A DNA stretch of 64,000 nt from PVC group bacterium (GCA_043804695.1 JAZDIV010000033.1:10698-74697), one strand, 5' to 3'; counted from the stretch's first letter, positions 1 to 64,000 are shown. Made by a program: numbers and translations. Notes: generated from the letters alone by a model not told the origin.

Positions 1-1161
1 AAACCGGGGTGCAATTCGGCTTATATAGCCCGCAAACTCCCGGAATGGCTGGCTGAAGATCAACCCGACCTGGTCGTCGCCATGATGGGAATCAATGACT
101 CCCGGGAACGGCTCGCAGCCTATTCCGCCGCCGGGGAGGAACCGGGGTTCTGGGAGCGCCTTCGCCTCGTCAAGGTTTTGCGTTTCGCCGGGCAGAACCT
201 CGGATTCATCCTGCGCTCCGGGATCAGGACTCTGACCTGGAATGCCGACGATTATGTTTTCGCAGGGATGCGTTTGCTTGAAATCGGGGATGATGAAGAG
301 GCCACGCGTTTGTTCCGCCGCGCGCTCGAGCGTGACCCCCACTGTGCTGCCGCTCACACGGGCCTGGCCCGTTATTATCTGCACCGGCAGGATTTTAAAA
401 AAATAATGAGTGAATGCGCTCTCGCGCTCACACACGATCCGAACAACGACCGGGCGATGACGGTCAAGGGGCGGGCGTGCATGGAACAGAGCAAATGGGG
501 CGAGGCAGCCGGATATCTCGAGCAGGCATTGAGCATCAACCCCCTCAATGATGAAGCCCTCGGCGCCCTCGCCTGGTGCTATTACTGGAAGCAGAAACGT
601 CTGCAGGAAGCCGAGGATCTTGCCCTCCGGGCTCTCCGGAGCGCCCCGGCGAACCACCTGGCGAACGCGGCGTTGTGGTCTGTGTACAGGAAGCGCGGGG
701 AGACCGGGCGGGCGCTCGACGTTTGCCTGAAGGCCCACGAGGCCGAGCCCCTCAACGACCGCTACTGCGCCGAAATCGCTCAACTCTATGACGAACTGGG
801 TGCCCCCGAATCATCGGAGACATACCGCCAGAAAATCGAATCCGCGCGCCTGAGCGCCGTCAACCCCATGACGGTGGAGAGTTACCGGAAGATCAGGGAG
901 ATGTGCCGGGAGCGGGGGATCCTTCTGGTGGCGGTCCAGTACCCGATGCGAAGCGTTGAGCCGATCGAGAAGATCGTGGGGCCGGGCGAGGGGGTGATCG
1001 TCGTCGACAACGAGCTCATCTTCAAGGAAGCGGTGAACCGGGACAGCTTTCAGGCATATTTTAAGGACAACTTCGCCGGAGATTTCGGACACTGCACCGC
1101 CGAGGGGAACCGCCTCCTCGCCGACAACATCGCCCGGCATATCGGCCCGGAGATGAATTGA
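1..1161 (+). CDS. SGNH/GDSL-like hydrolase with TPR insertion (5' end lies outside the window)
   Basis: Frame is open from base 1 (KPGCNS...PDLVVAMMGIND, SGNH blocks II/III), followed by TPR helices and a C-terminal DFGHCTAEGNRLLA (block V D-x-x-H). Confidence 0.7.
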   Translation, partial: KPGCNSAYIARKLPEWLAEDQPDLVVAMMGINDSRERLAAYSAAGEEPGFWERLRLVKVLRFAGQNLGFILRSGIRTLTWNADDYVFAGMRLLEIGDDEEATRLFRRALERDPHCAAAHTGLARYYLHRQDFKKIMSECALALTHDPNNDRAMTVKGRACMEQSKWGEAAGYLEQALSINPLNDEALGALAWCYYWKQKRLQEAEDLALRALRSAPANHLANAALWSVYRKRGETGRALDVCLKAHEAEPLNDRYCAEIAQLYDELGAPESSETYRQKIESARLSAVNPMTVESYRKIREMCRERGILLVAVQYPMRSVEPIEKIVGPGEGVIVVDNELIFKEAVNRDSFQAYFKDNFAGDFGHCTAEGNRLLADNIARHIGPEMN

Positions 1162-1168
1162 AAGTCAA

Positions 1169-1432
1169 ATGGATCGTAAGCGAGCAGAGATCGACGTCCG
1201 CCATCTGAAGCGGGCGGTCTACGGGCCGGTCGTCGTCGCCTTCCTGGTTTTGATCGCCCTGGTATGGCTGGACGAAGCCCTTGACGTGCCTTTCCTTATC
1301 TATCGTACATCCCAGACCGCGCCCGGATGGATAGAGGCGCTCGAAGAAACCCTTCTCATCTTCACCATCGCGTTCTTCACCATCGCGGCCCTGCGCGCCG
1401 GGCTTAACCGGCTCATCGACGGGACGAGATGA
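1169..1432 (+). CDS. small two-TM membrane protein
   Basis: Two hydrophobic segments; ATGA overlap with the next gene. Confidence 0.55.
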   Translation: MDRKRAEIDVRHLKRAVYGPVVVAFLVLIALVWLDEALDVPFLIYRTSQTAPGWIEALEETLLIFTIAFFTIAALRAGLNRLIDGTR

Positions 1433-2991
1433 GAAAGCGGGTTGTTGTAGTGCTGCTCCTTATCCTCGTGACGGGAGCCTTTCTGCGGCTGTACCGGCTC
1501 GGGACCGTCCCCGGGGGCTTTTTCCGGGATGAGGCGTGGAACGGTTACAAAGCCTACTCTCTCCTGAAGACGGGAAAGGACACGCGGGGGAACGCTTTCC
1601 CGCTCTTCTTCGCCCAGTGGGGGGACATCTCTTTCAGCAGCCCCTTTGTGTACGCGTCCATCCCCTTCATTTACCTCTTCGGCCTCAACGAGACGGCCAC
1701 CCGCCTTCCCGCCGCCCTTTTCGGCCTGCTAACGGTGGGGATGCTCTATCTCTGCGTGAAGGAATTTTTCGGTCGCGATCGTGCTCTGGCGGCCTCATTT
1801 CTGCTCGCCGTCTCCCCCTGGCATATCCAGTTCAGCCGGCTGGCATTTCGGGCGATTACCTTCCCGTTCTTCTTCCTGCTCGCGGTCTGCCTCTTGAAAA
1901 AGGGCCTTCGGCGGAAGGGATGGCTCCCTGTGGGGTTCGCGGTTCTGGGGGCGACTATTTACACCTACTCCTCTGCCATGGTTTTCATCCCGCTTTTCTG
2001 CGCGGTATATCTCCTGGTTTACCGGCGCACCCTCTTCTGCCGGCAGACGGCGGTTGTGACGGTTCTTTCCCTTCTTCTCTTCTTAATCATTGTATATCCG
2101 GCGACGCTTCACAGCCGCACGTGGGAGGGGCAGCAATATTTCCGTGGAACGACCTATGTGGGCGATAAGCTGAGAGTGGGAGATCTTAAGGATTTCTTTT
2201 TAAGATACATCGGCTATTTCTCTCCGGCGTATCTGGCCGGTTCCGGGCCGGAAGAGATTCCCTGGCCCAGCCCCTGGAAGTTCGGTCTGGTTTATTTCTT
2301 CGAGTACCCTCTTATCCTCCTTGGTCTCTATGTGTTCATGAGTCGCCGGACACGGGACCGCTGGCTCTTTATCGGCTGGCTTTTCCTCTATCCTTTTTCA
2401 GTGTCTCTCACCGATGCCTATTTTCACAGCCTGCGCACCTTCATCGCGGCACCTCTCTGGCCGGTGCTGGGCGCCGAGGGGCTCTGCCGTGTGGTGGAGT
2501 TCGTTCGCCGTCGTCGAAGATGGTGGTTGGTTGCGGGATATTCGTTCGCTGCCGCCGCCCTGCTGAACATTGCTCTTTTCGTTCACGCGTTTTTCACAGG
2601 ATACAGCGCTAAGTCGTCGGCGGCCCTCCAATACGGCTACCGGGAGGCCATCGGTTACATCGAGTCGATCCGAAAACCGGAGGACGTGGTGAAAGTGCAC
2701 TCAGATCTGGTGCTTTCCTATATCTTTGTTATCTTTTACACCGAGTTCGACCCGGATTATTTCCACAAGGCTTCCTTTCGACTCTCTACCCGGCGGAGCG
2801 GGTGTTACTCCGCGTATGGCAACATCGGCCCGTATTACTTCTCCACGGACGATCTTGATTGGGAAAATCCAACGGGGAAAATATATTATCTCAGCAGGCC
2901 GAGCCGGAGGAAGGATGGCTGGAGAAAGCTCAAAACAATCACAGATCCGAGCGGCGCCGCCCAGCTCCAGATTTGGGAGTTGCGGAAATAA
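1429..2991 (+). CDS. GT-C membrane glycosyltransferase (ArnT/PMT, GT39/GT83-like)
   Basis: LRLYRLG..P.GF..DE motif, RLPAALFG, LLAVSPWHIQFSR, many TM helices. Confidence 0.85.
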   Translation: MRKRVVVVLLLILVTGAFLRLYRLGTVPGGFFRDEAWNGYKAYSLLKTGKDTRGNAFPLFFAQWGDISFSSPFVYASIPFIYLFGLNETATRLPAALFGLLTVGMLYLCVKEFFGRDRALAASFLLAVSPWHIQFSRLAFRAITFPFFFLLAVCLLKKGLRRKGWLPVGFAVLGATIYTYSSAMVFIPLFCAVYLLVYRRTLFCRQTAVVTVLSLLLFLIIVYPATLHSRTWEGQQYFRGTTYVGDKLRVGDLKDFFLRYIGYFSPAYLAGSGPEEIPWPSPWKFGLVYFFEYPLILLGLYVFMSRRTRDRWLFIGWLFLYPFSVSLTDAYFHSLRTFIAAPLWPVLGAEGLCRVVEFVRRRRRWWLVAGYSFAAAALLNIALFVHAFFTGYSAKSSAALQYGYREAIGYIESIRKPEDVVKVHSDLVLSYIFVIFYTEFDPDYFHKASFRLSTRRSGCYSAYGNIGPYYFSTDDLDWENPTGKIYYLSRPSRRKDGWRKLKTITDPSGAAQLQIWELRK

Positions 2992-3083
2992 AGAAGAGGG
3001 ATTATCTCTTCGGGACGGGGCCTGGTTAAATCAGATGGATCGGTCTGATTTTTTTCTTGCCCGACTTCGCCGGTTCAAAGAAA

Positions 3084-3857
3084 ATGAGCGCTGGCATGGA
3101 AAACCGGGGTAAATCCAGAAGACTTCGCCCCAGCGGAGGTTACCGGACACTCCGTTCATTCCGGGTGACAACGATCATCTACGACGCCACGGTCTCGTTC
3201 TGCGACCGTTTCCTGAACAAACGCTCACGCACCGTGGACCAGATGGTTCAGGCAGCCCGGAGCGGGCGCCAGAACATCGCCGAAGGCAGCCGGGCGGCGG
3301 CAACCTCGAGTCAGACCGAGCTGCGTCTGGTGAATGTCGCCCGGGCCAGCCTCGATGAACTCCTCCTCGATTATGAAGATTTCCTCCGACAGCGAGAGCT
3401 GGTTCAATGGGGAAAAGACGATCCGCGGGCAAGGGAAGTACGGGCGGTGGGGAAGCAGCATCAGACCAATCGGTCCGATCCGTCGGATTCCAAACCCTAC
3501 GCCGCCTGGCTCAACCACACCGATCCGGCGGTGGTCGCCAACGCCGTGACCTGCCTGATTCACCAGGCCAATTACCTGCTCGATCGGCAAATTGCCGGGC
3601 TGGAACGGCAGTTCATCGAGGAAGGCGGCTACAGTGAGCGGCTGGCGGCGGCGCGAATTGAGAAGCGGCGGGGGATGAAAAATCAGTCGGATCAGTCCGA
3701 TCAGACGGATCCGACCGATAAAAACTTCCCCCCCTGCCCGCTCTGCGGTGGCCTGATGGTTCCGCGGACCGCCCGCAAGGGAAAGAACGCGGGGAGACAG
3801 TTCTGGGGCTGCGTCGCTTTCCCGGAGTGCAAAGGCACCCGACCATTTGAAGGATGA
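3084..3857 (+). CDS. four-helix-bundle (23S IVS/bAvd-like) protein with suffix domain and topoisomerase-type C4 zinc ribbon
   Basis: GGYRTL, DQMVQAARSGRQNIAEG, VARASLDELLLDYEDFL, FIEEGGYSERL, CPLCGGLMV..FWGCVAFPECKG. Confidence 0.85.
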   Translation: MSAGMENRGKSRRLRPSGGYRTLRSFRVTTIIYDATVSFCDRFLNKRSRTVDQMVQAARSGRQNIAEGSRAAATSSQTELRLVNVARASLDELLLDYEDFLRQRELVQWGKDDPRAREVRAVGKQHQTNRSDPSDSKPYAAWLNHTDPAVVANAVTCLIHQANYLLDRQIAGLERQFIEEGGYSERLAAARIEKRRGMKNQSDQSDQTDPTDKNFPPCPLCGGLMVPRTARKGKNAGRQFWGCVAFPECKGTRPFEG

Positions 3858-3930
3858 GAAGTTGAGGGGAGAAGTGCTCCCCATCCCGGTCCTCCCCCGC
3901 CTGCCGGGCATAGCCGCTGACCTGACGGTA

Positions 3931-5196
3931 CTACTCCTCCGGCGCCCCCTTCATCCTCAGTTGAGCGCCAGTGACGCTATTTGATTCCGGCCGGCCGTAC
4001 CCTTCGGGATAGAGATAGGAGCCCCGCTCCGACTCCGGCTTCTCCTCTTCCACCTGGATCCGGTTATCCTCCGCCCAGGGGTCCCGGCGGATGCCGGTCA
4101 CCTGCCAGGAGACCTCCATCCCGGGGGTCCCGCCGGCGATCCGGAAGCTGTTCCCGGACACCTTTTGCGAGATGTAAAGGTTCGGGCCGGGCGCCCCGAG
4201 CGGGGTGAGCTGATAGCGGAAATCGCGGTTGAGGGCCTCGAACCAGTCCGGGAGCGTCACCGCCGCTTCCCCGCTCCCGTCGAGGACCGCGGTGCCATTG
4301 TAAATATTCATCATGTCCGGCGACTCGACGAAGGAGTGGCTCAGGTAGCGGTTCTCCGGGTCGAGGGGATGGTCGATCCGGAAGCTGCCGCCGGTTTTGT
4401 AAAGGGTGCCCGTGATATTAACATCCCCATTGAACCAGCCGGCGTAACCGGAGGAACTTTCACCATAGATACCCACCCCGAAGTTACTTTTTCCTCCGAC
4501 GGCTCTCCCGTTGCTTGCTGTGGTTTCAAACCATCCGGCGTCGTTGGAACCTCCCCGCACCTCTAATTGATAGGTGGGGCTCGCCGTTCCGATGCCAACC
4601 CGGCCGGTGCTCTGCACGATGAAGGCTGACCCCCCCGGCCCGGCGGAGATGAAATTCTGTCCGCAGTCGATAATATCGATTCCGTTATAGGGAGTATCAT
4701 GGATATAGAGGGCGCTCCAGCCGGTATTGGCAATTTCAACGCCGTGCCAGGGAGAATTCACGAAGTATCCCCGGCCGCCGTCAACGGTGAGGCGATCCTG
4801 GACATAAAGAGAGTCGGTCCCGATCCCGACGTTTCCCGCGGTAAAATAAAGATTATTCCCTTTCGGGGTCCAGCGGCCGCCCGGCGCGCTGAGGGGGATA
4901 TCGGTGCCCCCGCCGTAGTAGGCCCGGGTCAGCCCCCGCACCGCCCAGAGACCGGTTACCGGGCGGAAGATGGCGATATCGTCTTTCCCGTTGTTATTAT
5001 AGTCCCCGGGGACCGGGATGTCGCCCGAACCGCCGAAATAGACCCGGGTTATCCCCCGCACCGACCAGAGCCCGCTGGCGGGCCGGAAGATCCCGATGTC
5101 ATCCCTGCCATCCCCGCCGAAGTCCGCTCCCGCCACCGCCCAATTCCAGCTCAAACCGAGCACTGCAACCGCCAGCACCGCCGCCGTTCTTTTCAT
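3931..5196 (-). CDS. secreted fibre-like protein: 2 FG-GAP-like repeats, GNVGIGT repeats and C-terminal FRIDHPLDP domain
   Basis: Signal peptide MKRTAAVLAV..; two D-x-x-x-x-G-x-DDI..FRP..GLW.VRG.TR repeats; GNVGIGT/GRVGIGT tail-fibre-like motifs. Confidence 0.7.
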   Translation of the reverse strand: MKRTAAVLAVAVLGLSWNWAVAGADFGGDGRDDIGIFRPASGLWSVRGITRVYFGGSGDIPVPGDYNNNGKDDIAIFRPVTGLWAVRGLTRAYYGGGTDIPLSAPGGRWTPKGNNLYFTAGNVGIGTDSLYVQDRLTVDGGRGYFVNSPWHGVEIANTGWSALYIHDTPYNGIDIIDCGQNFISAGPGGSAFIVQSTGRVGIGTASPTYQLEVRGGSNDAGWFETTASNGRAVGGKSNFGVGIYGESSSGYAGWFNGDVNITGTLYKTGGSFRIDHPLDPENRYLSHSFVESPDMMNIYNGTAVLDGSGEAAVTLPDWFEALNRDFRYQLTPLGAPGPNLYISQKVSGNSFRIAGGTPGMEVSWQVTGIRRDPWAEDNRIQVEEEKPESERGSYLYPEGYGRPESNSVTGAQLRMKGAPEE

Positions 5197-5427
5197 ACCA
5201 CTGCCTCCTTTTTTCTCTCCTGCGACCACGACGGTGCGCGGCCCTCCAGACTTGCCGCTGGAGGGACGCGCTCTGCCGCGTCAGAAGCAGCTTGTTTACC
5301 CTGCAGATACAGCCGTTATTCTCCTGATAGCCCTCTTCCGGCAGTTTCGCCGTCTTTTCAGTGGGAGGGCGTTTCCTGTTCATAGGGCTTCCTTCCATCG
5401 GGTTATCGGATGCTGAAAACGGCGTTT

Positions 5428-5712
5428 CTACTCCTTTGTCTTCAAGCGGCAGCAGCCCGGCGAACCCATATCCAGGCCGCAGTGGGGGCACTTCTCGGCG
5501 CCCGCCCGGCAGCAGAGCTCGGTTCCCTTGACCTGACCGCATTTGGAACAGAGGGCCTTCATGTCCACCGCGGCGGCCGCGACCGCAGGCATGCCGCAGC
5601 CCTGTTTCCCGGCCGATTGTTTTGCCGGGCAGCAGCCGGCCATGGCCGGGGTCGCCGCCAGGCAACCGATCACCAGGACCAGACCGCAGATGATGAGATG
5701 TCTTGGCATCAT
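5428..5712 (-). CDS. small secreted Cys-rich protein
   Basis: RBS AAGGAGG; signal peptide; CC, CSKCG, CC, CPHCG, CC. Confidence 0.6.
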   Translation of the reverse strand: MMPRHLIICGLVLVIGCLAATPAMAGCCPAKQSAGKQGCGMPAVAAAAVDMKALCSKCGQVKGTELCCRAGAEKCPHCGLDMGSPGCCRLKTKE

Positions 5713-5775
5713 TGCATCCTCCTTATTCATTTTGTTGCTTCTTTTTTAACGGCGCCGGCATTCCGGCCGCCGGAA

Positions 5776-7416
5776 TTATGAACTTAGAATCTCTGCCAGG
5801 TCCTCTTCCGGATCCCCGATCGGCCTGATCGCGAATTTCTTCACCAGGACCTGGAGGACGCCGGGCGAGACAAACGCCGGGAGGCTGGGGCCAAGGCGGA
5901 TACCCTTGATCCCGAGGTGGAGGAGGGAGAGGAGGACCACCACCGCCTTCTGCTCGTACCAAGAGATGATCAGGGAGAGCGGAAGATCGTTGACCCCGCA
6001 CTCAAACGCCCCGGCCAGGGCCTGGGCAATCCGCACCGCCGAGTAGGCGTCGTTGCACTGCCCGACGTCGAGGAGCCGCGGGATCCCGCCAATCTCGCCG
6101 AAGTCTCGGGTATTGAAACGGTACTTTCCGCAGGCCAGCGTCAGGATCACGGTGTCTTTCGGCGTCAGTTCGGCAAATTTTGTGAAGTAGTTCCGCCCGG
6201 GCTTGGCCCCGTCGCAGCCGCCGATCAGGAAGAAATGTTTGATGGCTCCGGTCTTCACCGCTTCGACTACCTGGCCGGCCACGGAGAGAACCGCCTCGTG
6301 GGCGAACCCGACGGTGATGGTCTTCCCCGCCGACTCCTCGAACCCTCCCAGCTTTTTCGCCTTCGCAATCACCGCCGAGAAGTCCTTCGGGCCCCCGTCA
6401 CGGTCCGGGATGTGCGTCACACCCGGCCAGGCGACCAGACCGGTGGTAAAGACCCGGTCCCGGTAGGAGTCGAGCGGCTTCTGGATGCAGTTGGTGGTGA
6501 AGAGGATGGCGGCGGGCACGCCGTCGAACTCCTTTTGCTGGTTCTGCCAGGCGGTGCCGAAGTTCCCCGCCAGATGCCGGTTTTTCTTCAGACCGGGGTA
6601 CCCGTGGGCGGGGAGCATCTCCCCGTGGGTGTAAACGTTGACCCCGGTGCCCTCGGTCTGCCGGAGCAGCTCTGCCAGGTCCTTGAGGTCGTGCCCGGTG
6701 ATGATGATGGCCGGTCCCTTCCGGGTCCCCAGGAAGACCGGAGACGGTTCCGGAACCCCGAAGTGCTCCCGGTGTCCCTCCGAGAGGAGCGCCATCGCGA
6801 TGATGTTCACCCTCCCGCACTCCAGGTTCAGGGAAACCAGTTCGTCGGCGGAACGGTCGCCTTCCGCCAGGACGGCAAGAGCCCGATTGATAAAATCGTA
6901 CACCTCGTTCGAGTCGCTGCCCAGAATACGCGCGTGGTCAGTGTAGGCGGAGAGCCCCTTCAGCCCGAAGAGCAGAAGATGCTCCAGCGAGCGGAGATCT
7001 TCGGGCTTTTTGGGGTCGGCCATCAAGCCGACGCCCGCCGCCTGCTCCAGAAGCTCCGCCCTTGTCCCCGCGGGCTCCCAGGCGGCCGCGGCCGGCGGCC
7101 GGAGGCCGGGATCGGGGGACAGCCCCCGGGCTTTCTCTTTGACTTCCGCCGCCCGGCGGATCAGTCCCTCCAGGCGATCGGGATCGAAGTCGACGTTGGT
7201 GATCGTACTGAAGAGGGCCCGCACGATGAATTCGTTCACCTCCGGGTCCCGTTTCCCCGCCGCCGCACCGAGGGCGGCATACCAGCCGATCCCTTTCACT
7301 GCGTGGACCAGCAGATCCTGCAGGGCGGCTGTCTCCGGGGTCTTCCCGCAGACTCCTCCCACCGTGCAGCCGGTACCTTTGGCCGTCTGTTCACACTGGT
7401 AACAAAACATGTTCAT
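5776..7416 (-). CDS. hcp: hybrid cluster protein (hydroxylamine reductase)
   Basis: MFCYQCEQT..GC...GVCGK, GHDL, YTHGEMLPAH, TTNC, GGCDG, GQCNDAY, SWYEQKA. Confidence 0.97.
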   Translation of the reverse strand: MNMFCYQCEQTAKGTGCTVGGVCGKTPETAALQDLLVHAVKGIGWYAALGAAAGKRDPEVNEFIVRALFSTITNVDFDPDRLEGLIRRAAEVKEKARGLSPDPGLRPPAAAAWEPAGTRAELLEQAAGVGLMADPKKPEDLRSLEHLLLFGLKGLSAYTDHARILGSDSNEVYDFINRALAVLAEGDRSADELVSLNLECGRVNIIAMALLSEGHREHFGVPEPSPVFLGTRKGPAIIITGHDLKDLAELLRQTEGTGVNVYTHGEMLPAHGYPGLKKNRHLAGNFGTAWQNQQKEFDGVPAAILFTTNCIQKPLDSYRDRVFTTGLVAWPGVTHIPDRDGGPKDFSAVIAKAKKLGGFEESAGKTITVGFAHEAVLSVAGQVVEAVKTGAIKHFFLIGGCDGAKPGRNYFTKFAELTPKDTVILTLACGKYRFNTRDFGEIGGIPRLLDVGQCNDAYSAVRIAQALAGAFECGVNDLPLSLIISWYEQKAVVVLLSLLHLGIKGIRLGPSLPAFVSPGVLQVLVKKFAIRPIGDPEEDLAEILSS

Positions 7417-7428
7417 CTCGTACCTCCT

Positions 7429-7573
7429 TATAAATTACTCGCTTCGCTCACAACTTTTGCCACTAAGACACCAAGACACCAAGAAAAACCAAATAAAGTG
7501 AGTATTTTTCTTTTCCCTCTTTTCTTGGTGTCTTTGTGCCTTGGTGGCTAATAATTTTTAAATTCCGAAACAG
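7429..7573 (-). repeat. composite element E1 (left end CTGTTTCGGAATTT, CCACCAAG/CACCAAG hairpin body, GCGAAGCG right end)
   Basis: Near-identical reverse-complement copy at about 47879-48055. Confidence 0.8.
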
Positions 7574-7577
7574 CGTC

Positions 7578-8015
7578 TTATTCCACACCGCAACTGGTGG
7601 ACTGTTTCATTTTTTCCGGATGCGGGGTTTTGATGATCAGGAACGTCGCGTCTTCCCCGGATTGGTTGACGATGTTCATCGGGGTCCCGTTGGCCACCGG
7701 GACCAGGTCGCCTTCCCGCGCCCGGATCTTCTCCCCGGCCAGGTCCACGACCACCTCGCCTTTGACCACCAGGAGGTGAATGTTTGAGTTGGCGTTGTGC
7801 TGGGGGACCATCTGACCCGGTTTCAAGGCTGCCTGCATCAGCAGCAGGTAGTCCTCGTCCACCAGCTTTCTCTTTCCCACCCCCTCGTCCTGGCATGGTA
7901 TTTCTTTCAACACGTTTATCTCCGGCATCATCACCTCCTCGCCACCGTCACACCGGGGGCCCAGTATTGTTACGGCTATCAAACCGCATACAACCGTTAA
8001 GCTCTTCTTTATCAT
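7578..8015 (-). CDS. cupin domain protein (alternative start at 7928/7931 after GAGGAGG)
   Basis: LKPGQMVPQH...VVKGE...REGDLV.V....PMNIVN. Confidence 0.8.
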   Translation of the reverse strand: MIKKSLTVVCGLIAVTILGPRCDGGEEVMMPEINVLKEIPCQDEGVGKRKLVDEDYLLLMQAALKPGQMVPQHNANSNIHLLVVKGEVVVDLAGEKIRAREGDLVPVANGTPMNIVNQSGEDATFLIIKTPHPEKMKQSTSCGVE

Positions 8016-8230
8016 CTTCTTACCTTTCTCCTTCCTGTTTCTGTCCTTGCCTTCGCCGACGTCCCTGGTGCAGACGATCGTATTTTTCCGGGCCCTCCGA
8101 CAACAGACCCCCGCGGCCTTGTGCCGCGGGTGAATCAGTTCACTGGCTACCCCCGACGCCCCCCCTTCCCAGGAGCTGGGGTTGTTTGGACACCCATTGT
8201 AGCCTGTGAACTTCCGCTCCGGCGGGACTC

Positions 8231-8270
8231 CTTCGACTCCGCTCCCTTCGACTGCGCTCAGGGTCTTCGA
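8231..8270. repeat. CTTCGAC..GCTCAGG palindromic repeat
   Basis: cttcgactccgctcccttcgactgcgctcagg matches the reverse complement of 31275-31303. Confidence 0.6.
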
Positions 8271-8329
8271 CAGGATCTTCGAAAAGCCGCCGGGGGCGGG
8301 TGCTGCTTTGCGGCCGGTTGTAATATTCC

Positions 8330-8770
8330 TCAATCCTGATTACCTTTCTCTTCATGGGATACTCCTTCAACATCCCTTACCAGGCCGCCGATGGTGATCC
8401 CCGCCAGGTCGGCCAGGACATTTTCTTCGATCTTTTTCAGCTGGCGGCGAAGGGGGCAGCGGGAGCGGTTTGGGCACACATGATTCCTGAAGAGGCACTC
8501 CGCCAGGTCAAGCTTCCCCTGAAAAATCCCGATCAGACGGATGAGCTCGATCCGGCCGGGGTCCCCGGCCAGGCGGACGCCCCCCCCCGCGCCCTCCCGG
8601 CTGGAGACCAGCCCTTCCCGGGCGAGATCCTGGAGAAGTCGGCGGAGATAGGAGAGCGGAATCTTCTCCCGCTCCGCGATCTCCCGCGAGGAGACATATC
8701 GCCCCTTCTCCCGGGCCAGGCAGATCAACGCCCGGACCGCGTAATCGGTATTCTTGGTCAGCAATTTCAT
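8330..8770 (-). CDS. Rrf2 family Fe-S regulator (NsrR/IscR-like)
   Basis: TDYAVRAL, EIAERE.IP..YL..LL..L...GLV.S.EG.GGG..L; three C-terminal Cys. Confidence 0.92.
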   Translation of the reverse strand: MKLLTKNTDYAVRALICLAREKGRYVSSREIAEREKIPLSYLRRLLQDLAREGLVSSREGAGGGVRLAGDPGRIELIRLIGIFQGKLDLAECLFRNHVCPNRSRCPLRRQLKKIEENVLADLAGITIGGLVRDVEGVSHEEKGNQD

Positions 8771-8787
8771 TGTCCTTTTCCCGGTTA

Positions 8788-8826
8788 AACTAATACTAAT
8801 ATAGTATTAGTTAGACGAACTGTCAA
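8788..8826 (-). promoter_or_regulatory. sigma70 promoter of the rrf2 operon overlapped by a perfect 11-3-11 inverted repeat (likely Rrf2 operator)
   Basis: Minus strand TTGACA(8826-8821)-17bp-TATATT(8803-8798); AACTAATACTA-ata-TAGTATTAGTT at 8788-8812. Confidence 0.75.
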
Positions 8827-8932
8827 GTATTCCGTTCATTTGTTTTTCATTTTTCTCTACCCCGTTATAGCTTTTCATTAAGCTCTAAAATATGGTATGT
8901 AGTACCTCAGGGAACATTAAACAGGGAGAGAA

Positions 8933-10120
8933 ATGAAGATGAAACCGCGGAAGATAACCGAAGGCGTCTCCTGGGTAGGAGCGATCGACTGGGACCGAAA
9001 GCTCTTCGATGCCCTGATCCCCCTGCCCGACGGGACCAGCTACAACTCTTACCTGATCGAGGGTGATGAGAAAACGGCCCTGATCGATTCCGTCGATCCC
9101 CCGTTTTCCGGTCTGCTGCTCGAAAAACTGGCCGGGGTGGAAAAAATCGACTACCTTGTCTCCAACCACGCGGAACAGGACCACTCCGGGTCCATCCCGC
9201 GCGTCCTCGATAGATACCCGGAAGCGAAGGTCGTCACCAACCCGAAATGCCAGGGGATGCTGATCGATCTCCTCCGGATCCCGGAGGAGAAGTTCATCAC
9301 CGTCGAAGACGGCGGGATTCTCTCGCTGGGCAACCGGACCCTGGAGTTCATCTACACCCCCTGGGTCCACTGGCCGGAGACGATGTCCACCTTCCTGCGG
9401 GAGGAGAGAATTCTCTTCTCCTGCGACTTCTTCGGCTCCCACCTGGCAACCTCCGATCTCTTCGCCTCCGATGATGACCGGGTGGCCGAAGCCGCCAAGA
9501 GGTACTACGGGGAGATCATGATGCCCTTCCGGCCGACGATCGTCAGGAACCTGGATAAAATCAAGGGGCGGGATATCTTTCTGATCGCGCCCAGCCACGG
9601 GCCGATATACAACCATCCGTCGTTTATCATCAGCGCTTACCGCAAGTGGGTGGCGGACACCTGTGAAAATTCAGTGGTGCTGCCGTTCGTGACCATGCAC
9701 GGGAGCACCGGCCTGATGGTGGAGCATTTACTCAGCGCCCTGCTGGAAAAGGGGATCACCGTTTATCCCTTCAACCTGGCGGTCACCGATGTCGGCAAGC
9801 TGGTGATCGCTCTGGTGGAAGCCGCCACCATCGTCATCGGCACGCCGACCGTGCTGGCCGGTCCCCACCCGCTGGCACTAAACGCGGCCGCCCTGGTCAA
9901 CGCCCTGCGTCCCAAGGCCCGGTTCGCCTCGATCATCGGCTCCTACGGGTGGGGGGGGAAAACCGTCGAGCAGATCACCGGGGCCATCGCCAATCTGAAG
10001 ATTGAGCTGCTGGAGCCGATTCTCTGCCAGGGACTCCCCGGGTCGGATGACTTCAGGGCCCTGGACGGCCTGGCCGATGCCATCGCCGCGAAGCACCGGC
10101 AAGTTGGCGCGAAGCCCTAA
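8933..10120 (+). CDS. fprA: flavodiiron protein (FprA/NorV-like)
   Basis: GTSYNSYLI, NHAEQDHSGS, VHWPETM, SCDFFGSH, APSHG, flavodoxin domain GSYGWGG. Confidence 0.95.
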   Translation: MKMKPRKITEGVSWVGAIDWDRKLFDALIPLPDGTSYNSYLIEGDEKTALIDSVDPPFSGLLLEKLAGVEKIDYLVSNHAEQDHSGSIPRVLDRYPEAKVVTNPKCQGMLIDLLRIPEEKFITVEDGGILSLGNRTLEFIYTPWVHWPETMSTFLREERILFSCDFFGSHLATSDLFASDDDRVAEAAKRYYGEIMMPFRPTIVRNLDKIKGRDIFLIAPSHGPIYNHPSFIISAYRKWVADTCENSVVLPFVTMHGSTGLMVEHLLSALLEKGITVYPFNLAVTDVGKLVIALVEAATIVIGTPTVLAGPHPLALNAAALVNALRPKARFASIIGSYGWGGKTVEQITGAIANLKIELLEPILCQGLPGSDDFRALDGLADAIAAKHRQVGAKP

Positions 10121-10157
10121 CTTGTTGTAGCGAAGCGGAAATCCCGATGTATCGGGG

Positions 10158-10356
10158 CTGCTTCGGAATTTTCAGCCAGAGGCTGATGCGCCTCTGGAGC
10201 ACAATAAATTAACAAAACGGCTATCGTTGAACGGTTGCGCTGCTCGAAACGTTGAACGGCGTACGGTTACGTGCGGCTCGCCCCCGCAACCGATTCCAGC
10301 TGCGCAACCGCAACCTTTTAACCCGAACGTTGCCCGAGCGAAGCGAGGGCTAAGTT
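10158..10356 (+). repeat. composite element E2
   Basis: CTGCTTCGGAATTT left end, cagccagaggctgatgcgcctctgg insert, AACGG/AACCG body, GCCCGAGCGAAGCGAGGGCTAAGTT right end. Confidence 0.75.
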
Positions 10357-10778
10357 CTAAGTATCCGCACCACCCGGGCTTCTCCCTCTTTCCGCCGGCG
10401 CCGCCGCTCACAGCGGCGGATAAATAAGAACGCGGCAGAAAGAAGAACCACCCCCAGGCCCAGGCCGGGCAGGGACGGATCCCATCCCCGGAGGGAAGCC
10501 AGACCGTATCCCGCGGCGACGCCGATAAAAAACCCGAGCAGGGGAAGGCCGAAGAGAAGCAGGGCGGACCGAAGGGGATCACGGGGGGAAATTTCCACCT
10601 CGACCTCGTCCCCCGGACGGGCGGCCGCCGGGTTCAGGGCATCGAGGACCATGTATTTCCCCCCTTCCCCTGCCGCGCAGCGCCCGCAGCCGGCGCAGCC
10701 CGACTGCCGGGGCAGACGGACCATCGCGCGGCCTACCGTTATCCCGACAACCCGTCCTCTTTCCATCCTCAAACCCAT
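10350..10778 (-). CDS. RseC/MucC family protein
   Basis: MERGRVV...CAGCGRC...ARPGDEVEV, LLFGLPLLGF, two TM helices. Confidence 0.85.
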   Translation of the reverse strand: MGLRMERGRVVGITVGRAMVRLPRQSGCAGCGRCAAGEGGKYMVLDALNPAAARPGDEVEVEISPRDPLRSALLLFGLPLLGFFIGVAAGYGLASLRGWDPSLPGLGLGVVLLSAAFLFIRRCERRRRRKEGEARVVRILRT

Positions 10779-11047
10779 GCCATCAGCAGGTGCGATTGAC
10801 AATCACCAATCCATCTATTATTCTGGTTCTCTTTCATTTTGTGTGGGTAGATACCGGTATTCAAAGCATCATTATATAATGACGAGATCCTCAGCCTCTG
10901 GCTGAGGATTGATTTAGTCATTAACAATCCAAGCTAACCGCCAAGGTATGTAAGAGCATCAGATCATTTGAATTCCCCACACGAAACGGCAGAGAACCAT
11001 TATCCTTTGATCATGGCATCGATAGAAACCACCATCCCGACGCTTAA

Positions 11048-11092
11048 TCCAGATTATTCATGAAAATTAAATACTTTCAAGAATAATCCAGG
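11048..11092. mobile_element. 45-bp palindromic MITE-like element, family A
   Basis: TCCAGATTATTCATGAAA...TTTCAAGAATAATCCAGG, preceded by TTAA. Confidence 0.65.
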
Positions 11093-11118
11093 TTGCTGCG
11101 AAGGGGCTGCTGTCCTCA

Positions 11119-12954
11119 ATGAAGATTTTTTACTGGATACCGTGCTTCTTTTTCATCTTCTGCGGGGCGGTTCTGACCGACGATACCTCCGGGGATTGGA
11201 CCCCTGCTCCCTATTCTGTCTCCATCCATCTCCACGGCGAAAAAAGCGACCCTCTCAAGCAGCTGCTCCTGGACGTCTCCACCACCGCCGCCAGCCAAAA
11301 AAATCCGCCCCCGACCCTGAGCCTGCTGGAGGCGATCGCCCAGAATGACGCGGAAAAGATGGTGAAAGTTCTCCGCGCGGAAAGCTTCTACACCGGGACG
11401 GTGCGGCCTGATTTCAAAAGGAACAAAAATGAACTCCACATCATCTTCTCGGTAACGACCGGGAAACCGTTCCTTCTCGGCACCGCCCATATCAATATCG
11501 CGGGGGAGGCGCTGCCGGCGGCGGTCGCGGTCCCCGACGGAACCGCGATCGGGCTGAAAGCCGGCGAACGGGGAACCTCCACCACGATCGTTTCCGCGGG
11601 AGACAGGCTTCTAAAATTTTTCCAGAAAAACGGATACCCCTTCGTGCAGATCCGCGACCGGCAGGTGGTGGTGGATTACGCGACCGAGACGGTCGCCGCC
11701 ACCTTCACGATCGACCCGGGGGAACGGGCGTCCTTCGCCTGGACAACTTTCACCGGGCTGAAGGACGTGGACCCGGAGTTCGTCCGGAAGAAGATCCCCT
11801 GGCAGGAGGGCCAGCTGTACGACCCGGCGTTGGTACAGGAACTCCGGAACCGGCTCAGCCGGACCGGTCTCTTCACCACGGTCCTGGTCTCGCACGGGCA
11901 GGAAGAAGAAAAAACCGAGGAGGCGGATCACCGGACCGGGGAGAATACGGACGTCCCCCTCGTTCCTCTCCCGGTCACGGTCACGGTCCGGGAGAGGGAC
12001 CGCCACACGGTCGGGCTGATGGCAGGATACAGCACCGACATCGGCTTCGGGGGGGGGGCCTCCTGGGAGGACCGGAACCTGCTGGGGCAGGGAGAACTGC
12101 TGCATCTGGAGTTTTTCGTCAGCCAGCAGATGTATCTCGGGGAAGGCCGGTTCCGGCTGCCGGAATTTCTCAGTCCCGACCAGTCGCTGACCCTGGCCGT
12201 CCAACCGGTCTATGACGATCCCAAGGCATACACCAGCTACCGGATCCGCAACTCGGCCGTCATTCAGCATGACTTCAGCGATGCCTTTTCCGTGAGCGGC
12301 GGCGCCGCCTTCACCTTGGACGCGGTCGAGCAGCTTGATCAGGAGAAAGACTATCTTCTTTTCTCAATCCCCATCTCGGCGAACTGGAGTCTCGGCGGCA
12401 TTCAGCCGTTCCCCCGGGCGGGCGCCCTTTTCTCCGTGATGGGCGAGCCCTACTACGACCTGCACAGCGATCGCCTCTTCATCAAAACGCTGCTCAACAC
12501 CAACCTTCTCTACCGGTTCCCCGGGGCCGATTTCCTGACCGCCGTCGGCCGGATCTCCTTCGGGAGCATCCCCGAGGCGTCCCCGGGAGAAGTCCCGGCC
12601 GACCTTCGGTTCTACGCGGGGGGGGCGAACTCGATCCGGGGGTACGCCTACCAGATGGTGGGCCCCCTGGTGAAGAGAGACCCGGTCGGCGGACGGTCGC
12701 TTTTCACTTTCTCCTTCGAGTGCGACGTCCAGATGATCGGGGACTTCGGGGGGGCCGTTTTTCTCGACGGCGGCTCCGCGTTCGAAGATGCACTGCCCGG
12801 CCCGTGGGACGAGGTTCGCTATGGAACAGGCATGGGGCTGCGGTACTTCACCCCGATCGGACCGATCGGGCTGGACATCGGCTTTCCCCTCAACGGGCGC
12901 AAAGGGATCGACAAAGATTTCCAGGTGTACGTCAGCATCGCGCAGATTTACTGA
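11119..12954 (+). CDS. tamA: TamA / Omp85 family translocation and assembly module protein
   Basis: POTRA-like NGYPF; RFYAGGANSIRGY, GLRYFTPIGPIGLDIGFP; terminal aromatic residue. Confidence 0.9.
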   Translation: MKIFYWIPCFFFIFCGAVLTDDTSGDWTPAPYSVSIHLHGEKSDPLKQLLLDVSTTAASQKNPPPTLSLLEAIAQNDAEKMVKVLRAESFYTGTVRPDFKRNKNELHIIFSVTTGKPFLLGTAHINIAGEALPAAVAVPDGTAIGLKAGERGTSTTIVSAGDRLLKFFQKNGYPFVQIRDRQVVVDYATETVAATFTIDPGERASFAWTTFTGLKDVDPEFVRKKIPWQEGQLYDPALVQELRNRLSRTGLFTTVLVSHGQEEEKTEEADHRTGENTDVPLVPLPVTVTVRERDRHTVGLMAGYSTDIGFGGGASWEDRNLLGQGELLHLEFFVSQQMYLGEGRFRLPEFLSPDQSLTLAVQPVYDDPKAYTSYRIRNSAVIQHDFSDAFSVSGGAAFTLDAVEQLDQEKDYLLFSIPISANWSLGGIQPFPRAGALFSVMGEPYYDLHSDRLFIKTLLNTNLLYRFPGADFLTAVGRISFGSIPEASPGEVPADLRFYAGGANSIRGYAYQMVGPLVKRDPVGGRSLFTFSFECDVQMIGDFGGAVFLDGGSAFEDALPGPWDEVRYGTGMGLRYFTPIGPIGLDIGFPLNGRKGIDKDFQVYVSIAQIY

Positions 12955-12985
12955 CCACTTTTTATTAACCATGAAGAACATGGAT

Positions 12986-13061
12986 AGGGAATAGGGATTG
13001 GGGAATGGTGAATGGGTTATGAGCTGGCGTCTATTCCCCATTCCCTAATCCCCATTCCCCA
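12986..13061. repeat. inverted heptamer tandem repeats (GGGAATA/GGGAATG ... CATTCCC)
   Basis: Five G-rich heptamers followed by about four complementary heptamers between tamA and tamB. Confidence 0.75.
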
Positions 13062-13086
13062 AATGTCCTTCGTGGTCGGTACCTTT

Positions 13087-15771
13087 ATGAAAGTGACTCG
13101 TATATTAAAAACCATAATAAAATACGTCTTCCGCGCTCTGATGCTGCTCCTGGCACTGGTCGCGGTGCTCCTGGGCGTGATCCAGACCCCGGCCGGGAAG
13201 AGGCTGCTCGCCGACGGGATTACCGCTCTGGCGAGTTCGGACGACGGGTCGGGAGTGACTTTCAGATCGCTCTCCGGTTTCATCCCCTTCCGCTTCGGTG
13301 TCGGCGAATTCAAAATCAGCGACCCGGAAGGTGACTGGCTGGTGGCAGAGGACATATCGCTGCGCATGGACGCGGGGAGCCTCCTCCTTTTCCGCCTCCG
13401 GGCGGAAGAGGTGACCGCCGGGAGGGTCACCTGGCGGAGGCTGCCGGCAGGGACGGATGACGACAGGAGAGCAGAGGACCCGGAGGAGGAGGGTTTCACC
13501 CCCCGGGACATCCCCTCCTTTGCCGTGGAGCGCCTGTGGATAAAAAACCTGACCGCGGAAGAATCCCTGCCGGGGAAACGGATTGTCGCCGAGCTGAAAG
13601 GACATGTCCGCAACGATTCGGCCGGCGGCGCCGGCGTCAACCTGGCCCTGAAACCGGTCGGTCGGGATGGTGATGACCTGACCGTGGCGGGGATGGCGGC
13701 GGCCGATCTGTCATCCCTTTCCCTGGACATCAAGCTCGACGAAGAAGCGGGAGGGAACCTGGGAAGCCTGATCATTCCCGGGGACTCCGTGCCTCTCTCC
13801 CTCCGGCTGCATGGCGGGGGACCGTGGGAAGCCTGCCGGGTCAGGCTGGCGGTCCGGGCCGCGGAGCGCGGAGAGCTGGACCTGGACGTCGTCTTCGACA
13901 TCTCCCGCACGCTGGCGGAGGGCACGCTGACGGCGGCCATTACCCGGCTGCCGGGGCCGGCGGGCGGAATCGAGAGCGGGCGGCTGTCGGCCCGGCTGGC
14001 CGTCGAAAACGGCCGGCAGAACATATCCGCCCGGATCGAGGCGGACGGCCTGAAAACGCCCCTGGGGCACGTCGAACGGATCGAGGCGACCGTTGACGGC
14101 ACCGACATCCTGCAGGATCCCCGCGGGACCGTCGAGTTCACCGCCCACGGCCTTCGCCCCGCTCCTCCGGGAGCGGAAGAGATGGCGGAGGCAGAGCTGG
14201 CCCGAACCGTCACCGGCCGGCTCACCCTCCGGGACACGGATCACCGGCCCCGGGCTGACCTGGAGATTCAGATCGAAAAATACGCCCTGCCCGGATCGCC
14301 CATCAGCCCGGCGGGGACGCGGCGGCTTACGATCCAGGCTCACCTCGAGGACGGCCAAATCCACGCCGAGCTCGACAGCGGCCGGGAGGGGGACATCCTT
14401 CTGCAGGCGAAGATGACCGCGAAGGCCGACTTCTCCCTCGCTCCCCTCATCTTCCGCCTCGACGAAGGGGGGCCGATCGAAGGCGAGCTTTCGGCGCGGC
14501 TCGATCTTTCTTTTCTGAACAACCGCCTGGCCCTCTCCCGCCAGAGCCTCCGCGGCACTCTCAGCGCCGACCTCACCGCCGGGGGCACCATCCGGAAACC
14601 GGAGCTGAACGGAGAGATCAGCCTCCGCAAGGGAGAATATCAGAACCTGGTTTCCGGGACGGTCCTCAGCGGCCTGACCGCGACCGTGAAAGCCAAGTCA
14701 GACCGCCTGGAAATCACCGAGCTGTCGGCCCGGACGCCGGCGGGGGGAAAGATCTCCCTGACCGGCCATGCCCGGCTCTCTCCCCGGGACGGTTTTCCCC
14801 TTTCCCTGTCACTCCTGCTGACAGATGCCCAGCTGGTGGACATGGAGATGGTAACGGCAGCGCTGGCCGGGAAGATAGACCTGGAAGGAAGCCTGGAAAA
14901 GAGCCGCCTCGGCGGAAAGATAACGATCAAGAAAGCGGAAGGGCGCATCCCGAGCAAATTGTCCTCCGGGGTACCGGAGATCACCGTCACCGAGATCAAC
15001 AAACCGGGGGGGACGGCGGTTCCTCACCCCGCGGCTTCCTCTTCCTTCCTGAAAACGGTCGCCCTCGATCTCCGCCTCACGGCCCCGGAAGACGTATTCA
15101 TCAAAGGCCGGGGACTGGATTCCGAGTGGAAGGCCGATGTCACCGCCACCGGGACGGCCGACGCCCCTTCCCTGCGCGGCGGCATCACCCTGCTCGACGG
15201 CATCTTTATTTTCATGGGGGAAGAGCTCAAGCTGGAAAACTGCAGCATCATGATGGACGGCGGCTTCCCCCCGGTCCCGCAGCTGAAGATCAACGCCCGG
15301 ATCGTGAAGTCGGACATCACGATCACGCTCCAGGTAGTCGGCCCGGTCAACGCCCCGGAGGTGATCCTCTCATCCCAGCCCCCCTACCCGGCCGACGAGA
15401 TCCTCGCCCGGCTCCTTTACGGGCGCCCGGCATCTCAGCTGAGCGGCCTCCAGGCTTTGCGGATAGCCGACGGGCTCCGGACACTGCAGGGGAAAGGAGG
15501 CATCCTTGACCGCCTGACCGGATGGACTTCCTTCCTGGGGAATGTCCAGGTTGATTTCACGGAGCTGGAGGGAAGCACCGACCAGACCGCGGTCCGGGTC
15601 CGGTGGAGCCTGAGCAAGAACTTCTATGTTGAAAACCAGCACTCCATTGATGCCCGCGACAATCTCTTCCTGGCCCGCTGGGACCTGACCCGAAGACTCC
15701 AGCTCCGCACCCAGTCGGGCTACGGTTTTCTCGGGGACGCCGTTTACCTGCGTTACCAGTGGGATTATTAA
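13087..15771 (+). CDS. tamB: TamB (DUF490) translocation and assembly module protein
   Basis: N-terminal TM plus QTPAGK; GRGLDSEW, LSSQPPYPADEILARLLYGR; follows tamA. Confidence 0.88.
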   Translation: MKVTRILKTIIKYVFRALMLLLALVAVLLGVIQTPAGKRLLADGITALASSDDGSGVTFRSLSGFIPFRFGVGEFKISDPEGDWLVAEDISLRMDAGSLLLFRLRAEEVTAGRVTWRRLPAGTDDDRRAEDPEEEGFTPRDIPSFAVERLWIKNLTAEESLPGKRIVAELKGHVRNDSAGGAGVNLALKPVGRDGDDLTVAGMAAADLSSLSLDIKLDEEAGGNLGSLIIPGDSVPLSLRLHGGGPWEACRVRLAVRAAERGELDLDVVFDISRTLAEGTLTAAITRLPGPAGGIESGRLSARLAVENGRQNISARIEADGLKTPLGHVERIEATVDGTDILQDPRGTVEFTAHGLRPAPPGAEEMAEAELARTVTGRLTLRDTDHRPRADLEIQIEKYALPGSPISPAGTRRLTIQAHLEDGQIHAELDSGREGDILLQAKMTAKADFSLAPLIFRLDEGGPIEGELSARLDLSFLNNRLALSRQSLRGTLSADLTAGGTIRKPELNGEISLRKGEYQNLVSGTVLSGLTATVKAKSDRLEITELSARTPAGGKISLTGHARLSPRDGFPLSLSLLLTDAQLVDMEMVTAALAGKIDLEGSLEKSRLGGKITIKKAEGRIPSKLSSGVPEITVTEINKPGGTAVPHPAASSSFLKTVALDLRLTAPEDVFIKGRGLDSEWKADVTATGTADAPSLRGGITLLDGIFIFMGEELKLENCSIMMDGGFPPVPQLKINARIVKSDITITLQVVGPVNAPEVILSSQPPYPADEILARLLYGRPASQLSGLQALRIADGLRTLQGKGGILDRLTGWTSFLGNVQVDFTELEGSTDQTAVRVRWSLSKNFYVENQHSIDARDNLFLARWDLTRRLQLRTQSGYGFLGDAVYLRYQWDY

Positions 15772-15816
15772 ACCGGATTATTCATGAAAATTTTCAATTT
15801 CCATGAATAATCCGGT
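15772..15816. mobile_element. 45-bp palindromic MITE-like element, family A, flanked by TTAA on both sides
   Basis: ttaa-ACCGGATTATTCATG...CATGAATAATCCGGT-ttaa; the left TTAA contains the tamB stop codon. Confidence 0.75.
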
Positions 15817-15890
15817 TTAATTAATCGTTGATCACGATGTCGACCGGTGATAGAGTATTTGTTCCTTAATCTTCGTCATTGTTTAAAACT

Positions 15891-15932
15891 AATCCGATTT
15901 CTGCCTGCCTGTCGGCAGGCAGAAATCGGATT
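15891..15932. repeat. perfect hairpin AATCCGATTTCTGCCTGCC-tgtc-GGCAGGCAGAAATCGGATT
   Basis: 19-bp perfect inverted repeat directly upstream of the RBS of the 15950 ORF. Confidence 0.7.
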
Positions 15933-15949
15933 AACAAGGAGAAAGATGC

Positions 15950-16708
15950 ATGAAAACACCGCCGCCGGTCAAGGTATCCCAGGACAAGATCACCTTCGAT
16001 GTCAGCGAGATCGAGGCTGTTCTCCAGGCCCCCCCGATGGACGTCAAGCCGTTCGAACCACGCTCGGTCCTGCTGAAGAACAAGGCGGGCGCGACCAAGA
16101 CCATGCTGGTCCGAGAGGCGAGGCTGGAAGAGGCCACGCCGCTGCTTAAACTCATCCGGGAGAAATTTCTCCAGGAAGAGAACCTGGAAGACGTGCCGGA
16201 CTTCTATGACATCGTCGGGGCCCGGGTCTACGCCGAGATCCTGGGCTGGTACCGTCGCCGCCTGAAAGACCCCTACACGCTGGTCGGCCTCTGCGACGGG
16301 GAGCTGACCGCCTTTTGCAACGGCCGGCTGATGAACGAGGAGATCAACATCAGTCTCCACACGATGGCGTTCGACCGCGGCTTCCGGGCCGGGGCGGCCA
16401 TGTACTTCATCAAGTGCCAGTACTGCTTCGACGACCTCGGACAGGACGAGTTCTGGTCGACGTTCGAGAGCTACAACGGCTGGAAGCGCTGGGGCTTCGG
16501 GATGGCGCAGCCGTCGTACCCCTGGCCCGATCTCCAGCATGAACTGGGGGGGGGCCGGGTCTATTACATCACCAAGAAGTACTGGGAGACCTCCGTCAAG
16601 AACTACCTGGTCCAGATGTACGACATCACGGTCGACCGGGATGTTTCCGAGGAGCTGCTGGCGAAGAACGAGGTCCTCCATCTTCCCGAGGATGTAGCCG
16701 GAGAGTAA
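15950..16708 (+). CDS. conserved hypothetical protein, GNAT-like fold suspected
   Basis: RBS AAGGAG; strong codon bias; MLVREARLEE start resembles GNAT strand 1. Confidence 0.6.
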   Translation: MKTPPPVKVSQDKITFDVSEIEAVLQAPPMDVKPFEPRSVLLKNKAGATKTMLVREARLEEATPLLKLIREKFLQEENLEDVPDFYDIVGARVYAEILGWYRRRLKDPYTLVGLCDGELTAFCNGRLMNEEINISLHTMAFDRGFRAGAAMYFIKCQYCFDDLGQDEFWSTFESYNGWKRWGFGMAQPSYPWPDLQHELGGGRVYYITKKYWETSVKNYLVQMYDITVDRDVSEELLAKNEVLHLPEDVAGE

Positions 16709-16745
16709 CCGGTCAACCCTGAGGGACTGTTGCTCATGGTCACGC

Positions 16746-16781
16746 AAAAGGTGGTGCCGCCGCGGTGGCACCACCTTTTTT
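16746..16781 (+). terminator. rho-independent terminator
   Basis: AAAAGGTGGTGCCGC-CGCG-GTGGCACCACCTTTTTT. Confidence 0.8.
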
Positions 16782-16907
16782 ATTCAATTCATTAAGAATT
16801 GGCATTGATATTATACATTGGTAGCCGCAGACTTTAGAGGCAACTATAAAAAAGCGAGTAAAGTGATTTTTCTCTCGTAAAATTTTTTTCGGAGTAAAAA
16901 TTTTAAA

Positions 16908-17543
16908 ATGCTCGAAACCGTCATCTCCCACCTGAACTCGGTGGACCCGTTCTGGATCTACGTCATCCTCATCTTCTTCTCCTTCATCGAGAATATCTTT
17001 CCCCCCTCTCCCAGCGACGTGGTGGTGATCGCGGGAGCATCGCTGATCGCCTCCACCACGATCAGCTTCATACCGGTGGTCGTCCTCACCGCCCTCGCCA
17101 GCGCGCTGGGTTTCATGGTGATGTACCTGATCGGAAAGTACCTGGGGGAGAAGATCGTGCGGACGGGGAAGCTCCGATTCATCTCTCCGGAGGCCTTGAA
17201 GAAGAGCGAGCGGTGGTTCGGCCGCTACGGCTACGCCTTCATCCTCGCCAACCGGTTTCTGCCGGGAACGAGGGCCGCGATCAGCTTCGTCTCCGGACTG
17301 CTGGAACTCCGTCCCGGCAGGACTTTTTTCTGCGCCCTGGCCAGCGCTCTCCTCTGGAACACGCTGATCATCTATGCCGGGATGGCGCTCGGCGACAACG
17401 TCGCCCTGATCGACCGTTATCTCTCCGCCTACCGAAACGTCATCCTGCTGATCGCGGGGGCTGTTCTGGTGATTTTAATCGTCAGACACTTCATCATTCG
17501 ACGGGGGAAAAACCGGTCGGACGTTCGCCGGGATAAAACGTAG
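16908..17543 (+). CDS. dedA: DedA family membrane protein
   Basis: FIENIFPPSPSD, WFGRYG..ILANRFLPGTR. Confidence 0.93.
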   Translation: MLETVISHLNSVDPFWIYVILIFFSFIENIFPPSPSDVVVIAGASLIASTTISFIPVVVLTALASALGFMVMYLIGKYLGEKIVRTGKLRFISPEALKKSERWFGRYGYAFILANRFLPGTRAAISFVSGLLELRPGRTFFCALASALLWNTLIIYAGMALGDNVALIDRYLSAYRNVILLIAGAVLVILIVRHFIIRRGKNRSDVRRDKT

Positions 17544-17566
17544 CTTCGCGAATGTCCGGGGAGCCG

Positions 17567-18697
17567 TTACTGCGCCGGGATATCCGGCGGGGACGGCCCG
17601 GTCTCTTTCCCGGCATAGAAGAGCATAAAATAATTATCCAGTTTTCCCCGGGAGCCTCTCAGGAGCTCAACCAGGTAATATCTTCCCGCCAGGCCCCCGT
17701 AATTCTCCGTGAACCGGCCGAAGAACACCGCCCCGCGGCCGTTGGCATCGATGATCAGTACCCGGATCGTTCGGGCGGCCGGGTCTTCATCTTCCACCGT
17801 GTACCCGGCGTCATATAATTTCCCTCCCATCACCTCCTTAAATCGGCCTTCTCCGGTAAAATAGATGTGCTGAAGGTTTTTTCCGCGAGACCGGGATCCC
17901 TCGAAGGATGAGATGGTATTTTCCGATATCCAGTGACCGACCAGGGCCGCCGCGGGTGTCTGAACGGCCCTCTCCTTCCCCGGGACAACATCGGTCCGGA
18001 AGTAATAGCTCCACTCCCTGAGCTCGCCGCCCTCATCCTCATCCACCGGTTCCCGGTAAGTCCACTCCCCTGTCTCCAGGCCGTCGGCGAAATCTCCTTC
18101 GCACTTCAGCCGCCCGTCTTCATACCAGGACCGCCACCGGCCGTTTTCCCAGCCGTTCCGGTACTCCCCCTCCCGTCGTTTGCGGCCGTTCTCGTACCAG
18201 TAGGTCCAGGGGCCGTCCGGCTTCCCCCGGGCATACCTGCCCTCCTGCCGATTCTGTCCGTCCCGGTCATCGTACCGGTAGGTCCAGGGACCGTTTTCAA
18301 CCCCGGCCTCGTACCAGCCCTCTTTCCAGTCCAGCCCGTTTTTATACCAGAACTTCCAGAAACCGGTCCGGCGACCGTATTCGTCAAACGAACCCTTCTT
18401 CTCCCGGATCCCGTTATTGTACCAGTACGACCACTCCCCGACCCGGTCGCCGTCCCTGAACTCCCCTTCCATCATCTTCCGGCCGTTCCGATACCAGTAG
18501 GCCCAGGGGCCGACCTCCCGGTAATAATCATCACCCGGTTTCCCGGTCACCTCCACCCTCCCCAGCGCCCGCGGACGCCCGAGCCCCCACAGTCGAAGAG
18601 GGCAGTCGGCCGCCGCCGGGCGGCAGAAGTGACCCATCAAGCCCACCGTGCCGACAAGAATCATAAATGCAGAAATAAGTTTATTGAAGCGGTGCAT
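17567..18697 (-). CDS. secreted MORN-variant repeat (YwqK-like) protein
   Basis: Repeated G.W.YWY.NG.K..EG.Y motifs. Confidence 0.85.
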   Translation of the reverse strand: MHRFNKLISAFMILVGTVGLMGHFCRPAAADCPLRLWGLGRPRALGRVEVTGKPGDDYYREVGPWAYWYRNGRKMMEGEFRDGDRVGEWSYWYNNGIREKKGSFDEYGRRTGFWKFWYKNGLDWKEGWYEAGVENGPWTYRYDDRDGQNRQEGRYARGKPDGPWTYWYENGRKRREGEYRNGWENGRWRSWYEDGRLKCEGDFADGLETGEWTYREPVDEDEGGELREWSYYFRTDVVPGKERAVQTPAAALVGHWISENTISSFEGSRSRGKNLQHIYFTGEGRFKEVMGGKLYDAGYTVEDEDPAARTIRVLIIDANGRGAVFFGRFTENYGGLAGRYYLVELLRGSRGKLDNYFMLFYAGKETGPSPPDIPAQ

Positions 18698-19805
18698 AAT
18701 TGCTTTCGCCCACGGTTATCCCTTCTTCGAAAAGAATCTCGATAAAAAGAATCAGCGAAGGGGTCGCGTTCTTCCAATATTCCTGAAAATGTTCATCGTC
18801 GCCGGGAACCTCCCGCTTCCAGGTCAGGCGCGGGCCGAGACCGATCCGGAACCAGGGGCGCCAGATGGAACGATAATAGCGGAGGGTCAGCTGGTGCTGG
18901 TTGTCCTTGAAGGAGGGCCAGGTGTGGAAGTTGCTCTCCCACTCCAGGCTGACCGCGTAATTGGTGCCGTGGCGGATGTCGAAGTTCAGGTACTGCAGGT
19001 TGAATTCCTGGGAAAGGTCGATCCCGTTGCTGGTGTTCGAATATGTTGACTGGGTGTAACTCCGGGCCAGGAACCGGGAGCCGAGGTAGCGGTTAATCTC
19101 CAGTTTGGTCGTCTCACCCGGACCGTCATCGGTATAATAATACACGTACTGGATCGGCCGGAAGAGCCAGCGGCCGGTGACATGGGTGTACTGCAGACGG
19201 GGCTTGATATAGACCGCCGGGGGAATCGTGAATTTCAGACCGAGGTTGGTGCTGAACTGCCAGTCTTTCGTCCGCGCGTGGCTGAAGCGCAGGCCGGCGG
19301 TGAAGTTGTTGTCGGAGTCATCATTCTCCCGGTCGAAATAATCCTGGTCGTCCTCATACTCGTCATCGGCGTCACGGCCGATAAAGACACCAAGCCGGTT
19401 CTCCAGAAGCGGAAGAGGAGCAAACACCCAGAAGCGGTTTTTGAATTCAAACTCCGGGCCTTCCTTCAGTTCGCCGCCCAGGCGGACCTGCAGCCACGGC
19501 TTATCGATCTCAGACTCCAGCGTGTCGGGATCCCCGAACCAGTTGTCAAACGAGAAAACCTGGCTGGCCATGAATGACGACATCCAGCCGTGGGTGACAT
19601 CGATGAGCGTCTCTCCCGGGACGACGGCGCCCGGGGACGGGAACACCGCGGGAGTGGGTGAAGAGGCAGGAAGGGACGGCTCTCCCTGCGGCGCCTCGGG
19701 AGCGACCGTCGGGACCGGACCGGCCTCTCCCCCCCGGGTCGTAGTCCCCCCGATCATCAGGGCCGGCAGGACAAGAAAAATCATGATTTCCGCCGGGCGT
19801 CTCAT
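18681..19805 (-). CDS. secreted or outer-membrane beta-barrel-like hypothetical protein
   Basis: Signal peptide, Pro-rich linker, FDNWFG motif, amphipathic strands. Confidence 0.6.
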   Translation of the reverse strand: MRRPAEIMIFLVLPALMIGGTTTRGGEAGPVPTVAPEAPQGEPSLPASSPTPAVFPSPGAVVPGETLIDVTHGWMSSFMASQVFSFDNWFGDPDTLESEIDKPWLQVRLGGELKEGPEFEFKNRFWVFAPLPLLENRLGVFIGRDADDEYEDDQDYFDRENDDSDNNFTAGLRFSHARTKDWQFSTNLGLKFTIPPAVYIKPRLQYTHVTGRWLFRPIQYVYYYTDDGPGETTKLEINRYLGSRFLARSYTQSTYSNTSNGIDLSQEFNLQYLNFDIRHGTNYAVSLEWESNFHTWPSFKDNQHQLTLRYYRSIWRPWFRIGLGPRLTWKREVPGDDEHFQEYWKNATPSLILFIEILFEEGITVGESNYAPLQ

Positions 19806-19822
19806 TGTATCATATTATCACA

Positions 19823-20270
19823 TTACAATGATTCTTCACCCTCTTTAGAGAACAGATCCTCGAAGAGGACCTCAAGATAGAGGAAGAGCACGGGCGTCCT
19901 GCTCCAGCTTGGGGCTTCCGAAGTAGTTGTCGAACTTGTAGACCTCTTCCGCGACCAAATGGGAGATCGACCGGTGGACCTCGTCGACCGTGGTCTCCTG
20001 GGAGGAGCCGGGAACGGGGGTTGTCCAGCGCGGGGGGGTCGGGGTTATGACCCATACGGGAGTCAGGGTCGACGAGGGAGAGGGGACCGGCGTCCGGGTC
20101 GGCGCTGGTGAGAGAGTGGGGGAGGACACCGGGGGAGACGACAGCGTCCCGGGAGTCGGCATGGTCTCTATTGCAGCAAAGATCACTCCGGTTAAAAAAA
20201 GCGGGATGAGAGCAGTTAAAACCCCGGCTATCCGGGGAGGACGATTACTGAGGAGATTATAACATGCCAT
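19823..20270 (-). pseudogene. internally deleted paralog of 18681-19805
   Basis: N-terminal VDEVHRSIS..VYKFDNYFG joined out of frame to TPVLFLYLEVLFED, which matches the paralog C-terminus TPSLILFIEILFEE. Confidence 0.75.
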
Positions 20271-20314
20271 GACACGGGCATCTGCTGTGCACTATAAAGT
20301 AGCGGGCCAACTTG

Positions 20315-20435
20315 ATGCTTCGGAATTTCAAAAACGGTAACGGCTGCCTCGCCGGGCGCACGTAACCCTAACCGGCAGACGAAACGGGCAGCGTCACCGT
20401 AACCGTAACCACGTTGCGCCGAAGGCGCTAATTTA
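20315..20435 (+). repeat. composite element E3
   Basis: ATGCTTCGGAATTT left end, AACGG/AACCG body, GTTGCGCCGAAGGCGCTAATTTA right end abutting the sixA stop. Confidence 0.7.
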
Positions 20436-20897
20436 TTATTCCAGCAGACGGGGACAGATCGAAAAGAGCACCTGCCAGCTGCCATCTCCGTTCTGCTCCA
20501 GTCCGACGACCTCCCCCGGTTTAAAACGGAAGATCTGGGATTCTTCGGGGCAGCCCAGGAGCAGATTGGCCAGGCGCGAGAGAAAGGGTAGATGGCCGAC
20601 CAGGAGCAGATCTTCTTCCCGGTCGATGATATCGGCGCGGACCGGGCCGACCGGATCAAGGGGGGCCAGGCCCGGTCTTTCCAGGAGGCGGGTGATCCCC
20701 GCCGCCTGGGCGATGATCTCGGCGGTCTCCCTGACCCGGGCTTTCTCGCTGTGCCAGATCTCGGGGATGGACAGACCGTTCTGTTCCAGGAAGCGGCCGA
20801 TGACGGCGACGTCAAGCCGGCCCCGCTTCGTCAGTCTCTGCTCCGGATCCTTCTTCATCGCCTGCGGTTCGCCGTGGCGGACAAGGTACAGTTTCAC
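20436..20897 (-). CDS. sixA: phosphohistidine phosphatase SixA
   Basis: KLYLVRHG, HSEKARVRETAE, LVGHLPFL. Confidence 0.93.
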   Translation of the reverse strand: MKLYLVRHGEPQAMKKDPEQRLTKRGRLDVAVIGRFLEQNGLSIPEIWHSEKARVRETAEIIAQAAGITRLLERPGLAPLDPVGPVRADIIDREEDLLLVGHLPFLSRLANLLLGCPEESQIFRFKPGEVVGLEQNGDGSWQVLFSICPRLLE

Positions 20898-21180
20898 GCT
20901 CTCCCTCCTTCAAGGTCAAGAGAAACTCCCGACACCGCCGATACCTCCGGACCCCCGCTATCCCGGCCAGGAGCGCCAGGGGGAGGAAAAAACATCCGGT
21001 GATTATCAGAACGGTGTTCTGAAAAAACTTAATAAAAGACACCCCGACCACGAACAGGGTCAGCGACAGCCGCAGATAGGCCAGCAGCGTCCGCTCGTTG
21101 GCGAGGATGGTCCGATCGGCGGCCAGGTGGTCCCTGACATCGGCCAGGCTGAAATGTCTGATCTTCCCGTGCTCTTCCAT
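20812..21180 (-). CDS. DUF202/YidH family membrane protein
   Basis: RDHLAADRTILANERTLLAYLR; 3' end overlaps sixA. Confidence 0.85.
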   Translation of the reverse strand: MEEHGKIRHFSLADVRDHLAADRTILANERTLLAYLRLSLTLFVVGVSFIKFFQNTVLIITGCFFLPLALLAGIAGVRRYRRCREFLLTLKEGERETVPCPPRRTAGDEEGSGAETDEAGPA

Positions 21181-21197
21181 CGCGCGCCTTCTGTCAG

Positions 21198-21242
21198 CCC
21201 GGATTATTCATGAAAATTAAAAATGTTCATGAATAATCCAGG
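21198..21242. mobile_element. 45-bp MITE-like element, family A
   Basis: CCCGGATTATTCATGAAA...TTCATGAATAATCCAGG. Confidence 0.7.
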
Positions 21243-21280
21243 TAATCGCTTATCGTTCCCTGTATTAGGAATACATCGGG

Positions 21281-21985
21281 TTACCACGCGAAAAAATCGT
21301 AGAGTGTCTCCACCCGGTCCGCGTAGAGGTCGATCGACTCTTTCAGCTCCTGTCGGGCGGCGGGACATCCCAGGCCGAACGCGGCCCCGATCGAGATCAC
21401 TTCATCGATATGATCTTTCGGGTTGTCGCCGATGGTGATCACGTCCGGGAAAGACCGGCCATACTGATCGAGGATGTAGCGGATCGCCTCCGGCTTCTTC
21501 CCCTCGATCACCCCGTCCTTCTGCAGCCGGGTCATGCTGAAATACCCGTCCACCGGTATCCGGTAGTTTGTCAGCCACTTCCCATCCCCTTCGCTGACCG
21601 TGAGAATGATAATCAGGCTCCCCGCCGCCTTCAGTTTCCGGATAAAATCATCCATCCCCGGGATCAGGAGGTTGAACCGGTCGTGCTGGTTATTGTTCAG
21701 GTAGTACTGCCAGCTGACTTCGCCCACCTGTATCAGCTGCCCTTCGTTCAAGCCGGGGTAATACACCTCGTAAACGCCGGTCCGATGAAAGGGATGGTAT
21801 TCCCGAGTGTACTTCTCTTTGCTCAGCTTGGCCGCGGGGGGATAGACTTGCGATATCACCTTGTCAAACGCCTCCTCGAAACAGCCGTAGGCGATCTCCC
21901 GGCTGGAAATGATCGTGGCGTCCCGGTCCAGGATGACCAGCCGGTCCCGGGACGGCAGGGGCAGTGAAAGGTCTTTTCTTCTCAT
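21281..21985 (-). CDS. HAD-superfamily hydrolase
   Basis: ILDRDATI (DxD), ILT, KP, IGDN..D. Confidence 0.75.
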   Translation of the reverse strand: MRRKDLSLPLPSRDRLVILDRDATIISSREIAYGCFEEAFDKVISQVYPPAAKLSKEKYTREYHPFHRTGVYEVYYPGLNEGQLIQVGEVSWQYYLNNNQHDRFNLLIPGMDDFIRKLKAAGSLIIILTVSEGDGKWLTNYRIPVDGYFSMTRLQKDGVIEGKKPEAIRYILDQYGRSFPDVITIGDNPKDHIDEVISIGAAFGLGCPAARQELKESIDLYADRVETLYDFFAW

Positions 21986-21989
21986 AATA

Positions 21990-22052
21990 TAAATTAGCTC
22001 GCTGCGCTCGCAAATTTATAATGGCCCCCCGACTGATTTAGTCGGGGGGGCT
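21990..22052 (-). repeat. GCGAGCGCAGCGAGCTAATTTA end plus CCCCCCGA..TCGGGGGG hairpin
   Basis: Related copy at 52502-52581; both lie a few bp upstream of HAD gene start codons. Confidence 0.65.
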
Positions 22053-22279
22053 ATAGCTTGAACAAAAATGGTTCCATCGAGGCTATCTCACAAAAAGCCT
22101 CTTCCCACTTCCAGCCGACACCACATTGCCGACTTATAACTCATTGGCTGGCTATACTGTATAACTATTATTTTTTCGTAGAAAAATAATATTAAAACAG
22201 CGAGTCAGCGCCTCCGGCGTTATTGTTTAGTTATACCGGGGTAATGTCAAACAATTAATACCACGGTGTCCGGCCTGGA

Positions 22280-23143
22280 TCAGCCCTGTTCAATATGCAG
22301 CGCCACCGGCGACCGCCACCCGGTATCGAAACCCAGCTCCTCCAGGAGGGCGATCCCTTCCTTGATCCCCTGCCCGGCCGTCGCCGCGCAGTGGGAGTCA
22401 TCCCCGGGGACAACGTCGATCCCCTTTTCGCGGGCCGCCTCCAGGATAGGCCGGCACGGGTATGGCTCGCCGCCTTCCGGCAGCTCCCGGCAGTCGCAGT
22501 CCAGGATCAACCCCAGTTCTCCGATCCGATCCAGGTTGCGGCGGAGACGGCTCCCGATGGCGGGCCGGCCCAGTCGTCCGCGGTAGTCGGGGTCAAAAAT
22601 CCTGATCAGGTCGAGATGCCCCACCACCGCCGGGCGGAGGGCGTTGATCATCTCGAACTGCAGATCGAAATACCGGCAGTAAAGGCCGTCGAGGCCGCCC
22701 GCGCGGACGGCGGCTTCCCCGTACCTCTCCGGTGAGTAGTCAAAGGGTATCTCCCCGACATGATGAACGGAGCCGACGATGTAATCGGGCCGGAACGTCT
22801 TCACCAGGCCGCGAACGGCCATCCGGTACCCGCTGAAACTCTCCGTCTCGAACCCCAGGTAGATGGTCAGGGAGGAGGCGTACTTCTTGCGGAGTTCGCG
22901 CCCGACCATCATGTAGCGGGCGAAACGGCGGTAGACGGCGGCGGCATCGAGGCCGGCGGCGATCTCCTCCGGGAAGAGATACCGGTCGCTGACGGGGGGC
23001 ATGTGCTCCGTGATTCCGACCCGCCGGAAACCCCGTTCAATATACGCCCGGACCGTCTCCTCCAGGGTGCCCTCGGCATGGCTGCAGAACACGCCGCTGT
23101 GGCCGCCATGGAGGGAAATGAGTTCAGGTTTTGCGATCGGCAT
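22280..23143 (-). CDS. PHP-family histidinol-phosphatase (HisJ type)
   Basis: HGGHS..FCSHA, GITEHMP, GSVHH, GHLDL, GDDSH. Confidence 0.9.
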   Translation of the reverse strand: MPIAKPELISLHGGHSGVFCSHAEGTLEETVRAYIERGFRRVGITEHMPPVSDRYLFPEEIAAGLDAAAVYRRFARYMMVGRELRKKYASSLTIYLGFETESFSGYRMAVRGLVKTFRPDYIVGSVHHVGEIPFDYSPERYGEAAVRAGGLDGLYCRYFDLQFEMINALRPAVVGHLDLIRIFDPDYRGRLGRPAIGSRLRRNLDRIGELGLILDCDCRELPEGGEPYPCRPILEAAREKGIDVVPGDDSHCAATAGQGIKEGIALLEELGFDTGWRSPVALHIEQG

Positions 23144-23363
23144 CGCGCGCGCCAGCTATAAAAGCGGAGTTTGTCCACCTTCCCACGTTTAATTCGTTGA
23201 TTATCATCATATTATTTTCCCGCAGGGAAAATAATTTTACCACTTGCCCTGAAGGGTGTATGCCAGATGCAAGACAAAATACCCTTGTCCTTACTTCCTG
23301 GCGAGAGAAAAGGCGTCGGTCCGGAGCCGGTTGTTCCGCCGATCCCCGGGGCCCGGGCATGGT

Positions 23364-23966
23364 TCAAAACTCACCAGATGTAGTCATAAATCGGGTTAAA
23401 GGGAAATACCCGATATGGATGGCGACCCGACTGTCTTTTTCGGTCAGCTGGAGATAGATCCGGGTGCGGCCGGACGTCCAGACGGTCAACGGGCCCATCG
23501 CCTTCCGGAGCACCAGCTGATACCGGTCCCCCGGGTCGGCGGGGTCGAGATCGCCGACGGCCTCCTCTTTCAGGTTCAGCTCCTCCTCCGCCGGTTCCCC
23601 GTACTCCTTGAGCAGGTACGCCCGGATCCCTTCATAATCATCCATCACCGCGTCCTGCCCCGGCGGCTCGACCGTGCAGATGCCCCGGGCCAGCTTACCC
23701 TGGTCGAAGAGATAAAAGATCGAGGCCCGGACCCCGGCGATATCCCCCTCGTAGAGAAGAAGCTCCGGCATCTCTCCGCTCTGCCGGGCCTCCGTCTCCG
23801 TCTTCTTAACCTCGTCCGGGGACATCCCCCAGCGGGCCTGCCGGAAGTCGGGAGGGCCGGTTTCTTCTTCAGCCCCGGCCGGTACGCTAATCAATAAAGC
23901 AATGACAATCACGCTTGCCGCACATAGTGCCTTCATCATTATTCTCCTGGTCTGATTGTTTTTCAC
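23364..23966 (-). CDS. secreted hypothetical protein
   Basis: Signal peptide; DFRQARWGMS.DEVK motif; flanked by 34-bp direct repeats. Confidence 0.7.
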   Translation of the reverse strand: MKNNQTRRIMMKALCAASVIVIALLISVPAGAEEETGPPDFRQARWGMSPDEVKKTETEARQSGEMPELLLYEGDIAGVRASIFYLFDQGKLARGICTVEPPGQDAVMDDYEGIRAYLLKEYGEPAEEELNLKEEAVGDLDPADPGDRYQLVLRKAMGPLTVWTSGRTRIYLQLTEKDSRVAIHIGYFPLTRFMTTSGEF

Positions 23967-23995
23967 TCTATTTTATAGGTTTTATTCAAAACTAA

Positions 23996-24017
23996 CCCGA
24001 TTTATGCATAAATCGGG
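23996..24017. repeat. 22-bp perfect palindrome CCCGATTTATGCATAAATCGGG
   Basis: Abuts the stop of the GH26 gene; degenerate copy at 23374-23395. Confidence 0.7.
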
Positions 24018-25820
24018 TCAGCGCGTCACCGGGATGTCGCCGGCGGACCCGAAATACAGCCGGGTGACGCCCCGGATCGCCCACAGCCCGGAAGCAGCCC
24101 GGAAGATACCGATCTCCTGATTGCCGTTCCCGGAGTACCCGGCGGGGACCGGACGGTCGTTCCCGCTCCCGAAGTAGGCCCGGGTTATCCCACGGATCGC
24201 CCATAGACCCCCCGCCCCGGCGGGGCGGAAGATACCCGCCTCGGCCGTCCCGTCGCCGTCAAAATCCCCCGGAACCGGCTGACCGCTCCCGAAATAGAAC
24301 CGGCTGATGCCCCGGACCGCCCAGAGACCGTTGGCGGAGCGGAAGACGGCGAGATCGAAAGCTCCGTCCCCATTGTAATCTTCCGGGACCGCCGTGTCGA
24401 GGGACGACCCGAAATAGGCCCGGGTTATCCCCCGGGCCGTCCAGAGCCCTCCTGAAGACCGGAAGATCGCGATGTCGGCGCCCCCGGCGCCGTCGTAGTC
24501 GCCGGGCACCGGCTGGTCGCCCGGTCTCCCGAAGTAGGCTCGGGTCAGACCCCTCACCGCCCAGAGACCGGCGGAGGAACGAAAGACCGCAATCTCGGCG
24601 CTCCCGTTGCCGTCATAATCGCCGGGAGCGGTGGTGGTGCCGGAGTCGCCGAAGTAGGACCGGGTCACCCCCCGGACCGCCCAGAGGCCGGTCTCCCCCC
24701 GGAAGATAGCGATGTCGGCGGTGCCGTCGCCGTCGTAGTCCCCTCCGGCCAGGACCGGAGGAGCTTCCGGGCGCCCCCGGTAGTAGTCGGAAGCGATGCC
24801 GGCGGTGTACGCGGTCCAGGCGGCGGGGGACGAGTTGATCCGAAGGTCCGACCAGCTCCCGTCGTCATTCTCCCACCGCTCGGAGTAGACGACCGCGACC
24901 CGGACCCGGGGATAAACGGACGGCAGGGAGGCCAGCGCCCCCGTATACCAGGCCGCCTTGTCCCCCTTCAGCGGGTACTCCCCCACCCCCCATTCGGCCA
25001 GGATCAGCGGTTTCTCGGCGGAAAGAGCACAGATCGCGCTGTACGCCGGCGTCATCAGGGCTTCGAAACTCTCCCAGTCCTCATCGGCATACTGGACCCC
25101 GTAAACGCTGAAGCCGAGCCAGTCGACATAGCCGTCCCCGGGGTAGTAGGCGGCGATCGAGTTCCAGGGCTCATCAGGAAACGACTCGTGGTTGGCGTGA
25201 AAATACCAGGTGACATTGTCCGCCCCCCGGGTCCGGAAAAGATCGACGATGTGGCGGAAGGCGTCGACGAACCGTTCCGGCCCGTCGGCTTTCGTTGGGT
25301 CGCCGTAACCGGTGGCGGCGGCGCCGCCCTGATAGGTCCCGGACCAGGGGAACCAGTCGCCGTTCATCTCCACCCCGAAGTTGACCATCACCGGCCTCCC
25401 GAAGGCCTTCACCCGATCGGCCCAGGCGGAGAGAAAAACATCAAAGTCCCCGTCAATGATCTTCTGGAGCGAATAGGCCGGCTGATATCCTTCCGTCCAG
25501 TAGGGCTCCCCCCAGGGCATCAGCCGGAGCATCGGTACCGCCCCGTACCGCCCCATCGCCTCCAGCTGCTCCCCGGAGACCGTCTGCTCCCCCCAGAAGA
25601 CCGAGAAGGGGGAGAAGGCGACCGCCTTCCCGGTCAGCTGCTCGAGATTCTCCAATTCCCCCGCGGTAACATCGTCCTCGTGTTCGCCCCAGCCCGGGAA
25701 GACCCCGGTGTAGCAGCCGTACCCGGGCGGGAGGACCGCCCCCCGGGCGCCGGGCGCGCCGGGGGGAGAAAAGACGGCGAACCCTGCCGCCAGCATAATG
25801 GCTGTGAGTTTCTTGCCCAT
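24018..25820 (-). CDS. secreted GH26-like glycoside hydrolase with 6 C-terminal FG-GAP-like repeats
   Basis: EMNGDWFPWS, YYPGDGYVDWLG, KPLILAEWG; six repeats ending DIPVTR. Confidence 0.85.
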   Translation of the reverse strand: MGKKLTAIMLAAGFAVFSPPGAPGARGAVLPPGYGCYTGVFPGWGEHEDDVTAGELENLEQLTGKAVAFSPFSVFWGEQTVSGEQLEAMGRYGAVPMLRLMPWGEPYWTEGYQPAYSLQKIIDGDFDVFLSAWADRVKAFGRPVMVNFGVEMNGDWFPWSGTYQGGAAATGYGDPTKADGPERFVDAFRHIVDLFRTRGADNVTWYFHANHESFPDEPWNSIAAYYPGDGYVDWLGFSVYGVQYADEDWESFEALMTPAYSAICALSAEKPLILAEWGVGEYPLKGDKAAWYTGALASLPSVYPRVRVAVVYSERWENDDGSWSDLRINSSPAAWTAYTAGIASDYYRGRPEAPPVLAGGDYDGDGTADIAIFRGETGLWAVRGVTRSYFGDSGTTTAPGDYDGNGSAEIAVFRSSAGLWAVRGLTRAYFGRPGDQPVPGDYDGAGGADIAIFRSSGGLWTARGITRAYFGSSLDTAVPEDYNGDGAFDLAVFRSANGLWAVRGISRFYFGSGQPVPGDFDGDGTAEAGIFRPAGAGGLWAIRGITRAYFGSGNDRPVPAGYSGNGNQEIGIFRAASGLWAIRGVTRLYFGSAGDIPVTR

Positions 25821-25915
25821 GTCTTCTGCCTCCCCCATTGCAAACATACCATATTGCATCCCGGAGGGGATACTCACCGGGCGATGAGGAGCGCCATGAT
25901 CCATCCGTCAACAGC

Positions 25916-27844
25916 CTATCTCGTCACCGGCAGGTCACCGGCCGTTCCGTAATAGACCCGGGAGCCGTCCCGGACGGCCCAGAGTCCGAAGTCCTGCCGG
26001 AAAACGCCGGGGTCATCGGCCCCGTCGCCGTTGAAATCGGCCCGGAGTGGGTAGTCGGTGCACCGGCCGAAGTAGAAGCGGGTGACGCCGCGGACCGCCC
26101 AAAGGCCGGTCGACCAGGGGCGGAAGACGGCCGCCTCCCAGGTTCCGTCGGCGTCGTAGTCCCCGGGGAGCGGCCAATCGTCGGCCCCGCCGAAGTATAT
26201 CCGGGTGACCCCCCGAATCGCCCAGAGGCCGGAGGATGGACGGAAGATGCCGAAGGCCGCCCTTCCGGCACCCTCATAGTCGCCGGGGACGGCCGAATCC
26301 CCGGAGGCGCCGAAGTAGGCGCGGGTGACCCCGCGGGCGGACCAGAGGCCGGCGGGCGGACGGAAGATGGTGACGTCGGCGGTGCCGTCACCGTCATAGT
26401 CGGCCGGGGCCGGCGTGTCGCCGGCCACGCCGTAGTAGCTGCGGGTGACCCCGCGGACCGCCCAGAGGCCGGAAGCGGAGCGGAAGATGCCGATGTCGGC
26501 GGTGCCGTCACCGTCATAGTCCCCGGAGACGGGCGCGTCCCCTGACCCTCCGAAGTAAGATCGGGTGATATCTCTCACCGCCCAGAGACCGGTGTTCCCC
26601 CGGAAGACGGCGATGTCGGCGGTGCCGTCGCCGTCGTAGTCACCCGCCTCCAGGATGAAGCCGGGGCGGGGCACGGTCGGTCCGCAGGTCGGGGTGGGGC
26701 CGGGGGTCCGGGGTGTTGCCGTCGGTGAAGATATCGGAGCAGGCGTCCGGGACGGCGGGGGGCTCGCGGTCGGGAACGGGGCAGCCGTTGCCGAGGGGGA
26801 GGGGGATGGAGTGCCGGTGACCATCGGCGTAGGCGACGGCAAAGGAAGCATATACGTGTCGACGATGCCCCCCCCGCGGGAGACAAACGTGAAAGTGATG
26901 TACCCTCCATCGGCTTCGATCAACATGGCCCCGTAATCCCCGTTGTAACGGACCCTGCTCTCAGGCAGCGGGGTGTCGAAGCTGTAAATGCTCCGCCCCC
27001 CCAGCCCATTGACGAAATAGGGAAGATCGCCTACCAGGAGGCGCTCATACGTATGCGCGTGCCCGCTGATGACCGCCGACGCCCCCCAGGGACCGAAGGG
27101 CCACTGCATTCGGACGGTTGATCCATGAACCTCGTCTGACGAGTAGGGCGGCTCGTGAAAGCTCACAATCTTCCAGGGAGCGGCGGAAGCAGCCAGGCCG
27201 GACTGGAGCCACGCGGCCTGAACCGAGGTATCGTCGGTGCCGTCGGGCTCGCGGATGTCGCTGTCGAGAAAAAAAAGATGAACCGGCCCGTACTCGAAGT
27301 CATAATAGCGCTCGTTGCCGGGCAGGGTGAAATAGTTGAAGTACGGGCCGCTGCAACCGCCGGCGCAGGTTAGGGAATCCCAGTCGTGGTTCCCGAGCGA
27401 GGGAAAGAAGCGGTTCGACTCCGCCCCGGGCCCGTACGCGCCGGTATAAGGATACATAAATTCGTGGTAATACTGCCCGATGTTGTCGTCGATAGTGGAG
27501 GCGGCTCCGGACGGGTAGTTATTGTCGCCGGCGGTGATAATCAGGTCCGGCCCCCAGCCCTGCACCAGGACAGCGACGTCTTCCTCCGGGGCGCCCGCCC
27601 ACCCGAAATCGCCGATGACCGCAATCCGGACGGAGAGGGGCGGTGAAGGTGAGGGCAACGGGGCGCTGCCCCCGTAAACGGCATCAACGTAATAACGATT
27701 AAACGTGAACCCGGTCGACGGGAAAAGGGCGGAGGGATAGCCCAGAAGACCGATAAGAAAGAGCATCGCCAGAGACAGGCCGAAGAAAAGACGGGAGAAC
27801 CTCAGGGAGCGGCCGTAAAATTCTGTCGAGGAGATTGCCATCAT
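25916..27844 (-). CDS. secreted calcineurin-like metallophosphoesterase, Pro/Thr linker, 6 FG-GAP-like repeats
   Basis: IGDFG, AGDNNY, GNHDW, FHEPPYS, SGHAHTYER; six repeats ending DLPVTR. Confidence 0.88.
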   Translation of the reverse strand: MMAISSTEFYGRSLRFSRLFFGLSLAMLFLIGLLGYPSALFPSTGFTFNRYYVDAVYGGSAPLPSPSPPLSVRIAVIGDFGWAGAPEEDVAVLVQGWGPDLIITAGDNNYPSGAASTIDDNIGQYYHEFMYPYTGAYGPGAESNRFFPSLGNHDWDSLTCAGGCSGPYFNYFTLPGNERYYDFEYGPVHLFFLDSDIREPDGTDDTSVQAAWLQSGLAASAAPWKIVSFHEPPYSSDEVHGSTVRMQWPFGPWGASAVISGHAHTYERLLVGDLPYFVNGLGGRSIYSFDTPLPESRVRYNGDYGAMLIEADGGYITFTFVSRGGGIVDTYMLPLPSPTPMVTGTPSPSPSATAAPFPTASPPPSRTPAPISSPTATPRTPGPTPTCGPTVPRPGFILEAGDYDGDGTADIAVFRGNTGLWAVRDITRSYFGGSGDAPVSGDYDGDGTADIGIFRSASGLWAVRGVTRSYYGVAGDTPAPADYDGDGTADVTIFRPPAGLWSARGVTRAYFGASGDSAVPGDYEGAGRAAFGIFRPSSGLWAIRGVTRIYFGGADDWPLPGDYDADGTWEAAVFRPWSTGLWAVRGVTRFYFGRCTDYPLRADFNGDGADDPGVFRQDFGLWAVRDGSRVYYGTAGDLPVTR

Positions 27845-28014
27845 GGTTCATTCTTGAGTTATTATACCATGACGGGCAAGGTGGAGCAATGTGGAATAGG
27901 GAACAGGGAATAAAGGACGGAGCAAATATTTCAATTTACTCATCCGGCTGTCTGCTTCCGGTTTTCGGCGAGAGGACGTAAAGAAGTAAAGACCGTCCCT
28001 TTTTCTCCCAACAT

Positions 28015-31000
28015 TCAGGTCCGGTTCAAGCGGATCAGACGCCGCTCCTCCCGCCAGGAGTAGAGACAGGGGATGATGAACCAGGTGACCATTTCGATCA
28101 CCATCCCTCCCAGGGAAGGGATCGCCATCGGCCGCATCACTTCGCTCCCCGTGCCCCGGATGAACATGATCGGCAGCAGCGCGACGATGGTGGTGATGGT
28201 GGTGAGGAAGGCCGGGCGGATCCGGCCGAGGCCCGCGAAGACCGTTGCTTCGACCACGTCCCGGCGGGTCTTGATCTCGGCGGCCCGCTCCTTAAAGACG
28301 TTGTCCAGATAAGTGGTCATCAGCACCCCGTCATCCACCGCTATCCCGAACAGGGCGATGAAGCCCACCCAGACGGCCACCGAAAAATTATACCCGGAGA
28401 GGGCGAGGAGCCAGAGCCCCCCGGAGAGCGTCACGGGGATGGCGATGAATATGAACGCGCTCTTGGTCAGGCTGCGGAAGTTCATATAGATCAGGAGGAA
28501 ATTGAGGAGGAGGCTCACCGGCACGAGCACCTCGAGTTTCTTCCGGGCGCGGACCTGGTTCTCAAACTGCCCCGACCATTCCAGAAAATAGCCGGCCGGA
28601 AGCTTGACCTTCTCCCTCACCCGGGCCGCGGCCTCCTCGACGAAACCCACCATGTCCCGTCCCCGGACGTTCATCAGGACATAAGCCCTCAGTTGCCCGT
28701 TCTCGGAGTTGATCATCGCCGGCCCGGTGACGAAGTAGATGTCGGCCAGCTGCGTGATGGGGATCTGCTGGCCGCCGGGGGTCGGGACCAGCACGCGCTT
28801 GAGGTCTTCGATCGTCTCCCGGGACTCCCGCGGATAGCGGACCCGGACCGGGTAGCGCTCCCTTCCCTCGACGGTGAAGGTGATGTTCTGCCCCCCGATC
28901 CCCGTCTCGATCACCTCCTGGACGTCCTTCACCGTCAGACCGTAGCGCGCGATCTGGTCGCGCTTGATGCCGAACTCGAGGTAGGGTTTCCCCACGATCT
29001 TCTCCGCGTAAAGATCGGCGGCCCCCGGCACGTCCTGGACCACCGCCGCCACCTCCTCCGCGATCTGCTGGATCATCTTTAAGTCGGGGCCGAAGACCTT
29101 CACCCCGACCGACGTCCGGATCCCGGTGGAGAGCATGTCGATCCGGTTGACGATCGGCTGGGTCCAGATGTTGGTCACCCCGGGGATCTGGAGCGCCGCG
29201 TTCAGATCCCGGACGAGCTTTTCCTTGGTCATCCCCTTCCGCCAGAGCTTCTTCGGCTTGAGCGTGATGATCGTCTCGAACATCTCCACCGGCGCGGGGT
29301 CGGTGGGCGTCTCCGCCCGGCCGAGTTTTCCCACCACCATCTCGACCTCGGGGAACTCCCGGATGATACTGTCCTGGAGCCGGAGCACGCGGTGGGCCTC
29401 GGTCAGGGAAACCGCCGGTTGCATCACCGGCATGAACAGGATGCTCCCCTCGTCGAACGGAGGCATGAACTCCTTTCCCACCTTAAGCGATACGATCAGC
29501 GAGCCGATGAGCACCGCCGCCGGAAGGGCGAGGAATATCCGGCGGTGACCCAGCACCCAGCGGAGAATCCGCTCGTAGGTCCGGTGCAGCCGCCGGACCA
29601 GGGGGTTTTCCTCCGGGTCGCGGAGCTTCCCCCGCAGCCCGTAGAGGCAGAGGACGGGGGTGAAGGTCAGGGCGACGGTGAGGGAAGAGAGGAGGACGAG
29701 GGTCTTGGTCCAGGCGAGGGGGTGAAAGAGCTTCCCCTCCTGGGCCTGGAGGGCGAAGACGGGGATAAAGGAGACGACCGTGGTCAGAACCGCGGTCAGC
29801 AGCGCGCTTCCCACCTCCGAGGCCGCCTCGAAGACTACCTCCCGGCGGGTCACCGCTTTAATCCTGATCTCCTCCGCCCGCAGGCGGAGGCGGCGGTAGG
29901 CGTTCTCGGTCATGACGATCCCCATGTCCACCAGGGTGCCGATGGCGATGGCGATCCCGCTTAAGGACATGATGTTGGAGTCGATTCCGAGATAGTACAT
30001 GGCGATGAAGGCCATCAGGACGGAGAAGGGAAGGGTGAGGCAGATGGCCGCTCCCGCGAAGAGATGGGCCATGAAGGGAATAACCACCGCGAGAGTGACG
30101 AGCACCTCCAGAATGAGGGCTTCCCGCAGTGTCCCGACGGTACGCCCGATCAGCTCGGTCCGGTCGTAGAAGGCGACGATCTTCACCCCGGGAGGCAATC
30201 CGGCCTCGATCTCCGGGATCTTCGCCTTGACCCGATCGATGACTTTCCGGGCGTTCTCCCCGAAGCGCATCACCACCACCCCGCCCACCGCCTCCCGGCC
30301 GTCCTTGTCGAGCAGGCCCCGGCGGAACTCCGGGCCGAGACGGACCGTGGCGATGTTCTTGAGATAGATGGGGGTGCCGTCCTGATCGCCCACGGCGATG
30401 CTTTCGATGTCCTCAATCGAGGTGATGAACCCCCGGCCGCGGACGATGTATTCCACCGGCCCGGCCTCCACCACCTTGGCGCCGATGTCGATGTTCGACT
30501 TCCGCACCGCCTCGATGATGGCGCCGAGGGAGACCTTTTGGGCGAACATTTTCCCGGGATCGACGTCGATCTGGTACTGGCGGAGGAACCCCCCCACCGT
30601 GGCCACTTCCGAGACCCCTTCCACCGAGTTGAGCTGGAAGCGGATGAACCAGTCCTGGAGGCGGCGAAGCTCGTCCAGGCTCCGCCCCTCCCCTTCGACC
30701 GTGTACCAGAAGACCTGGCCGAGGCCCGTGGCGTCCGGGCCCAGGATCGGCGTCACTCCCTCCGGGAGCTGGGTGGAGGCGCCGTTGAGCCTCTCCAGCG
30801 CTCGCGACCGCGCCCAGTAGTAGTCAATCCGGTCGTCGAAGATGAGGTACACCTCGGAGAAACCGAAGGCTGAGCTGGCGCGGACGGTCTTGACCCCGGG
30901 GATGCCGCGCAGGGCGACGGAGAGCGGATAGGTGACCTGGTCCTCGACGTCCTGGGCGGAGCGCCCCGGCCAGTCGGTGTAGACCAGGACCTGCTTCTCC

Positions 31001-31128
31001 CCGATATCGGGGATGGCGTCCACGGGGACGCGGGAGATAGCCCACAAGCCCCAGAAGAAGATCGCCGCGTACGCCACCGCGACGACGAAAGGCGTTTTCA
31101 GGCAATAGGATATGAGGCGATTGATCAT
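28015..31128 (-). CDS. cusA: CusA/CzcA heavy-metal RND permease
   Basis: VDAIPD, EDQVTYP, LGPDATGLG, NIMSLSGIAIAIG, TDPAPVEMFET, RIDMLSTGI. Confidence 0.93.
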   Translation of the reverse strand: MINRLISYCLKTPFVVAVAYAAIFFWGLWAISRVPVDAIPDIGEKQVLVYTDWPGRSAQDVEDQVTYPLSVALRGIPGVKTVRASSAFGFSEVYLIFDDRIDYYWARSRALERLNGASTQLPEGVTPILGPDATGLGQVFWYTVEGEGRSLDELRRLQDWFIRFQLNSVEGVSEVATVGGFLRQYQIDVDPGKMFAQKVSLGAIIEAVRKSNIDIGAKVVEAGPVEYIVRGRGFITSIEDIESIAVGDQDGTPIYLKNIATVRLGPEFRRGLLDKDGREAVGGVVVMRFGENARKVIDRVKAKIPEIEAGLPPGVKIVAFYDRTELIGRTVGTLREALILEVLVTLAVVIPFMAHLFAGAAICLTLPFSVLMAFIAMYYLGIDSNIMSLSGIAIAIGTLVDMGIVMTENAYRRLRLRAEEIRIKAVTRREVVFEAASEVGSALLTAVLTTVVSFIPVFALQAQEGKLFHPLAWTKTLVLLSSLTVALTFTPVLCLYGLRGKLRDPEENPLVRRLHRTYERILRWVLGHRRIFLALPAAVLIGSLIVSLKVGKEFMPPFDEGSILFMPVMQPAVSLTEAHRVLRLQDSIIREFPEVEMVVGKLGRAETPTDPAPVEMFETIITLKPKKLWRKGMTKEKLVRDLNAALQIPGVTNIWTQPIVNRIDMLSTGIRTSVGVKVFGPDLKMIQQIAEEVAAVVQDVPGAADLYAEKIVGKPYLEFGIKRDQIARYGLTVKDVQEVIETGIGGQNITFTVEGRERYPVRVRYPRESRETIEDLKRVLVPTPGGQQIPITQLADIYFVTGPAMINSENGQLRAYVLMNVRGRDMVGFVEEAAARVREKVKLPAGYFLEWSGQFENQVRARKKLEVLVPVSLLLNFLLIYMNFRSLTKSAFIFIAIPVTLSGGLWLLALSGYNFSVAVWVGFIALFGIAVDDGVLMTTYLDNVFKERAAEIKTRRDVVEATVFAGLGRIRPAFLTTITTIVALLPIMFIRGTGSEVMRPMAIPSLGGMVIEMVTWFIIPCLYSWREERRLIRLNRT

Positions 31129-31154
31129 GGCTGATCCCAGGCCGGGCGTCTTAA

Positions 31155-31354
31155 CCCGGATTATTCACGAAAACTTCGTTTTCGCTCATAACCGCCTGTG
31201 AGAAAGCAGATTGCTTTCTCACAGGCTTCGACGCGGTGCTTCGCACCTTGCTCAGGGTTAACCCTGAGCGGAATCCTGAGCCAGTCGAAGGATGGAGTCG
31301 AAGCCCGGAGGGCGACTTGTTCAGGGAACCGTCAGGTTTCATGAATAAGTCGGG
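31155..31354. mobile_element. 200-bp MITE, family A termini, TTAA on both flanks, nested hairpins
   Basis: ttaa-CCCGGATTATTCACGAAA...TTTCATGAATAAGTCGGG-ttaa; the right TTAA contains the cusB stop. Confidence 0.75.
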
Positions 31355-32707
31355 TTAATGCCGGTGCTGGGTTTGGATTGGCCCGCTCTCCTCCTTCGGT
31401 GGCGCGGTTTCGGCATCGAACTCCACCGCCCCGCCCCAGAGAGCCGACATGCCCCCGGTCAGCTGGCTCTGGGAATCGATCAGGAAATTTCCCCGGGTGA
31501 CCACCCGCTCACCTTCGGCAAGCCCGGAGAGCACCGGGAAGAATCTCGTCCGGACGCCCTCCACGTCGGCGTAGGCCAGCGGACCGGCGACGATCTCCCT
31601 GCCCAGGTACTCGCCCTCCCGGTTACCCTGGATGTAAACGATCTTGCGGCGGCCGGTGTCCAGGACCGCCTCCTCCGGAACGGCCGGGACCATGTGCTCG
31701 CCCCGGGGAGAGAGGTACCTGCTTTCGATTTCGACGTCCACGTACATCTCCGGTTTGAGCTTGAGCCCGGGGTTCTCCACCCGGAGCCGCGCTTTGAAGG
31801 AACGGGTCCCCGGGTCGACCACGGGACTGAGGGAAACGACTTCCCCGGCGAAGCTTTCCCCGGGATAAGCAGGAGCGGTGACGTTCGCGGACTGGCCGGA
31901 CTTGACCCAGCCGATCTCGTATTCATAGATGCTGGCGTACACCCACATCTTTTCCCGGGGAAGCAGAAGGCTCTGGTCGGGGGAGCGTTCGTTGACCAGG
32001 CGGGCGATTTCCTCCTCGCTCAGGCCGAAAAGACGGAGCCGGGTCTTTCCCTTTTCCACCAGGTCCTTCGCCCGGGCGCGGACGTCCGGGTCCGTCCCCC
32101 CGGCGGCCGCCCCGTCCAGCGTTTGCAGGGAGGAAATGAACTCCTGCTCGGCCACCGAGAGTTCAGGGTCGTAGGCGACCACACCCGCCGCGCGGACGTT
32201 CTGGAAGAGATGCTGTTTTCCCACCGGCGCCAGCTCGATGCCCCCCAGTTCAACCTGTTGCGCCGTCAGCTTCACCCAGGAGAGGGCTTCCGGCTGCTTC
32301 AGATCCGCGGGGGCAATAAGCTTCAGCGGCTGGTGGCAGACCGGGCACTGCGAGAGCCCTTTCCCCTGGAAGGAAAAGGAATGGCCCCCGCAGACGCACC
32401 GGGCGTCGGGCTTCCCTTCGTCGCAGTGGGGGCAATGCCCTTCCGTCTTGACGCCGCAGCCGTATACGGCCTGCTCCTCCGCCGCCGGTTCGGCCGACTC
32501 CCGGTACACGGGAATCAGCTCCATGCCGCAGAGCGGGCACTTCCCGGGCCGATCCTGGCTGACCGAGGGGTGCATGGAACAGGTCCAGTGATCGACTTCC
32601 TGGACTGCCTCCGCCGCGTGCGACTCACTTCCCGTCTCCAGTTCTCCGCTCGCGGGCAGGAGCACCAGCAAAGCGCCCAGACACCCTGCCAATCTCAGTA
32701 TATTCAT
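31355..32707 (-). CDS. cusB: CusB-like RND membrane fusion protein with heavy-metal-binding domain
   Basis: WTCSMHP..GKCPLCGMEL; LKPEMY; GLAEGERVV..GNFLIDS. Confidence 0.9.
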   Translation of the reverse strand: MNILRLAGCLGALLVLLPASGELETGSESHAAEAVQEVDHWTCSMHPSVSQDRPGKCPLCGMELIPVYRESAEPAAEEQAVYGCGVKTEGHCPHCDEGKPDARCVCGGHSFSFQGKGLSQCPVCHQPLKLIAPADLKQPEALSWVKLTAQQVELGGIELAPVGKQHLFQNVRAAGVVAYDPELSVAEQEFISSLQTLDGAAAGGTDPDVRARAKDLVEKGKTRLRLFGLSEEEIARLVNERSPDQSLLLPREKMWVYASIYEYEIGWVKSGQSANVTAPAYPGESFAGEVVSLSPVVDPGTRSFKARLRVENPGLKLKPEMYVDVEIESRYLSPRGEHMVPAVPEEAVLDTGRRKIVYIQGNREGEYLGREIVAGPLAYADVEGVRTRFFPVLSGLAEGERVVTRGNFLIDSQSQLTGGMSALWGGAVEFDAETAPPKEESGPIQTQHRH

Positions 32708-34014
32708 TCCTTGTTCCCTCCCTCGACTGATTCCGGCTCTTCCCCGCCTTCCCCCCTCCCCCCGCCCTGGAACCGCCCCACCGCCATTTCCAGGTCGGCC
32801 CGGGCCACTTCCCCTTCCGTCAGGGCCGCGTAATACTCCTGTTTCAAGTCCAGCAATACCCCGATGCCGGTGAGAGGTTCTTCGACGTCTCCCCGGTTGA
32901 CCTCGTAGGCGGCCAGCGCCGAGCGATAGCTCGCCTCCGCCTGCGGCAGATAGGCGGTCCGGTACAGAAGGACGAGGCGGTTCAGGGCTTCGACCCGCGA
33001 GAAGGCTTCCCTCACCTCGAGGCTGACCCGGTTTTCACGTTCCTTCAACTCCGCCTCCATCGCCTTCAGCTCCGCGGCCATTTCCCGGACGTTGAAATTC
33101 TGCTTCTGCCAGAACCAGAGCGGCAGGGTGATTCCGATCATGCCCGCCCAGTCGGAAAGGTGTCCGTCCTTTTCCATGGCTTCATACCTGAGCGTGAAAT
33201 CGGGGAGGTACTCCTGCCGCGCCAGTTGATGAAGGCGCTGGGCCCTCTCGACCGCCAGGTGCAGCGCGCGGAGCTCCGGTCGGTTTTGCCGGGCAATGCG
33301 GTAGAGTTCGGGAAGTCTCATCACGGCCGGCGGATTTTCGCGCACCAACGGGCGGGCGAGTTCCGTTTCCGGATCCCGGTTGAGAAGCAGATTTAATTTC
33401 GCCCGCTGCGACTGCCGCTCGCCTTCCATCCGGATCAGCTCACCGTCGATCCGGGAGACCTCCAGCTGGATCCGGAGGACGTCCCGCTGCTTTCCCTTCC
33501 CCGCCGCGTAGCTTTCACTCGCCGACCCGAATATCTGCTCCAGAAGGCTCTTGCTCTCGCGGGCGATCTCGATCTTCTTCTCGATCAGCGCGAGATTGGC
33601 ATAGGCGGTCTTCACCCGGGCGATAACCTCGTTTTCCTTTTCCTGTAAGTCTTCATAGGCCATCTGGGCTTCCCGGACGGCGACCTGCCTTCTCATGATG
33701 AGCTTCGTGGGAAAGGGGATTTCCTGCGACACGCCGAAGACCCGCATCGGGCCGAGGTCGCCTTCCATCAGAGCTTCGCGGCTCAAGGTCATCTTGTCGT
33801 ACGTAAAATTAAAGCCCGGGTCGGAAAGGCTCAGGGCGGGCTCGATCCGGGCCCGGGCGGCCTCGTACCTCTGGCGGGCGGCCTCGATCCCGGGGTTGCT
33901 CGACCGCGCCTCCTCGATCAGGGTTTCGAGGTCGAGAACGCCCTCCCCCGGGGCGGCCGGCGGTCCCGGCCAAACCGAGGCGAAGATCAGAAAGATGACG
34001 GCGATTGTTTTCAC
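32704..34014 (-). CDS. TolC/CusC family outer-membrane efflux protein
   Basis: NPGIEAA, SQEIPFPTK, NRPEL, GITLPLW; GTG start. Confidence 0.9.
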   Translation of the reverse strand: MKTIAVIFLIFASVWPGPPAAPGEGVLDLETLIEEARSSNPGIEAARQRYEAARARIEPALSLSDPGFNFTYDKMTLSREALMEGDLGPMRVFGVSQEIPFPTKLIMRRQVAVREAQMAYEDLQEKENEVIARVKTAYANLALIEKKIEIARESKSLLEQIFGSASESYAAGKGKQRDVLRIQLEVSRIDGELIRMEGERQSQRAKLNLLLNRDPETELARPLVRENPPAVMRLPELYRIARQNRPELRALHLAVERAQRLHQLARQEYLPDFTLRYEAMEKDGHLSDWAGMIGITLPLWFWQKQNFNVREMAAELKAMEAELKERENRVSLEVREAFSRVEALNRLVLLYRTAYLPQAEASYRSALAAYEVNRGDVEEPLTGIGVLLDLKQEYYAALTEGEVARADLEMAVGRFQGGGRGEGGEEPESVEGGNKE

Positions 34015-34298
34015 AGCTTATGGAGCCTCCGGATCAAATCCATGATCTCCTCGGCTTTCTCCCGCTTCCCCCGCTCCGAGCGTCCCCGGAATGCGTCGCT
34101 GACGCAGTGCTCGAGATGGCGGGAGAGGATGTTCTCCGCCACCCGGTGGAGGGCGTTGATCACCGCGTGAACCTGAAAGATGATGTCCATGCAATACTTC
34201 TTCTCCTCGATCATCTTCTGCAAACCCCGGACCTGCCCCTCGATCCTCCTCAGGGAAATCTGCTCCTGCTCATGGGTTGCGGGTGGAAATTTTACCAT
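34011..34298 (-). CDS. csoR: CsoR/RcnR family metal-sensing repressor
   Basis: LRRIEGQVRGLQKM...YCMDI...HLEHCV (Cys-His-Cys fingerprint). Confidence 0.9.
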   Translation of the reverse strand: MVKFPPATHEQEQISLRRIEGQVRGLQKMIEEKKYCMDIIFQVHAVINALHRVAENILSRHLEHCVSDAFRGRSERGKREKAEEIMDLIRRLHKL

Positions 34299-34435
34299 CT
34301 GTCACCCCCGATGTTTAAAAGGAATTGTTCGTCATTCGACATTCGGCTTTCGATATTTTCTCGTTTTCAGCACTGTCAATTCCTACTCCGCTCGATGGAT
34401 GAACACGTTCACGCAGCTTTCTCCGCTTTCCGTTT

Positions 34436-34463
34436 AATATACCCTACCCCCCCATGGTGTCAA
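34436..34463 (-). promoter_or_regulatory. promoter with CsoR-type G/C-tract operator
   Basis: Minus strand TTGACA-ccatgggggggtaggg-TATATT; G-tract flanked by ACC/GGT arms. Confidence 0.7.
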
Positions 34464-34493
34464 CTCCGGGGAGTGATTTTTTTCGTACCGGGA

Positions 34494-34597
34494 AGCTCCC
34501 TCTGGGCGGTTCCGGGCGGCAGCCGGGTCTATTTCGGCGCCGCGGGAGACACGCCCGTGCCCGGGGACTACGCCGGGAACATCATCGATGACATCAC
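34494..34597 (+). pseudogene. orphan single FG-GAP-like repeat fragment
   Basis: Encodes SSLWAVPGGSRVYFGAAGDTPVPGDYAGNIIDDI without signal peptide or cargo. Confidence 0.65.
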
Positions 34598-34856
34598 TCG
34601 GTTCGATGGCGGAGCGAACCCTCATTTGGGGCGTGTTTTCGAATCTGACCGCCGGCGGTTGGGGCGCGAATTCCGGGGACAGGACTATTCCGCAATTCCG
34701 GCCCGGCGGCAGCTCAAAGACCGCCCGAAAAGTTTTCTTTTAACTTGTCCGGCGGGCAAGTTTGCATTCTTATAGCCGGCTGAACATTATGCTGGTATAG
34801 TTTCTCATGCAGGGAGTTCTTTAATCATAAATTTCAAAGGAGGTTGAGATATCGGG

Positions 34857-36635
34857 ATGAAAAAGCTGCTGGTAGCCGTCATCTTTTCCGTGATCCAGTT
34901 GGGTGCTGATGGAAAGGCCGAGGCCTGTTCGGATGTTTTCGTCAACCAGGGGAGCGAGAAAGTTTCAGGCCGGAACATCGACTGGCCGATCGGCAATGCC
35001 ATCCGGATGTCGCTGAATCCCCGGGGCGTGTACCAGACCGCCGTGCCCCTGCTGCCCGGAGATCAACCGGTAAGCTGGGTCTCCCGGTACGGGAGTATCA
35101 CGCTGGGATTGTATTTTATCGGCTCCTATATTCACCTGGACGGGATGAACGAGCACGGTTTGAGTGTGGGGATGCTGATGATGCTCGATGCGGTCTATCC
35201 GCCCCCCGATTCCCGGCCGTACCTGAACGATGACAGATGGCCGCAGTACTACCTCGACAACTGCCGGACCGTCGCCGAGGTGGTGGCCATTGCGCCCACA
35301 ATGAGAGTATTCTGCCTGGTGGGGGGACACCTGGTTTTACACGATGCCTCCGGCGACTCCGCCGTAATGGAGTATGTTAACGGCGAATTGAAAATATACC
35401 TACCCCCGGAATATAACGGCGTGCTGACCAACGATCCCGACTATGAAGAACAATTGGCCAATCTCGCCAATTATGCGGGGTTCGGAGGGGACCTCCCTCT
35501 GCCCGGCGGCGTTGAATCCGAGTCCCGCTTCGTGCGGGCCTCCTGGTACCTCCAGACGCTCCCCGTGCCGGAATCGCTCGAAGAGACGATCGGCTCGACC
35601 CTGGCCATCATGCAGAATGTAGCCAAACCTCTCTTCGACCGGGAGCAAAGTTGTACCCTGAGCACCAGCATTCGCGACCACACCGCTAAAAGGTATTACT
35701 GGCGCTCGTTCTGCCAGCCCAATCTCAGATACGTTGATCTGGATGCGGTGGACTTTTCGCCCGGCAACCCGGTAAGAGTGCTCGACCTCTATGCCGACCT
35801 GGTGGGCGATGTTGAAAGCTACTTCAAGCCTGATCCCTCGCAACTGGTTATCCCCCGGGGGGACTATGACGGGGACGGGACCTCGGATATCGCCGTCTTC
35901 CGGGCGTTATCCGGGATGTGGGCGGTCCGGGGGATAACCCGGGTTTACTTCGGTTCTCCGAAGGACCTGCCGGTGCCCGCAGATTATAGGGGTGACGGCA
36001 CCACGGACATCGCGGTTTATCGGGGCAATTCCGCCCTCTGGGCGATTAGAAACGTAACCCGGGATTACTTCGGAGGCCCGGCCGGCCGACCGGTCCCCGG
36101 AGATTACAATGGTGACGGCAGTTCCGACATCGCCGTCTTTCAGGATAGAATTGGCCTCTGGGCTATCAAAGGCATAACCAGGACCTATTTCGGAAGCAGG
36201 GGTGATTTGCCGGTTGCCGGGGACTATGACGGGGACGGGACGATCGATATCGGGGTTCTCCGGCGCCGGATCGGCAGTGACCAATGGATCATTAAGGATC
36301 TCAGCCGCTTCTATTTCGGGGACGGGATGGGGATAGCTGTGCCCGGAGATTACGACGGCGACGGAACCTGGGAAGCCGCCCGTTACGCTCCTCTTACCTA
36401 CGACTCCGCGCTCGGACGATGGGTAGTAAGGGGAATGAGCGATGTAATTTACGGCCTGGCTACCGATCTGCCGGTCCCGGCCGATTATGCCGGCGACGGC
36501 TCCGTCCGCCCGGCGATCTTCCGGGAGGATTCCGGCCTGTGGGCGGTCCGGGACCTGACCCGCTGCTACTTCGGCACCTGGTACGATCTGCCCTCCACCC
36601 GCCATAACTCACGGAAGCATGCTCGCCCCCGGTAA
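34857..36635 (+). CDS. secreted Ntn hydrolase (choloylglycine hydrolase / linear amide C-N hydrolase family) with 6 FG-GAP-like repeats
   Basis: AEA|CSD nucleophile Cys, GRNIDW, DGMNEHGL, LTNDP, SESRFVRA. Confidence 0.88.
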   Translation: MKKLLVAVIFSVIQLGADGKAEACSDVFVNQGSEKVSGRNIDWPIGNAIRMSLNPRGVYQTAVPLLPGDQPVSWVSRYGSITLGLYFIGSYIHLDGMNEHGLSVGMLMMLDAVYPPPDSRPYLNDDRWPQYYLDNCRTVAEVVAIAPTMRVFCLVGGHLVLHDASGDSAVMEYVNGELKIYLPPEYNGVLTNDPDYEEQLANLANYAGFGGDLPLPGGVESESRFVRASWYLQTLPVPESLEETIGSTLAIMQNVAKPLFDREQSCTLSTSIRDHTAKRYYWRSFCQPNLRYVDLDAVDFSPGNPVRVLDLYADLVGDVESYFKPDPSQLVIPRGDYDGDGTSDIAVFRALSGMWAVRGITRVYFGSPKDLPVPADYRGDGTTDIAVYRGNSALWAIRNVTRDYFGGPAGRPVPGDYNGDGSSDIAVFQDRIGLWAIKGITRTYFGSRGDLPVAGDYDGDGTIDIGVLRRRIGSDQWIIKDLSRFYFGDGMGIAVPGDYDGDGTWEAARYAPLTYDSALGRWVVRGMSDVIYGLATDLPVPADYAGDGSVRPAIFREDSGLWAVRDLTRCYFGTWYDLPSTRHNSRKHARPR

Positions 36636-36757
36636 GATCCGGGGTCAGGTCTGTCTTTCGGCTCTAGAGGCTCCAACGAGATACGGTGTTCCCCGCGGCA
36701 AATGTGGCAGGGGAATATCGGGAAATTGACCTTGAAAAAAGTTGTGCAGCTCGGGGA

Positions 36758-36793
36758 GTGAAAAAGCCGGCCTTTGTGGGCCGGCTTTTTCAC
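36758..36793. terminator. bidirectional terminator
   Basis: GTGAAAAAGCCGGCC-tttgtg-GGCCGGCTTTTTCAC between convergent genes. Confidence 0.8.
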
Positions 36794-37566
36794 TCCCTTC
36801 TCAGGTCGGTTATAGTAAAGCGGGTCTCCCCTATTTCACGCCGACCGAGACCCAGATCATAGTCGAGTGGGGGCGTCGAGCTTCCTCCCCGGACGACAAG
36901 ACCCGGCTGGCTGGTATCACCATATACATGAAGTTTTGCGCCGGGACTGGTGGTCCCGATACCGACGTTCCCGGTCCGCTGGAAGGTGACCCGGTAGGCA
37001 TCCTGAGTCTCATCGTAGAGGTAGAGCTTGTTGGCGGAACCATTGTAATAAATGCTCATGGCAATGGCGCCGCTCTCCCAGAATTCCACCAAGGAATTAG
37101 AGTTGACGCCGGATCCGTGAAGCGCCAGGGTGGCAGCATTGCCAGCGTCACCGGTATCCCAGACGTCCAGGTCGGAAGCGGAGGCAGTTGTCCCGATACC
37201 AACGGTGCCCGAATTGTAATAGATACCGCTTCCGCTCGGGAGCCAACGCCCGCCGTCACCCCCCAGGGAAATATCAGCGGAATTTCCGAAATAGGCCCGG
37301 GTCACGCCACGGACGGCCCATAAACCGGTGCCCGGCCGGTTGACGGCTATCTCGTCGGTTCCGTCGCCGTTGTAGTCCCCGGGAGCCGGGTTGTCTCCCG
37401 TACCGCCGAAGTAAGCCCGGGTCACGCCACGGACGGCCCACAGACCGACATTGGGCCGGAATATACTGATGTCGTCGGTCTCATCGCCGTTAAAGTCGGC
37501 GGCCGGGGAGACTAGTCCGCGACTCAAGCTGAACAATACGACCAAAATCATCGCCGATCTCTTCAT
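36790..37566 (-). CDS. secreted fibre-like protein with 2 N-terminal FG-GAP-like repeats and VGIGT repeats (possibly 3'-truncated)
   Basis: Same architecture as 3931-5196; GTVGIGT, GNVGIGTTSPGAKLHV. Confidence 0.7.
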   Translation of the reverse strand: MKRSAMILVVLFSLSRGLVSPAADFNGDETDDISIFRPNVGLWAVRGVTRAYFGGTGDNPAPGDYNGDGTDEIAVNRPGTGLWAVRGVTRAYFGNSADISLGGDGGRWLPSGSGIYYNSGTVGIGTTASASDLDVWDTGDAGNAATLALHGSGVNSNSLVEFWESGAIAMSIYYNGSANKLYLYDETQDAYRVTFQRTGNVGIGTTSPGAKLHVYGDTSQPGLVVRGGSSTPPLDYDLGLGRREIGETRFTITDLRRE

Positions 37567-37647
37567 CTCCTCTTCTCCTTGTTTATTTTCACTCGCTTGC
37601 TATGTGTAAAAAACAACCCGGTTGGACAGGAAGCCCACAAAGGAAAT

Positions 37648-37887
37648 TTATACCTTAATATAAAAGCATTCATCAAGGAAAAGCAAAAATCCTGCCAGCT
37701 TCCGGGCGATGCCGAGCGTCCCTGACATGCCGGGTATCCCCTGGGAGAAGCTCGAGGGATGCCAGGATATTTCCTGGATCGTTCCTTCGATGGTCATCGG
37801 ATCGATCGGTATCCTGGGGGCGGAAAAAGACGGGCTAACCAGGAGCACGGACAACATGGGCAGGGCGACGGAGAGGGCACGTTTCAT
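37648..37887 (-). pseudogene. short signal-peptide ORF, probably truncated
   Basis: RBS AAGGAGG and signal peptide; runs into AT-rich intergenic DNA. Confidence 0.35.
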
Positions 37888-37957
37888 GGCTTCCTCCTTT
37901 GTTCTCTTGTTTTCTGTCGGACGATGGGGGTGGAGTCCGGGTCTTCCCGCCCGGAGG

Positions 37958-38200
37958 TCACTCCTGCAGTTTGACCTCGTTCCCGGTGGCCAGGCTCCGG
38001 AGCCTGACGGCGCCCCCAGGGGTCCGGGTGGTGAAGAGGGGACCCTGCGGAGCGAAGGAATCGAACGATTCGCCCTCGATCCGCAGGAGCGTTTTCCCGG
38101 TGGCGCTCTCCCACAGTATCACCTCGCGCGGCGCATCGACGGTCTTTCCCAGCACCGATTCGATCGTGATGATTTTGCCGTCGGGAGAGAAGGCTGCAGC
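37958..38200 (-). pseudogene. WD40-like repeat fragment
   Basis: AAAFSPDGKII...[10 protein letters not shown]...[10 protein letters not shown]; no evident start. Confidence 0.5.
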
Positions 38201-38266
38201 CGACCCGGGGAGCGGACGGCCCTTTTCCGGGGCCGCATAAAGTGATATACTGTGCTGGGGTCATAC

Positions 38267-40030
38267 ATGAAACCGAAGTTACCATCCTGGTGGAGCATCT
38301 TCTTCTTTCTTCTGTCGGTGTGCGACGGCGCAGGCGATACGGTGTGTGCCGGCACAAATCCCCTCACCGGCTTCGAGACCCGTTCCGACGGGGCGACCCG
38401 GATCACCGACGCGCTCCCCCGCAGCTGCCAGAACCCGGTCTTTTCTCCCGACAGTCAATACATCCTCTTCACGCGATTCATCAACGGCTACAATGACGGC
38501 CCCTCAGAATTGGTGCGGATACGGATCGATGCCACGGCTGAGACGGTGATCGTCTCTTCCGCCGATGCCGATAACGTCAACGTACCCTTCGGCTCCTGGG
38601 CCTCGGGGAAGATCTGCTGGGCATCGGACCGGGGCGGGGGGGCGGAAGAGGTCTTCGTCGCCGACGAAGACGGGACGAACATCCGCCAGGTGACCGACCA
38701 CCCCACGAGCCAGGGATACTATATCGAACCGGTCTTCAACCCCGCCGACACCAACAAAATCCTCTTTGAGATTTCTCCCTCTGACTCATCGGCACACCTG
38801 ATCGCGCTGGTCGAGCGAGACAAAGGAGACCGGGTCACCATCCTGACCGGTGGTACAACGTATGACGACCGCCTTCCGTCCTGGTCACGCGACGGCTCGA
38901 AGATTCTCTTTCAGAGAACCGGCATCTCCGGCCCGGAGAACTGGGAGATTTACACCGCGGCTATAACTCTCGGCGACTCACCCTGCCTCAGTAATTATGT
39001 CAACATCTCCAATGCCACGTCACAGGAAACCGACAACTCCTGGTCATACCTGGACACACGGGTTCTCTCCTCCAGCGATTACGGGAACCTTCCCGTCCCC
39101 AATATCTATGCCTTTCCCTCGAGCGGGGCGGGCCGGCCGCGCCGGGTGACTTACTCCAATGTTTACGAAGACGGCGCCCCTGCCTATTCCCCCGATGGGA
39201 AATGGATCGCGTTCGAGTCGCATTCCACCGTCAACGAGGACTCGCCATCGGCGATCTGGATCATCCCCGCCCGGCCGACGGCCGACCCGATATCTTTTCG
39301 CGGGGGTGATTACACTGGCGACGGTACGTCCGACATCGCCGTCTTCCGGCCTGTGTCGGGTCTCTGGGCGGTCCGGGGTATCAGCAGGGCTTACTTCGGA
39401 GGAGCTTGCGACCTCCCCAAACCCGGAGATTATGATGGAGACGGGACGGGAGAGGCCGGTATCTTCCGCCCGGAGGCAGGTCTCTGGGCGATCCGCGGTG
39501 TCACCCGGTGCTATTACGGCTCCGCCGATGCTCAGCCGGTGCCCGGCGACTACAACGGTGACCGTCTGTGCGATCTCGCTCTTTTCCGTTGGGGCGCCGG
39601 TCTCTGGGCGGTCCGGGGGATAACACGTGGATACTTCGGCTCCGCGGACGATCAGCCGGTCTCCGGTGATTATAATGGTGATGGAACTCTGGATCCGGCC
39701 ATTTTTCGGCCCCTGACAGGTCTCTGGGCAATCCGGAAGATCAGCAGATTCTACTTCGGGGCGGTGAGCGACGGCGCTTTCCCGGGAGATTACAACGGAG
39801 ACGGAACCGCAGAGGCCGCGGTCTTCCGGGGCGTCTCCGGCCTCTGGGCGGTCCGGGGTGTCACCCGGAGATACTTCGGGGCCGCAACCGACCATCCTGT
39901 CCCCGCCGATTACAACGGAAACGGCGGGGATGATATCGGGATATTCCGCGCCAGTTCCGGCCTCTGGGCGGTCCGGGGTATCAGCCGGGTCTATTTCGGC
40001 GCCCCGGGAGACCTCCCCGTCACCCGCTGA
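38267..40030 (+). CDS. secreted TolB-like (PD40) beta-propeller with 6 FG-GAP-like repeats
   Basis: PVFSPDS, PSWSRDGSKILF, PAYSPDGKWIAF; six repeats ending DLPVTR. Confidence 0.85.
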   Translation: MKPKLPSWWSIFFFLLSVCDGAGDTVCAGTNPLTGFETRSDGATRITDALPRSCQNPVFSPDSQYILFTRFINGYNDGPSELVRIRIDATAETVIVSSADADNVNVPFGSWASGKICWASDRGGGAEEVFVADEDGTNIRQVTDHPTSQGYYIEPVFNPADTNKILFEISPSDSSAHLIALVERDKGDRVTILTGGTTYDDRLPSWSRDGSKILFQRTGISGPENWEIYTAAITLGDSPCLSNYVNISNATSQETDNSWSYLDTRVLSSSDYGNLPVPNIYAFPSSGAGRPRRVTYSNVYEDGAPAYSPDGKWIAFESHSTVNEDSPSAIWIIPARPTADPISFRGGDYTGDGTSDIAVFRPVSGLWAVRGISRAYFGGACDLPKPGDYDGDGTGEAGIFRPEAGLWAIRGVTRCYYGSADAQPVPGDYNGDRLCDLALFRWGAGLWAVRGITRGYFGSADDQPVSGDYNGDGTLDPAIFRPLTGLWAIRKISRFYFGAVSDGAFPGDYNGDGTAEAAVFRGVSGLWAVRGVTRRYFGAATDHPVPADYNGNGGDDIGIFRASSGLWAVRGISRVYFGAPGDLPVTR

Positions 40031-40250
40031 TCCGGATCCGGCTTATTCAATCTCGCAGGCTGGCCGCTTCGCGTCCATGCCGTGCAGGTGATTACACACT
40101 AAAATAACTCCCCCGGCAGTTCCCCTCCCCGTCAGAACCGTTCCTCCCAGGCGTCTATTGTTTAACGGCATCTGCCTCAAGGCAGTTGCCGGGTTTATAC
40201 TCCTCATCTTTTCCTCCCTTAAAAAATTAAAAAAAATCAAAAAAAGTATT

Positions 40251-40442
40251 GACTACTTCGTCTAAATCGACTATATGGTCATAATCAACTAAATAGTCGA
40301 TCATGACCAAGTTGTCGTACTCAACCAATCAGTCAATATCGACCGATGTGTCGTACTCAACCAATCAGTCGATTATGACCAATGTGTCGTACTCAACCAA
40401 TCAGTCGATTATGACGATGTTGTCGTATTAGACTGATCGGTC
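40251..40442. promoter_or_regulatory. array of 11 (G/A)AC-N6-GTC boxes, 18-bp period (putative TetR operator array)
   Basis: Boxes start at 40251, 40269, 40287, 40305, 40323, 40341, 40359, 40377, 40395, 40413 and 40431; last box ends 7 bp before the tetR ATG; TTGACT overlaps box 1. Confidence 0.75.
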
Positions 40443-40449
40443 ATTATGT

Positions 40450-41115
40450 ATGAATGCAACGCTGAAAAGCCGGCACACCCGGCGAGCCCTGGCTACCCGG
40501 GGCAAACTGCTCGAAGCCGCCCGGACCCTTTTCACGGAACGGGGGTTTGAACTCACCTCCATTGACGACATAACGCGCCGGGCCGATGTCGGGAAGGGGA
40601 CTTTCTATTACCACTTCACCGACCGGGAAGAGATCATCAAGGCCCTGATCGAGTGGGTGATCGGAGAACTGCTGGCCGTTATCGATAACACGTGCCGGGA
40701 AGCCACGGATCTGAAAACAACTCTGGAGGGTTTGATCGAAGCTCACATCAAGTTCTTTTCGAACCGGTGGGAGGACTTCGTGCTCTTCTTCCAGGGGAGA
40801 ACCGAGCTTACCATCGAGCTGAGTTATGACGGGATTGAGACTCCGTTCCTGAAGTACCTGGAGCGGGTCGAAGAGCTGCTGGTACCTTTTCTCCAGCGAA
40901 GGCTGCCGCCGCCGATCATGCGACGGATCGCCTGCGCGGTAGTGGGGCTGGTCTCCGGTTATTACTCTTTCGCGGCCATCGAATCGCTGGATGACGGTAT
41001 AGATGCCACGTTCGCCTCGCTCCGCGAGGCGATGGTGGCGAGCATGATGCGCTTCGTCCAGGAAGCAAGCACCACGACCGAGAATAGGAGCCAGGAGAAA
41101 GAGGCTGGACAATAA
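40450..41115 (+). CDS. TetR/AcrR family regulator
   Basis: LLEAARTLFTERGF..TSIDDITRRADVGKGTFYYHF. Confidence 0.95.
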   Translation: MNATLKSRHTRRALATRGKLLEAARTLFTERGFELTSIDDITRRADVGKGTFYYHFTDREEIIKALIEWVIGELLAVIDNTCREATDLKTTLEGLIEAHIKFFSNRWEDFVLFFQGRTELTIELSYDGIETPFLKYLERVEELLVPFLQRRLPPPIMRRIACAVVGLVSGYYSFAAIESLDDGIDATFASLREAMVASMMRFVQEASTTTENRSQEKEAGQ

Positions 41116-41192
41116 TTTACACATTAACAGGCGCACAGCACCGAGGCCATTCGGCCCGCTGACTGTGCGGTAACCTCAAGAGGAGAACCTCA

Positions 41193-41696
41193 TTGAAAAC
41201 TATCGATGAGATAGAAAAAACCGATCCGATCGCCATTCCGGGAACCCGGCGACGGCGTCTTAACGGAATCAATCGGAAACCCGGCGACGGGCCAACGATT
41301 AAAGAGGCGGAAGGACGGCGCGTCTTCAATGAAGCGGTCAAGAAGTCCGTCTGGGGGATGGCGGCCAGCATCGACATCTACAACTGCGATCCGGCCACGA
41401 TCCGGGACGCCGACAAGATCCGCCGGTTCGTCGCCGAACTCTGCGACCTGATCGGGATGAAGAGGTTCGGCGAAACTCAGGTGGTCCACTTCGGCGAGGA
41501 CGAGCGGGTGGCGGGCTACTCCATGATCCAGCTGATCGAGACCTCGCTGATCTCCGCCCATTTCGCCAATCTGACCAACACCGTTTACCTCGACGTCTTC
41601 AGCTGCAAACCGTACGATCCCGTCAAGGCGGAACGGTTCGCCCTCAAGTTCTTCGGGGGCACCCGCTGCATCACCAAGATCAACCTGAGGATGTGA
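41193..41696 (+). CDS. S-adenosylmethionine decarboxylase-like pyruvoyl proenzyme
   Basis: RBS GAGGAG with TTG start; IDIYNC, GYSMIQLIET|SLISAHF, YLDVFSCK. Confidence 0.85.
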   Translation: MKTIDEIEKTDPIAIPGTRRRRLNGINRKPGDGPTIKEAEGRRVFNEAVKKSVWGMAASIDIYNCDPATIRDADKIRRFVAELCDLIGMKRFGETQVVHFGEDERVAGYSMIQLIETSLISAHFANLTNTVYLDVFSCKPYDPVKAERFALKFFGGTRCITKINLRM

Positions 41697-41699
41697 CCC

Positions 41700-42656
41700 G
41701 TGCTCGAATTCCGCATCATCACCGACCCGGACGAGTGCCGGGAGATCTGGGAACGGGTCATCCCCCGGGAAACCGTGACGGATCTCTGGGAGATCCGGGA
41801 CTGCTTTCACCGGCACTTCCGGCGTCCGTCCTGCTTCATAACGGCCGTCAGCGGGGGGGAGGTCGTCGGCTTCCTCCCCGTGAGCCGGATCGAGGAGGCC
41901 GGCGTCTACGGCTACTTCCCCGGCGAGACCTGGGAGGGCGAAACCTGGCTGGAACAGAACCGGATCATCGCCCGGGATGACGGGATCCTCCGGGGTCTGC
42001 TCGAACGCTGCCCGGGGCGGCATCACCTCCGCTACCTCGTCAACGGGGGGGAGGGGTGCGCCGTGGATGAGATCGGCTACCTTTTCTCCCCCCCTTCCTA
42101 CGGGTACGACTTCGATAAGTACCTGGCCGAGTTCTCCGGCAAATCGCGGAAACGCCTGAAGCGGGACCTGGAATCACTTGAGAACCGCGGTGTCGAGTAC
42201 CTCCATGACCGGGTCGAGGATTTTGATCACATCGTGCGTCTCAACATCGGGCGGTTCGGCGAGCGGTCATACTTTTCCGACCCCCGTTTCACGCAGAGCT
42301 TCTACAGCATTCTCGATCTCCTCCGGGAACGGGGATGGCTCCGCCTGACCACCGTCCTAATCGAGGGCCGGGTGGCCGCGGTCGACATCGGCTGCGTGTA
42401 CAACGGCGTCTATACCCTGCTCGGCGGGGGGACGGACGGCGATTACCCCGGGGTGGCCAAGCTGATCAACATCCACCATATCCGCCGGGCGTGCCGCGAG
42501 CGGCTGGACCTGGTCGATTTCCTCTGCGGCGATTTTTCCTGGAAATCGCTCTTCCATCTCTCGGTGCGCCCGCTTTATCTCCTGTCCGGCTCTTTTCCCC
42601 GGGAAGCGCACAGACCGGCGCCGGCCGACCGGAGGGAAATGGTGTATGCCGGATGA
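41700..42656 (+). CDS. GNAT family acyltransferase (Acetyltransf_6/CelD-like)
   Basis: FDKYLAEFSGKSRKRLKR, GVAKLIN, VDFLCG...WK. Confidence 0.8.
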   Translation: MLEFRIITDPDECREIWERVIPRETVTDLWEIRDCFHRHFRRPSCFITAVSGGEVVGFLPVSRIEEAGVYGYFPGETWEGETWLEQNRIIARDDGILRGLLERCPGRHHLRYLVNGGEGCAVDEIGYLFSPPSYGYDFDKYLAEFSGKSRKRLKRDLESLENRGVEYLHDRVEDFDHIVRLNIGRFGERSYFSDPRFTQSFYSILDLLRERGWLRLTTVLIEGRVAAVDIGCVYNGVYTLLGGGTDGDYPGVAKLINIHHIRRACRERLDLVDFLCGDFSWKSLFHLSVRPLYLLSGSFPREAHRPAPADRREMVYAG

Positions 42657-43935
42657 GCGCGTCCTGGTCGCGGGGACAACGGCCGACTACATCGACCTCA
42701 TCCGTCGCCGCTTTCCCGGCCGGGCGGTTTTCCTGACCGATCCGGCGGAACGGGCCAAACCTTCCCCCTACCCGGCACCCGACCGGGCATCCGAAATTCT
42801 CTGCGGCCTGTCCTCCCCCCGGGAGGCGCTGGCCGCCCTCGACGGTCATCTCCGGAGGCAGAAGCAACGGCTCACCGGGGTCGCCTGTTTCGACTGCGAA
42901 TCCCTCTCCCTGGCGGCGGAGATCGCCCGCTCTTTTTCGCTCCCTTTCCCTTCCCTGGAAGCCGTGGACGCTTCCCGGAACAAGTTCTTTTCCAAGCGCC
43001 TCTGGCTGGAAGCCGGTCTCCCCTGCCCGGAGGTGCGGCTGGCGCGGACGGCGGACGCCGCGGCGGATTTCCTCCGGGGGATGACCCGGGCGGCCGTCAT
43101 GAAGCCTCTGACCGGGAGCGGGAGCGAGCTGATCTTTCTCTGCCGTGATGAAAAGGACTGCCGGAGAGCATTCGCCACCTTAAGCGAAAAGCTATCCTCC
43201 CATCCTAACAGCAGGATGTATGAACCGCGGACCTGGCGGGGGGAGGAGATCGATCCCCGCAAAGCCTTCGTGATCGAGGAGATGGTGGAGGGAGAAGAGC
43301 TGAGTTGCGATTTCGCGCTCGATCACGGCGCGGTGAAGATCATCCGGATCGCGAGAAAGATACTCGCCCGGAACCAGACCTTCGGCACGGTCCTGGCCTA
43401 CATCCTGACGAACGCGCTCCCTTCCGGCATCGATCCGGCCGGTTTCCGCCGGCAGATGGCGGAGGCGGCCCGGGCCCTCGGCATTTCCCGCAGCATCTGC
43501 ATGATCGACTTCATGGTCTCCCGGGGAAGGGCCCTGATGCTGGAAATGACCCCCCGGCCGGGGGGCGACTGCCTGGTCTCCCTGGAACGGCTGAGCGCCG
43601 GCTTCGACATGCTGGGCTACGCGCTCGATTTCGCCGAGGGACGTCAGGAAGATCCGCCCCCGGCCGGGAGCTGGCAGCCGCTGGTGGGGATCCATTTACT
43701 GGCGGACCGTCCCGGCACGATCCGGGCGATCGACGACCGGAAGCTCCGGGGCGATCCCCGGGTGCTCGAATACAGCCTGACGGCCGGGCCCGGCCGGCGG
43801 GTGCTGATGCCCCCCGACGACTACGATTCCCGTAAACTGGGGCACGCGGTCTTCCGGCCGCGCGATCCGGCCGGGATCGAAAAAGAGTGCCTCGAACTGT
43901 CCGCCCGACTTATAGTGGAATTTGAGCCTGAATGA
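42646..43935 (+). CDS. ATP-grasp ligase (L-amino-acid ligase-like)
   Basis: SRNK..SK..W..AGLPCP, VMKP..GSGS, IEEMVEGEELSCD, LEMTPRPGG. Confidence 0.85.
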   Translation: MPDERVLVAGTTADYIDLIRRRFPGRAVFLTDPAERAKPSPYPAPDRASEILCGLSSPREALAALDGHLRRQKQRLTGVACFDCESLSLAAEIARSFSLPFPSLEAVDASRNKFFSKRLWLEAGLPCPEVRLARTADAAADFLRGMTRAAVMKPLTGSGSELIFLCRDEKDCRRAFATLSEKLSSHPNSRMYEPRTWRGEEIDPRKAFVIEEMVEGEELSCDFALDHGAVKIIRIARKILARNQTFGTVLAYILTNALPSGIDPAGFRRQMAEAARALGISRSICMIDFMVSRGRALMLEMTPRPGGDCLVSLERLSAGFDMLGYALDFAEGRQEDPPPAGSWQPLVGIHLLADRPGTIRAIDDRKLRGDPRVLEYSLTAGPGRRVLMPPDDYDSRKLGHAVFRPRDPAGIEKECLELSARLIVEFEPE

Positions 43936-45248
43936 TGAAAAACACCAAAAAAACCCGGGCCGGCGCATCGGTTACCCCATCCGAAAATCTTCCCCTTGAT
44001 GGGGATACCCTAAAACGGTTCGTGCGGAAGTTCCTGGACCGGCGGGAGCTGTATCTGCGGGCCGCGGAGAGGTGCGGCTCACCCCTTTACCTGATCGAGA
44101 AACCGATCCTGACCGCCCGGGCGAAACAGTTCACGGAAGCCTTCCGGGCCGTGCTCCCGGACATCCGTGTTTACTTCGCCGTCAAGAGCAACAATCACCC
44201 GGCGGTCGCCCGGACGCTGGTCAAGGCGGGGCTTGGATTGGATGTCTCCAGCGGCCGCGAGCTCCGGATGGCGCTGGACAGCGGGGCAGAAGATATCGTC
44301 TTCAGCGGTCCGGGGAAGACCGGCGAGGAGCTTTTCCTGGCAGTCGAACACCGCGACCGGGTGACGGTCCTGATAGACAGTCTCGGTGAACTGGAGCACC
44401 TGGAGTCGATCGCCGGTGAGACCGGAGCTGCTGTCCGGGCCGGGGTGCGGCTGACCACCGATGAGCGGGCCCTCTGGGCCAAGTTCGGCATCCCCCTCTC
44501 CTCCCTGCCGGCCTTTCTGGCCGCCGCCGGGCAGACCGGGCATGTCCGGCTGAGAGGATTCCAGTTCCATACCAGCTGGAATATGACCCCGGACAACCAG
44601 GTCAGCTTCATCATCCGTCTGGCCGGGGCGATCGGAAGCCTGGATGATGAGTCTCGGAAAAAGATCGAGTTCATCGATATCGGCGGGGGCTTCTGGCCGG
44701 AAGACGGGGAGTGGCTCCACCGGGAGGACGGGGGAGTGGTCAACCCGGACAACCGTGACCGGGACCCCCTCCTTCACTTCCGGAAGCCCTCCGTCCCGAT
44801 TCGGGAGTTCGCGGAAAAAATCGGCCGAGCCTTCAGGGAGAAGATCCTCCCCCTGACCGGCTGCCGTCTCTGTGCCGAGCCGGGACGATGGCTCTGTCAT
44901 CCGGCCATGCAGATCCTGCTCCGGGTCACGGACAGGAAAGGGCCGGATTTGGTCATTACCGACGCCGGGACCAATGCGATCGGCTGGGAGCGCTTCGAGA
45001 CTGATTACTTCCCGGTGATCAACCTTTCCCGGCCCGGGCTGACCGAACATCCCTGCCGGGTCCTCGGCTCGCTCTGCACGCCGCACGACGTCTGGGGCTA
45101 CTCCTACCACGGAGAGGACATCCGGCCGGGGGACCTGCTCCTGCTTCCCAACCAGGGGGCTTATACCTACAGCCTCCGCCAGGAGTTCATCAAGCCGCTC
45201 CCCGGGGTGGCAACGGTGGATGCGGCGGGGGAGATCGCCTCGTCGTAA
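43932..45248 (+). CDS. fold-type III PLP decarboxylase (Orn/DAP/Arg family)
   Basis: FAVKSN (PLP Lys), DVSSGREL, KFG, DIGGGF, EPGR, GSLC...D, GAY. Confidence 0.88.
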   Translation: MMKNTKKTRAGASVTPSENLPLDGDTLKRFVRKFLDRRELYLRAAERCGSPLYLIEKPILTARAKQFTEAFRAVLPDIRVYFAVKSNNHPAVARTLVKAGLGLDVSSGRELRMALDSGAEDIVFSGPGKTGEELFLAVEHRDRVTVLIDSLGELEHLESIAGETGAAVRAGVRLTTDERALWAKFGIPLSSLPAFLAAAGQTGHVRLRGFQFHTSWNMTPDNQVSFIIRLAGAIGSLDDESRKKIEFIDIGGGFWPEDGEWLHREDGGVVNPDNRDRDPLLHFRKPSVPIREFAEKIGRAFREKILPLTGCRLCAEPGRWLCHPAMQILLRVTDRKGPDLVITDAGTNAIGWERFETDYFPVINLSRPGLTEHPCRVLGSLCTPHDVWGYSYHGEDIRPGDLLLLPNQGAYTYSLRQEFIKPLPGVATVDAAGEIASS

Positions 45249-45299
45249 CCGGCGCAAAACAGAAGAACAGTCGAGCGCAAGTTGCTCCTCAGGTCAAAT

Positions 45300-45324
45300 A
45301 AAAACCGGTCACAGCCGGTTTTTC
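45300..45324. terminator. probable bidirectional terminator
   Basis: AAAAACCGG-tcacag-CCGGTTTTT. Confidence 0.6.
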
Positions 45325-45408
45325 ATTTCCTTTCCTTATTTAACAAATAAGGTCAAACCTTATTTGTTAAATAAGGAGGTGGGGCAACGCACCGCCGGCA
45401 CCTTTTCG

Positions 45409-46398
45409 TTAGAACCTGCTCACCGCCCGGACGGAGAGAACAGGCCCGTCGCCAACGTCAACCCGGTTGTCCGTCCGGTCGTCGTTGTAGCTCTCGCCTT
45501 CGAAGAAGAAGCGGTCGAAAGCGTAACCCCCGGACAGTGTCACTTCAATATCACCAGCAGGATGTAGGGAGATCCCTCCTTCAGCCCGCTGCTCGTACCA
45601 GAAGAGCCGGTCATCACGATCTTCCCTCCCGGCCCGGTAATAGCGGTCGTTCTCCCAGCGGAAGGAGGCAAAGATGCCGATCAGCGGAGAAAGCTGATAC
45701 TCGCACCCGGCAAAGACGCTGTGGATGGGGAAATAGAACCCCCGAAGCTGCAGTCCCTTCGCGGGGCTATAATTCACGAAGAGCAGAGGAATCCCGACCA
45801 GAGCGCTGAAATCGCGGGAAGGGGCGTGGAGATACCCGGCCCCCGGGATGGGCACGTGGGGGAGGAACTCCCGGTTGGTGGAGTAGTTGAGGAAGAAGAC
45901 CCAGGAATCCCGTCCAGCCGCGGGGATGTTGAGATAACCGTTGAGCATGACGGCCGTTTCGTACCAGCCGTTGAACGGCCGGTCGGAAGGCGAGGAAAGG
46001 GAGAGATTGCCCCCGATTATCCAGTTTCCGGAAAGGCGCCGGCGATACACCGCTCCGAAATGAAGATCCCAGAGTTCGGCAGGCATCTCGTCTCCCGTGT
46101 TCGGGAGAACGGCTCGGGTATGGATGTCACGGAGGCCGAGGCGTGAGACAGCGGTCCATTCCCGGTCCGGCCCCTGGACCAGCGGGATGAGAATCGACGC
46201 CTCCCAGCGTGACTCCTCCAGACCGGTAACCTGGTCCTTAACCCGCTCCCGCGGGCTGTACTCGAACCGGCCCGAAACCGCCGTCCCCTGTTTCCCCGTC
46301 AGCGGCTGAAACCAGTGGGAGATCCCCTCCTGACCGGAGACGGTCATCGGTATGAATGCCAGGAAAAACATGTACATTAATATTATAATTCTTCTCAT
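45409..46398 (-). CDS. outer-membrane beta-barrel protein
   Basis: Signal peptide, amphipathic strands, terminal Phe. Confidence 0.7.
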   Translation of the reverse strand: MRRIIILMYMFFLAFIPMTVSGQEGISHWFQPLTGKQGTAVSGRFEYSPRERVKDQVTGLEESRWEASILIPLVQGPDREWTAVSRLGLRDIHTRAVLPNTGDEMPAELWDLHFGAVYRRRLSGNWIIGGNLSLSSPSDRPFNGWYETAVMLNGYLNIPAAGRDSWVFFLNYSTNREFLPHVPIPGAGYLHAPSRDFSALVGIPLLFVNYSPAKGLQLRGFYFPIHSVFAGCEYQLSPLIGIFASFRWENDRYYRAGREDRDDRLFWYEQRAEGGISLHPAGDIEVTLSGGYAFDRFFFEGESYNDDRTDNRVDVGDGPVLSVRAVSRF

Positions 46399-46422
46399 TA
46401 TATTTATCTTCTCGCTGGCTGA

Positions 46423-46641
46423 AGAGGCTGTCCGATAATTCGGATTTTAAGCATTTAGAGGTCATTCAGACTGTGTCGTAACCATCAAAATGTCATCGCG
46501 AGGAGCCCCGATAAATCGGGGTAGACTGCGCGACGAAGCGATCTCAATTTGAGAACAGAATATGTTATCTTCCAAAGGATTGAGATTGCTTCGCCCCTCC
46601 GGGGCTCGCAATGACATTTCAGGATTTATCGGACAACCTCT
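46423..46641. mobile_element. MITE-like element with AGAGGCTGTCCGATAA TIRs carrying a GTCATYGCGAG..CTCGCAATGAC palindrome
   Basis: 15/16 TIR match; inner palindrome 46491-46616 also present at 58821-58903. Confidence 0.7.
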
Positions 46642-46742
46642 GAAGCCTGCGGCTACCAAAATCGGGTTTATCGAACAGCCACTGAAGTCCCGCATTACGA
46701 GCCGGGTCACAGCTCGAAATCGGGAAACAGGCCCTCACCCTG

Positions 46743-47546
46743 TTATTGCAAAAATCCCCGAATTGCCGCCGCCAGCTTTTCCGGTTCTTCATACTCGCTC
46801 ACGTGGCCGCCGGGAAGTCTCGCGATCCGGGAGCCTGCGATTTTTCCGGCCAGGGCTTCCGATTCGCGCGGCAGGGCAATAATATCGTCATCCGATATGA
46901 TGACCAGAGTGGGCGCCTTGATCTTATGGAGAAACCCCGACGAGTCGAAGCCGGCAAGTACGGGATACTGCCTTTCCATTTCCCCGATTGTGGGCGGAGT
47001 CGGGTTATCGAGCAGCCTCTTCCTGAGTGCTTCCGCCCTGTCTTTATTGGCCAGCGCAGATGCGCCGAAGAGCCAGGGCATGGCGATATCCAGCTGGCAG
47101 TCAACGGATACTCCGTGTTTGATGGCCCGGATCAGACCCCTCTGGGCCATCAGCATCCGTTCGTCCCACCGGGCGGCGGAGTTGACGATCACCAGTCGGC
47201 CGACGGCATCCGGATAGTTGACGGCCAGCATCTGGGCGATCGTTCCCCCCATGGAATGGCCGACAATGTGCGGTTTCTCCAGAGCCAGCTCCCTGATCAA
47301 CCCCGCCGTTCCTTCGGCCATCGACTCCGCCGTCAAGGGGCCTCCGCTGTCCCGGGTGCGGCCCGAACCGGGATTGTCGAAAATGAGTACCCGGCAGCGG
47401 TCGGTAAACAGGGGGTACATCTCCCTCCAGGCGGTGTGATTGGCCCCATATCCGGCTATGAAGACCAACGGTTTTCCTTCACCATGGAGTTCGTAATAGT
47501 AAGAAACGCTATCAACCTTTATCCGCGGCATCTTTCCCTCCTGCAT
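46743..47546 (-). CDS. alpha/beta hydrolase
   Basis: G.G.PLVFIAG, FDNPGSG, GHSMGG, D and H of the catalytic triad. Confidence 0.92.
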   Translation of the reverse strand: MQEGKMPRIKVDSVSYYYELHGEGKPLVFIAGYGANHTAWREMYPLFTDRCRVLIFDNPGSGRTRDSGGPLTAESMAEGTAGLIRELALEKPHIVGHSMGGTIAQMLAVNYPDAVGRLVIVNSAARWDERMLMAQRGLIRAIKHGVSVDCQLDIAMPWLFGASALANKDRAEALRKRLLDNPTPPTIGEMERQYPVLAGFDSSGFLHKIKAPTLVIISDDDIIALPRESEALAGKIAGSRIARLPGGHVSEYEEPEKLAAAIRGFLQ

Positions 47547-47548
47547 GG

Positions 47549-47592
47549 CCCGGATTACTCATGAAAATTTTCTTTTTCATGAGTAATCCGGA
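47549..47592. mobile_element. 44-bp MITE-like element, family A, with compensatory arm changes
   Basis: CCCGGATTACTCATG...CATGAGTAATCCGGA. Confidence 0.7.
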
Positions 47593-47733
47593 CTACCATT
47601 TATCGTTCAACGCGTTACATATAGTAATTCCGATTATGCGGATACAGCAAACTATTTTTAAAATACCTTGTCTGTCAGACCGGCCTGTGGTATAGAATTT
47701 CTGTTTTTACCGAGATAAAACTCTGTAATCCGT

Positions 47734-47828
47734 ATCTCCGACTCTGCGTCACTACGCCTCCGGGTATGTGCTCAGAGCGACAGGGTCCGGCTGGAAACGG
47801 CTGTGCCTCCCGCGTTTGGAAAGGAGAT
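47734..47828 (+). ncRNA. Moco/Wco (tungsten cofactor) riboswitch
   Basis: P1 ATCTCC/GGAGAT; AGGGT..GGAAAC..GCCTCCC.CGTTTGGAAAGGAG hallmark; upstream of tupABC; no P3 hairpin evident. Confidence 0.8.
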
Positions 47829-47843
47829 CGGCGGACCATTTTG

Positions 47844-47876
47844 CCGGCCCCCTCCGCGGGGGCCGGTTTTATTTTT
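47844..47876 (+). terminator. riboswitch-associated intrinsic terminator
   Basis: CCGGCCCCC-tccgc-GGGGGCCGG-TTTTATTTTT. Confidence 0.8.
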
Positions 47877-47878
47877 AA

Positions 47879-48055
47879 CTGTTTCGGAATTTTCAGCCTG
47901 AGGCTGATGCGCCTCTGGCGCACAATAAAATATTAGCCACCAAGACACAAAGGCACCAAAATAAAGAGGAAAAGGGGCAAAATACTCACCTTATTTGGTT
48001 TTTCTTAGTGTCTTGGTGTCTTAGTGGCGAAAAGTTAGCGCGGAGGCGCTAAGTT
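47879..48055 (+). repeat. composite element E4
   Basis: CTGTTTCGGAATTT, cagcctgaggctgatgcgcctctgg insert, E1-type body, GTTAGCGCGGAGGCGCTAAGTT right end. Confidence 0.8.
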
Positions 48056-48078
48056 CTTCCAATCGGAAGGTGGGGAAC

Positions 48079-48974
48079 ATGTCGAAAAGAATCGTCGTAT
48101 TTATTGCTCTGCTCTGTTCCCTCATCGTCCCGGCTGGACCGGCCAGGGCGGAGGAACGGTTCAAGCTGGCCACCACCACCAGCACGGAAAATTCGGGGCT
48201 GCTGGGCGTCCTCATCCCGCCGTTCGAGAAAAAGTTCGGCTATAACGTCGATGTGATAGCCGTCGGGACCGGCGCCGCCCTCAAACTGGGGGAGAACGGC
48301 GACGCGGACGTCGTTCTGGTCCATGCGCCCGATCAGGAAGCGGCCTTTGTCGAGGCCGGCTTCGGCGTCAACCGGCGCAGCGTGATGTACAATGACTTCA
48401 TCATCGTCGGGCCCGGGGACGATCCGGCCGGCATCCGGGGGGAGAAGGACGCGGCCCGGGCCATGGCCCTGATCGCGGGCAGGAAGTCACCCTTCGTCTC
48501 CCGGGAGATGATTCCGGGACTCATATCAAGGAGCAATTTCTCTGGAAAGAATCCGGCCTTCCGCTAAAAGAGGTTAAGAAACTGCTCTCCAAAAAAGACA
48601 CGGAGAGTGAAGTGCAGTACGTGGCCCCGGAGGGCGATTGGTACTTCTCCATCGGGCAGGGGATGGGATCCGCACTGATGATGGCGGACGAGAAACGGGC
48701 CTACTGCCTGGCCGACCGGGGCACCTATCTCGCCTACCGGGACAAGATCAAGCTGGATGTCCTGACCGAGGGTGATCCCCGGCTGTACAATCCGTACGGC
48801 GTGATGGCCGTCAACCCGGAGCGGTTCCCCCGGATCCAGTATTTCGGCGCCATGGCCCTGATCGCCTGGATGACATCGGTGGAAGGGCAGAAGATCATCG
48901 CGGATTTCCGCCGGGACGGTGAGGTTCTCTTTCACCCCCTGGCGGTACGTCCCGATTTTCTTGGTAAACGATAA
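48079..48974 (+). pseudogene. tupA: tungstate ABC substrate-binding protein, split by a 1-nt frameshift near 48503
   Basis: ATTTSTENSGLL, VGTGAAL..G..GDADV.LVH; adding one G restores FVSRGDDSGTHIKE..LW, in frame with GQGMG..AY.LADRGT. Confidence 0.88.
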
Positions 48975-48978
48975 AATC

Positions 48979-49671
48979 ATGGAATATCTTTTTACGGGAA
49001 TCACTGACGCCGGCCGGCTGATCATCCATTGCAATCCGGAACTGCTGCGGATTGTCTGGGTATCGATCCGGGTTTCCGGCACCGCTCTTCTTTTCGCCGC
49101 CCTGGCCGGCATCCCGCTCGGGTTCTGGGTCGCCGTCACCACCTTCCCGGGAAAACGGGCGGCGGTGACGCTGCTCAACACGCTGATGGGCCTGCCCACG
49201 GTGGTGGTCGGCCTCTGGGGCTACTCTTTCCTCTCCCGGCGGGGATTGCTGGGAAGCTGGGGGCTTCTCTACACACCTGGTGCCATGATCATCGGCCAGT
49301 TCGTCCTCGCCACCCCGATTATCGCCGCCCTTTCCCTGGCTGCCGTCCAGGGGATCAACCGGCAGGTTGCATTGACCGCGCTCACGCTGGGAGCTTCACC
49401 CCGTCAGAAAAACTGGAAGGTCCTCTCCGAAGCGAAATTCGCCATCCTGGCCGCCGTCATCGCCGGATTCGGCCGGATCTTCGCCGAGATCGGTGCCTCC
49501 ACCATGCTGGGCGGGAACATCCAGGGCTACACCAGGAATATCACCACCGCCATCGCCTACGAAACCGGCAAGGGGGAGTTTTCGCTCGGGATCGCCCTCG
49601 GCATCATCCTCCTGGTCATCGCGCTCGGCATCAACATCCTGCTCCAGGTCTGGCAGGGGAAACTGGAATGA
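48979..49671 (+). CDS. tupB: tungstate ABC permease
   Basis: NTLMGLPTVVVGL, AGFGRIFAEIGA..MLGGNI..YTR.ITTAI. Confidence 0.9.
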   Translation: MEYLFTGITDAGRLIIHCNPELLRIVWVSIRVSGTALLFAALAGIPLGFWVAVTTFPGKRAAVTLLNTLMGLPTVVVGLWGYSFLSRRGLLGSWGLLYTPGAMIIGQFVLATPIIAALSLAAVQGINRQVALTALTLGASPRQKNWKVLSEAKFAILAAVIAGFGRIFAEIGASTMLGGNIQGYTRNITTAIAYETGKGEFSLGIALGIILLVIALGINILLQVWQGKLE

Positions 49672-50687
49672 GCGGAAACACGCCATTACTCTCCCTGACT
49701 GCGCTCGATTTCCGCTATCCCGGCGGCTTTTCCCTCCGGATACCGAGCCTGGAGCTGGCGGACGGCGTCATCCACGCTCTTTCCGGGCCGAACGGGGCCG
49801 GGAAGACAACTCTTCTTCACATCCTGGCCCTTCTCCTGCCCGCCGGGACGGACGGCTACCGGTACCGGGGGCAACCCCTCCCGAAAACACCACGGCAGCA
49901 GCTGGACATCCGGCGCTCGATGACCCTGGTCGAGCAGAACCCCTGTTTTTTCCGGGCCACCATCGGGGAAAACATCGCCTATGGATTGAGACTCCGGCGC
50001 TGGAAGGAACGGGACATCCGGAAAGCGGTCGCCGCCGCCGGGGACGACCTCGGCATCGGCAGCCTGCTCGATCGGAAACCGGACCGTCTTTCCGCGGGGG
50101 AGAAGCAGAAGGCCGCCCTGGCCCGGGCGCTGGTCCTCCGCCCCGAAATCCTGTTTCTCGATGAGCCCACGGCCAACGTGGACCGGCAGAGTGTCTCCCT
50201 GATCGAAGAAGCGGTCAAAGGATTCCACCGGAAACGCGGGGGAACCGCAGTCTGGGCCACCCACAATCTCCGGCAGGCCTTCCGGGTCGGCGACCGGGTG
50301 ATGAGCCTGGTGAACGGAAAGCTGGCGCCGGGAACCATCGACAACCTCTTTGCCGGCCGGGTCGAAAAACGGGGGGAGGAGTCGATCTTCTACTTCGGGC
50401 CGGGGCTCTCGGCGGTCGTCCCCTCGTCGAATGAAGGAACGGCCCGGATGCTCATCCTCCCCGAGGAGATCATCGTCTCTCCGGAACCCCTCCAGTCCAG
50501 CGCGCGCAACTGCTTCCCGGGCCGGGTGGTAGGGATGGAAGAGCGGGGAAGTAATGTCGCGGTTCTGGCGGATATCGGTGTGCCGATCACTGCGCTCATC
50601 ACCCCCCCATCGTATCGCAAACTCGGCCTTCATCTGAGCTCAAAAGTGTATATCAGCTTCAAGGCCACCGCGGCGTCTGTCTTTTAG
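49668..50687 (+). CDS. tupC: tungstate ABC ATPase with TOBE domain
   Basis: GPNGAGKT, LSAGEKQ, LDEPTAN, SSARN. Confidence 0.88.
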   Translation: MSGNTPLLSLTALDFRYPGGFSLRIPSLELADGVIHALSGPNGAGKTTLLHILALLLPAGTDGYRYRGQPLPKTPRQQLDIRRSMTLVEQNPCFFRATIGENIAYGLRLRRWKERDIRKAVAAAGDDLGIGSLLDRKPDRLSAGEKQKAALARALVLRPEILFLDEPTANVDRQSVSLIEEAVKGFHRKRGGTAVWATHNLRQAFRVGDRVMSLVNGKLAPGTIDNLFAGRVEKRGEESIFYFGPGLSAVVPSSNEGTARMLILPEEIIVSPEPLQSSARNCFPGRVVGMEERGSNVAVLADIGVPITALITPPSYRKLGLHLSSKVYISFKATAASVF

Positions 50688-50743
50688 TGTTCTCTGTTAG
50701 AATACCCGAGAGAAACTTCTTCTTGATAAAGGAAGGCACTGAT

Positions 50744-51880
50744 ATGGCAAGCATCCTGTTTGAACCGATAACAATCAACACCATCGAGCTGAGAAACCGT
50801 TTCGTCATGTCGGCCGCCGCCGACAACCTGTCCGGGGAGGATGGAGAGGTGACGGACGCCCAGGTCGCCCGGTACAGAGAACTGGCCGAAGGAGGGGTGG
50901 GGCTGATCATCAGCGGGGGCATCACCGTGCATCCGACCGGGACCTCTCATCCCGGATCCCCGGCCCTGGCGAACGACGCCGCGGTGTCCGGCTGGAAAAC
51001 GTTAACCACCGCGGTTCACGGCCGGGGGGGAAAGATCGCCGCCCAGCTCGTCCACTCCGGGATCTGGACCTCCCGGTACCAGAACAGCCTCGGCCGGGAC
51101 GGCATCGCCCCCTCGGTTCTGCCGCCGGACTGCTATTACCTGAACCGGGGCTGGATGACCGCGGGCCGGTACAGGGCAGCGACCGATGATGACCTGACAG
51201 TGATCATCACCGCCTTCGGTGCCGCCGCCCGGCGGGCCAAGGAAGCCGGATTCGACGCGGTCCAGTTCCACGGAGCGCACGACAGTTTACTGAGCCAGTT
51301 TCTCTCCCCTCACACCAACCGGCGTACCGACCGGTGGGGAAGGTCACCGGAGAACCGTCTCCGTCTTCATCGAGAATTGTACCGCTCTGTCCGCGAGCGC
51401 GTCGGGGCAGAATACCCGGTCATGATCAAACTGGGTGTGGAAGACGGGTTCAGTGGGGGGCTCACCTTCGCTGAAGGGAAAGCCGCGGCAGCCGCCCTCG
51501 GCGGGCTGGGCGTCGATGCTATTGAGGTGAGTTTGGGCCTTCAGGGCGAACTCTTCGCGGGGACCGTCCTCAGAACCGGCATCAACACGATCAGTAAAGA
51601 GGCGTACTATAGAAACTGGTCTCGGGAGATTAAGAAGACTGTCGCTCTCCCCATCATGCTGGTCGGCGGGCTACGGTCTTTTGAGCTGATCGAGGAGATT
51701 GTCCGGAACGGCGAGGCCGATCTCGCCTCACTCTGCCGCCCCCTGGTCAGGGAGCCGGGACTGATCGGCGATTGGGAGAGCGGGGACAGGCACCGGGCGA
51801 CCTGCGTCTCCTGCAACCTCTGCGTGAAAGCTATCGGGGAGGGGAAACCCCTGGCCTGTTACCTGGACACCGCTGAGTAG
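50744..51880 (+). CDS. NADH:flavin oxidoreductase (Old Yellow Enzyme family)
   Basis: LRNRFVMSA, GGVGLIISG, AGFDAVQFHGAH..LLSQFLSPHTNRRTDRWG, CVSCNLC. Confidence 0.93.
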   Translation: MASILFEPITINTIELRNRFVMSAAADNLSGEDGEVTDAQVARYRELAEGGVGLIISGGITVHPTGTSHPGSPALANDAAVSGWKTLTTAVHGRGGKIAAQLVHSGIWTSRYQNSLGRDGIAPSVLPPDCYYLNRGWMTAGRYRAATDDDLTVIITAFGAAARRAKEAGFDAVQFHGAHDSLLSQFLSPHTNRRTDRWGRSPENRLRLHRELYRSVRERVGAEYPVMIKLGVEDGFSGGLTFAEGKAAAAALGGLGVDAIEVSLGLQGELFAGTVLRTGINTISKEAYYRNWSREIKKTVALPIMLVGGLRSFELIEEIVRNGEADLASLCRPLVREPGLIGDWESGDRHRATCVSCNLCVKAIGEGKPLACYLDTAE

Positions 51881-51892
51881 CATTCTCCCCTG

Positions 51893-51966
51893 ATTCCGAG
51901 GACACAATACTTTGATTCCGGGGACACACTTAATTCAAATTACGTCATTCATTGTGTCCCCGGAAT
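51893..51966. repeat. ATTCCGGGGACAC / GTGTCCCCGGAAT inverted REP-like pair
   Basis: Same motif at 60577-60737. Confidence 0.7.
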
Positions 51967-51995
51967 GTAAATGTTAACCGGCCTCCTTCCCGTCG

Positions 51996-52499
51996 TCAGT
52001 CCAGGCCGATCTCTTCCAGGTATTCTTCGATCCTGACCCGGACAGCATCCCAGTCACCGTCCACGAAAAAGTCGGTGATTCCGCATGCTGTGTACGCGAT
52101 CAGGTCGGTGTCTTTATCCCCCACCCCGAAGAGAACGTTGTACTGCTCCTGGAGGGAACGGATCTCCCGGGTTTTATACAGAGAAGACTCTTCGTCGGGA
52201 TCTTCTTTTAAGATGAGTCTGCCGGAAGGGAAGTCCCATTTTTGTAATATCCACTCCGTCTCCTCGCGCCTGTCCGTCGTCCGGGCGCTCAGGTAGACGA
52301 TGGTTATTTCCCGCGATTTGATCCACTTTATCGTCTCCAGCGCGCCGAGGACCGGGCTGGCGGGTCTTTTAAAATTGAAGAGGGTGCCGTCGACATCGAT
52401 GACGCAGGAGGGTGGTTTGGACTGTCCGCACCCGGAAATGTACAGAAGGCAGCAGTACAGGAATGGAATAACGCCGATGTAATAATACCTTTTTCTCAT
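51996..52499 (-). CDS. HAD-family phosphatase (LNS2-like), probable lipoprotein
   Basis: ISG|C lipobox; IDVDGT, YLSAR, GDKDTD. Confidence 0.8.
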   Translation of the reverse strand: MRKRYYYIGVIPFLYCCLLYISGCGQSKPPSCVIDVDGTLFNFKRPASPVLGALETIKWIKSREITIVYLSARTTDRREETEWILQKWDFPSGRLILKEDPDEESSLYKTREIRSLQEQYNVLFGVGDKDTDLIAYTACGITDFFVDGDWDAVRVRIEEYLEEIGLD

Positions 52500-52501
52500 C
52501 T

Positions 52502-52581
52502 ATAAACTAGCTCGCTAAGTTTACCCTCGGTTTACCGGGGCTCGCTACTTTATATGAGCCCCCCGATTGATTCAATCGGGT
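52502..52581 (-). repeat. copy of the 21990 element with an inserted small hairpin
   Basis: TAAACTAGCTCGCT...GCTCGCT...GCCCCCCGATTGATTCAATCGGG. Confidence 0.6.
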
Positions 52582-52761
52582 ATTTTCTAACCTTTCGTTT
52601 GAAGAGGAGTCAAGACCTATCCTTCCAATAACGGTTCGTCATGGACATTGGGCTTTTCCTACGGTATTTTCAAGGTATTCCATGTTCACGCTGTATTTTC
52701 ATCAATCAAAAAGTTCAAACCTGAGCCAATGTATGATTACATCGAATTAAGGAGGAGTCCG

Positions 52762-53292
52762 ATGAAATATTTCCTGTTACCGGTTCTGCTGGTCATTCTG
52801 GCGCCCCCGGCATCGGCCGGGGAATCCGACTGGAGGACTTTTACCTCGGAAGCGGGCGGCTTCACGGTTCTTCTGCCCGGAACCCCCATCTTCAGCGACA
52901 CAACCGACCACACCGTGGTCGGCGCGGTCGGGGAGAACCTCTACAGCCTGGAGACGGCGGCGGCTTCCTTCAGCGCCGAGTATTCCGACCTGCCGGGGGT
53001 TGCCACCTTCTTCGAGAGCGCCGATTCCCTTTATAACGATGCCCGGGAGGGCTTGCTCAAGCAGACCGGGGCCCGTCAAACCGGCTATTACGGGATCGAA
53101 CAGGAGAGCATCCGGGGGAAGGAGATAACCTACGAGGTTCCCGCCAACCGGAATTCCCCCCTCCTGCACGGGAAAGCGCGCTTTCTTCTCAGGGACAAAC
53201 GACTCTATGTTCTTGTTGTCACCACCCCGGAGATGAGCGATGCGGATGGGATCGTTTCCCGATACCTGGATTCATTCCGCTTACTCAAGTAG
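52762..53292 (+). CDS. secreted hypothetical protein (PsbP-like fold possible)
   Basis: RBS AAGGAGG; signal peptide; W.TFTS..GGFTVLLPG.P ... YLDSF. Confidence 0.7.
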   Translation: MKYFLLPVLLVILAPPASAGESDWRTFTSEAGGFTVLLPGTPIFSDTTDHTVVGAVGENLYSLETAAASFSAEYSDLPGVATFFESADSLYNDAREGLLKQTGARQTGYYGIEQESIRGKEITYEVPANRNSPLLHGKARFLLRDKRLYVLVVTTPEMSDADGIVSRYLDSFRLLK

Positions 53293-53409
53293 CTTGAGGC
53301 TGTCCGAAAACGTATCAATTTGAGAAAAACTAATTAAAACCACGAAGGTCACGAAGCAAAGAATTAAATCAGATTCATGTACGGCGCGGTTCTTCTGGCA
53401 GTGGCCGGA

Positions 53410-54005
53410 ATCGCGCTCTGGATCATCACCTCCGACCACGGCGAGGGGATGGGGAACCATCACTACATCGAGCACAGTCAGAAGATCTACAATGAACAGC
53501 TCCATGTTCCCCTGATCTTCCACCGCGGCGACGGGGGGCTGAAGCCGCGTGAGATCAGCGAGCTGGTCCGGCACGTTGACATTCTTCCCACCCCGGCGGA
53601 ACTGGTCGGGTACCCCCTGGGTGATGGGTCGCCGCATGTCCAGGGTGATACCCTGGTCCCCTTTCTCCGGGGGGAGGAAATTCTACCGGACCGGTCTGCT
53701 TTTCCTCAACGCCGTCCCCCGACCGGGCGCGGCAAGAAGCGTGGGGATCCGAGCGGGTGTACTCCATCCAGAACCGCGACTATAAATACATCTACAACTC
53801 TGATAAGCAAGACGAGTTTTACCACCTGTCGGAAGATCCCCTGGAAAGACACAACCTGATCGACACCCCTTCGGCGGAAAAAGACCGGATGGGAAAGAGC
53901 CTCCAGCGATACCATGACCTGCTTCTTTCCTGAACGTCTTTTGCCGCCCAGTCCGAACTCAATCCCCGATACAGGAAAACGCTGAAATCCCTCGGCTACC
54001 TGTAG
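53410..54005 (+). pseudogene. C-terminal sulfatase fragment with frameshifts
   Basis: IITSDHGE..LHVPLI..VDILPT; ends LKSLGYL* in another frame; N-terminal half absent. Confidence 0.8.
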
Positions 54006-54107
54006 GGGGCCGGGAGCCTTTCCGAGTAATGACTCCTACTATTCGAAAGCAGCCGATACCGTGGCAGCGGCGGCGTCTTTTCATTGATTCAGAGACCGTC
54101 TACAGAT

Positions 54108-55043
54108 TTATAATCTGTATAAGCGCATGAATAACCCACGGGCGATACCGGTCAGCACGCCCAGATGGATAATAGCCAGGATCAGCGGCACCCGGTAGAG
54201 CGTCTTCCACCCCGGCACCCCGAAGCAGCCGGTCCGTGCTTTCCTGAAGAGATAGACGCCGATCGCGGCGACCATCAGGACCCAGGGGAGCGGTCCGGGC
54301 ATCACCAGGCCCCAGAGCAACAGGCCGGCCAGGAGGACGTCCTGAAATAATGTCCAGAGATACATGCGGGAGGTCCGGCCGCCGCGCGTGGTATCGCGGG
54401 CATAGAGATGAAACTGCCGCAGTACGGCCCGGTATGATGACCGGGGGCGCCAGCCCACGATCGCGGCGGACGCCGTCTTCAGCTTACCGCCACAGTCGAC
54501 CAGAGAAAGCACGAAGCCGAGGTCGTCCAGAACGTGAGTCTCCTCGGGAAAGCCCCCCGCCTTCTCCCACGCCGCCCGCGTGAAGGCCAGCGAACGGGCC
54601 GTGGGGCGGACATACTGTCCCTGGAGCCGCAACCGGGCCGACCCGGAACATCGCCCCACACAGTCTTCAAAATCGGTCCGGGGAATCAGCCGGTAGCTGC
54701 CGCAGACCAGGTCGGTGCCGGACCGGTCTTCAAGGGGAGCCAGCAACCGCTCCAGCCACCCGGAGAAGGGCCGGCAGCCGGCGTCGGTCACGGCCAAGAG
54801 GTCATGGGCGCTTTCCCGGACGGATCGGTTCCGCCCCCGGGATATGCCGGCGCCGGGGTCGACCACCACCCGCAGGGGCAGACCGGCGCCGGTGGCCTCG
54901 AGGGCGGCAACGGTACCGTCGGTGGAGCCGCCGTCGACGAACACAATCTCATCCGGCGGTCGGGTCTGGGCCCGCAACCCTTCGAGCAGATCGGCGACCG
55001 TTCCGGCCTCGTTCAATACGGTAATAATGACAGTGACCTGCAT
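54108..55043 (-). CDS. family 2 glycosyltransferase
   Basis: VIITVLNE, VDGGSTDGT, GRN, TDAGC, GGFPE. Confidence 0.92.
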   Translation of the reverse strand: MQVTVIITVLNEAGTVADLLEGLRAQTRPPDEIVFVDGGSTDGTVAALEATGAGLPLRVVVDPGAGISRGRNRSVRESAHDLLAVTDAGCRPFSGWLERLLAPLEDRSGTDLVCGSYRLIPRTDFEDCVGRCSGSARLRLQGQYVRPTARSLAFTRAAWEKAGGFPEETHVLDDLGFVLSLVDCGGKLKTASAAIVGWRPRSSYRAVLRQFHLYARDTTRGGRTSRMYLWTLFQDVLLAGLLLWGLVMPGPLPWVLMVAAIGVYLFRKARTGCFGVPGWKTLYRVPLILAIIHLGVLTGIARGLFMRLYRL

Positions 55044-55094
55044 TATCGGGTGGCCGGAAGATCACCCGTCATGCCGTAATAGCAGCGGGTAACG

Positions 55095-55826
55095 TTATGC
55101 AGCTTCTCCGGACAGCGTGTAAATCTCTTCCCTCATCGTGGTCAATTTTCCGAAACAGAGCAGGACATCCCCTAAAAGAATCTTGGTGTCTGCCGCCGGA
55201 TTGGCGATCGGCTTCTTTCCCCGCTCGATGACCAGGATGGTGATTCCCTGTTTCTTCATACCCGCTTCACTCAGGGTCTTATTGAGTACCGGGCTCGCCT
55301 CTTCCACTTCGACACGGGAGACACCGTACCCGCCCGGCGCCACGAAGACTTCCTCGAATGATTCGGGCGGGATGATTTTTTTCTTAACCAGCTTTTTCTT
55401 GACCAGGGCGGTTACCTTCTTTGCCAGCTTGGTATTCGGCACGAACCTGAAGAGCGCGTAAATGGCAGCCGCCGAAATGACCAGGTTGATCCAGGGAAGC
55501 AGGTTGGGGGGAACGACCGAGCGGAGGAAGGGGAGATCGAAGTGGGAGAGGAAGACGTCCGGTCTCAGGGAGTTGGCAAAGGTGGCGATCATGGCGACGA
55601 AACCGGCGTGGCCAACAATAATCAGGTAGGTGGCGATCCGGCGGCGGCGCGGACTGGCGACGACCAGCTCCGATTCCTTGGTCGTGAAACCGGTACCGGT
55701 AAAGCAGGATACCGCCTGGAACTTGGCCACGGTCCATTCCATACCGGTCAGGTTGAAGGCTACGGCACCGATCCTGACAATGATTACCGATACCACTATG
55801 GTGAAAAGAAAGAGCAGAACATTCAT
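55095..55826 (-). CDS. TrkA_C (RCK_C) domain membrane protein
   Basis: AKFQAVSCFTGTGFTTKESE...RRRIA; C-terminal RCK_C domain. Confidence 0.85.
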   Translation of the reverse strand: MNVLLFLFTIVVSVIIVRIGAVAFNLTGMEWTVAKFQAVSCFTGTGFTTKESELVVASPRRRRIATYLIIVGHAGFVAMIATFANSLRPDVFLSHFDLPFLRSVVPPNLLPWINLVISAAAIYALFRFVPNTKLAKKVTALVKKKLVKKKIIPPESFEEVFVAPGGYGVSRVEVEEASPVLNKTLSEAGMKKQGITILVIERGKKPIANPAADTKILLGDVLLCFGKLTTMREEIYTLSGEAA

Positions 55827-56143
55827 AATCTATTCCCTTTATGGATTTCTCCTCTCCGACGGAAGTGTTGCACTCTTTAGCTATAACACACTCGATGAAT
55901 ATATCACATTCGAACTGAATGCATTGTTGCGGAAGATGGACGGTAATGCCAAACTTTCAGGTGCACCGTCGCCTCTTCCAGTATGGAGGATATGACGATG
56001 CCACCTCTCTATCAAGCATTTTTAGCGGCTTTTTTGCCCGGTAAGTATGTCAAAATCGGTTGCCTATCCGGGAATTTTTCCATATAAGTTAATGCATACC
56101 ATCCGTAACGCAGATAATCAGCCGGAAAAAAGGCCTGCATCTT

Positions 56144-58741
56144 ATGAAGAATCGGGTTCCCGGAACACGGATCTTCCTCGCCTGCCTCCTGCTCGCGGCC
56201 TTTCTCATCCGTTTCTGGGGTGTCGCCTTCGACAACCCCGAGGATCCGGCCAACCCCGACGCCGGGTTCTACCTCCGGTTCGCCGACTGCTTTTACCGGG
56301 GCCACCTCGATCCCCACTTCGCCGCCACCAAGTACCACGGCCTTCTTTACCCCTACTTCTCCCTCTACCTGATGGCGTTCGCGGGACGGATTTTTATTTT
56401 CTTCAAGTATATCTGGTGCCTCCTGGCCTGGATGGCCGCCGGGCGGACGGTACCGTCACCGGTCCCCTTCTCCCCGGCGGAGCGCGTCCTGGTCTTCCGG
56501 ACTTTTCAGGTGCTGCTCTCGGTCGGGCTGGTTTACCTGGTTTACCGGCTGGGGAAGCTGCTCTGGGGCGAGCGGGAGGGGATGATCGGGGCGGCGCTGG
56601 CTGCCTTCGCGCCGCAGCTGGTCAACCACTCGCGTGTCATCCAGTGCGATGTCACGCTCGCTTTTTTCACCACGCTCACGGTGCTCTTCAGTGTGCGGCT
56701 GGCCCGCGAGGGCAGGCTCCGGTGGTACCTGCTGGCCGGACTGACGGCGGGGATGGCGGTCGGGGCCAAGCATAACGGGATCCTGGTCCTGATGGCTCCC
56801 CTGGCCGCCCATTTCTTCGGAAGCAAACCCCCGGGGCTCAGGTCATGGTGGAGAGGCCCGCTCCTCATCCTCCCCGCTTTCCTGGCCGGCCTTTTCATCT
56901 CTTACCCGGTCGTCTGGCTGGAGCCCCGGCTCTTTTTCCGGCGGCTGCCCGAGTACCGGACATACCTGAAGTCGTTCGACCCGGCGCCGGGGACGTTCTG
57001 GGAACAGCGCTGGTTCAACCTGCTTAATTTCGGTTACAGAATAGGGTCCCAGCTCTACGGGATGGGGCCGGGGATTTTCCTGCTCGGGGGCGCCGGGGCG
57101 GTCCTCACGTTTCTCTCCGGGAGAGCGGAGCGGCGGATCCCGGCCATCTTCGCCCTTGTTTACTGCATCCTCGTGCTCTTTTTCCGGCAGAGTGTCCGCC
57201 CCAAGGACCTTCTCCCGGCCAGCCTCCTTCTCTGCCCGCTGGCCGCCTCCTTTATCACCTGGTGCGTCGACCGGCTGCGAATCCGTCCCTCCCTGCGCGG
57301 GATCATCGCGGCGACAGCGACCGTCCTCGTCATCGTTCCGTCCCTCCGGTCCGACGTGATCGTCGCCTACTTCGCCGCCGCCCCCGACACCCGTGACCTG
57401 GCCGCGGAGTGGATCGAAGAGAATATTCCCCCGGGGAGCTGGATCGCCAAGGAGCGCTACGGCCCCCCCATTTCCGACGGCCGGTACCGGCTGACGAAGA
57501 TTCCGTTCCTCTGCTACCGCCCGCTCTCCCGGTACCGGCAGCCCGGAGTGGATTTCCTGGTGGCCAACAGCGGCGCCTACCAGCGGTTTTTCGATCCCTT
57601 CGATCCCTGCCGGGATGAGAACGCCCGGCGATTTTACCGGTCCCTGGACCGGGGCGGGGCTCTCCAAAAAAGTTTCTTCACCGTAAACTACGCCTTCATC
57701 AACCCGCTCATCCGAATCTACAATTTGAAGCGGGAGGATGCCTCCTGGTCCCGGAAAAAACTGCTGCTGCGGGACCTGGACTTCGCCTACTCCGACTCCT
57801 CCCCTCGGATCATCATCCTGGAAGATGATCTCGATTACGAGGGAAAGAGCGGGTTCCTGCTTCTCCCCGGAGAGGCGGCCGAGCGCCTGATCGTCTCCTC
57901 CCGGCCGGTGCCCCGGATCGGCGTCCAGATCTTCCCGGGCCGGGTACCGGCCCGGGTGAAGGCGAAGGTCGGTCTGCAGAAACAGAGTCTCACCCTCACC
58001 TCCCCCGGACCGGTCATCCTCCGCTTTTCACCCCGGATTTCCTTCCCCTTCCTTCGTTACTGTTACCGGGTCCAGGTCAAGGCGCTGGGAGATTCCCCCC
58101 TCCTGGTCAAACTCCTTACCTCTCCCCGTCATCTGGAGGAGAAAAACGCGGCAGACACCGGGACCACCCGGCGGGAATTTTCCCGCCCGTCGGATGAGGG
58201 GGATTTCGACCTCTGGTTCGCCGACTTTTTCCGGGAGGATCCGCAGTGGTGGAGGGATAAGTACACCCGTTCTTTCGAAGCGGAACGGCTTGTCTCCCCG
58301 CCTCGGCCGCCGATCGCCGACGCTGAAGCGGCGGGCGGTTACGCCGTTCCCTGCATCGGCGAGGGCGAAATTACCGAATGCGTTTTCGGGGATGCCGGAC
58401 TGATGATCCCCCCCTCTTACTGGACGGCCGTCATCGACCTCAAGGCCGAAGGAGAAGGGGTCGGGGAAGCCATCGGGGAACTCGAGCTGGGTAAAACGAA
58501 CGGGGACGTCCTGGGCGCCCGGGCGTTGCGGGCGGCGGAATTGCCCCCCGGTCCCTGCTATGCCTCCATCCGCCTGCCGTTCCACAACAGCACCCTGGCC
58601 GGAGGGATCATCCTGACCATCCGGTCGGCGGCGGGAGCCCGTCTGCTCCTCGACCGGGTGGTATTTGTCCCGGATCTGGCTGCCTGGTTTCACTCTCTCG
58701 GCGATGACGGCGCCGCGCTCCCGAATCGGGGAGAAGAGTAG
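56144..58741 (+). CDS. GT-C (GT39-like) glycosyltransferase with large periplasmic C-terminus
   Basis: LIRFWGV, HFAATKYHGL, AGLTAGMAVGAKHNG, DTRDLAAEWIEENIPPG. Confidence 0.8.
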   Translation: MKNRVPGTRIFLACLLLAAFLIRFWGVAFDNPEDPANPDAGFYLRFADCFYRGHLDPHFAATKYHGLLYPYFSLYLMAFAGRIFIFFKYIWCLLAWMAAGRTVPSPVPFSPAERVLVFRTFQVLLSVGLVYLVYRLGKLLWGEREGMIGAALAAFAPQLVNHSRVIQCDVTLAFFTTLTVLFSVRLAREGRLRWYLLAGLTAGMAVGAKHNGILVLMAPLAAHFFGSKPPGLRSWWRGPLLILPAFLAGLFISYPVVWLEPRLFFRRLPEYRTYLKSFDPAPGTFWEQRWFNLLNFGYRIGSQLYGMGPGIFLLGGAGAVLTFLSGRAERRIPAIFALVYCILVLFFRQSVRPKDLLPASLLLCPLAASFITWCVDRLRIRPSLRGIIAATATVLVIVPSLRSDVIVAYFAAAPDTRDLAAEWIEENIPPGSWIAKERYGPPISDGRYRLTKIPFLCYRPLSRYRQPGVDFLVANSGAYQRFFDPFDPCRDENARRFYRSLDRGGALQKSFFTVNYAFINPLIRIYNLKREDASWSRKKLLLRDLDFAYSDSSPRIIILEDDLDYEGKSGFLLLPGEAAERLIVSSRPVPRIGVQIFPGRVPARVKAKVGLQKQSLTLTSPGPVILRFSPRISFPFLRYCYRVQVKALGDSPLLVKLLTSPRHLEEKNAADTGTTRREFSRPSDEGDFDLWFADFFREDPQWWRDKYTRSFEAERLVSPPRPPIADAEAAGGYAVPCIGEGEITECVFGDAGLMIPPSYWTAVIDLKAEGEGVGEAIGELELGKTNGDVLGARALRAAELPPGPCYASIRLPFHNSTLAGGIILTIRSAAGARLLLDRVVFVPDLAAWFHSLGDDGAALPNRGEE

Positions 58742-58800
58742 ATAACCACCCCGGCGTGCCGTGGGTGGCACTTGTTTCGTCGAGCTTCACTCGACGCCCT

Positions 58801-58929
58801 CAGAGGATATTTTTCTGGGGGTCATTGCGAGGAGTGAAGCGACGAAGCAATCTCGGGCAAAAATGACGAGATTGCTTCGCTCCTTTCAGTCGCTCGCAAT
58901 GACATTCTGCTTGCGAAATATAACCTCTT
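58801..58929. repeat. GTCATTGCGAG..GAAGCAATC..GATTGCTTC..CTCGCAATGAC palindrome inside AGAGG/CCTCT termini
   Basis: Homologous to 46491-46616. Confidence 0.75.
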
Positions 58930-59056
58930 CGGGCTATGTTTTCATTCCTCCACCCCGTTGGGTTGGAAGCGGCGAACCGGATTTCCGGTGAGCGGTTTCG
59001 GCCTGAAAGATCACAACCAGCAGTCCTTCCACCGGTAATCCGGGTTACGGGGCGGT

Positions 59057-59596
59057 TCAGGAACGGCCGGCCTTCCGGTTCCGCCGGGAGGCGATCAGTT
59101 GATCGAGATGGAAGACCTGGTAGAGGACGACCACCAGTATGGTGGTCGAGGAGAGGGGTTCGGCGAAGAATACCTGGAGGGCGTGGGGCATGCGCTCGAA
59201 GACGCCGGGGACGAAACCGGTTCCGAGCCCGAGGATGAGCGAGATCCCCACGGCGAAGACGATCATCCCCCGCATCAGCGGAAACCCGCCGGTCCATGCC
59301 GCCTGCATCGAAACCGACAGGTAGGATGGCCCGCAGACATTCGGGCAGAGGTAGCCGCTCCCGAGCCAGCGGGTGCGGCTGGCCTGGATGACGGAACCCA
59401 CCCCGGCGGCGATCATGGTCAGGGCGACCATCGAGCTTGACTCTTCCAGGGAGCCTCCCACCTCACGCACCAGCATGGCGGGAAAAGTGGCGGCGGTGAA
59501 GAGGAGCAGCATCTGCTGGAAGCTTAAAAGCAGCAGGTCCTTCCAGGGGGGAACATCGTTCAGGCCGTATATTATCTTTTGGTTATCTTTGGCCAT
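59057..59596 (-). pseudogene. NCS2 xanthine/uracil permease with in-frame internal deletion
   Basis: IYGLNDVPP...FQQM...GSGYL N-terminus joined directly to C-terminal VGISLILGL..; only 179 aa. Confidence 0.7.
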
Positions 59597-59612
59597 ATGA
59601 CAATTAAAAGAG

Positions 59613-60572
59613 TCATCTCATCCAGGCGGGGCGGGGCAGGGGAGAGATCGCCCCGACGATAACCTCTTCCCCGTCCATTGTTGCCCGGTGTCCGTAAATC
59701 CCTTCCTTGACCGGCTTGCTCCCCGCTTTCCCTTGCTTGAGGGTGATCACCCAGGCGGTTTGGGCGCTCTTCAGTTTATCGCTTAATTCCTTCATCGGTC
59801 GACGCCCGGTCAGATCCTGGTAGTCATAGAGGTTCCGCGGCGTCCCCAGGTAGAGACCGGGATCGATCAGGGCCTGCCCCTCGCTATCGATGACGAATAC
59901 TCCTTTGTCATGGATGGTAAACGGGCCGCCCGGGTCTTTCAGGACGGACAAACCCGCTTTCCCTTTCTCCTCCAGCAGTTCGGCCCCCTCGTCAACGACG
60001 ATCCGGTAGAACTCCCGTTCCTGGAGCGGGGCGTCGATCCCGCTCCCGACGAATACCCGGCGGCCGTCCGGCATGGCAACCCCGAAGTTGCATGATGACT
60101 TCCAGGCCCCGTCAAGAGAACCCGGCGGCACCCAGAGGTAGTGGCTCCAGCCGTGGGGATTAGGTGACCGGTGGTTCTCCAGCTGGTCGATGATCATCTG
60201 CGTAACCTTCTTGCCGTTCAGGTCGGTAAAATCAATCAGGTTCTCACCCGCGAGATGCGGGTAGCCGCCGTGGAAGAGGTTGACGCCGTCCAGGCCGTAG
60301 ATATAGAGGTAGGAGTTGCCTTCAAGCGACCACCTCTCCGGCTCTTGATTGAACTCCTTAAATGCTTCTTCCCCTCTTTCCTCGACCAAATCAGCCGCCC
60401 GGGCGGTCAGGTTGACCAGCCGCCGGGTATCCCGGTAGTCGTACATCCTCAGATCGGATGCGCGTTCCTTTTCGCGCAGTTGCGGGAGCTGCCAGACGGC
60501 GAAGAGGAGAATGCCTCCGGCTAACGCAGCCGGGATAAACCATCTTCTACGATATAGCTTGCCTTCTTTCAT
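59613..60572 (-). CDS. stand-alone Cache-domain sensor protein
   Basis: One TM; YLYIYGLDG...G.NLIDFTDLNGK...GW..Y.W; second Cache-like repeat. Confidence 0.75.
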   Translation of the reverse strand: MKEGKLYRRRWFIPAALAGGILLFAVWQLPQLREKERASDLRMYDYRDTRRLVNLTARAADLVEERGEEAFKEFNQEPERWSLEGNSYLYIYGLDGVNLFHGGYPHLAGENLIDFTDLNGKKVTQMIIDQLENHRSPNPHGWSHYLWVPPGSLDGAWKSSCNFGVAMPDGRRVFVGSGIDAPLQEREFYRIVVDEGAELLEEKGKAGLSVLKDPGGPFTIHDKGVFVIDSEGQALIDPGLYLGTPRNLYDYQDLTGRRPMKELSDKLKSAQTAWVITLKQGKAGSKPVKEGIYGHRATMDGEEVIVGAISPLPRPAWMR

Positions 60573-60576
60573 GGTA

Positions 60577-60737
60577 ATTCCGGGGTAATTCCGGGGACAT
60601 AATGAATATAGATTAGGCGCGAGAACCATTGACATCCCGCAGACACCATATGAAATTTTAAATAGATTTAAAAATCATATTTATTTAGTATCGTGTCCCC
60701 GGAATTTATATTATTTAGTACTGTATCCCCGGAATTC
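60577..60737. repeat. ATTCCGGGGAC / GTCCCCGGAAT inverted REP-like pairs around an AT-rich spacer
   Basis: Two copies on each arm. Confidence 0.7.
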
Positions 60738-60800
60738 AAGGTACAAGGTAGTATTTCTGGTGTCTTAAACAATCCGAGCTGCTATATTTTGAATTTAGCC

Positions 60801-62684
60801 ATGAGAGTCTTTGTTGCGATTATAATCTGCTTTTTTCTTCTTATTCCATCATTGACGAAAGGAAGTAACGATTCCTCTAAACTTCCCAATATAGTTATTA
60901 TTATTCTGGATGCTGCCCGTGCGGACCATTTTTCATCATACGGATACGGGAAGAAAACCACCCCATTGATGGACGCGATCGGACGGAAAGGAGCGGTCTT
61001 CCTCAATAACTTTGTGCAGGCCACGGAGACATACACCTCTCTCCCTCTCATTCTGAGTTCCCGGTACTTTTCCAATCCGATCTTCCAGATGGATACCTGG
61101 AGCTGGGGGATGCGGAGAGAAAATCAGCAAACTGTTTTCAAGCGGTTCGACGACCAACAGATACTCCTCCCGGCGTTCCTGTCAGCTTCCGGATATTGGA
61201 CCGCCATGTTTCATAATCACCCCTGGTTTGTCGATGAGACGGACTTGGTCAAGGCATTTGATGAATCATTTATCTTCCCGACGGATAGCAGGGATCCGGT
61301 CGATGGGAGGATGGTTGACGCGATTCTTTCCTGGATCGCAAAACACCGAGAGGACCGGTTCTTCATCTACTGTCATATCATGTCCCCTCACCAGCCGTAT
61401 CCGCCAAAAGACGCGGATCTCGATTTTATCCCCCGGGAAAAGCTGTCGGACTTGAACCGGGTTCGGGAGAAGTTTAACCGGTGCATGAGCGATAATTCTC
61501 TGGACTGGACTCCTGAGGAGCTTTCCTTGTATGGCGTCATGTACGACAGCAACTTGAAGCATACCGACGTCCAGGTCGGGAGGCTTTATAAGGAGATTGA
61601 GAAGCTCTGTCTGGCGGAGAAGACGATTTTTATCATCACCTCCGATCATGGGGAGCTTCTCGGCCAGCACGGCCGGCTCGCTCACGGTGATTTTCTGCCC
61701 TGGGACCCCTTGATCCACGTCCCGCTGATTATGATCTGGCCCGGTAAAATTCCGCCCACCGTCCGGTTAAAGGGTCTCACCGAATCGGTTGACATCTTTC
61801 CCACTATCGTGGATATCTGCGGGCTTGAGCTGCCGCCTGGGAAGGCCTTAGATGGGGTCAGTCTGAAAAGGCTCTTCAGAGCGCCGACCGCCGGCCGGGA
61901 GGCGGTCTACGCCAAGGGGGTCGTCCGTACCCCTAAATACAAGTTTTATGTCAACCGCGACCTTTTTTTTGAGATTCAAAAAGACCCGGGGGAAGAGATG
62001 AATATCTCCAACTCCAGACCCGCTCAGTTAAAAAAATAACTCCGGCATGATTATGATACATTCATGAAGCGCTATAAAGAGCGCTATCTCAAATCAGTCC
62101 GGCAGGAGACTCCGGAGTATCCATTTTATTTCCCGATCAGCGAGTTCATCGTGTCGCCTGCGAAGGCTTGCAAGAATATCGCAACGGAACAGTCGGCTCA
62201 GGAATTTCTCCGACAATACCCTCAATCTGCCTCTTGGCTACTTAATACCTCTGATCGGCAGGGGTATCTTATCTGTCTTTCGGAGAATGGGCCTCCGCCC
62301 CGCTTAACTCTTGCCTGCCGACTTCCGTCCGGGACATATCATATTTCTATTTTAATTTCACCGCTGATTAAATCGGACCCCATACCGGAAAAGGCCGATT
62401 TTAAAACTCGTATTGATGCCACCGGGCCATTTCTCCCACCAGACCGTATCAGACCGGTTTCGGCTTATGGGCCCGCGTATTACCTCGAGTACGAGCCAGC
62501 GATCGTGGTAGCGGGAGATTTTTCCATTGAGCTTCAATTCCGGCCTTCTGGTAAGAATTCCTATCTGGTGCTCCATGTCGCGTTCACGCCAGTCCACTCC
62601 CCGGAAAAGATCCTAGAGCCGGCAGACACGACCGCGGCCGAGAAGAGAAAGAATGACCTTCGCGCTTTAGGTTATATACAGTGA
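60801..62684 (+). pseudogene. sulfatase-family protein interrupted by an in-frame TAA at 62037-62039
   Basis: PNIVIIILDAARADH, HIMSPHQPY, TSDHGE, DPGE; the frame continues LRHDY.. into the 62064 ORF, which ends LRALGYIQ. Confidence 0.8.
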
Positions 62685-62734
62685 ACGGTCACCCAAACAA
62701 CGATCAGGGAAGAAGGTTTTTTTACTAATAAAAC

Positions 62735-63860
62735 TTATTTTAATATTTTAATAATATCATTCCCTTCAAATGGAGTTCCATCGATTAAATCACCAGTAAC
62801 CGTTAATGTCTCTTCGCTCACTTCGAGCAAAACTTGAATCTGTGATCTGTTGAATTTGACCATAAGATCCGGAACACCATCTCCATCGTAGTCTCCAACA
62901 CCCGAAGGACCCTCTACATAAATCGATGGATCAACTATGTCGCCACTGATCGCGGTTAGGGCAACAGTAGCAATATCAATCTCATCCACGGTATAATAAT
63001 CAGGAAGCTCTATATAACAAGTAATCCATCTGCCTTTGCTCTTCAAGTTGAGAGTATCCGGGTCAATATTAATCTCGCTTATTATAGTACATAAACTCCC
63101 TCTCCCTGGAGATAAACCATCTCCACACCAATTGCACGGATCTTGTGCAGGAGCCATCGGGTTTATTCTTTGGAGAGATGCTCCATACCCGGCAGCGTCA
63201 TATTTATGCCACTCGATTGTGTCGTTGTAAATTAGTCTTTCGACTGGCACACCATTTAGTGACAATAAAACTATATCACCACTATTATTAAGACCTTGGC
63301 CGATCGCGTTATCTTCTACCCTCAATCTGATTGCGTTGGGGTCAACGTAAAATGTCTCGTAAACTTCGGTAACTGTATCAGTGATTAGCGCATAGCCTCC
63401 AGGTGGAATTATGGTCGTGCCACCATCCTCATAAGCATAAAGCTTGTCATTATCTGCCCAATCTCCGATCAGTAGTCTGCTTGCATCCACTGGTTCTGAC
63501 CCATAGTTGTATAACTCTACATATTCATTATAATAATCACTACCCTGCCAGATTGCCGGATCATACATTATTTCATTTATGGTAACTTTTGGATATTCAA
63601 GTTTAAAATAAGGGCAACTTTCACCTTCAATGTTGTCCCAGATGAAGTCAAAATCCCAGTCGGCATCCGAAAATGTACTTTTGGTCATCATCTCTGCTGT
63701 TGTTTTTCCAGTCCCATATATACTCCACGTCTGGCCTGAGGTCTCAATATCCCAGAAAGAGTTAATACATGCCACTCCATCAGATTCAACTATCCCAATT
63801 AGACCGCCGACATTTGAACCACCACTTACATTTCCAATGGAATAGCAATTTAAAATTGTG
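62735..63860 (-). pseudogene. AT-rich surface-protein 3' fragment (GLUG, lamin-tail and PDTLNLKSKG domains)
   Basis: NCYSIGNVSGGSNVGGLIG, SFWDIETSGQ, INEIMYDP..EYVELYN; upstream in-frame stop and no signal peptide. Confidence 0.65.
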
Positions 63861-64000
63861 TAACACTTTAGCTCTTTAAAAAATCAGGCAGCTTGTTTGT
63901 GTCATTCCAGTGATGGTTTGCTTGCAATGATTTCATTTTCTGCTGCCTTCAGAACTGTTTCACACCGGATAAATGCCCTGAAGTTCGACTGATCGGAACA

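Follow-up and report, generated by a model that had tools for sequence, protein, structure and literature searches.

A horizontally spread four-enzyme operon behind a TetR-family regulator may make an amide-linked putrescine derivative

INTRODUCTION

Several described systems resemble parts of the locus reported here. In butirosin biosynthesis, the ATP-grasp ligase BtrJ is paired with BtrK, a clade-2 fold-III decarboxylase. The substrate of BtrK in that pathway is gamma-glutamyl-S-BtrI (PMC7857480). FslC/FigC, SbnH, and AcsE are decarboxylases of citryl-amino acids in NIS siderophore pathways which also act on a conjugated amino acid, and FslC generates a putrescine moiety in this way. A third system is the SpeDC group of pyruvoyl-dependent ornithine decarboxylases (ODCs), whose defining catalytic residues come from the work of Li, Liang, Phillips, and Michael (JBC 2023; PMC10407285). 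In the portion of that work drawn on here, the ODC domain of the SpeD1SpeD2 fusion of D. phosphitoxidans was assayed, ODC activity was undetectable in its S229A mutant, and the published SpeDC genes adjoin speD/speE, casdh/casdc, or hss.

The locus studied here lies in a window of 64,000 nucleotides from a PVC group bacterium and combines a SpeD-like enzyme with a GNAT, an ATP-grasp enzyme, and a PLP decarboxylase under the apparent control of a TetR-family regulator. Each of the four enzymes comes from a known family. In the literature searched, we found no description of the combination or of its presumed product, and both are new to that literature.

RESULTS

A conserved four-gene cassette

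The features of the locus are as follows.

40249-40442, + strand: promoter-like TTGACT (40249-40254) and an operator array of 11 [G/A]AC-N6-GTC boxes at 18-bp spacing
40450-41115, + strand: tetR, a TetR-family repressor gene and the first gene of the unit; N-terminal helix-turn-helix domain present (Pfam TetR_N, 59.6 bits)
41193-41696, + strand: SpeD-like gene, predicted SpeDC-type pyruvoyl decarboxylase (Pfam AdoMet_dc fold, PF02675, 77.9 bits; cut-off, 25)
41700-42656, + strand: GNAT gene, putative FemX-like tandem-GNAT transferase (Pfam Acetyltransf_6, 85.6 bits)
42646-43935, + strand: ATP-grasp gene, predicted amide ligase of the L-amino-acid-ligase type (Pfam ATP-grasp_4, 48.2 bits; LAL_C2, 30.6 bits)
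43932-45248, + strand: fold-III PLP decarboxylase gene (Pfam Orn_Arg_deC_N, 99 bits; Orn_DAP_Arg_deC, 31 bits)
45300-45323, + strand: terminator-like hairpin (10-pair stem, then a T run) separating the operon from convergent genes

The Pfam scores of TetR and the four enzymes were all above the curated cut-offs. The open reading frames lie where the original prediction had placed four coupled genes 3′ of tetR, with a 3-bp gap between the SpeD-like and GNAT genes, an 11-bp overlap between the GNAT and ATP-grasp genes, and a 4-bp overlap between the ATP-grasp and decarboxylase genes. The terminator-like hairpin begins 52 bp past the decarboxylase stop codon.

Cassette loci were confirmed in at least 490 species genomes, and the 80 best loci were drawn from more than 12 phyla. 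Cassette-bearing phyla include PVC, Planctomycetota, Omnitrophota, Zixibacteria, Ignavibacteriota, Thermodesulfobacteriota, Deferribacterota, Nitrospirota, Armatimonadota, Acidobacteriota, Chloroflexota, Sumerlaeota, and Hydrogenedentota. The order of all four genes was kept in 65 of the 80 best loci, while 14 were interrupted by a contig end and one was decayed. Natural fusions were also found, joining GNAT to ATP-grasp in three clusters, ATP-grasp to decarboxylase in two, and decarboxylase to SpeD in four. The conserved order and the fusions mark the four genes as one unit. The label "orphan" originally attached to the operon fails, since synteny of the cassette extends over many phyla. The proposal of a coupled biosynthetic operon behind a TetR regulator is supported.

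Most hosts are uncultivated anaerobes of sediments, aquifers, and bioreactors. The operon is very widespread, with a patchy occurrence: it was present in 10 of 61 genomes of its own phylum, 14 of 81 of a Zixibacteria-type phylum, and 1 of 81 of Omnitrophota (seeds included). The genome containing the window also carries a true LysA gene (490 bits) and, on contig C152, a separate PvlArgDC-SpeY-agmatinase polyamine cluster. With these separate genes and its patchy distribution, we read the operon as accessory, not housekeeping. It has spread horizontally and is highly conserved, the SpeD gene being 56-80% identical between phyla. Its genes form a small, self-contained set of four.

An MFS transporter gene is immediately 3′ of the cassette in eight loci, a hint of export. 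Genes for a carrier protein, a reductase, or additional tailoring steps were not conserved with the cassette, which means that its chemistry may differ from every analogy used here. PADLOC anti-phage defense models matched none of the six proteins searched (zero families). The original prediction left undecided whether the convergent beta-barrel gene (45409-46398) was linked; it is outside the core, because its synteny is restricted to the window's own family.

A putative phased operator array in front of tetR

The 11 boxes start at 40251, 40269, and so on to 40431, exactly 18 bp apart, and the final box ends 8 bp before the tetR ATG. Seven are strict GAC-N6-GTC and four are AAC-N6-GTC. A 36-bp direct repeat, as four overlapping 72-nt copies, spans the same region. 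A tetR orthologue (36-84% identity) is 5′ of the cassette on the same strand in 47 of the 80 loci. GAC-N6-GTC boxes also occur 5′ of tetR in other phyla, where the median was 3 strict boxes in 280 bp compared to 0.2 expected (53 rows representing 50 distinct loci), and the box type is conserved across phyla. TetR probably binds these boxes. Phased along and 3′ of the promoter, they would be occupied by TetR until a ligand binds and the repressor lets go. Lineages that lack TetR have a divergent sigma-54 activator instead. A tightly repressed, inducible operon is part of the explanation that we favor.

The SpeD-like enzyme resembles SpeDC ornithine decarboxylases

S118, H123, and C138 of the SpeD-like protein were invariant in 10 of 10 orthologues, and the sequence IETSLISAHFAN was unchanged in 10 of 10 close orthologues. 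In the alignment to canonical SpeD, the spacing of S118, H123 (+5), and C138 (+20) equals that of S63/H68/C83 of the T. maritima enzyme. The proenzyme is predicted to cleave at T117|S118, with H123 and C138 as catalytic partners. The protein does not qualify as a bona fide AdoMetDC. The proline after the catalytic histidine of AdoMetDC (HTWPE) is absent, the protein reading HFAN, and the TIGR03330 score was 27.2 bits compared to an NCBIfam cut-off of 75.65.

Several features are shared with SpeDC. Besides the AdoMet_dc fold, the Ser/His/Cys triad at the same spacing, and the missing proline, the protein has the pattern QLIETSLIS.HFAN...YLDVFSCK of the assayed SpeD2 domains of D. phosphitoxidans and Omnitrophica. 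By a hand count over the part compared (77 of 115 positions), it is about 67% identical to the D. phosphitoxidans ODC domain, and the core motifs, IETSLISAHF and IETSLISGHF, respectively, differ by one Ala/Gly exchange. Q113, T117, F124, and Y132 are also the same as in the assayed SpeD2 domain; we infer that these columns correspond to the diagnostic Gln, Thr, Phe, and Tyr that the source places in the central region of SpeDC. The original prediction had read the IET|S pyruvoyl site as an oddity. The motif is indeed present, but it is the hallmark of SpeDC ornithine decarboxylases, and the same serine, S229, was verified by mutation in the homologue that is about 67% identical (PMC10407285).

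In a phylogenetic tree, the cassette enzymes fell inside the SpeDC-type superclade, split from canonical SpeD with 100/100 support, and formed their own clade with 82/91 support. The validated ODC domain is assigned to the neighboring fusion clade, which leaves room for a change of substrate in the cassette clade; the tree was built without the D. phosphitoxidans sequence itself. From its sequence, the SpeD-like enzyme is predicted to be of SpeDC type and to convert L-ornithine to putrescine. It differs from the published SpeDC genes in its surroundings, as it adjoins GNAT, ATP-grasp, and PLP decarboxylase genes under TetR control.

The suggestion that this SpeD homologue has no spermidine synthase as its partner is supported. 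Spermine_synth (PF01564) had no match in the window's own genome (88% complete). The missing aminopropyltransferase is, however, a trait of this genome and not of the cassette, since four of five other cassette-bearing genomes have Spermine_synth matches.

The ligase, the PLP decarboxylase, and the GNAT

The best profile and fold matches of the ATP-grasp enzyme include the L-amino acid ligases BL00235, RizA, and BacD/YwfE. Profile searches against the PDB gave 99.7 bits for 4dim, 90.7 bits for BL00235 (3vot), and 53 bits for BacD. The structure model (pLDDT 95.1) had 3vot as its best Foldseek match (TM 0.74-0.81), along with RizA and BacD. An ATP-grasp domain, LAL C-terminal domain 2, and an LAL-like fold are all present. 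The differences are the low identity (12-16%) and the natural fusion of the cassette ligase to GNAT or PLP decarboxylase. The enzyme is predicted to be an amide ligase of the L-amino-acid-ligase type, and an amine may take the place of an amino acid among its substrates.

In the PLP decarboxylase, the PLP lysine K85, G251-253 (GGG), and E316-R319 (EPGR) are invariant. The FHTSWN motif pointed out in the original prediction is present, with H213, S215, and W216 invariant in 60 of 60 orthologues. The LysA model TIGR01048 was the best NCBIfam match, at 146 bits under a cut-off of 297.9, and the FslC model gave 56 bits and did not reach its cut-off of 500. Against the PDB, the highest profile scores were for FslC (136.9 bits), BtrK (131 bits), Aquifex DAPDC (129.8 bits), and SbnH (127.5 bits). 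Since DAPDC is within 7 bits of FslC, reading the enzyme as one acting on a conjugate rests on motifs and not on rank. An LCTPHD loop replaces the CE[ST]GD of DAPDC (CESGD in 2yxx, CETGD in 2p3e), and W-E-R replaces its R-P. The LCTP.D loop is common to BtrK and SbnH, and the histidine of CTPHD occupies the position of FigC H357. With the replaced DAP distal-center residues, the low TIGR01048 score, and a separate LysA in the genome, the enzyme was rejected as LysA/DAPDC. Its predicted substrate is an amino acid conjugated through its side chain; the enzyme resembles FslC, BtrK, and SbnH. The earlier suggestion that both decarboxylases may have noncanonical substrates is supported. The cassette differs from the butirosin pair in having no conserved carrier protein (the likeness to BtrJ is one of role) and from the siderophore systems in having no NIS synthetase, its amide bonds presumably being formed by the ATP-grasp and FemX-like enzymes.

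The AlphaFold2 model of the GNAT (pLDDT 91.5) best matched FemX (Z 18.1, 279 residues, rmsd 4.4), Sba18 (Z 18.0), and FemA (Z 16.9) in VIA-align, followed by MprF (14.8-14.0), compared to Z 13.8 or less for CoA-dependent tandem GNATs. The top 21 rows were all aminoacyl-tRNA users except rank 12 (2hqy, a structure of unknown function). The top three Foldseek matches were Sbb17/Sba18 (VIA-align ranks 3, 6, and 9), with an E-value of 1.5e-12 to Sbb17. The tandem-GNAT fold is shared with the Fem and Sba18/Sbb17 enzymes over about 260-280 aligned residues (Z 17.5-18.1). However, identity to them is 10-16%, and Pfam FemAB had no match, Acetyltransf_6 alone being found at E <= 0.01. Acetyltransf_6 GNATs transfer acyl or aminoacyl groups, as the original prediction noted; with its FemX/Sba18 fold, this one is more like an aminoacyl-tRNA-dependent transferase than an acetyltransferase.

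DISCUSSION

We lean, by a little, toward an inducible, horizontally spread operon whose product is a small putrescine-based cation with amide linkages. An amide-linked diamine or polyamine derivative, as originally proposed, still seems the most likely product. The SpeDC-type enzyme would cleave itself at T117|S118 and convert L-ornithine to putrescine, as its close homology to an assayed enzyme suggests. The LAL-type ATP-grasp enzyme would then make an amide bond that keeps one alpha-amino-acid center free, for example through a side-chain linkage as in gamma-glutamyl-putrescine or N-delta-acyl-ornithine. L-amino acid ligases usually activate alpha-carboxylates, however, and this would leave no such center free, which argues against our preferred explanation. 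Next, the FslC/BtrK/SbnH-like decarboxylase would strip the carboxylate from the conjugated amino acid, a step suggested by its nearest characterized relatives and by the ATP-grasp-decarboxylase fusions. Finally, as its predicted fold suggests, the FemX-like tandem GNAT would place an amino acid from aminoacyl-tRNA onto a free amine. The end product would be a carboxylate-free, putrescine-based pseudo-peptide with at least two amino groups. The order of steps and the amino acid identities are guesses.

In other readings of the cassette, the same enzymes serve different ends. The decarboxylases might both act on free amino acids and yield two amines, such as putrescine plus cadaverine, diaminopropane, or a D-amino-acid-derived amine, which the amide-forming enzymes then join to an acid or amino acid to give a bis-amide polyamine or chelator-like compound. 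The decarboxylase-SpeD fusions in four clusters would fit such a scheme, as would the two amide-bond enzymes and a PLP enzyme clade that includes DAPDC and D-ornithine/lysine decarboxylases, whose substrates are free. We nevertheless regard it as rather unlikely, given that the DAPDC distal-group residues are replaced (CTPHD, W-E-R), that the LCTP.D loop is one of enzymes of conjugates, and that the ATP-grasp-decarboxylase fusions suggest consecutive steps. It is distinctly unlikely, in our estimate, that the cassette serves to attach a putrescine-derived group to a macromolecule or an envelope precursor (peptidoglycan precursor, lipid, or protein), much as Fem and MprF attach amino acids. Across phyla, the cassette is accompanied by no conserved membrane domain, Mur-type ligase, or envelope gene, the small-molecule acceptors of Sbb17/Sba18 point elsewhere, and TetR control and MFS neighbors better match a small molecule. 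This is despite the nearest GNAT folds being those of FemX/FemA, with peptidoglycan precursors as substrates, and of the lipid-modifying MprF; the convergent predicted outer-membrane barrel after the operon would also fit, but it is confined to the window's family.

Catabolic operons are often controlled by TetR or by sigma-54 activators, and an ammonium transporter is near the cassette in three loci; both points favor a cassette that degrades or detoxifies an imported amino-acid conjugate or polyamine instead of making a product. Catabolism would not be expected to involve two amide-forming enzymes that consume ATP or tRNA, however, and the cassette has no hydrolase, oxidase, or aminotransferase conserved alongside it, making this reading very improbable. 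Hardest to credit is that the enzymes are canonical, an AdoMetDC supplying decarboxylated SAM and a LysA. Such a reading agrees with the Pfam AdoMet_dc match and the top NCBIfam rank of the LysA model, but it conflicts with scores far under both cut-offs, with the SpeDC motif and missing proline of the SpeD-like enzyme, and with a genome (88% complete) in which no spermidine synthase was found and a true LysA is encoded elsewhere.

A bolder form of the putrescine-based amide reading, which we consider doubtful, is that the product is an unseen class of bacterial polycation: an amide-linked homospermidine analogue with a 4-aminobutanoyl- or beta-alanyl-putrescine core from ATP-grasp ligation and then two decarboxylations, plus a tRNA-delivered amino acid, made when needed by hundreds of anaerobic lineages. 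All four enzymes would then work as one assembly, as the pairwise fusions suggest. If the putrescine-based amide reading is true, pyruvoyl ornithine decarboxylases would extend past core polyamine synthesis, and a small-molecule role for FemX-like tRNA-dependent transferases would be added in the cassette phyla. A new family of polyamine-like metabolites may also come to light through the cassette, along with a compact switch of repressor and operator.

Organization and conservation of the operon

The tetR gene and the four enzyme genes behind it are five co-directional genes in the window, arranged as follows.

40251 to 40442, upstream of tetR: array of 11 [G/A]AC-N6-GTC boxes at exactly 18-bp spacing
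40450 to 41115, + strand: tetR (Pfam TetR_N)
41193 to 41696, + strand: SpeD-like gene (Pfam AdoMet_dc)
41700 to 42656, + strand: GNAT gene (Pfam Acetyltransf_6)
42646 to 43935, + strand: ATP-grasp gene (Pfam ATP-grasp_4 and LAL_C2)
43932 to 45248, + strand: PLP decarboxylase gene (Pfam Orn_Arg_deC_N and Orn_DAP_Arg_deC)
45300 to 45323, 3′ of the operon: terminator-like hairpin

A 3-bp gap separates the SpeD-like and GNAT genes, the GNAT and ATP-grasp genes overlap by 11 bp, and the ATP-grasp and decarboxylase genes overlap by 4 bp. The Pfam assignments of all five proteins exceeded the curated cut-offs, and no NCBIfam equivalog was found for any of them. For instance, the LysA model scored 146 bits against the PLP decarboxylase (cut-off, 297.9), the Bacillus-type AdoMetDC model scored 27 bits against the SpeD-like protein (cut-off, 75.65), and the GNAT had no NCBIfam match. 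The PADLOC defense models matched none of the proteins tested. A secreted PD40/FG-GAP repeat protein encoded upstream (38252 to 40030) is unrelated to the operon.

The original prediction described this operon as an orphan, a view that a gene-neighborhood scan overturned. The scan, run with an alignment of the SpeD-like protein, covered 185,579 species, each represented by a single genome; at least 598 stretches matched and at least 490 were confirmed by tblastn, and the best 80 loci were kept. The SpeD-GNAT-ATP-grasp-decarboxylase order was whole in 65 of these 80 loci; 14 others were interrupted by a contig end, and the remaining one, L048, is a decayed cassette whose genome carries an intact one as well (L063). 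This second copy, on a "Deltaproteobacteria" chromosome, has a truncated ATP-grasp gene and no decarboxylase gene. According to the record titles, the cassette occurs in PVC, Planctomycetota, Omnitrophota, Zixibacteria, Ignavibacteriota, Thermodesulfobacteriota and other "delta" lineages, Deferribacterota (including Seleniivibrio), Nitrospirota, Armatimonadota, Acidobacteriota, Chloroflexota, Sumerlaeota, Hydrogenedentota, Lentisphaerota, and Eisenbacteria. In the best 80 loci, the median identity to the corresponding window protein was 70% for SpeD, 52% for GNAT, 43% for ATP-grasp, and 54% for the decarboxylase. The window's phylum was represented by 61 genomes, of which 10, including the window's own, had strong GNAT matches (E ≤ 1e-80), and the gene order was the same in nine relatives fetched from that phylum. 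Of 81 genomes sampled from the Zixibacteria-type phylum, 14 had the cassette, as did 1 of 81 sampled from Omnitrophota, with seeds counted in both. This high cross-phylum identity combined with a patchy distribution points to an accessory module that may have spread horizontally.

Several neighboring or duplicated genes were also seen. A genome of the same genus has two GNAT copies with equal scores, on contigs C19 and C48; the gene may be duplicated, or the second copy may be an artifact of misassembly or contamination (8% contamination). In four loci (L025, L031, L041, and L083, three of them Zixibacteria), a RimK-like ATP-grasp and a GNAT-DUF3335 (peptidase C39-like) protein are encoded 3′ of the operon, and this set is a second amide-ligase module; an RLAN-domain protein is also found in three loci, including L041. 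In the window, a predicted 329-aa beta-barrel gene of no family in Pfam, NCBIfam, or PADLOC lies convergent to the operon (45409 to 46398, − strand) and is followed by a PcaD-like alpha/beta hydrolase (below cut-off). Across the fetched relatives and the best 80 loci, this pair (45409 to 47546, − strand) was next to the operon in the window's own family only.

The SpeD-like enzyme is a predicted ornithine decarboxylase

Residues S118, H123, and C138 of the SpeD-like protein align with the Ser, His, and Cys of the ESHI.IH...C motif in canonical SpeD genes of the same phylum, and their spacing (+5 and +20 from S118) equals that of Thermotoga maritima S63/H68/C83, which are essential residues according to the sections of PMC10407285 consulted. 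The residue before S118 is Thr, not Glu, and the protein lacks the Pro of HTWPE, described in the same sections as fully conserved in true AdoMetDCs. The unusual IET|S site noted originally was thus read correctly, and it is the motif of the ornithine decarboxylase domain of D. phosphitoxidans. In the supplementary alignment of PMC10407285, the SpeD1SpeD2 fusion proteins of D. phosphitoxidans and Omnitrophica have C-terminal domains that read FGEDERV.G.S..QLIETSL.SGHFAN...Y.D.FSCK, and a count by hand gave 77 of 115 aligned positions (67%) identical between the window protein and the D. phosphitoxidans domain. As reported in the consulted sections of that paper, both fusions have ornithine decarboxylase activity and are inactive on Arg or Lys, and the S229A change at the Ser of IETS in D. 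phosphitoxidans makes this activity undetectable. From these sequence comparisons, we conclude that the IET|S site marks the SpeD-like enzyme as a predicted pyruvoyl ornithine decarboxylase, that is, of the SpeDC type derived from AdoMetDC (PMC10407285).

A maximum-likelihood tree of 63 rows and 115 columns, in which many forks stayed open, set a SpeDC-type superclade apart from canonical SpeD with 100/100 support. Within it, a 42-row group (82/91) held the cassette enzymes, decarboxylase-fused forms, a 295-residue protein with one AdoMet_dc domain (P0155), and one solo copy; beside this group were SpeD1-SpeD2-like fusions and SET-domain fusions. In one Omnitrophota genome, a second SpeDC gene stands alone 2.9 kb 3′ of the cassette (L094, 8001 to 8384). 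The SET-domain fusions (P0167 to P0177, about 300 aa, with the SET domain N-terminal to the SpeDC-type domain) come from Leptospiraceae-like genomes, and one such cluster is present on 65 contigs. A more distant SpeD-like class in the window's phylum sits within a SpeD-SpeE-SpeD2 cluster, the SpeDC context as published. PDB searches with the single SpeD-like sequence returned nothing, and those with the profile gave no useful match.

The PLP decarboxylase resembles enzymes acting on conjugated amino acids

The catalytic scaffold of the PLP decarboxylase is intact, with K85, H213, GGG 251-253, and EPGR 316-319 invariant in 60 orthologues. All 60 also have FHTSWN in place of H.GSQ, a deviation first noted in the window protein. 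The family profile matched FslC (136.9 bits), BtrK (131), an Aquifex diaminopimelate decarboxylase (DAPDC; 129.8), and SbnH (127.5) in the PDB, a ranking that alone does not separate the enzyme from DAPDC. FslC is an N-citrylornithine decarboxylase, and the consulted parts of PMC7857480 place FigC/FslC, SbnH, AcsE, MccE, and BtrK, which act on conjugated amino acids, in one clade with DAPDC and attribute the specificity of such enzymes to a Cys loop and a 3-10 helix. The specificity loop here is CTPHD, compared to CESGD (2yxx) or CETGD (2p3e) in the aligned DAPDCs; its His is at the position of FigC H357 in the same parts of PMC7857480, and W352-E-R occupies the R-P position of DAPDC. In addition, a true LysA (490 bits) is encoded on another contig of the window genome. 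Because of the CTPHD and W-E-R residues, the conjugate-type relatives, and the separate LysA, the enzyme is read as probably acting on a side-chain-linked amino acid.

The ATP-grasp and GNAT proteins resemble amide-forming enzymes

A profile of 68 ATP-grasp orthologues matched 4dim (99.7 bits), BL00235 (90.7 bits), and BacD (53 bits) in the PDB, where the single sequence had found nothing. The structure model (pLDDT 95.1) was nearest in fold to the L-amino acid ligase BL00235 (TM 0.74 to 0.81), RizA, and BacD.

For the GNAT, PDB searches gave one chance-level match with the single sequence (E = 0.07) and no useful match with the profile, and the sequence was not assigned to Pfam FemAB. An AlphaFold2 model was built from 74 orthologues (pLDDT 91.5). 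Foldseek placed the aminoacyl-tRNA-dependent peptide synthases Sbb17 and Sba18 first (E = 1.5e-12; TM 0.55 to 0.63), followed by FemX. VIA-align ranked FemX (Z 18.1), Sba18 (18.0), and FemA (16.9) above the MprF aminoacyl-lipid synthases (14.8 to 14.0) and the CoA-dependent tandem GNATs (13.8 or lower), and its top 21 rows were aminoacyl-tRNA users save 2hqy (rank 12), which has no assigned function. In a set of 1.84 billion representatives, 786, 378, and 160 proteins matched the family profile at E values of 1e-3, 1e-10, and 1e-30, respectively, and family members in ESM Atlas clusters bear generic names only.

Regulation

The first box of the array upstream of tetR overlaps TTGACT; the TTGACT...TATATG arrangement was read by eye and was not reported by a sigma-70 promoter scan. 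A same-strand TetR gene is upstream in 47 of the best 80 loci. Fifty-three rows (three of them duplicates) had a TetR upstream, and the 280 bp before tetR in these rows contained a median of 3 strict boxes, against the 0.2 that the remainder of each locus predicts; 48 of the 50 distinct loci had at least one box and 26 had at least three. The TTGAC...GAC-TATAT-GTC arrangement recurs from Planctomycetota to Chloroflexota. PDB searches with the TetR found generic relatives only and gave no ligand clue.

A sigma-54 activator gene was present in 20 loci overall. It was upstream in 19, divergently in 18, mostly in Thermodesulfobacteriota without an adjacent TetR. The strict sigma-54 promoter consensus occurred in only 5 of 41 loci that a script classed as lacking an upstream TetR, and a looser pattern occurred in 7 of 18 activator loci against 0.02 expected per 510 bp, which partially supports sigma-54 promoters in the activator loci. 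An MFS transporter gene was found 3′ of the cassette in eight loci.

A proposed pathway separate from housekeeping polyamine synthesis

The AdoMet_dc gene is the only one in the window genome, a PVC-group MAG that is 88% complete, and neither Spermine_synth nor an OKR_DC decarboxylase was found in it. The absence of an aminopropyltransferase, part of the original prediction, therefore stands for this genome but does not characterize the cassette, since Spermine_synth matches were found in four of five other cassette-bearing genomes. A cluster on contig C152 (21704 to 24547; L124, L127, and L128) encodes a pyruvoyl arginine decarboxylase (206 bits), a SpeY-like deoxyhypusine-synthase homologue (312 bits), and a divergent agmatinase (215 bits). 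This cluster probably supplies homospermidine synthesis, and the genome therefore seems to make its housekeeping polyamines outside the operon.

Among longer proteins in a 5.8-billion-protein collection, we found GNAT-ATP-grasp fusions in three clusters (P0151, P0003, and P0152), ATP-grasp-decarboxylase fusions in two (P0153 and P0154), and decarboxylase-SpeD fusions in four (P0156 to P0159). P0159, which shares 47% identity with the window decarboxylase, has the motif IETSLISGHF in its SpeD portion. Because fusions join all four enzymes pairwise, they argue that the four may serve one pathway. Outside the cassette, a GNAT paralogue 33% identical to the protein P0038 lies directly 3′ of a PurD-like ATP-grasp gene on a metagenome contig (L129, 1 to 1508). 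This hints that GNAT and ATP-grasp are a recurring pair; no function follows from a single short locus.

No paper describing the cassette was found in the full-text literature searched, and the words ATP-grasp, acetyltransferase, and TetR do not occur in the portion of PMC10407285 consulted. By established chemistry, pyruvoyl and PLP decarboxylases both require a free alpha-amino acid center, so the substrate of the PLP enzyme must be side-chain linked. This leads to a proposed pathway whose step order, amino acids, and product are inferred, with BtrJ/BtrK presumably providing an analogy. Ornithine would be converted to putrescine, the ATP-grasp enzyme would form an isopeptide-type amide, the PLP enzyme would strip the leftover alpha-carboxylate, and the FemX-like enzyme would then add an aminoacyl group.
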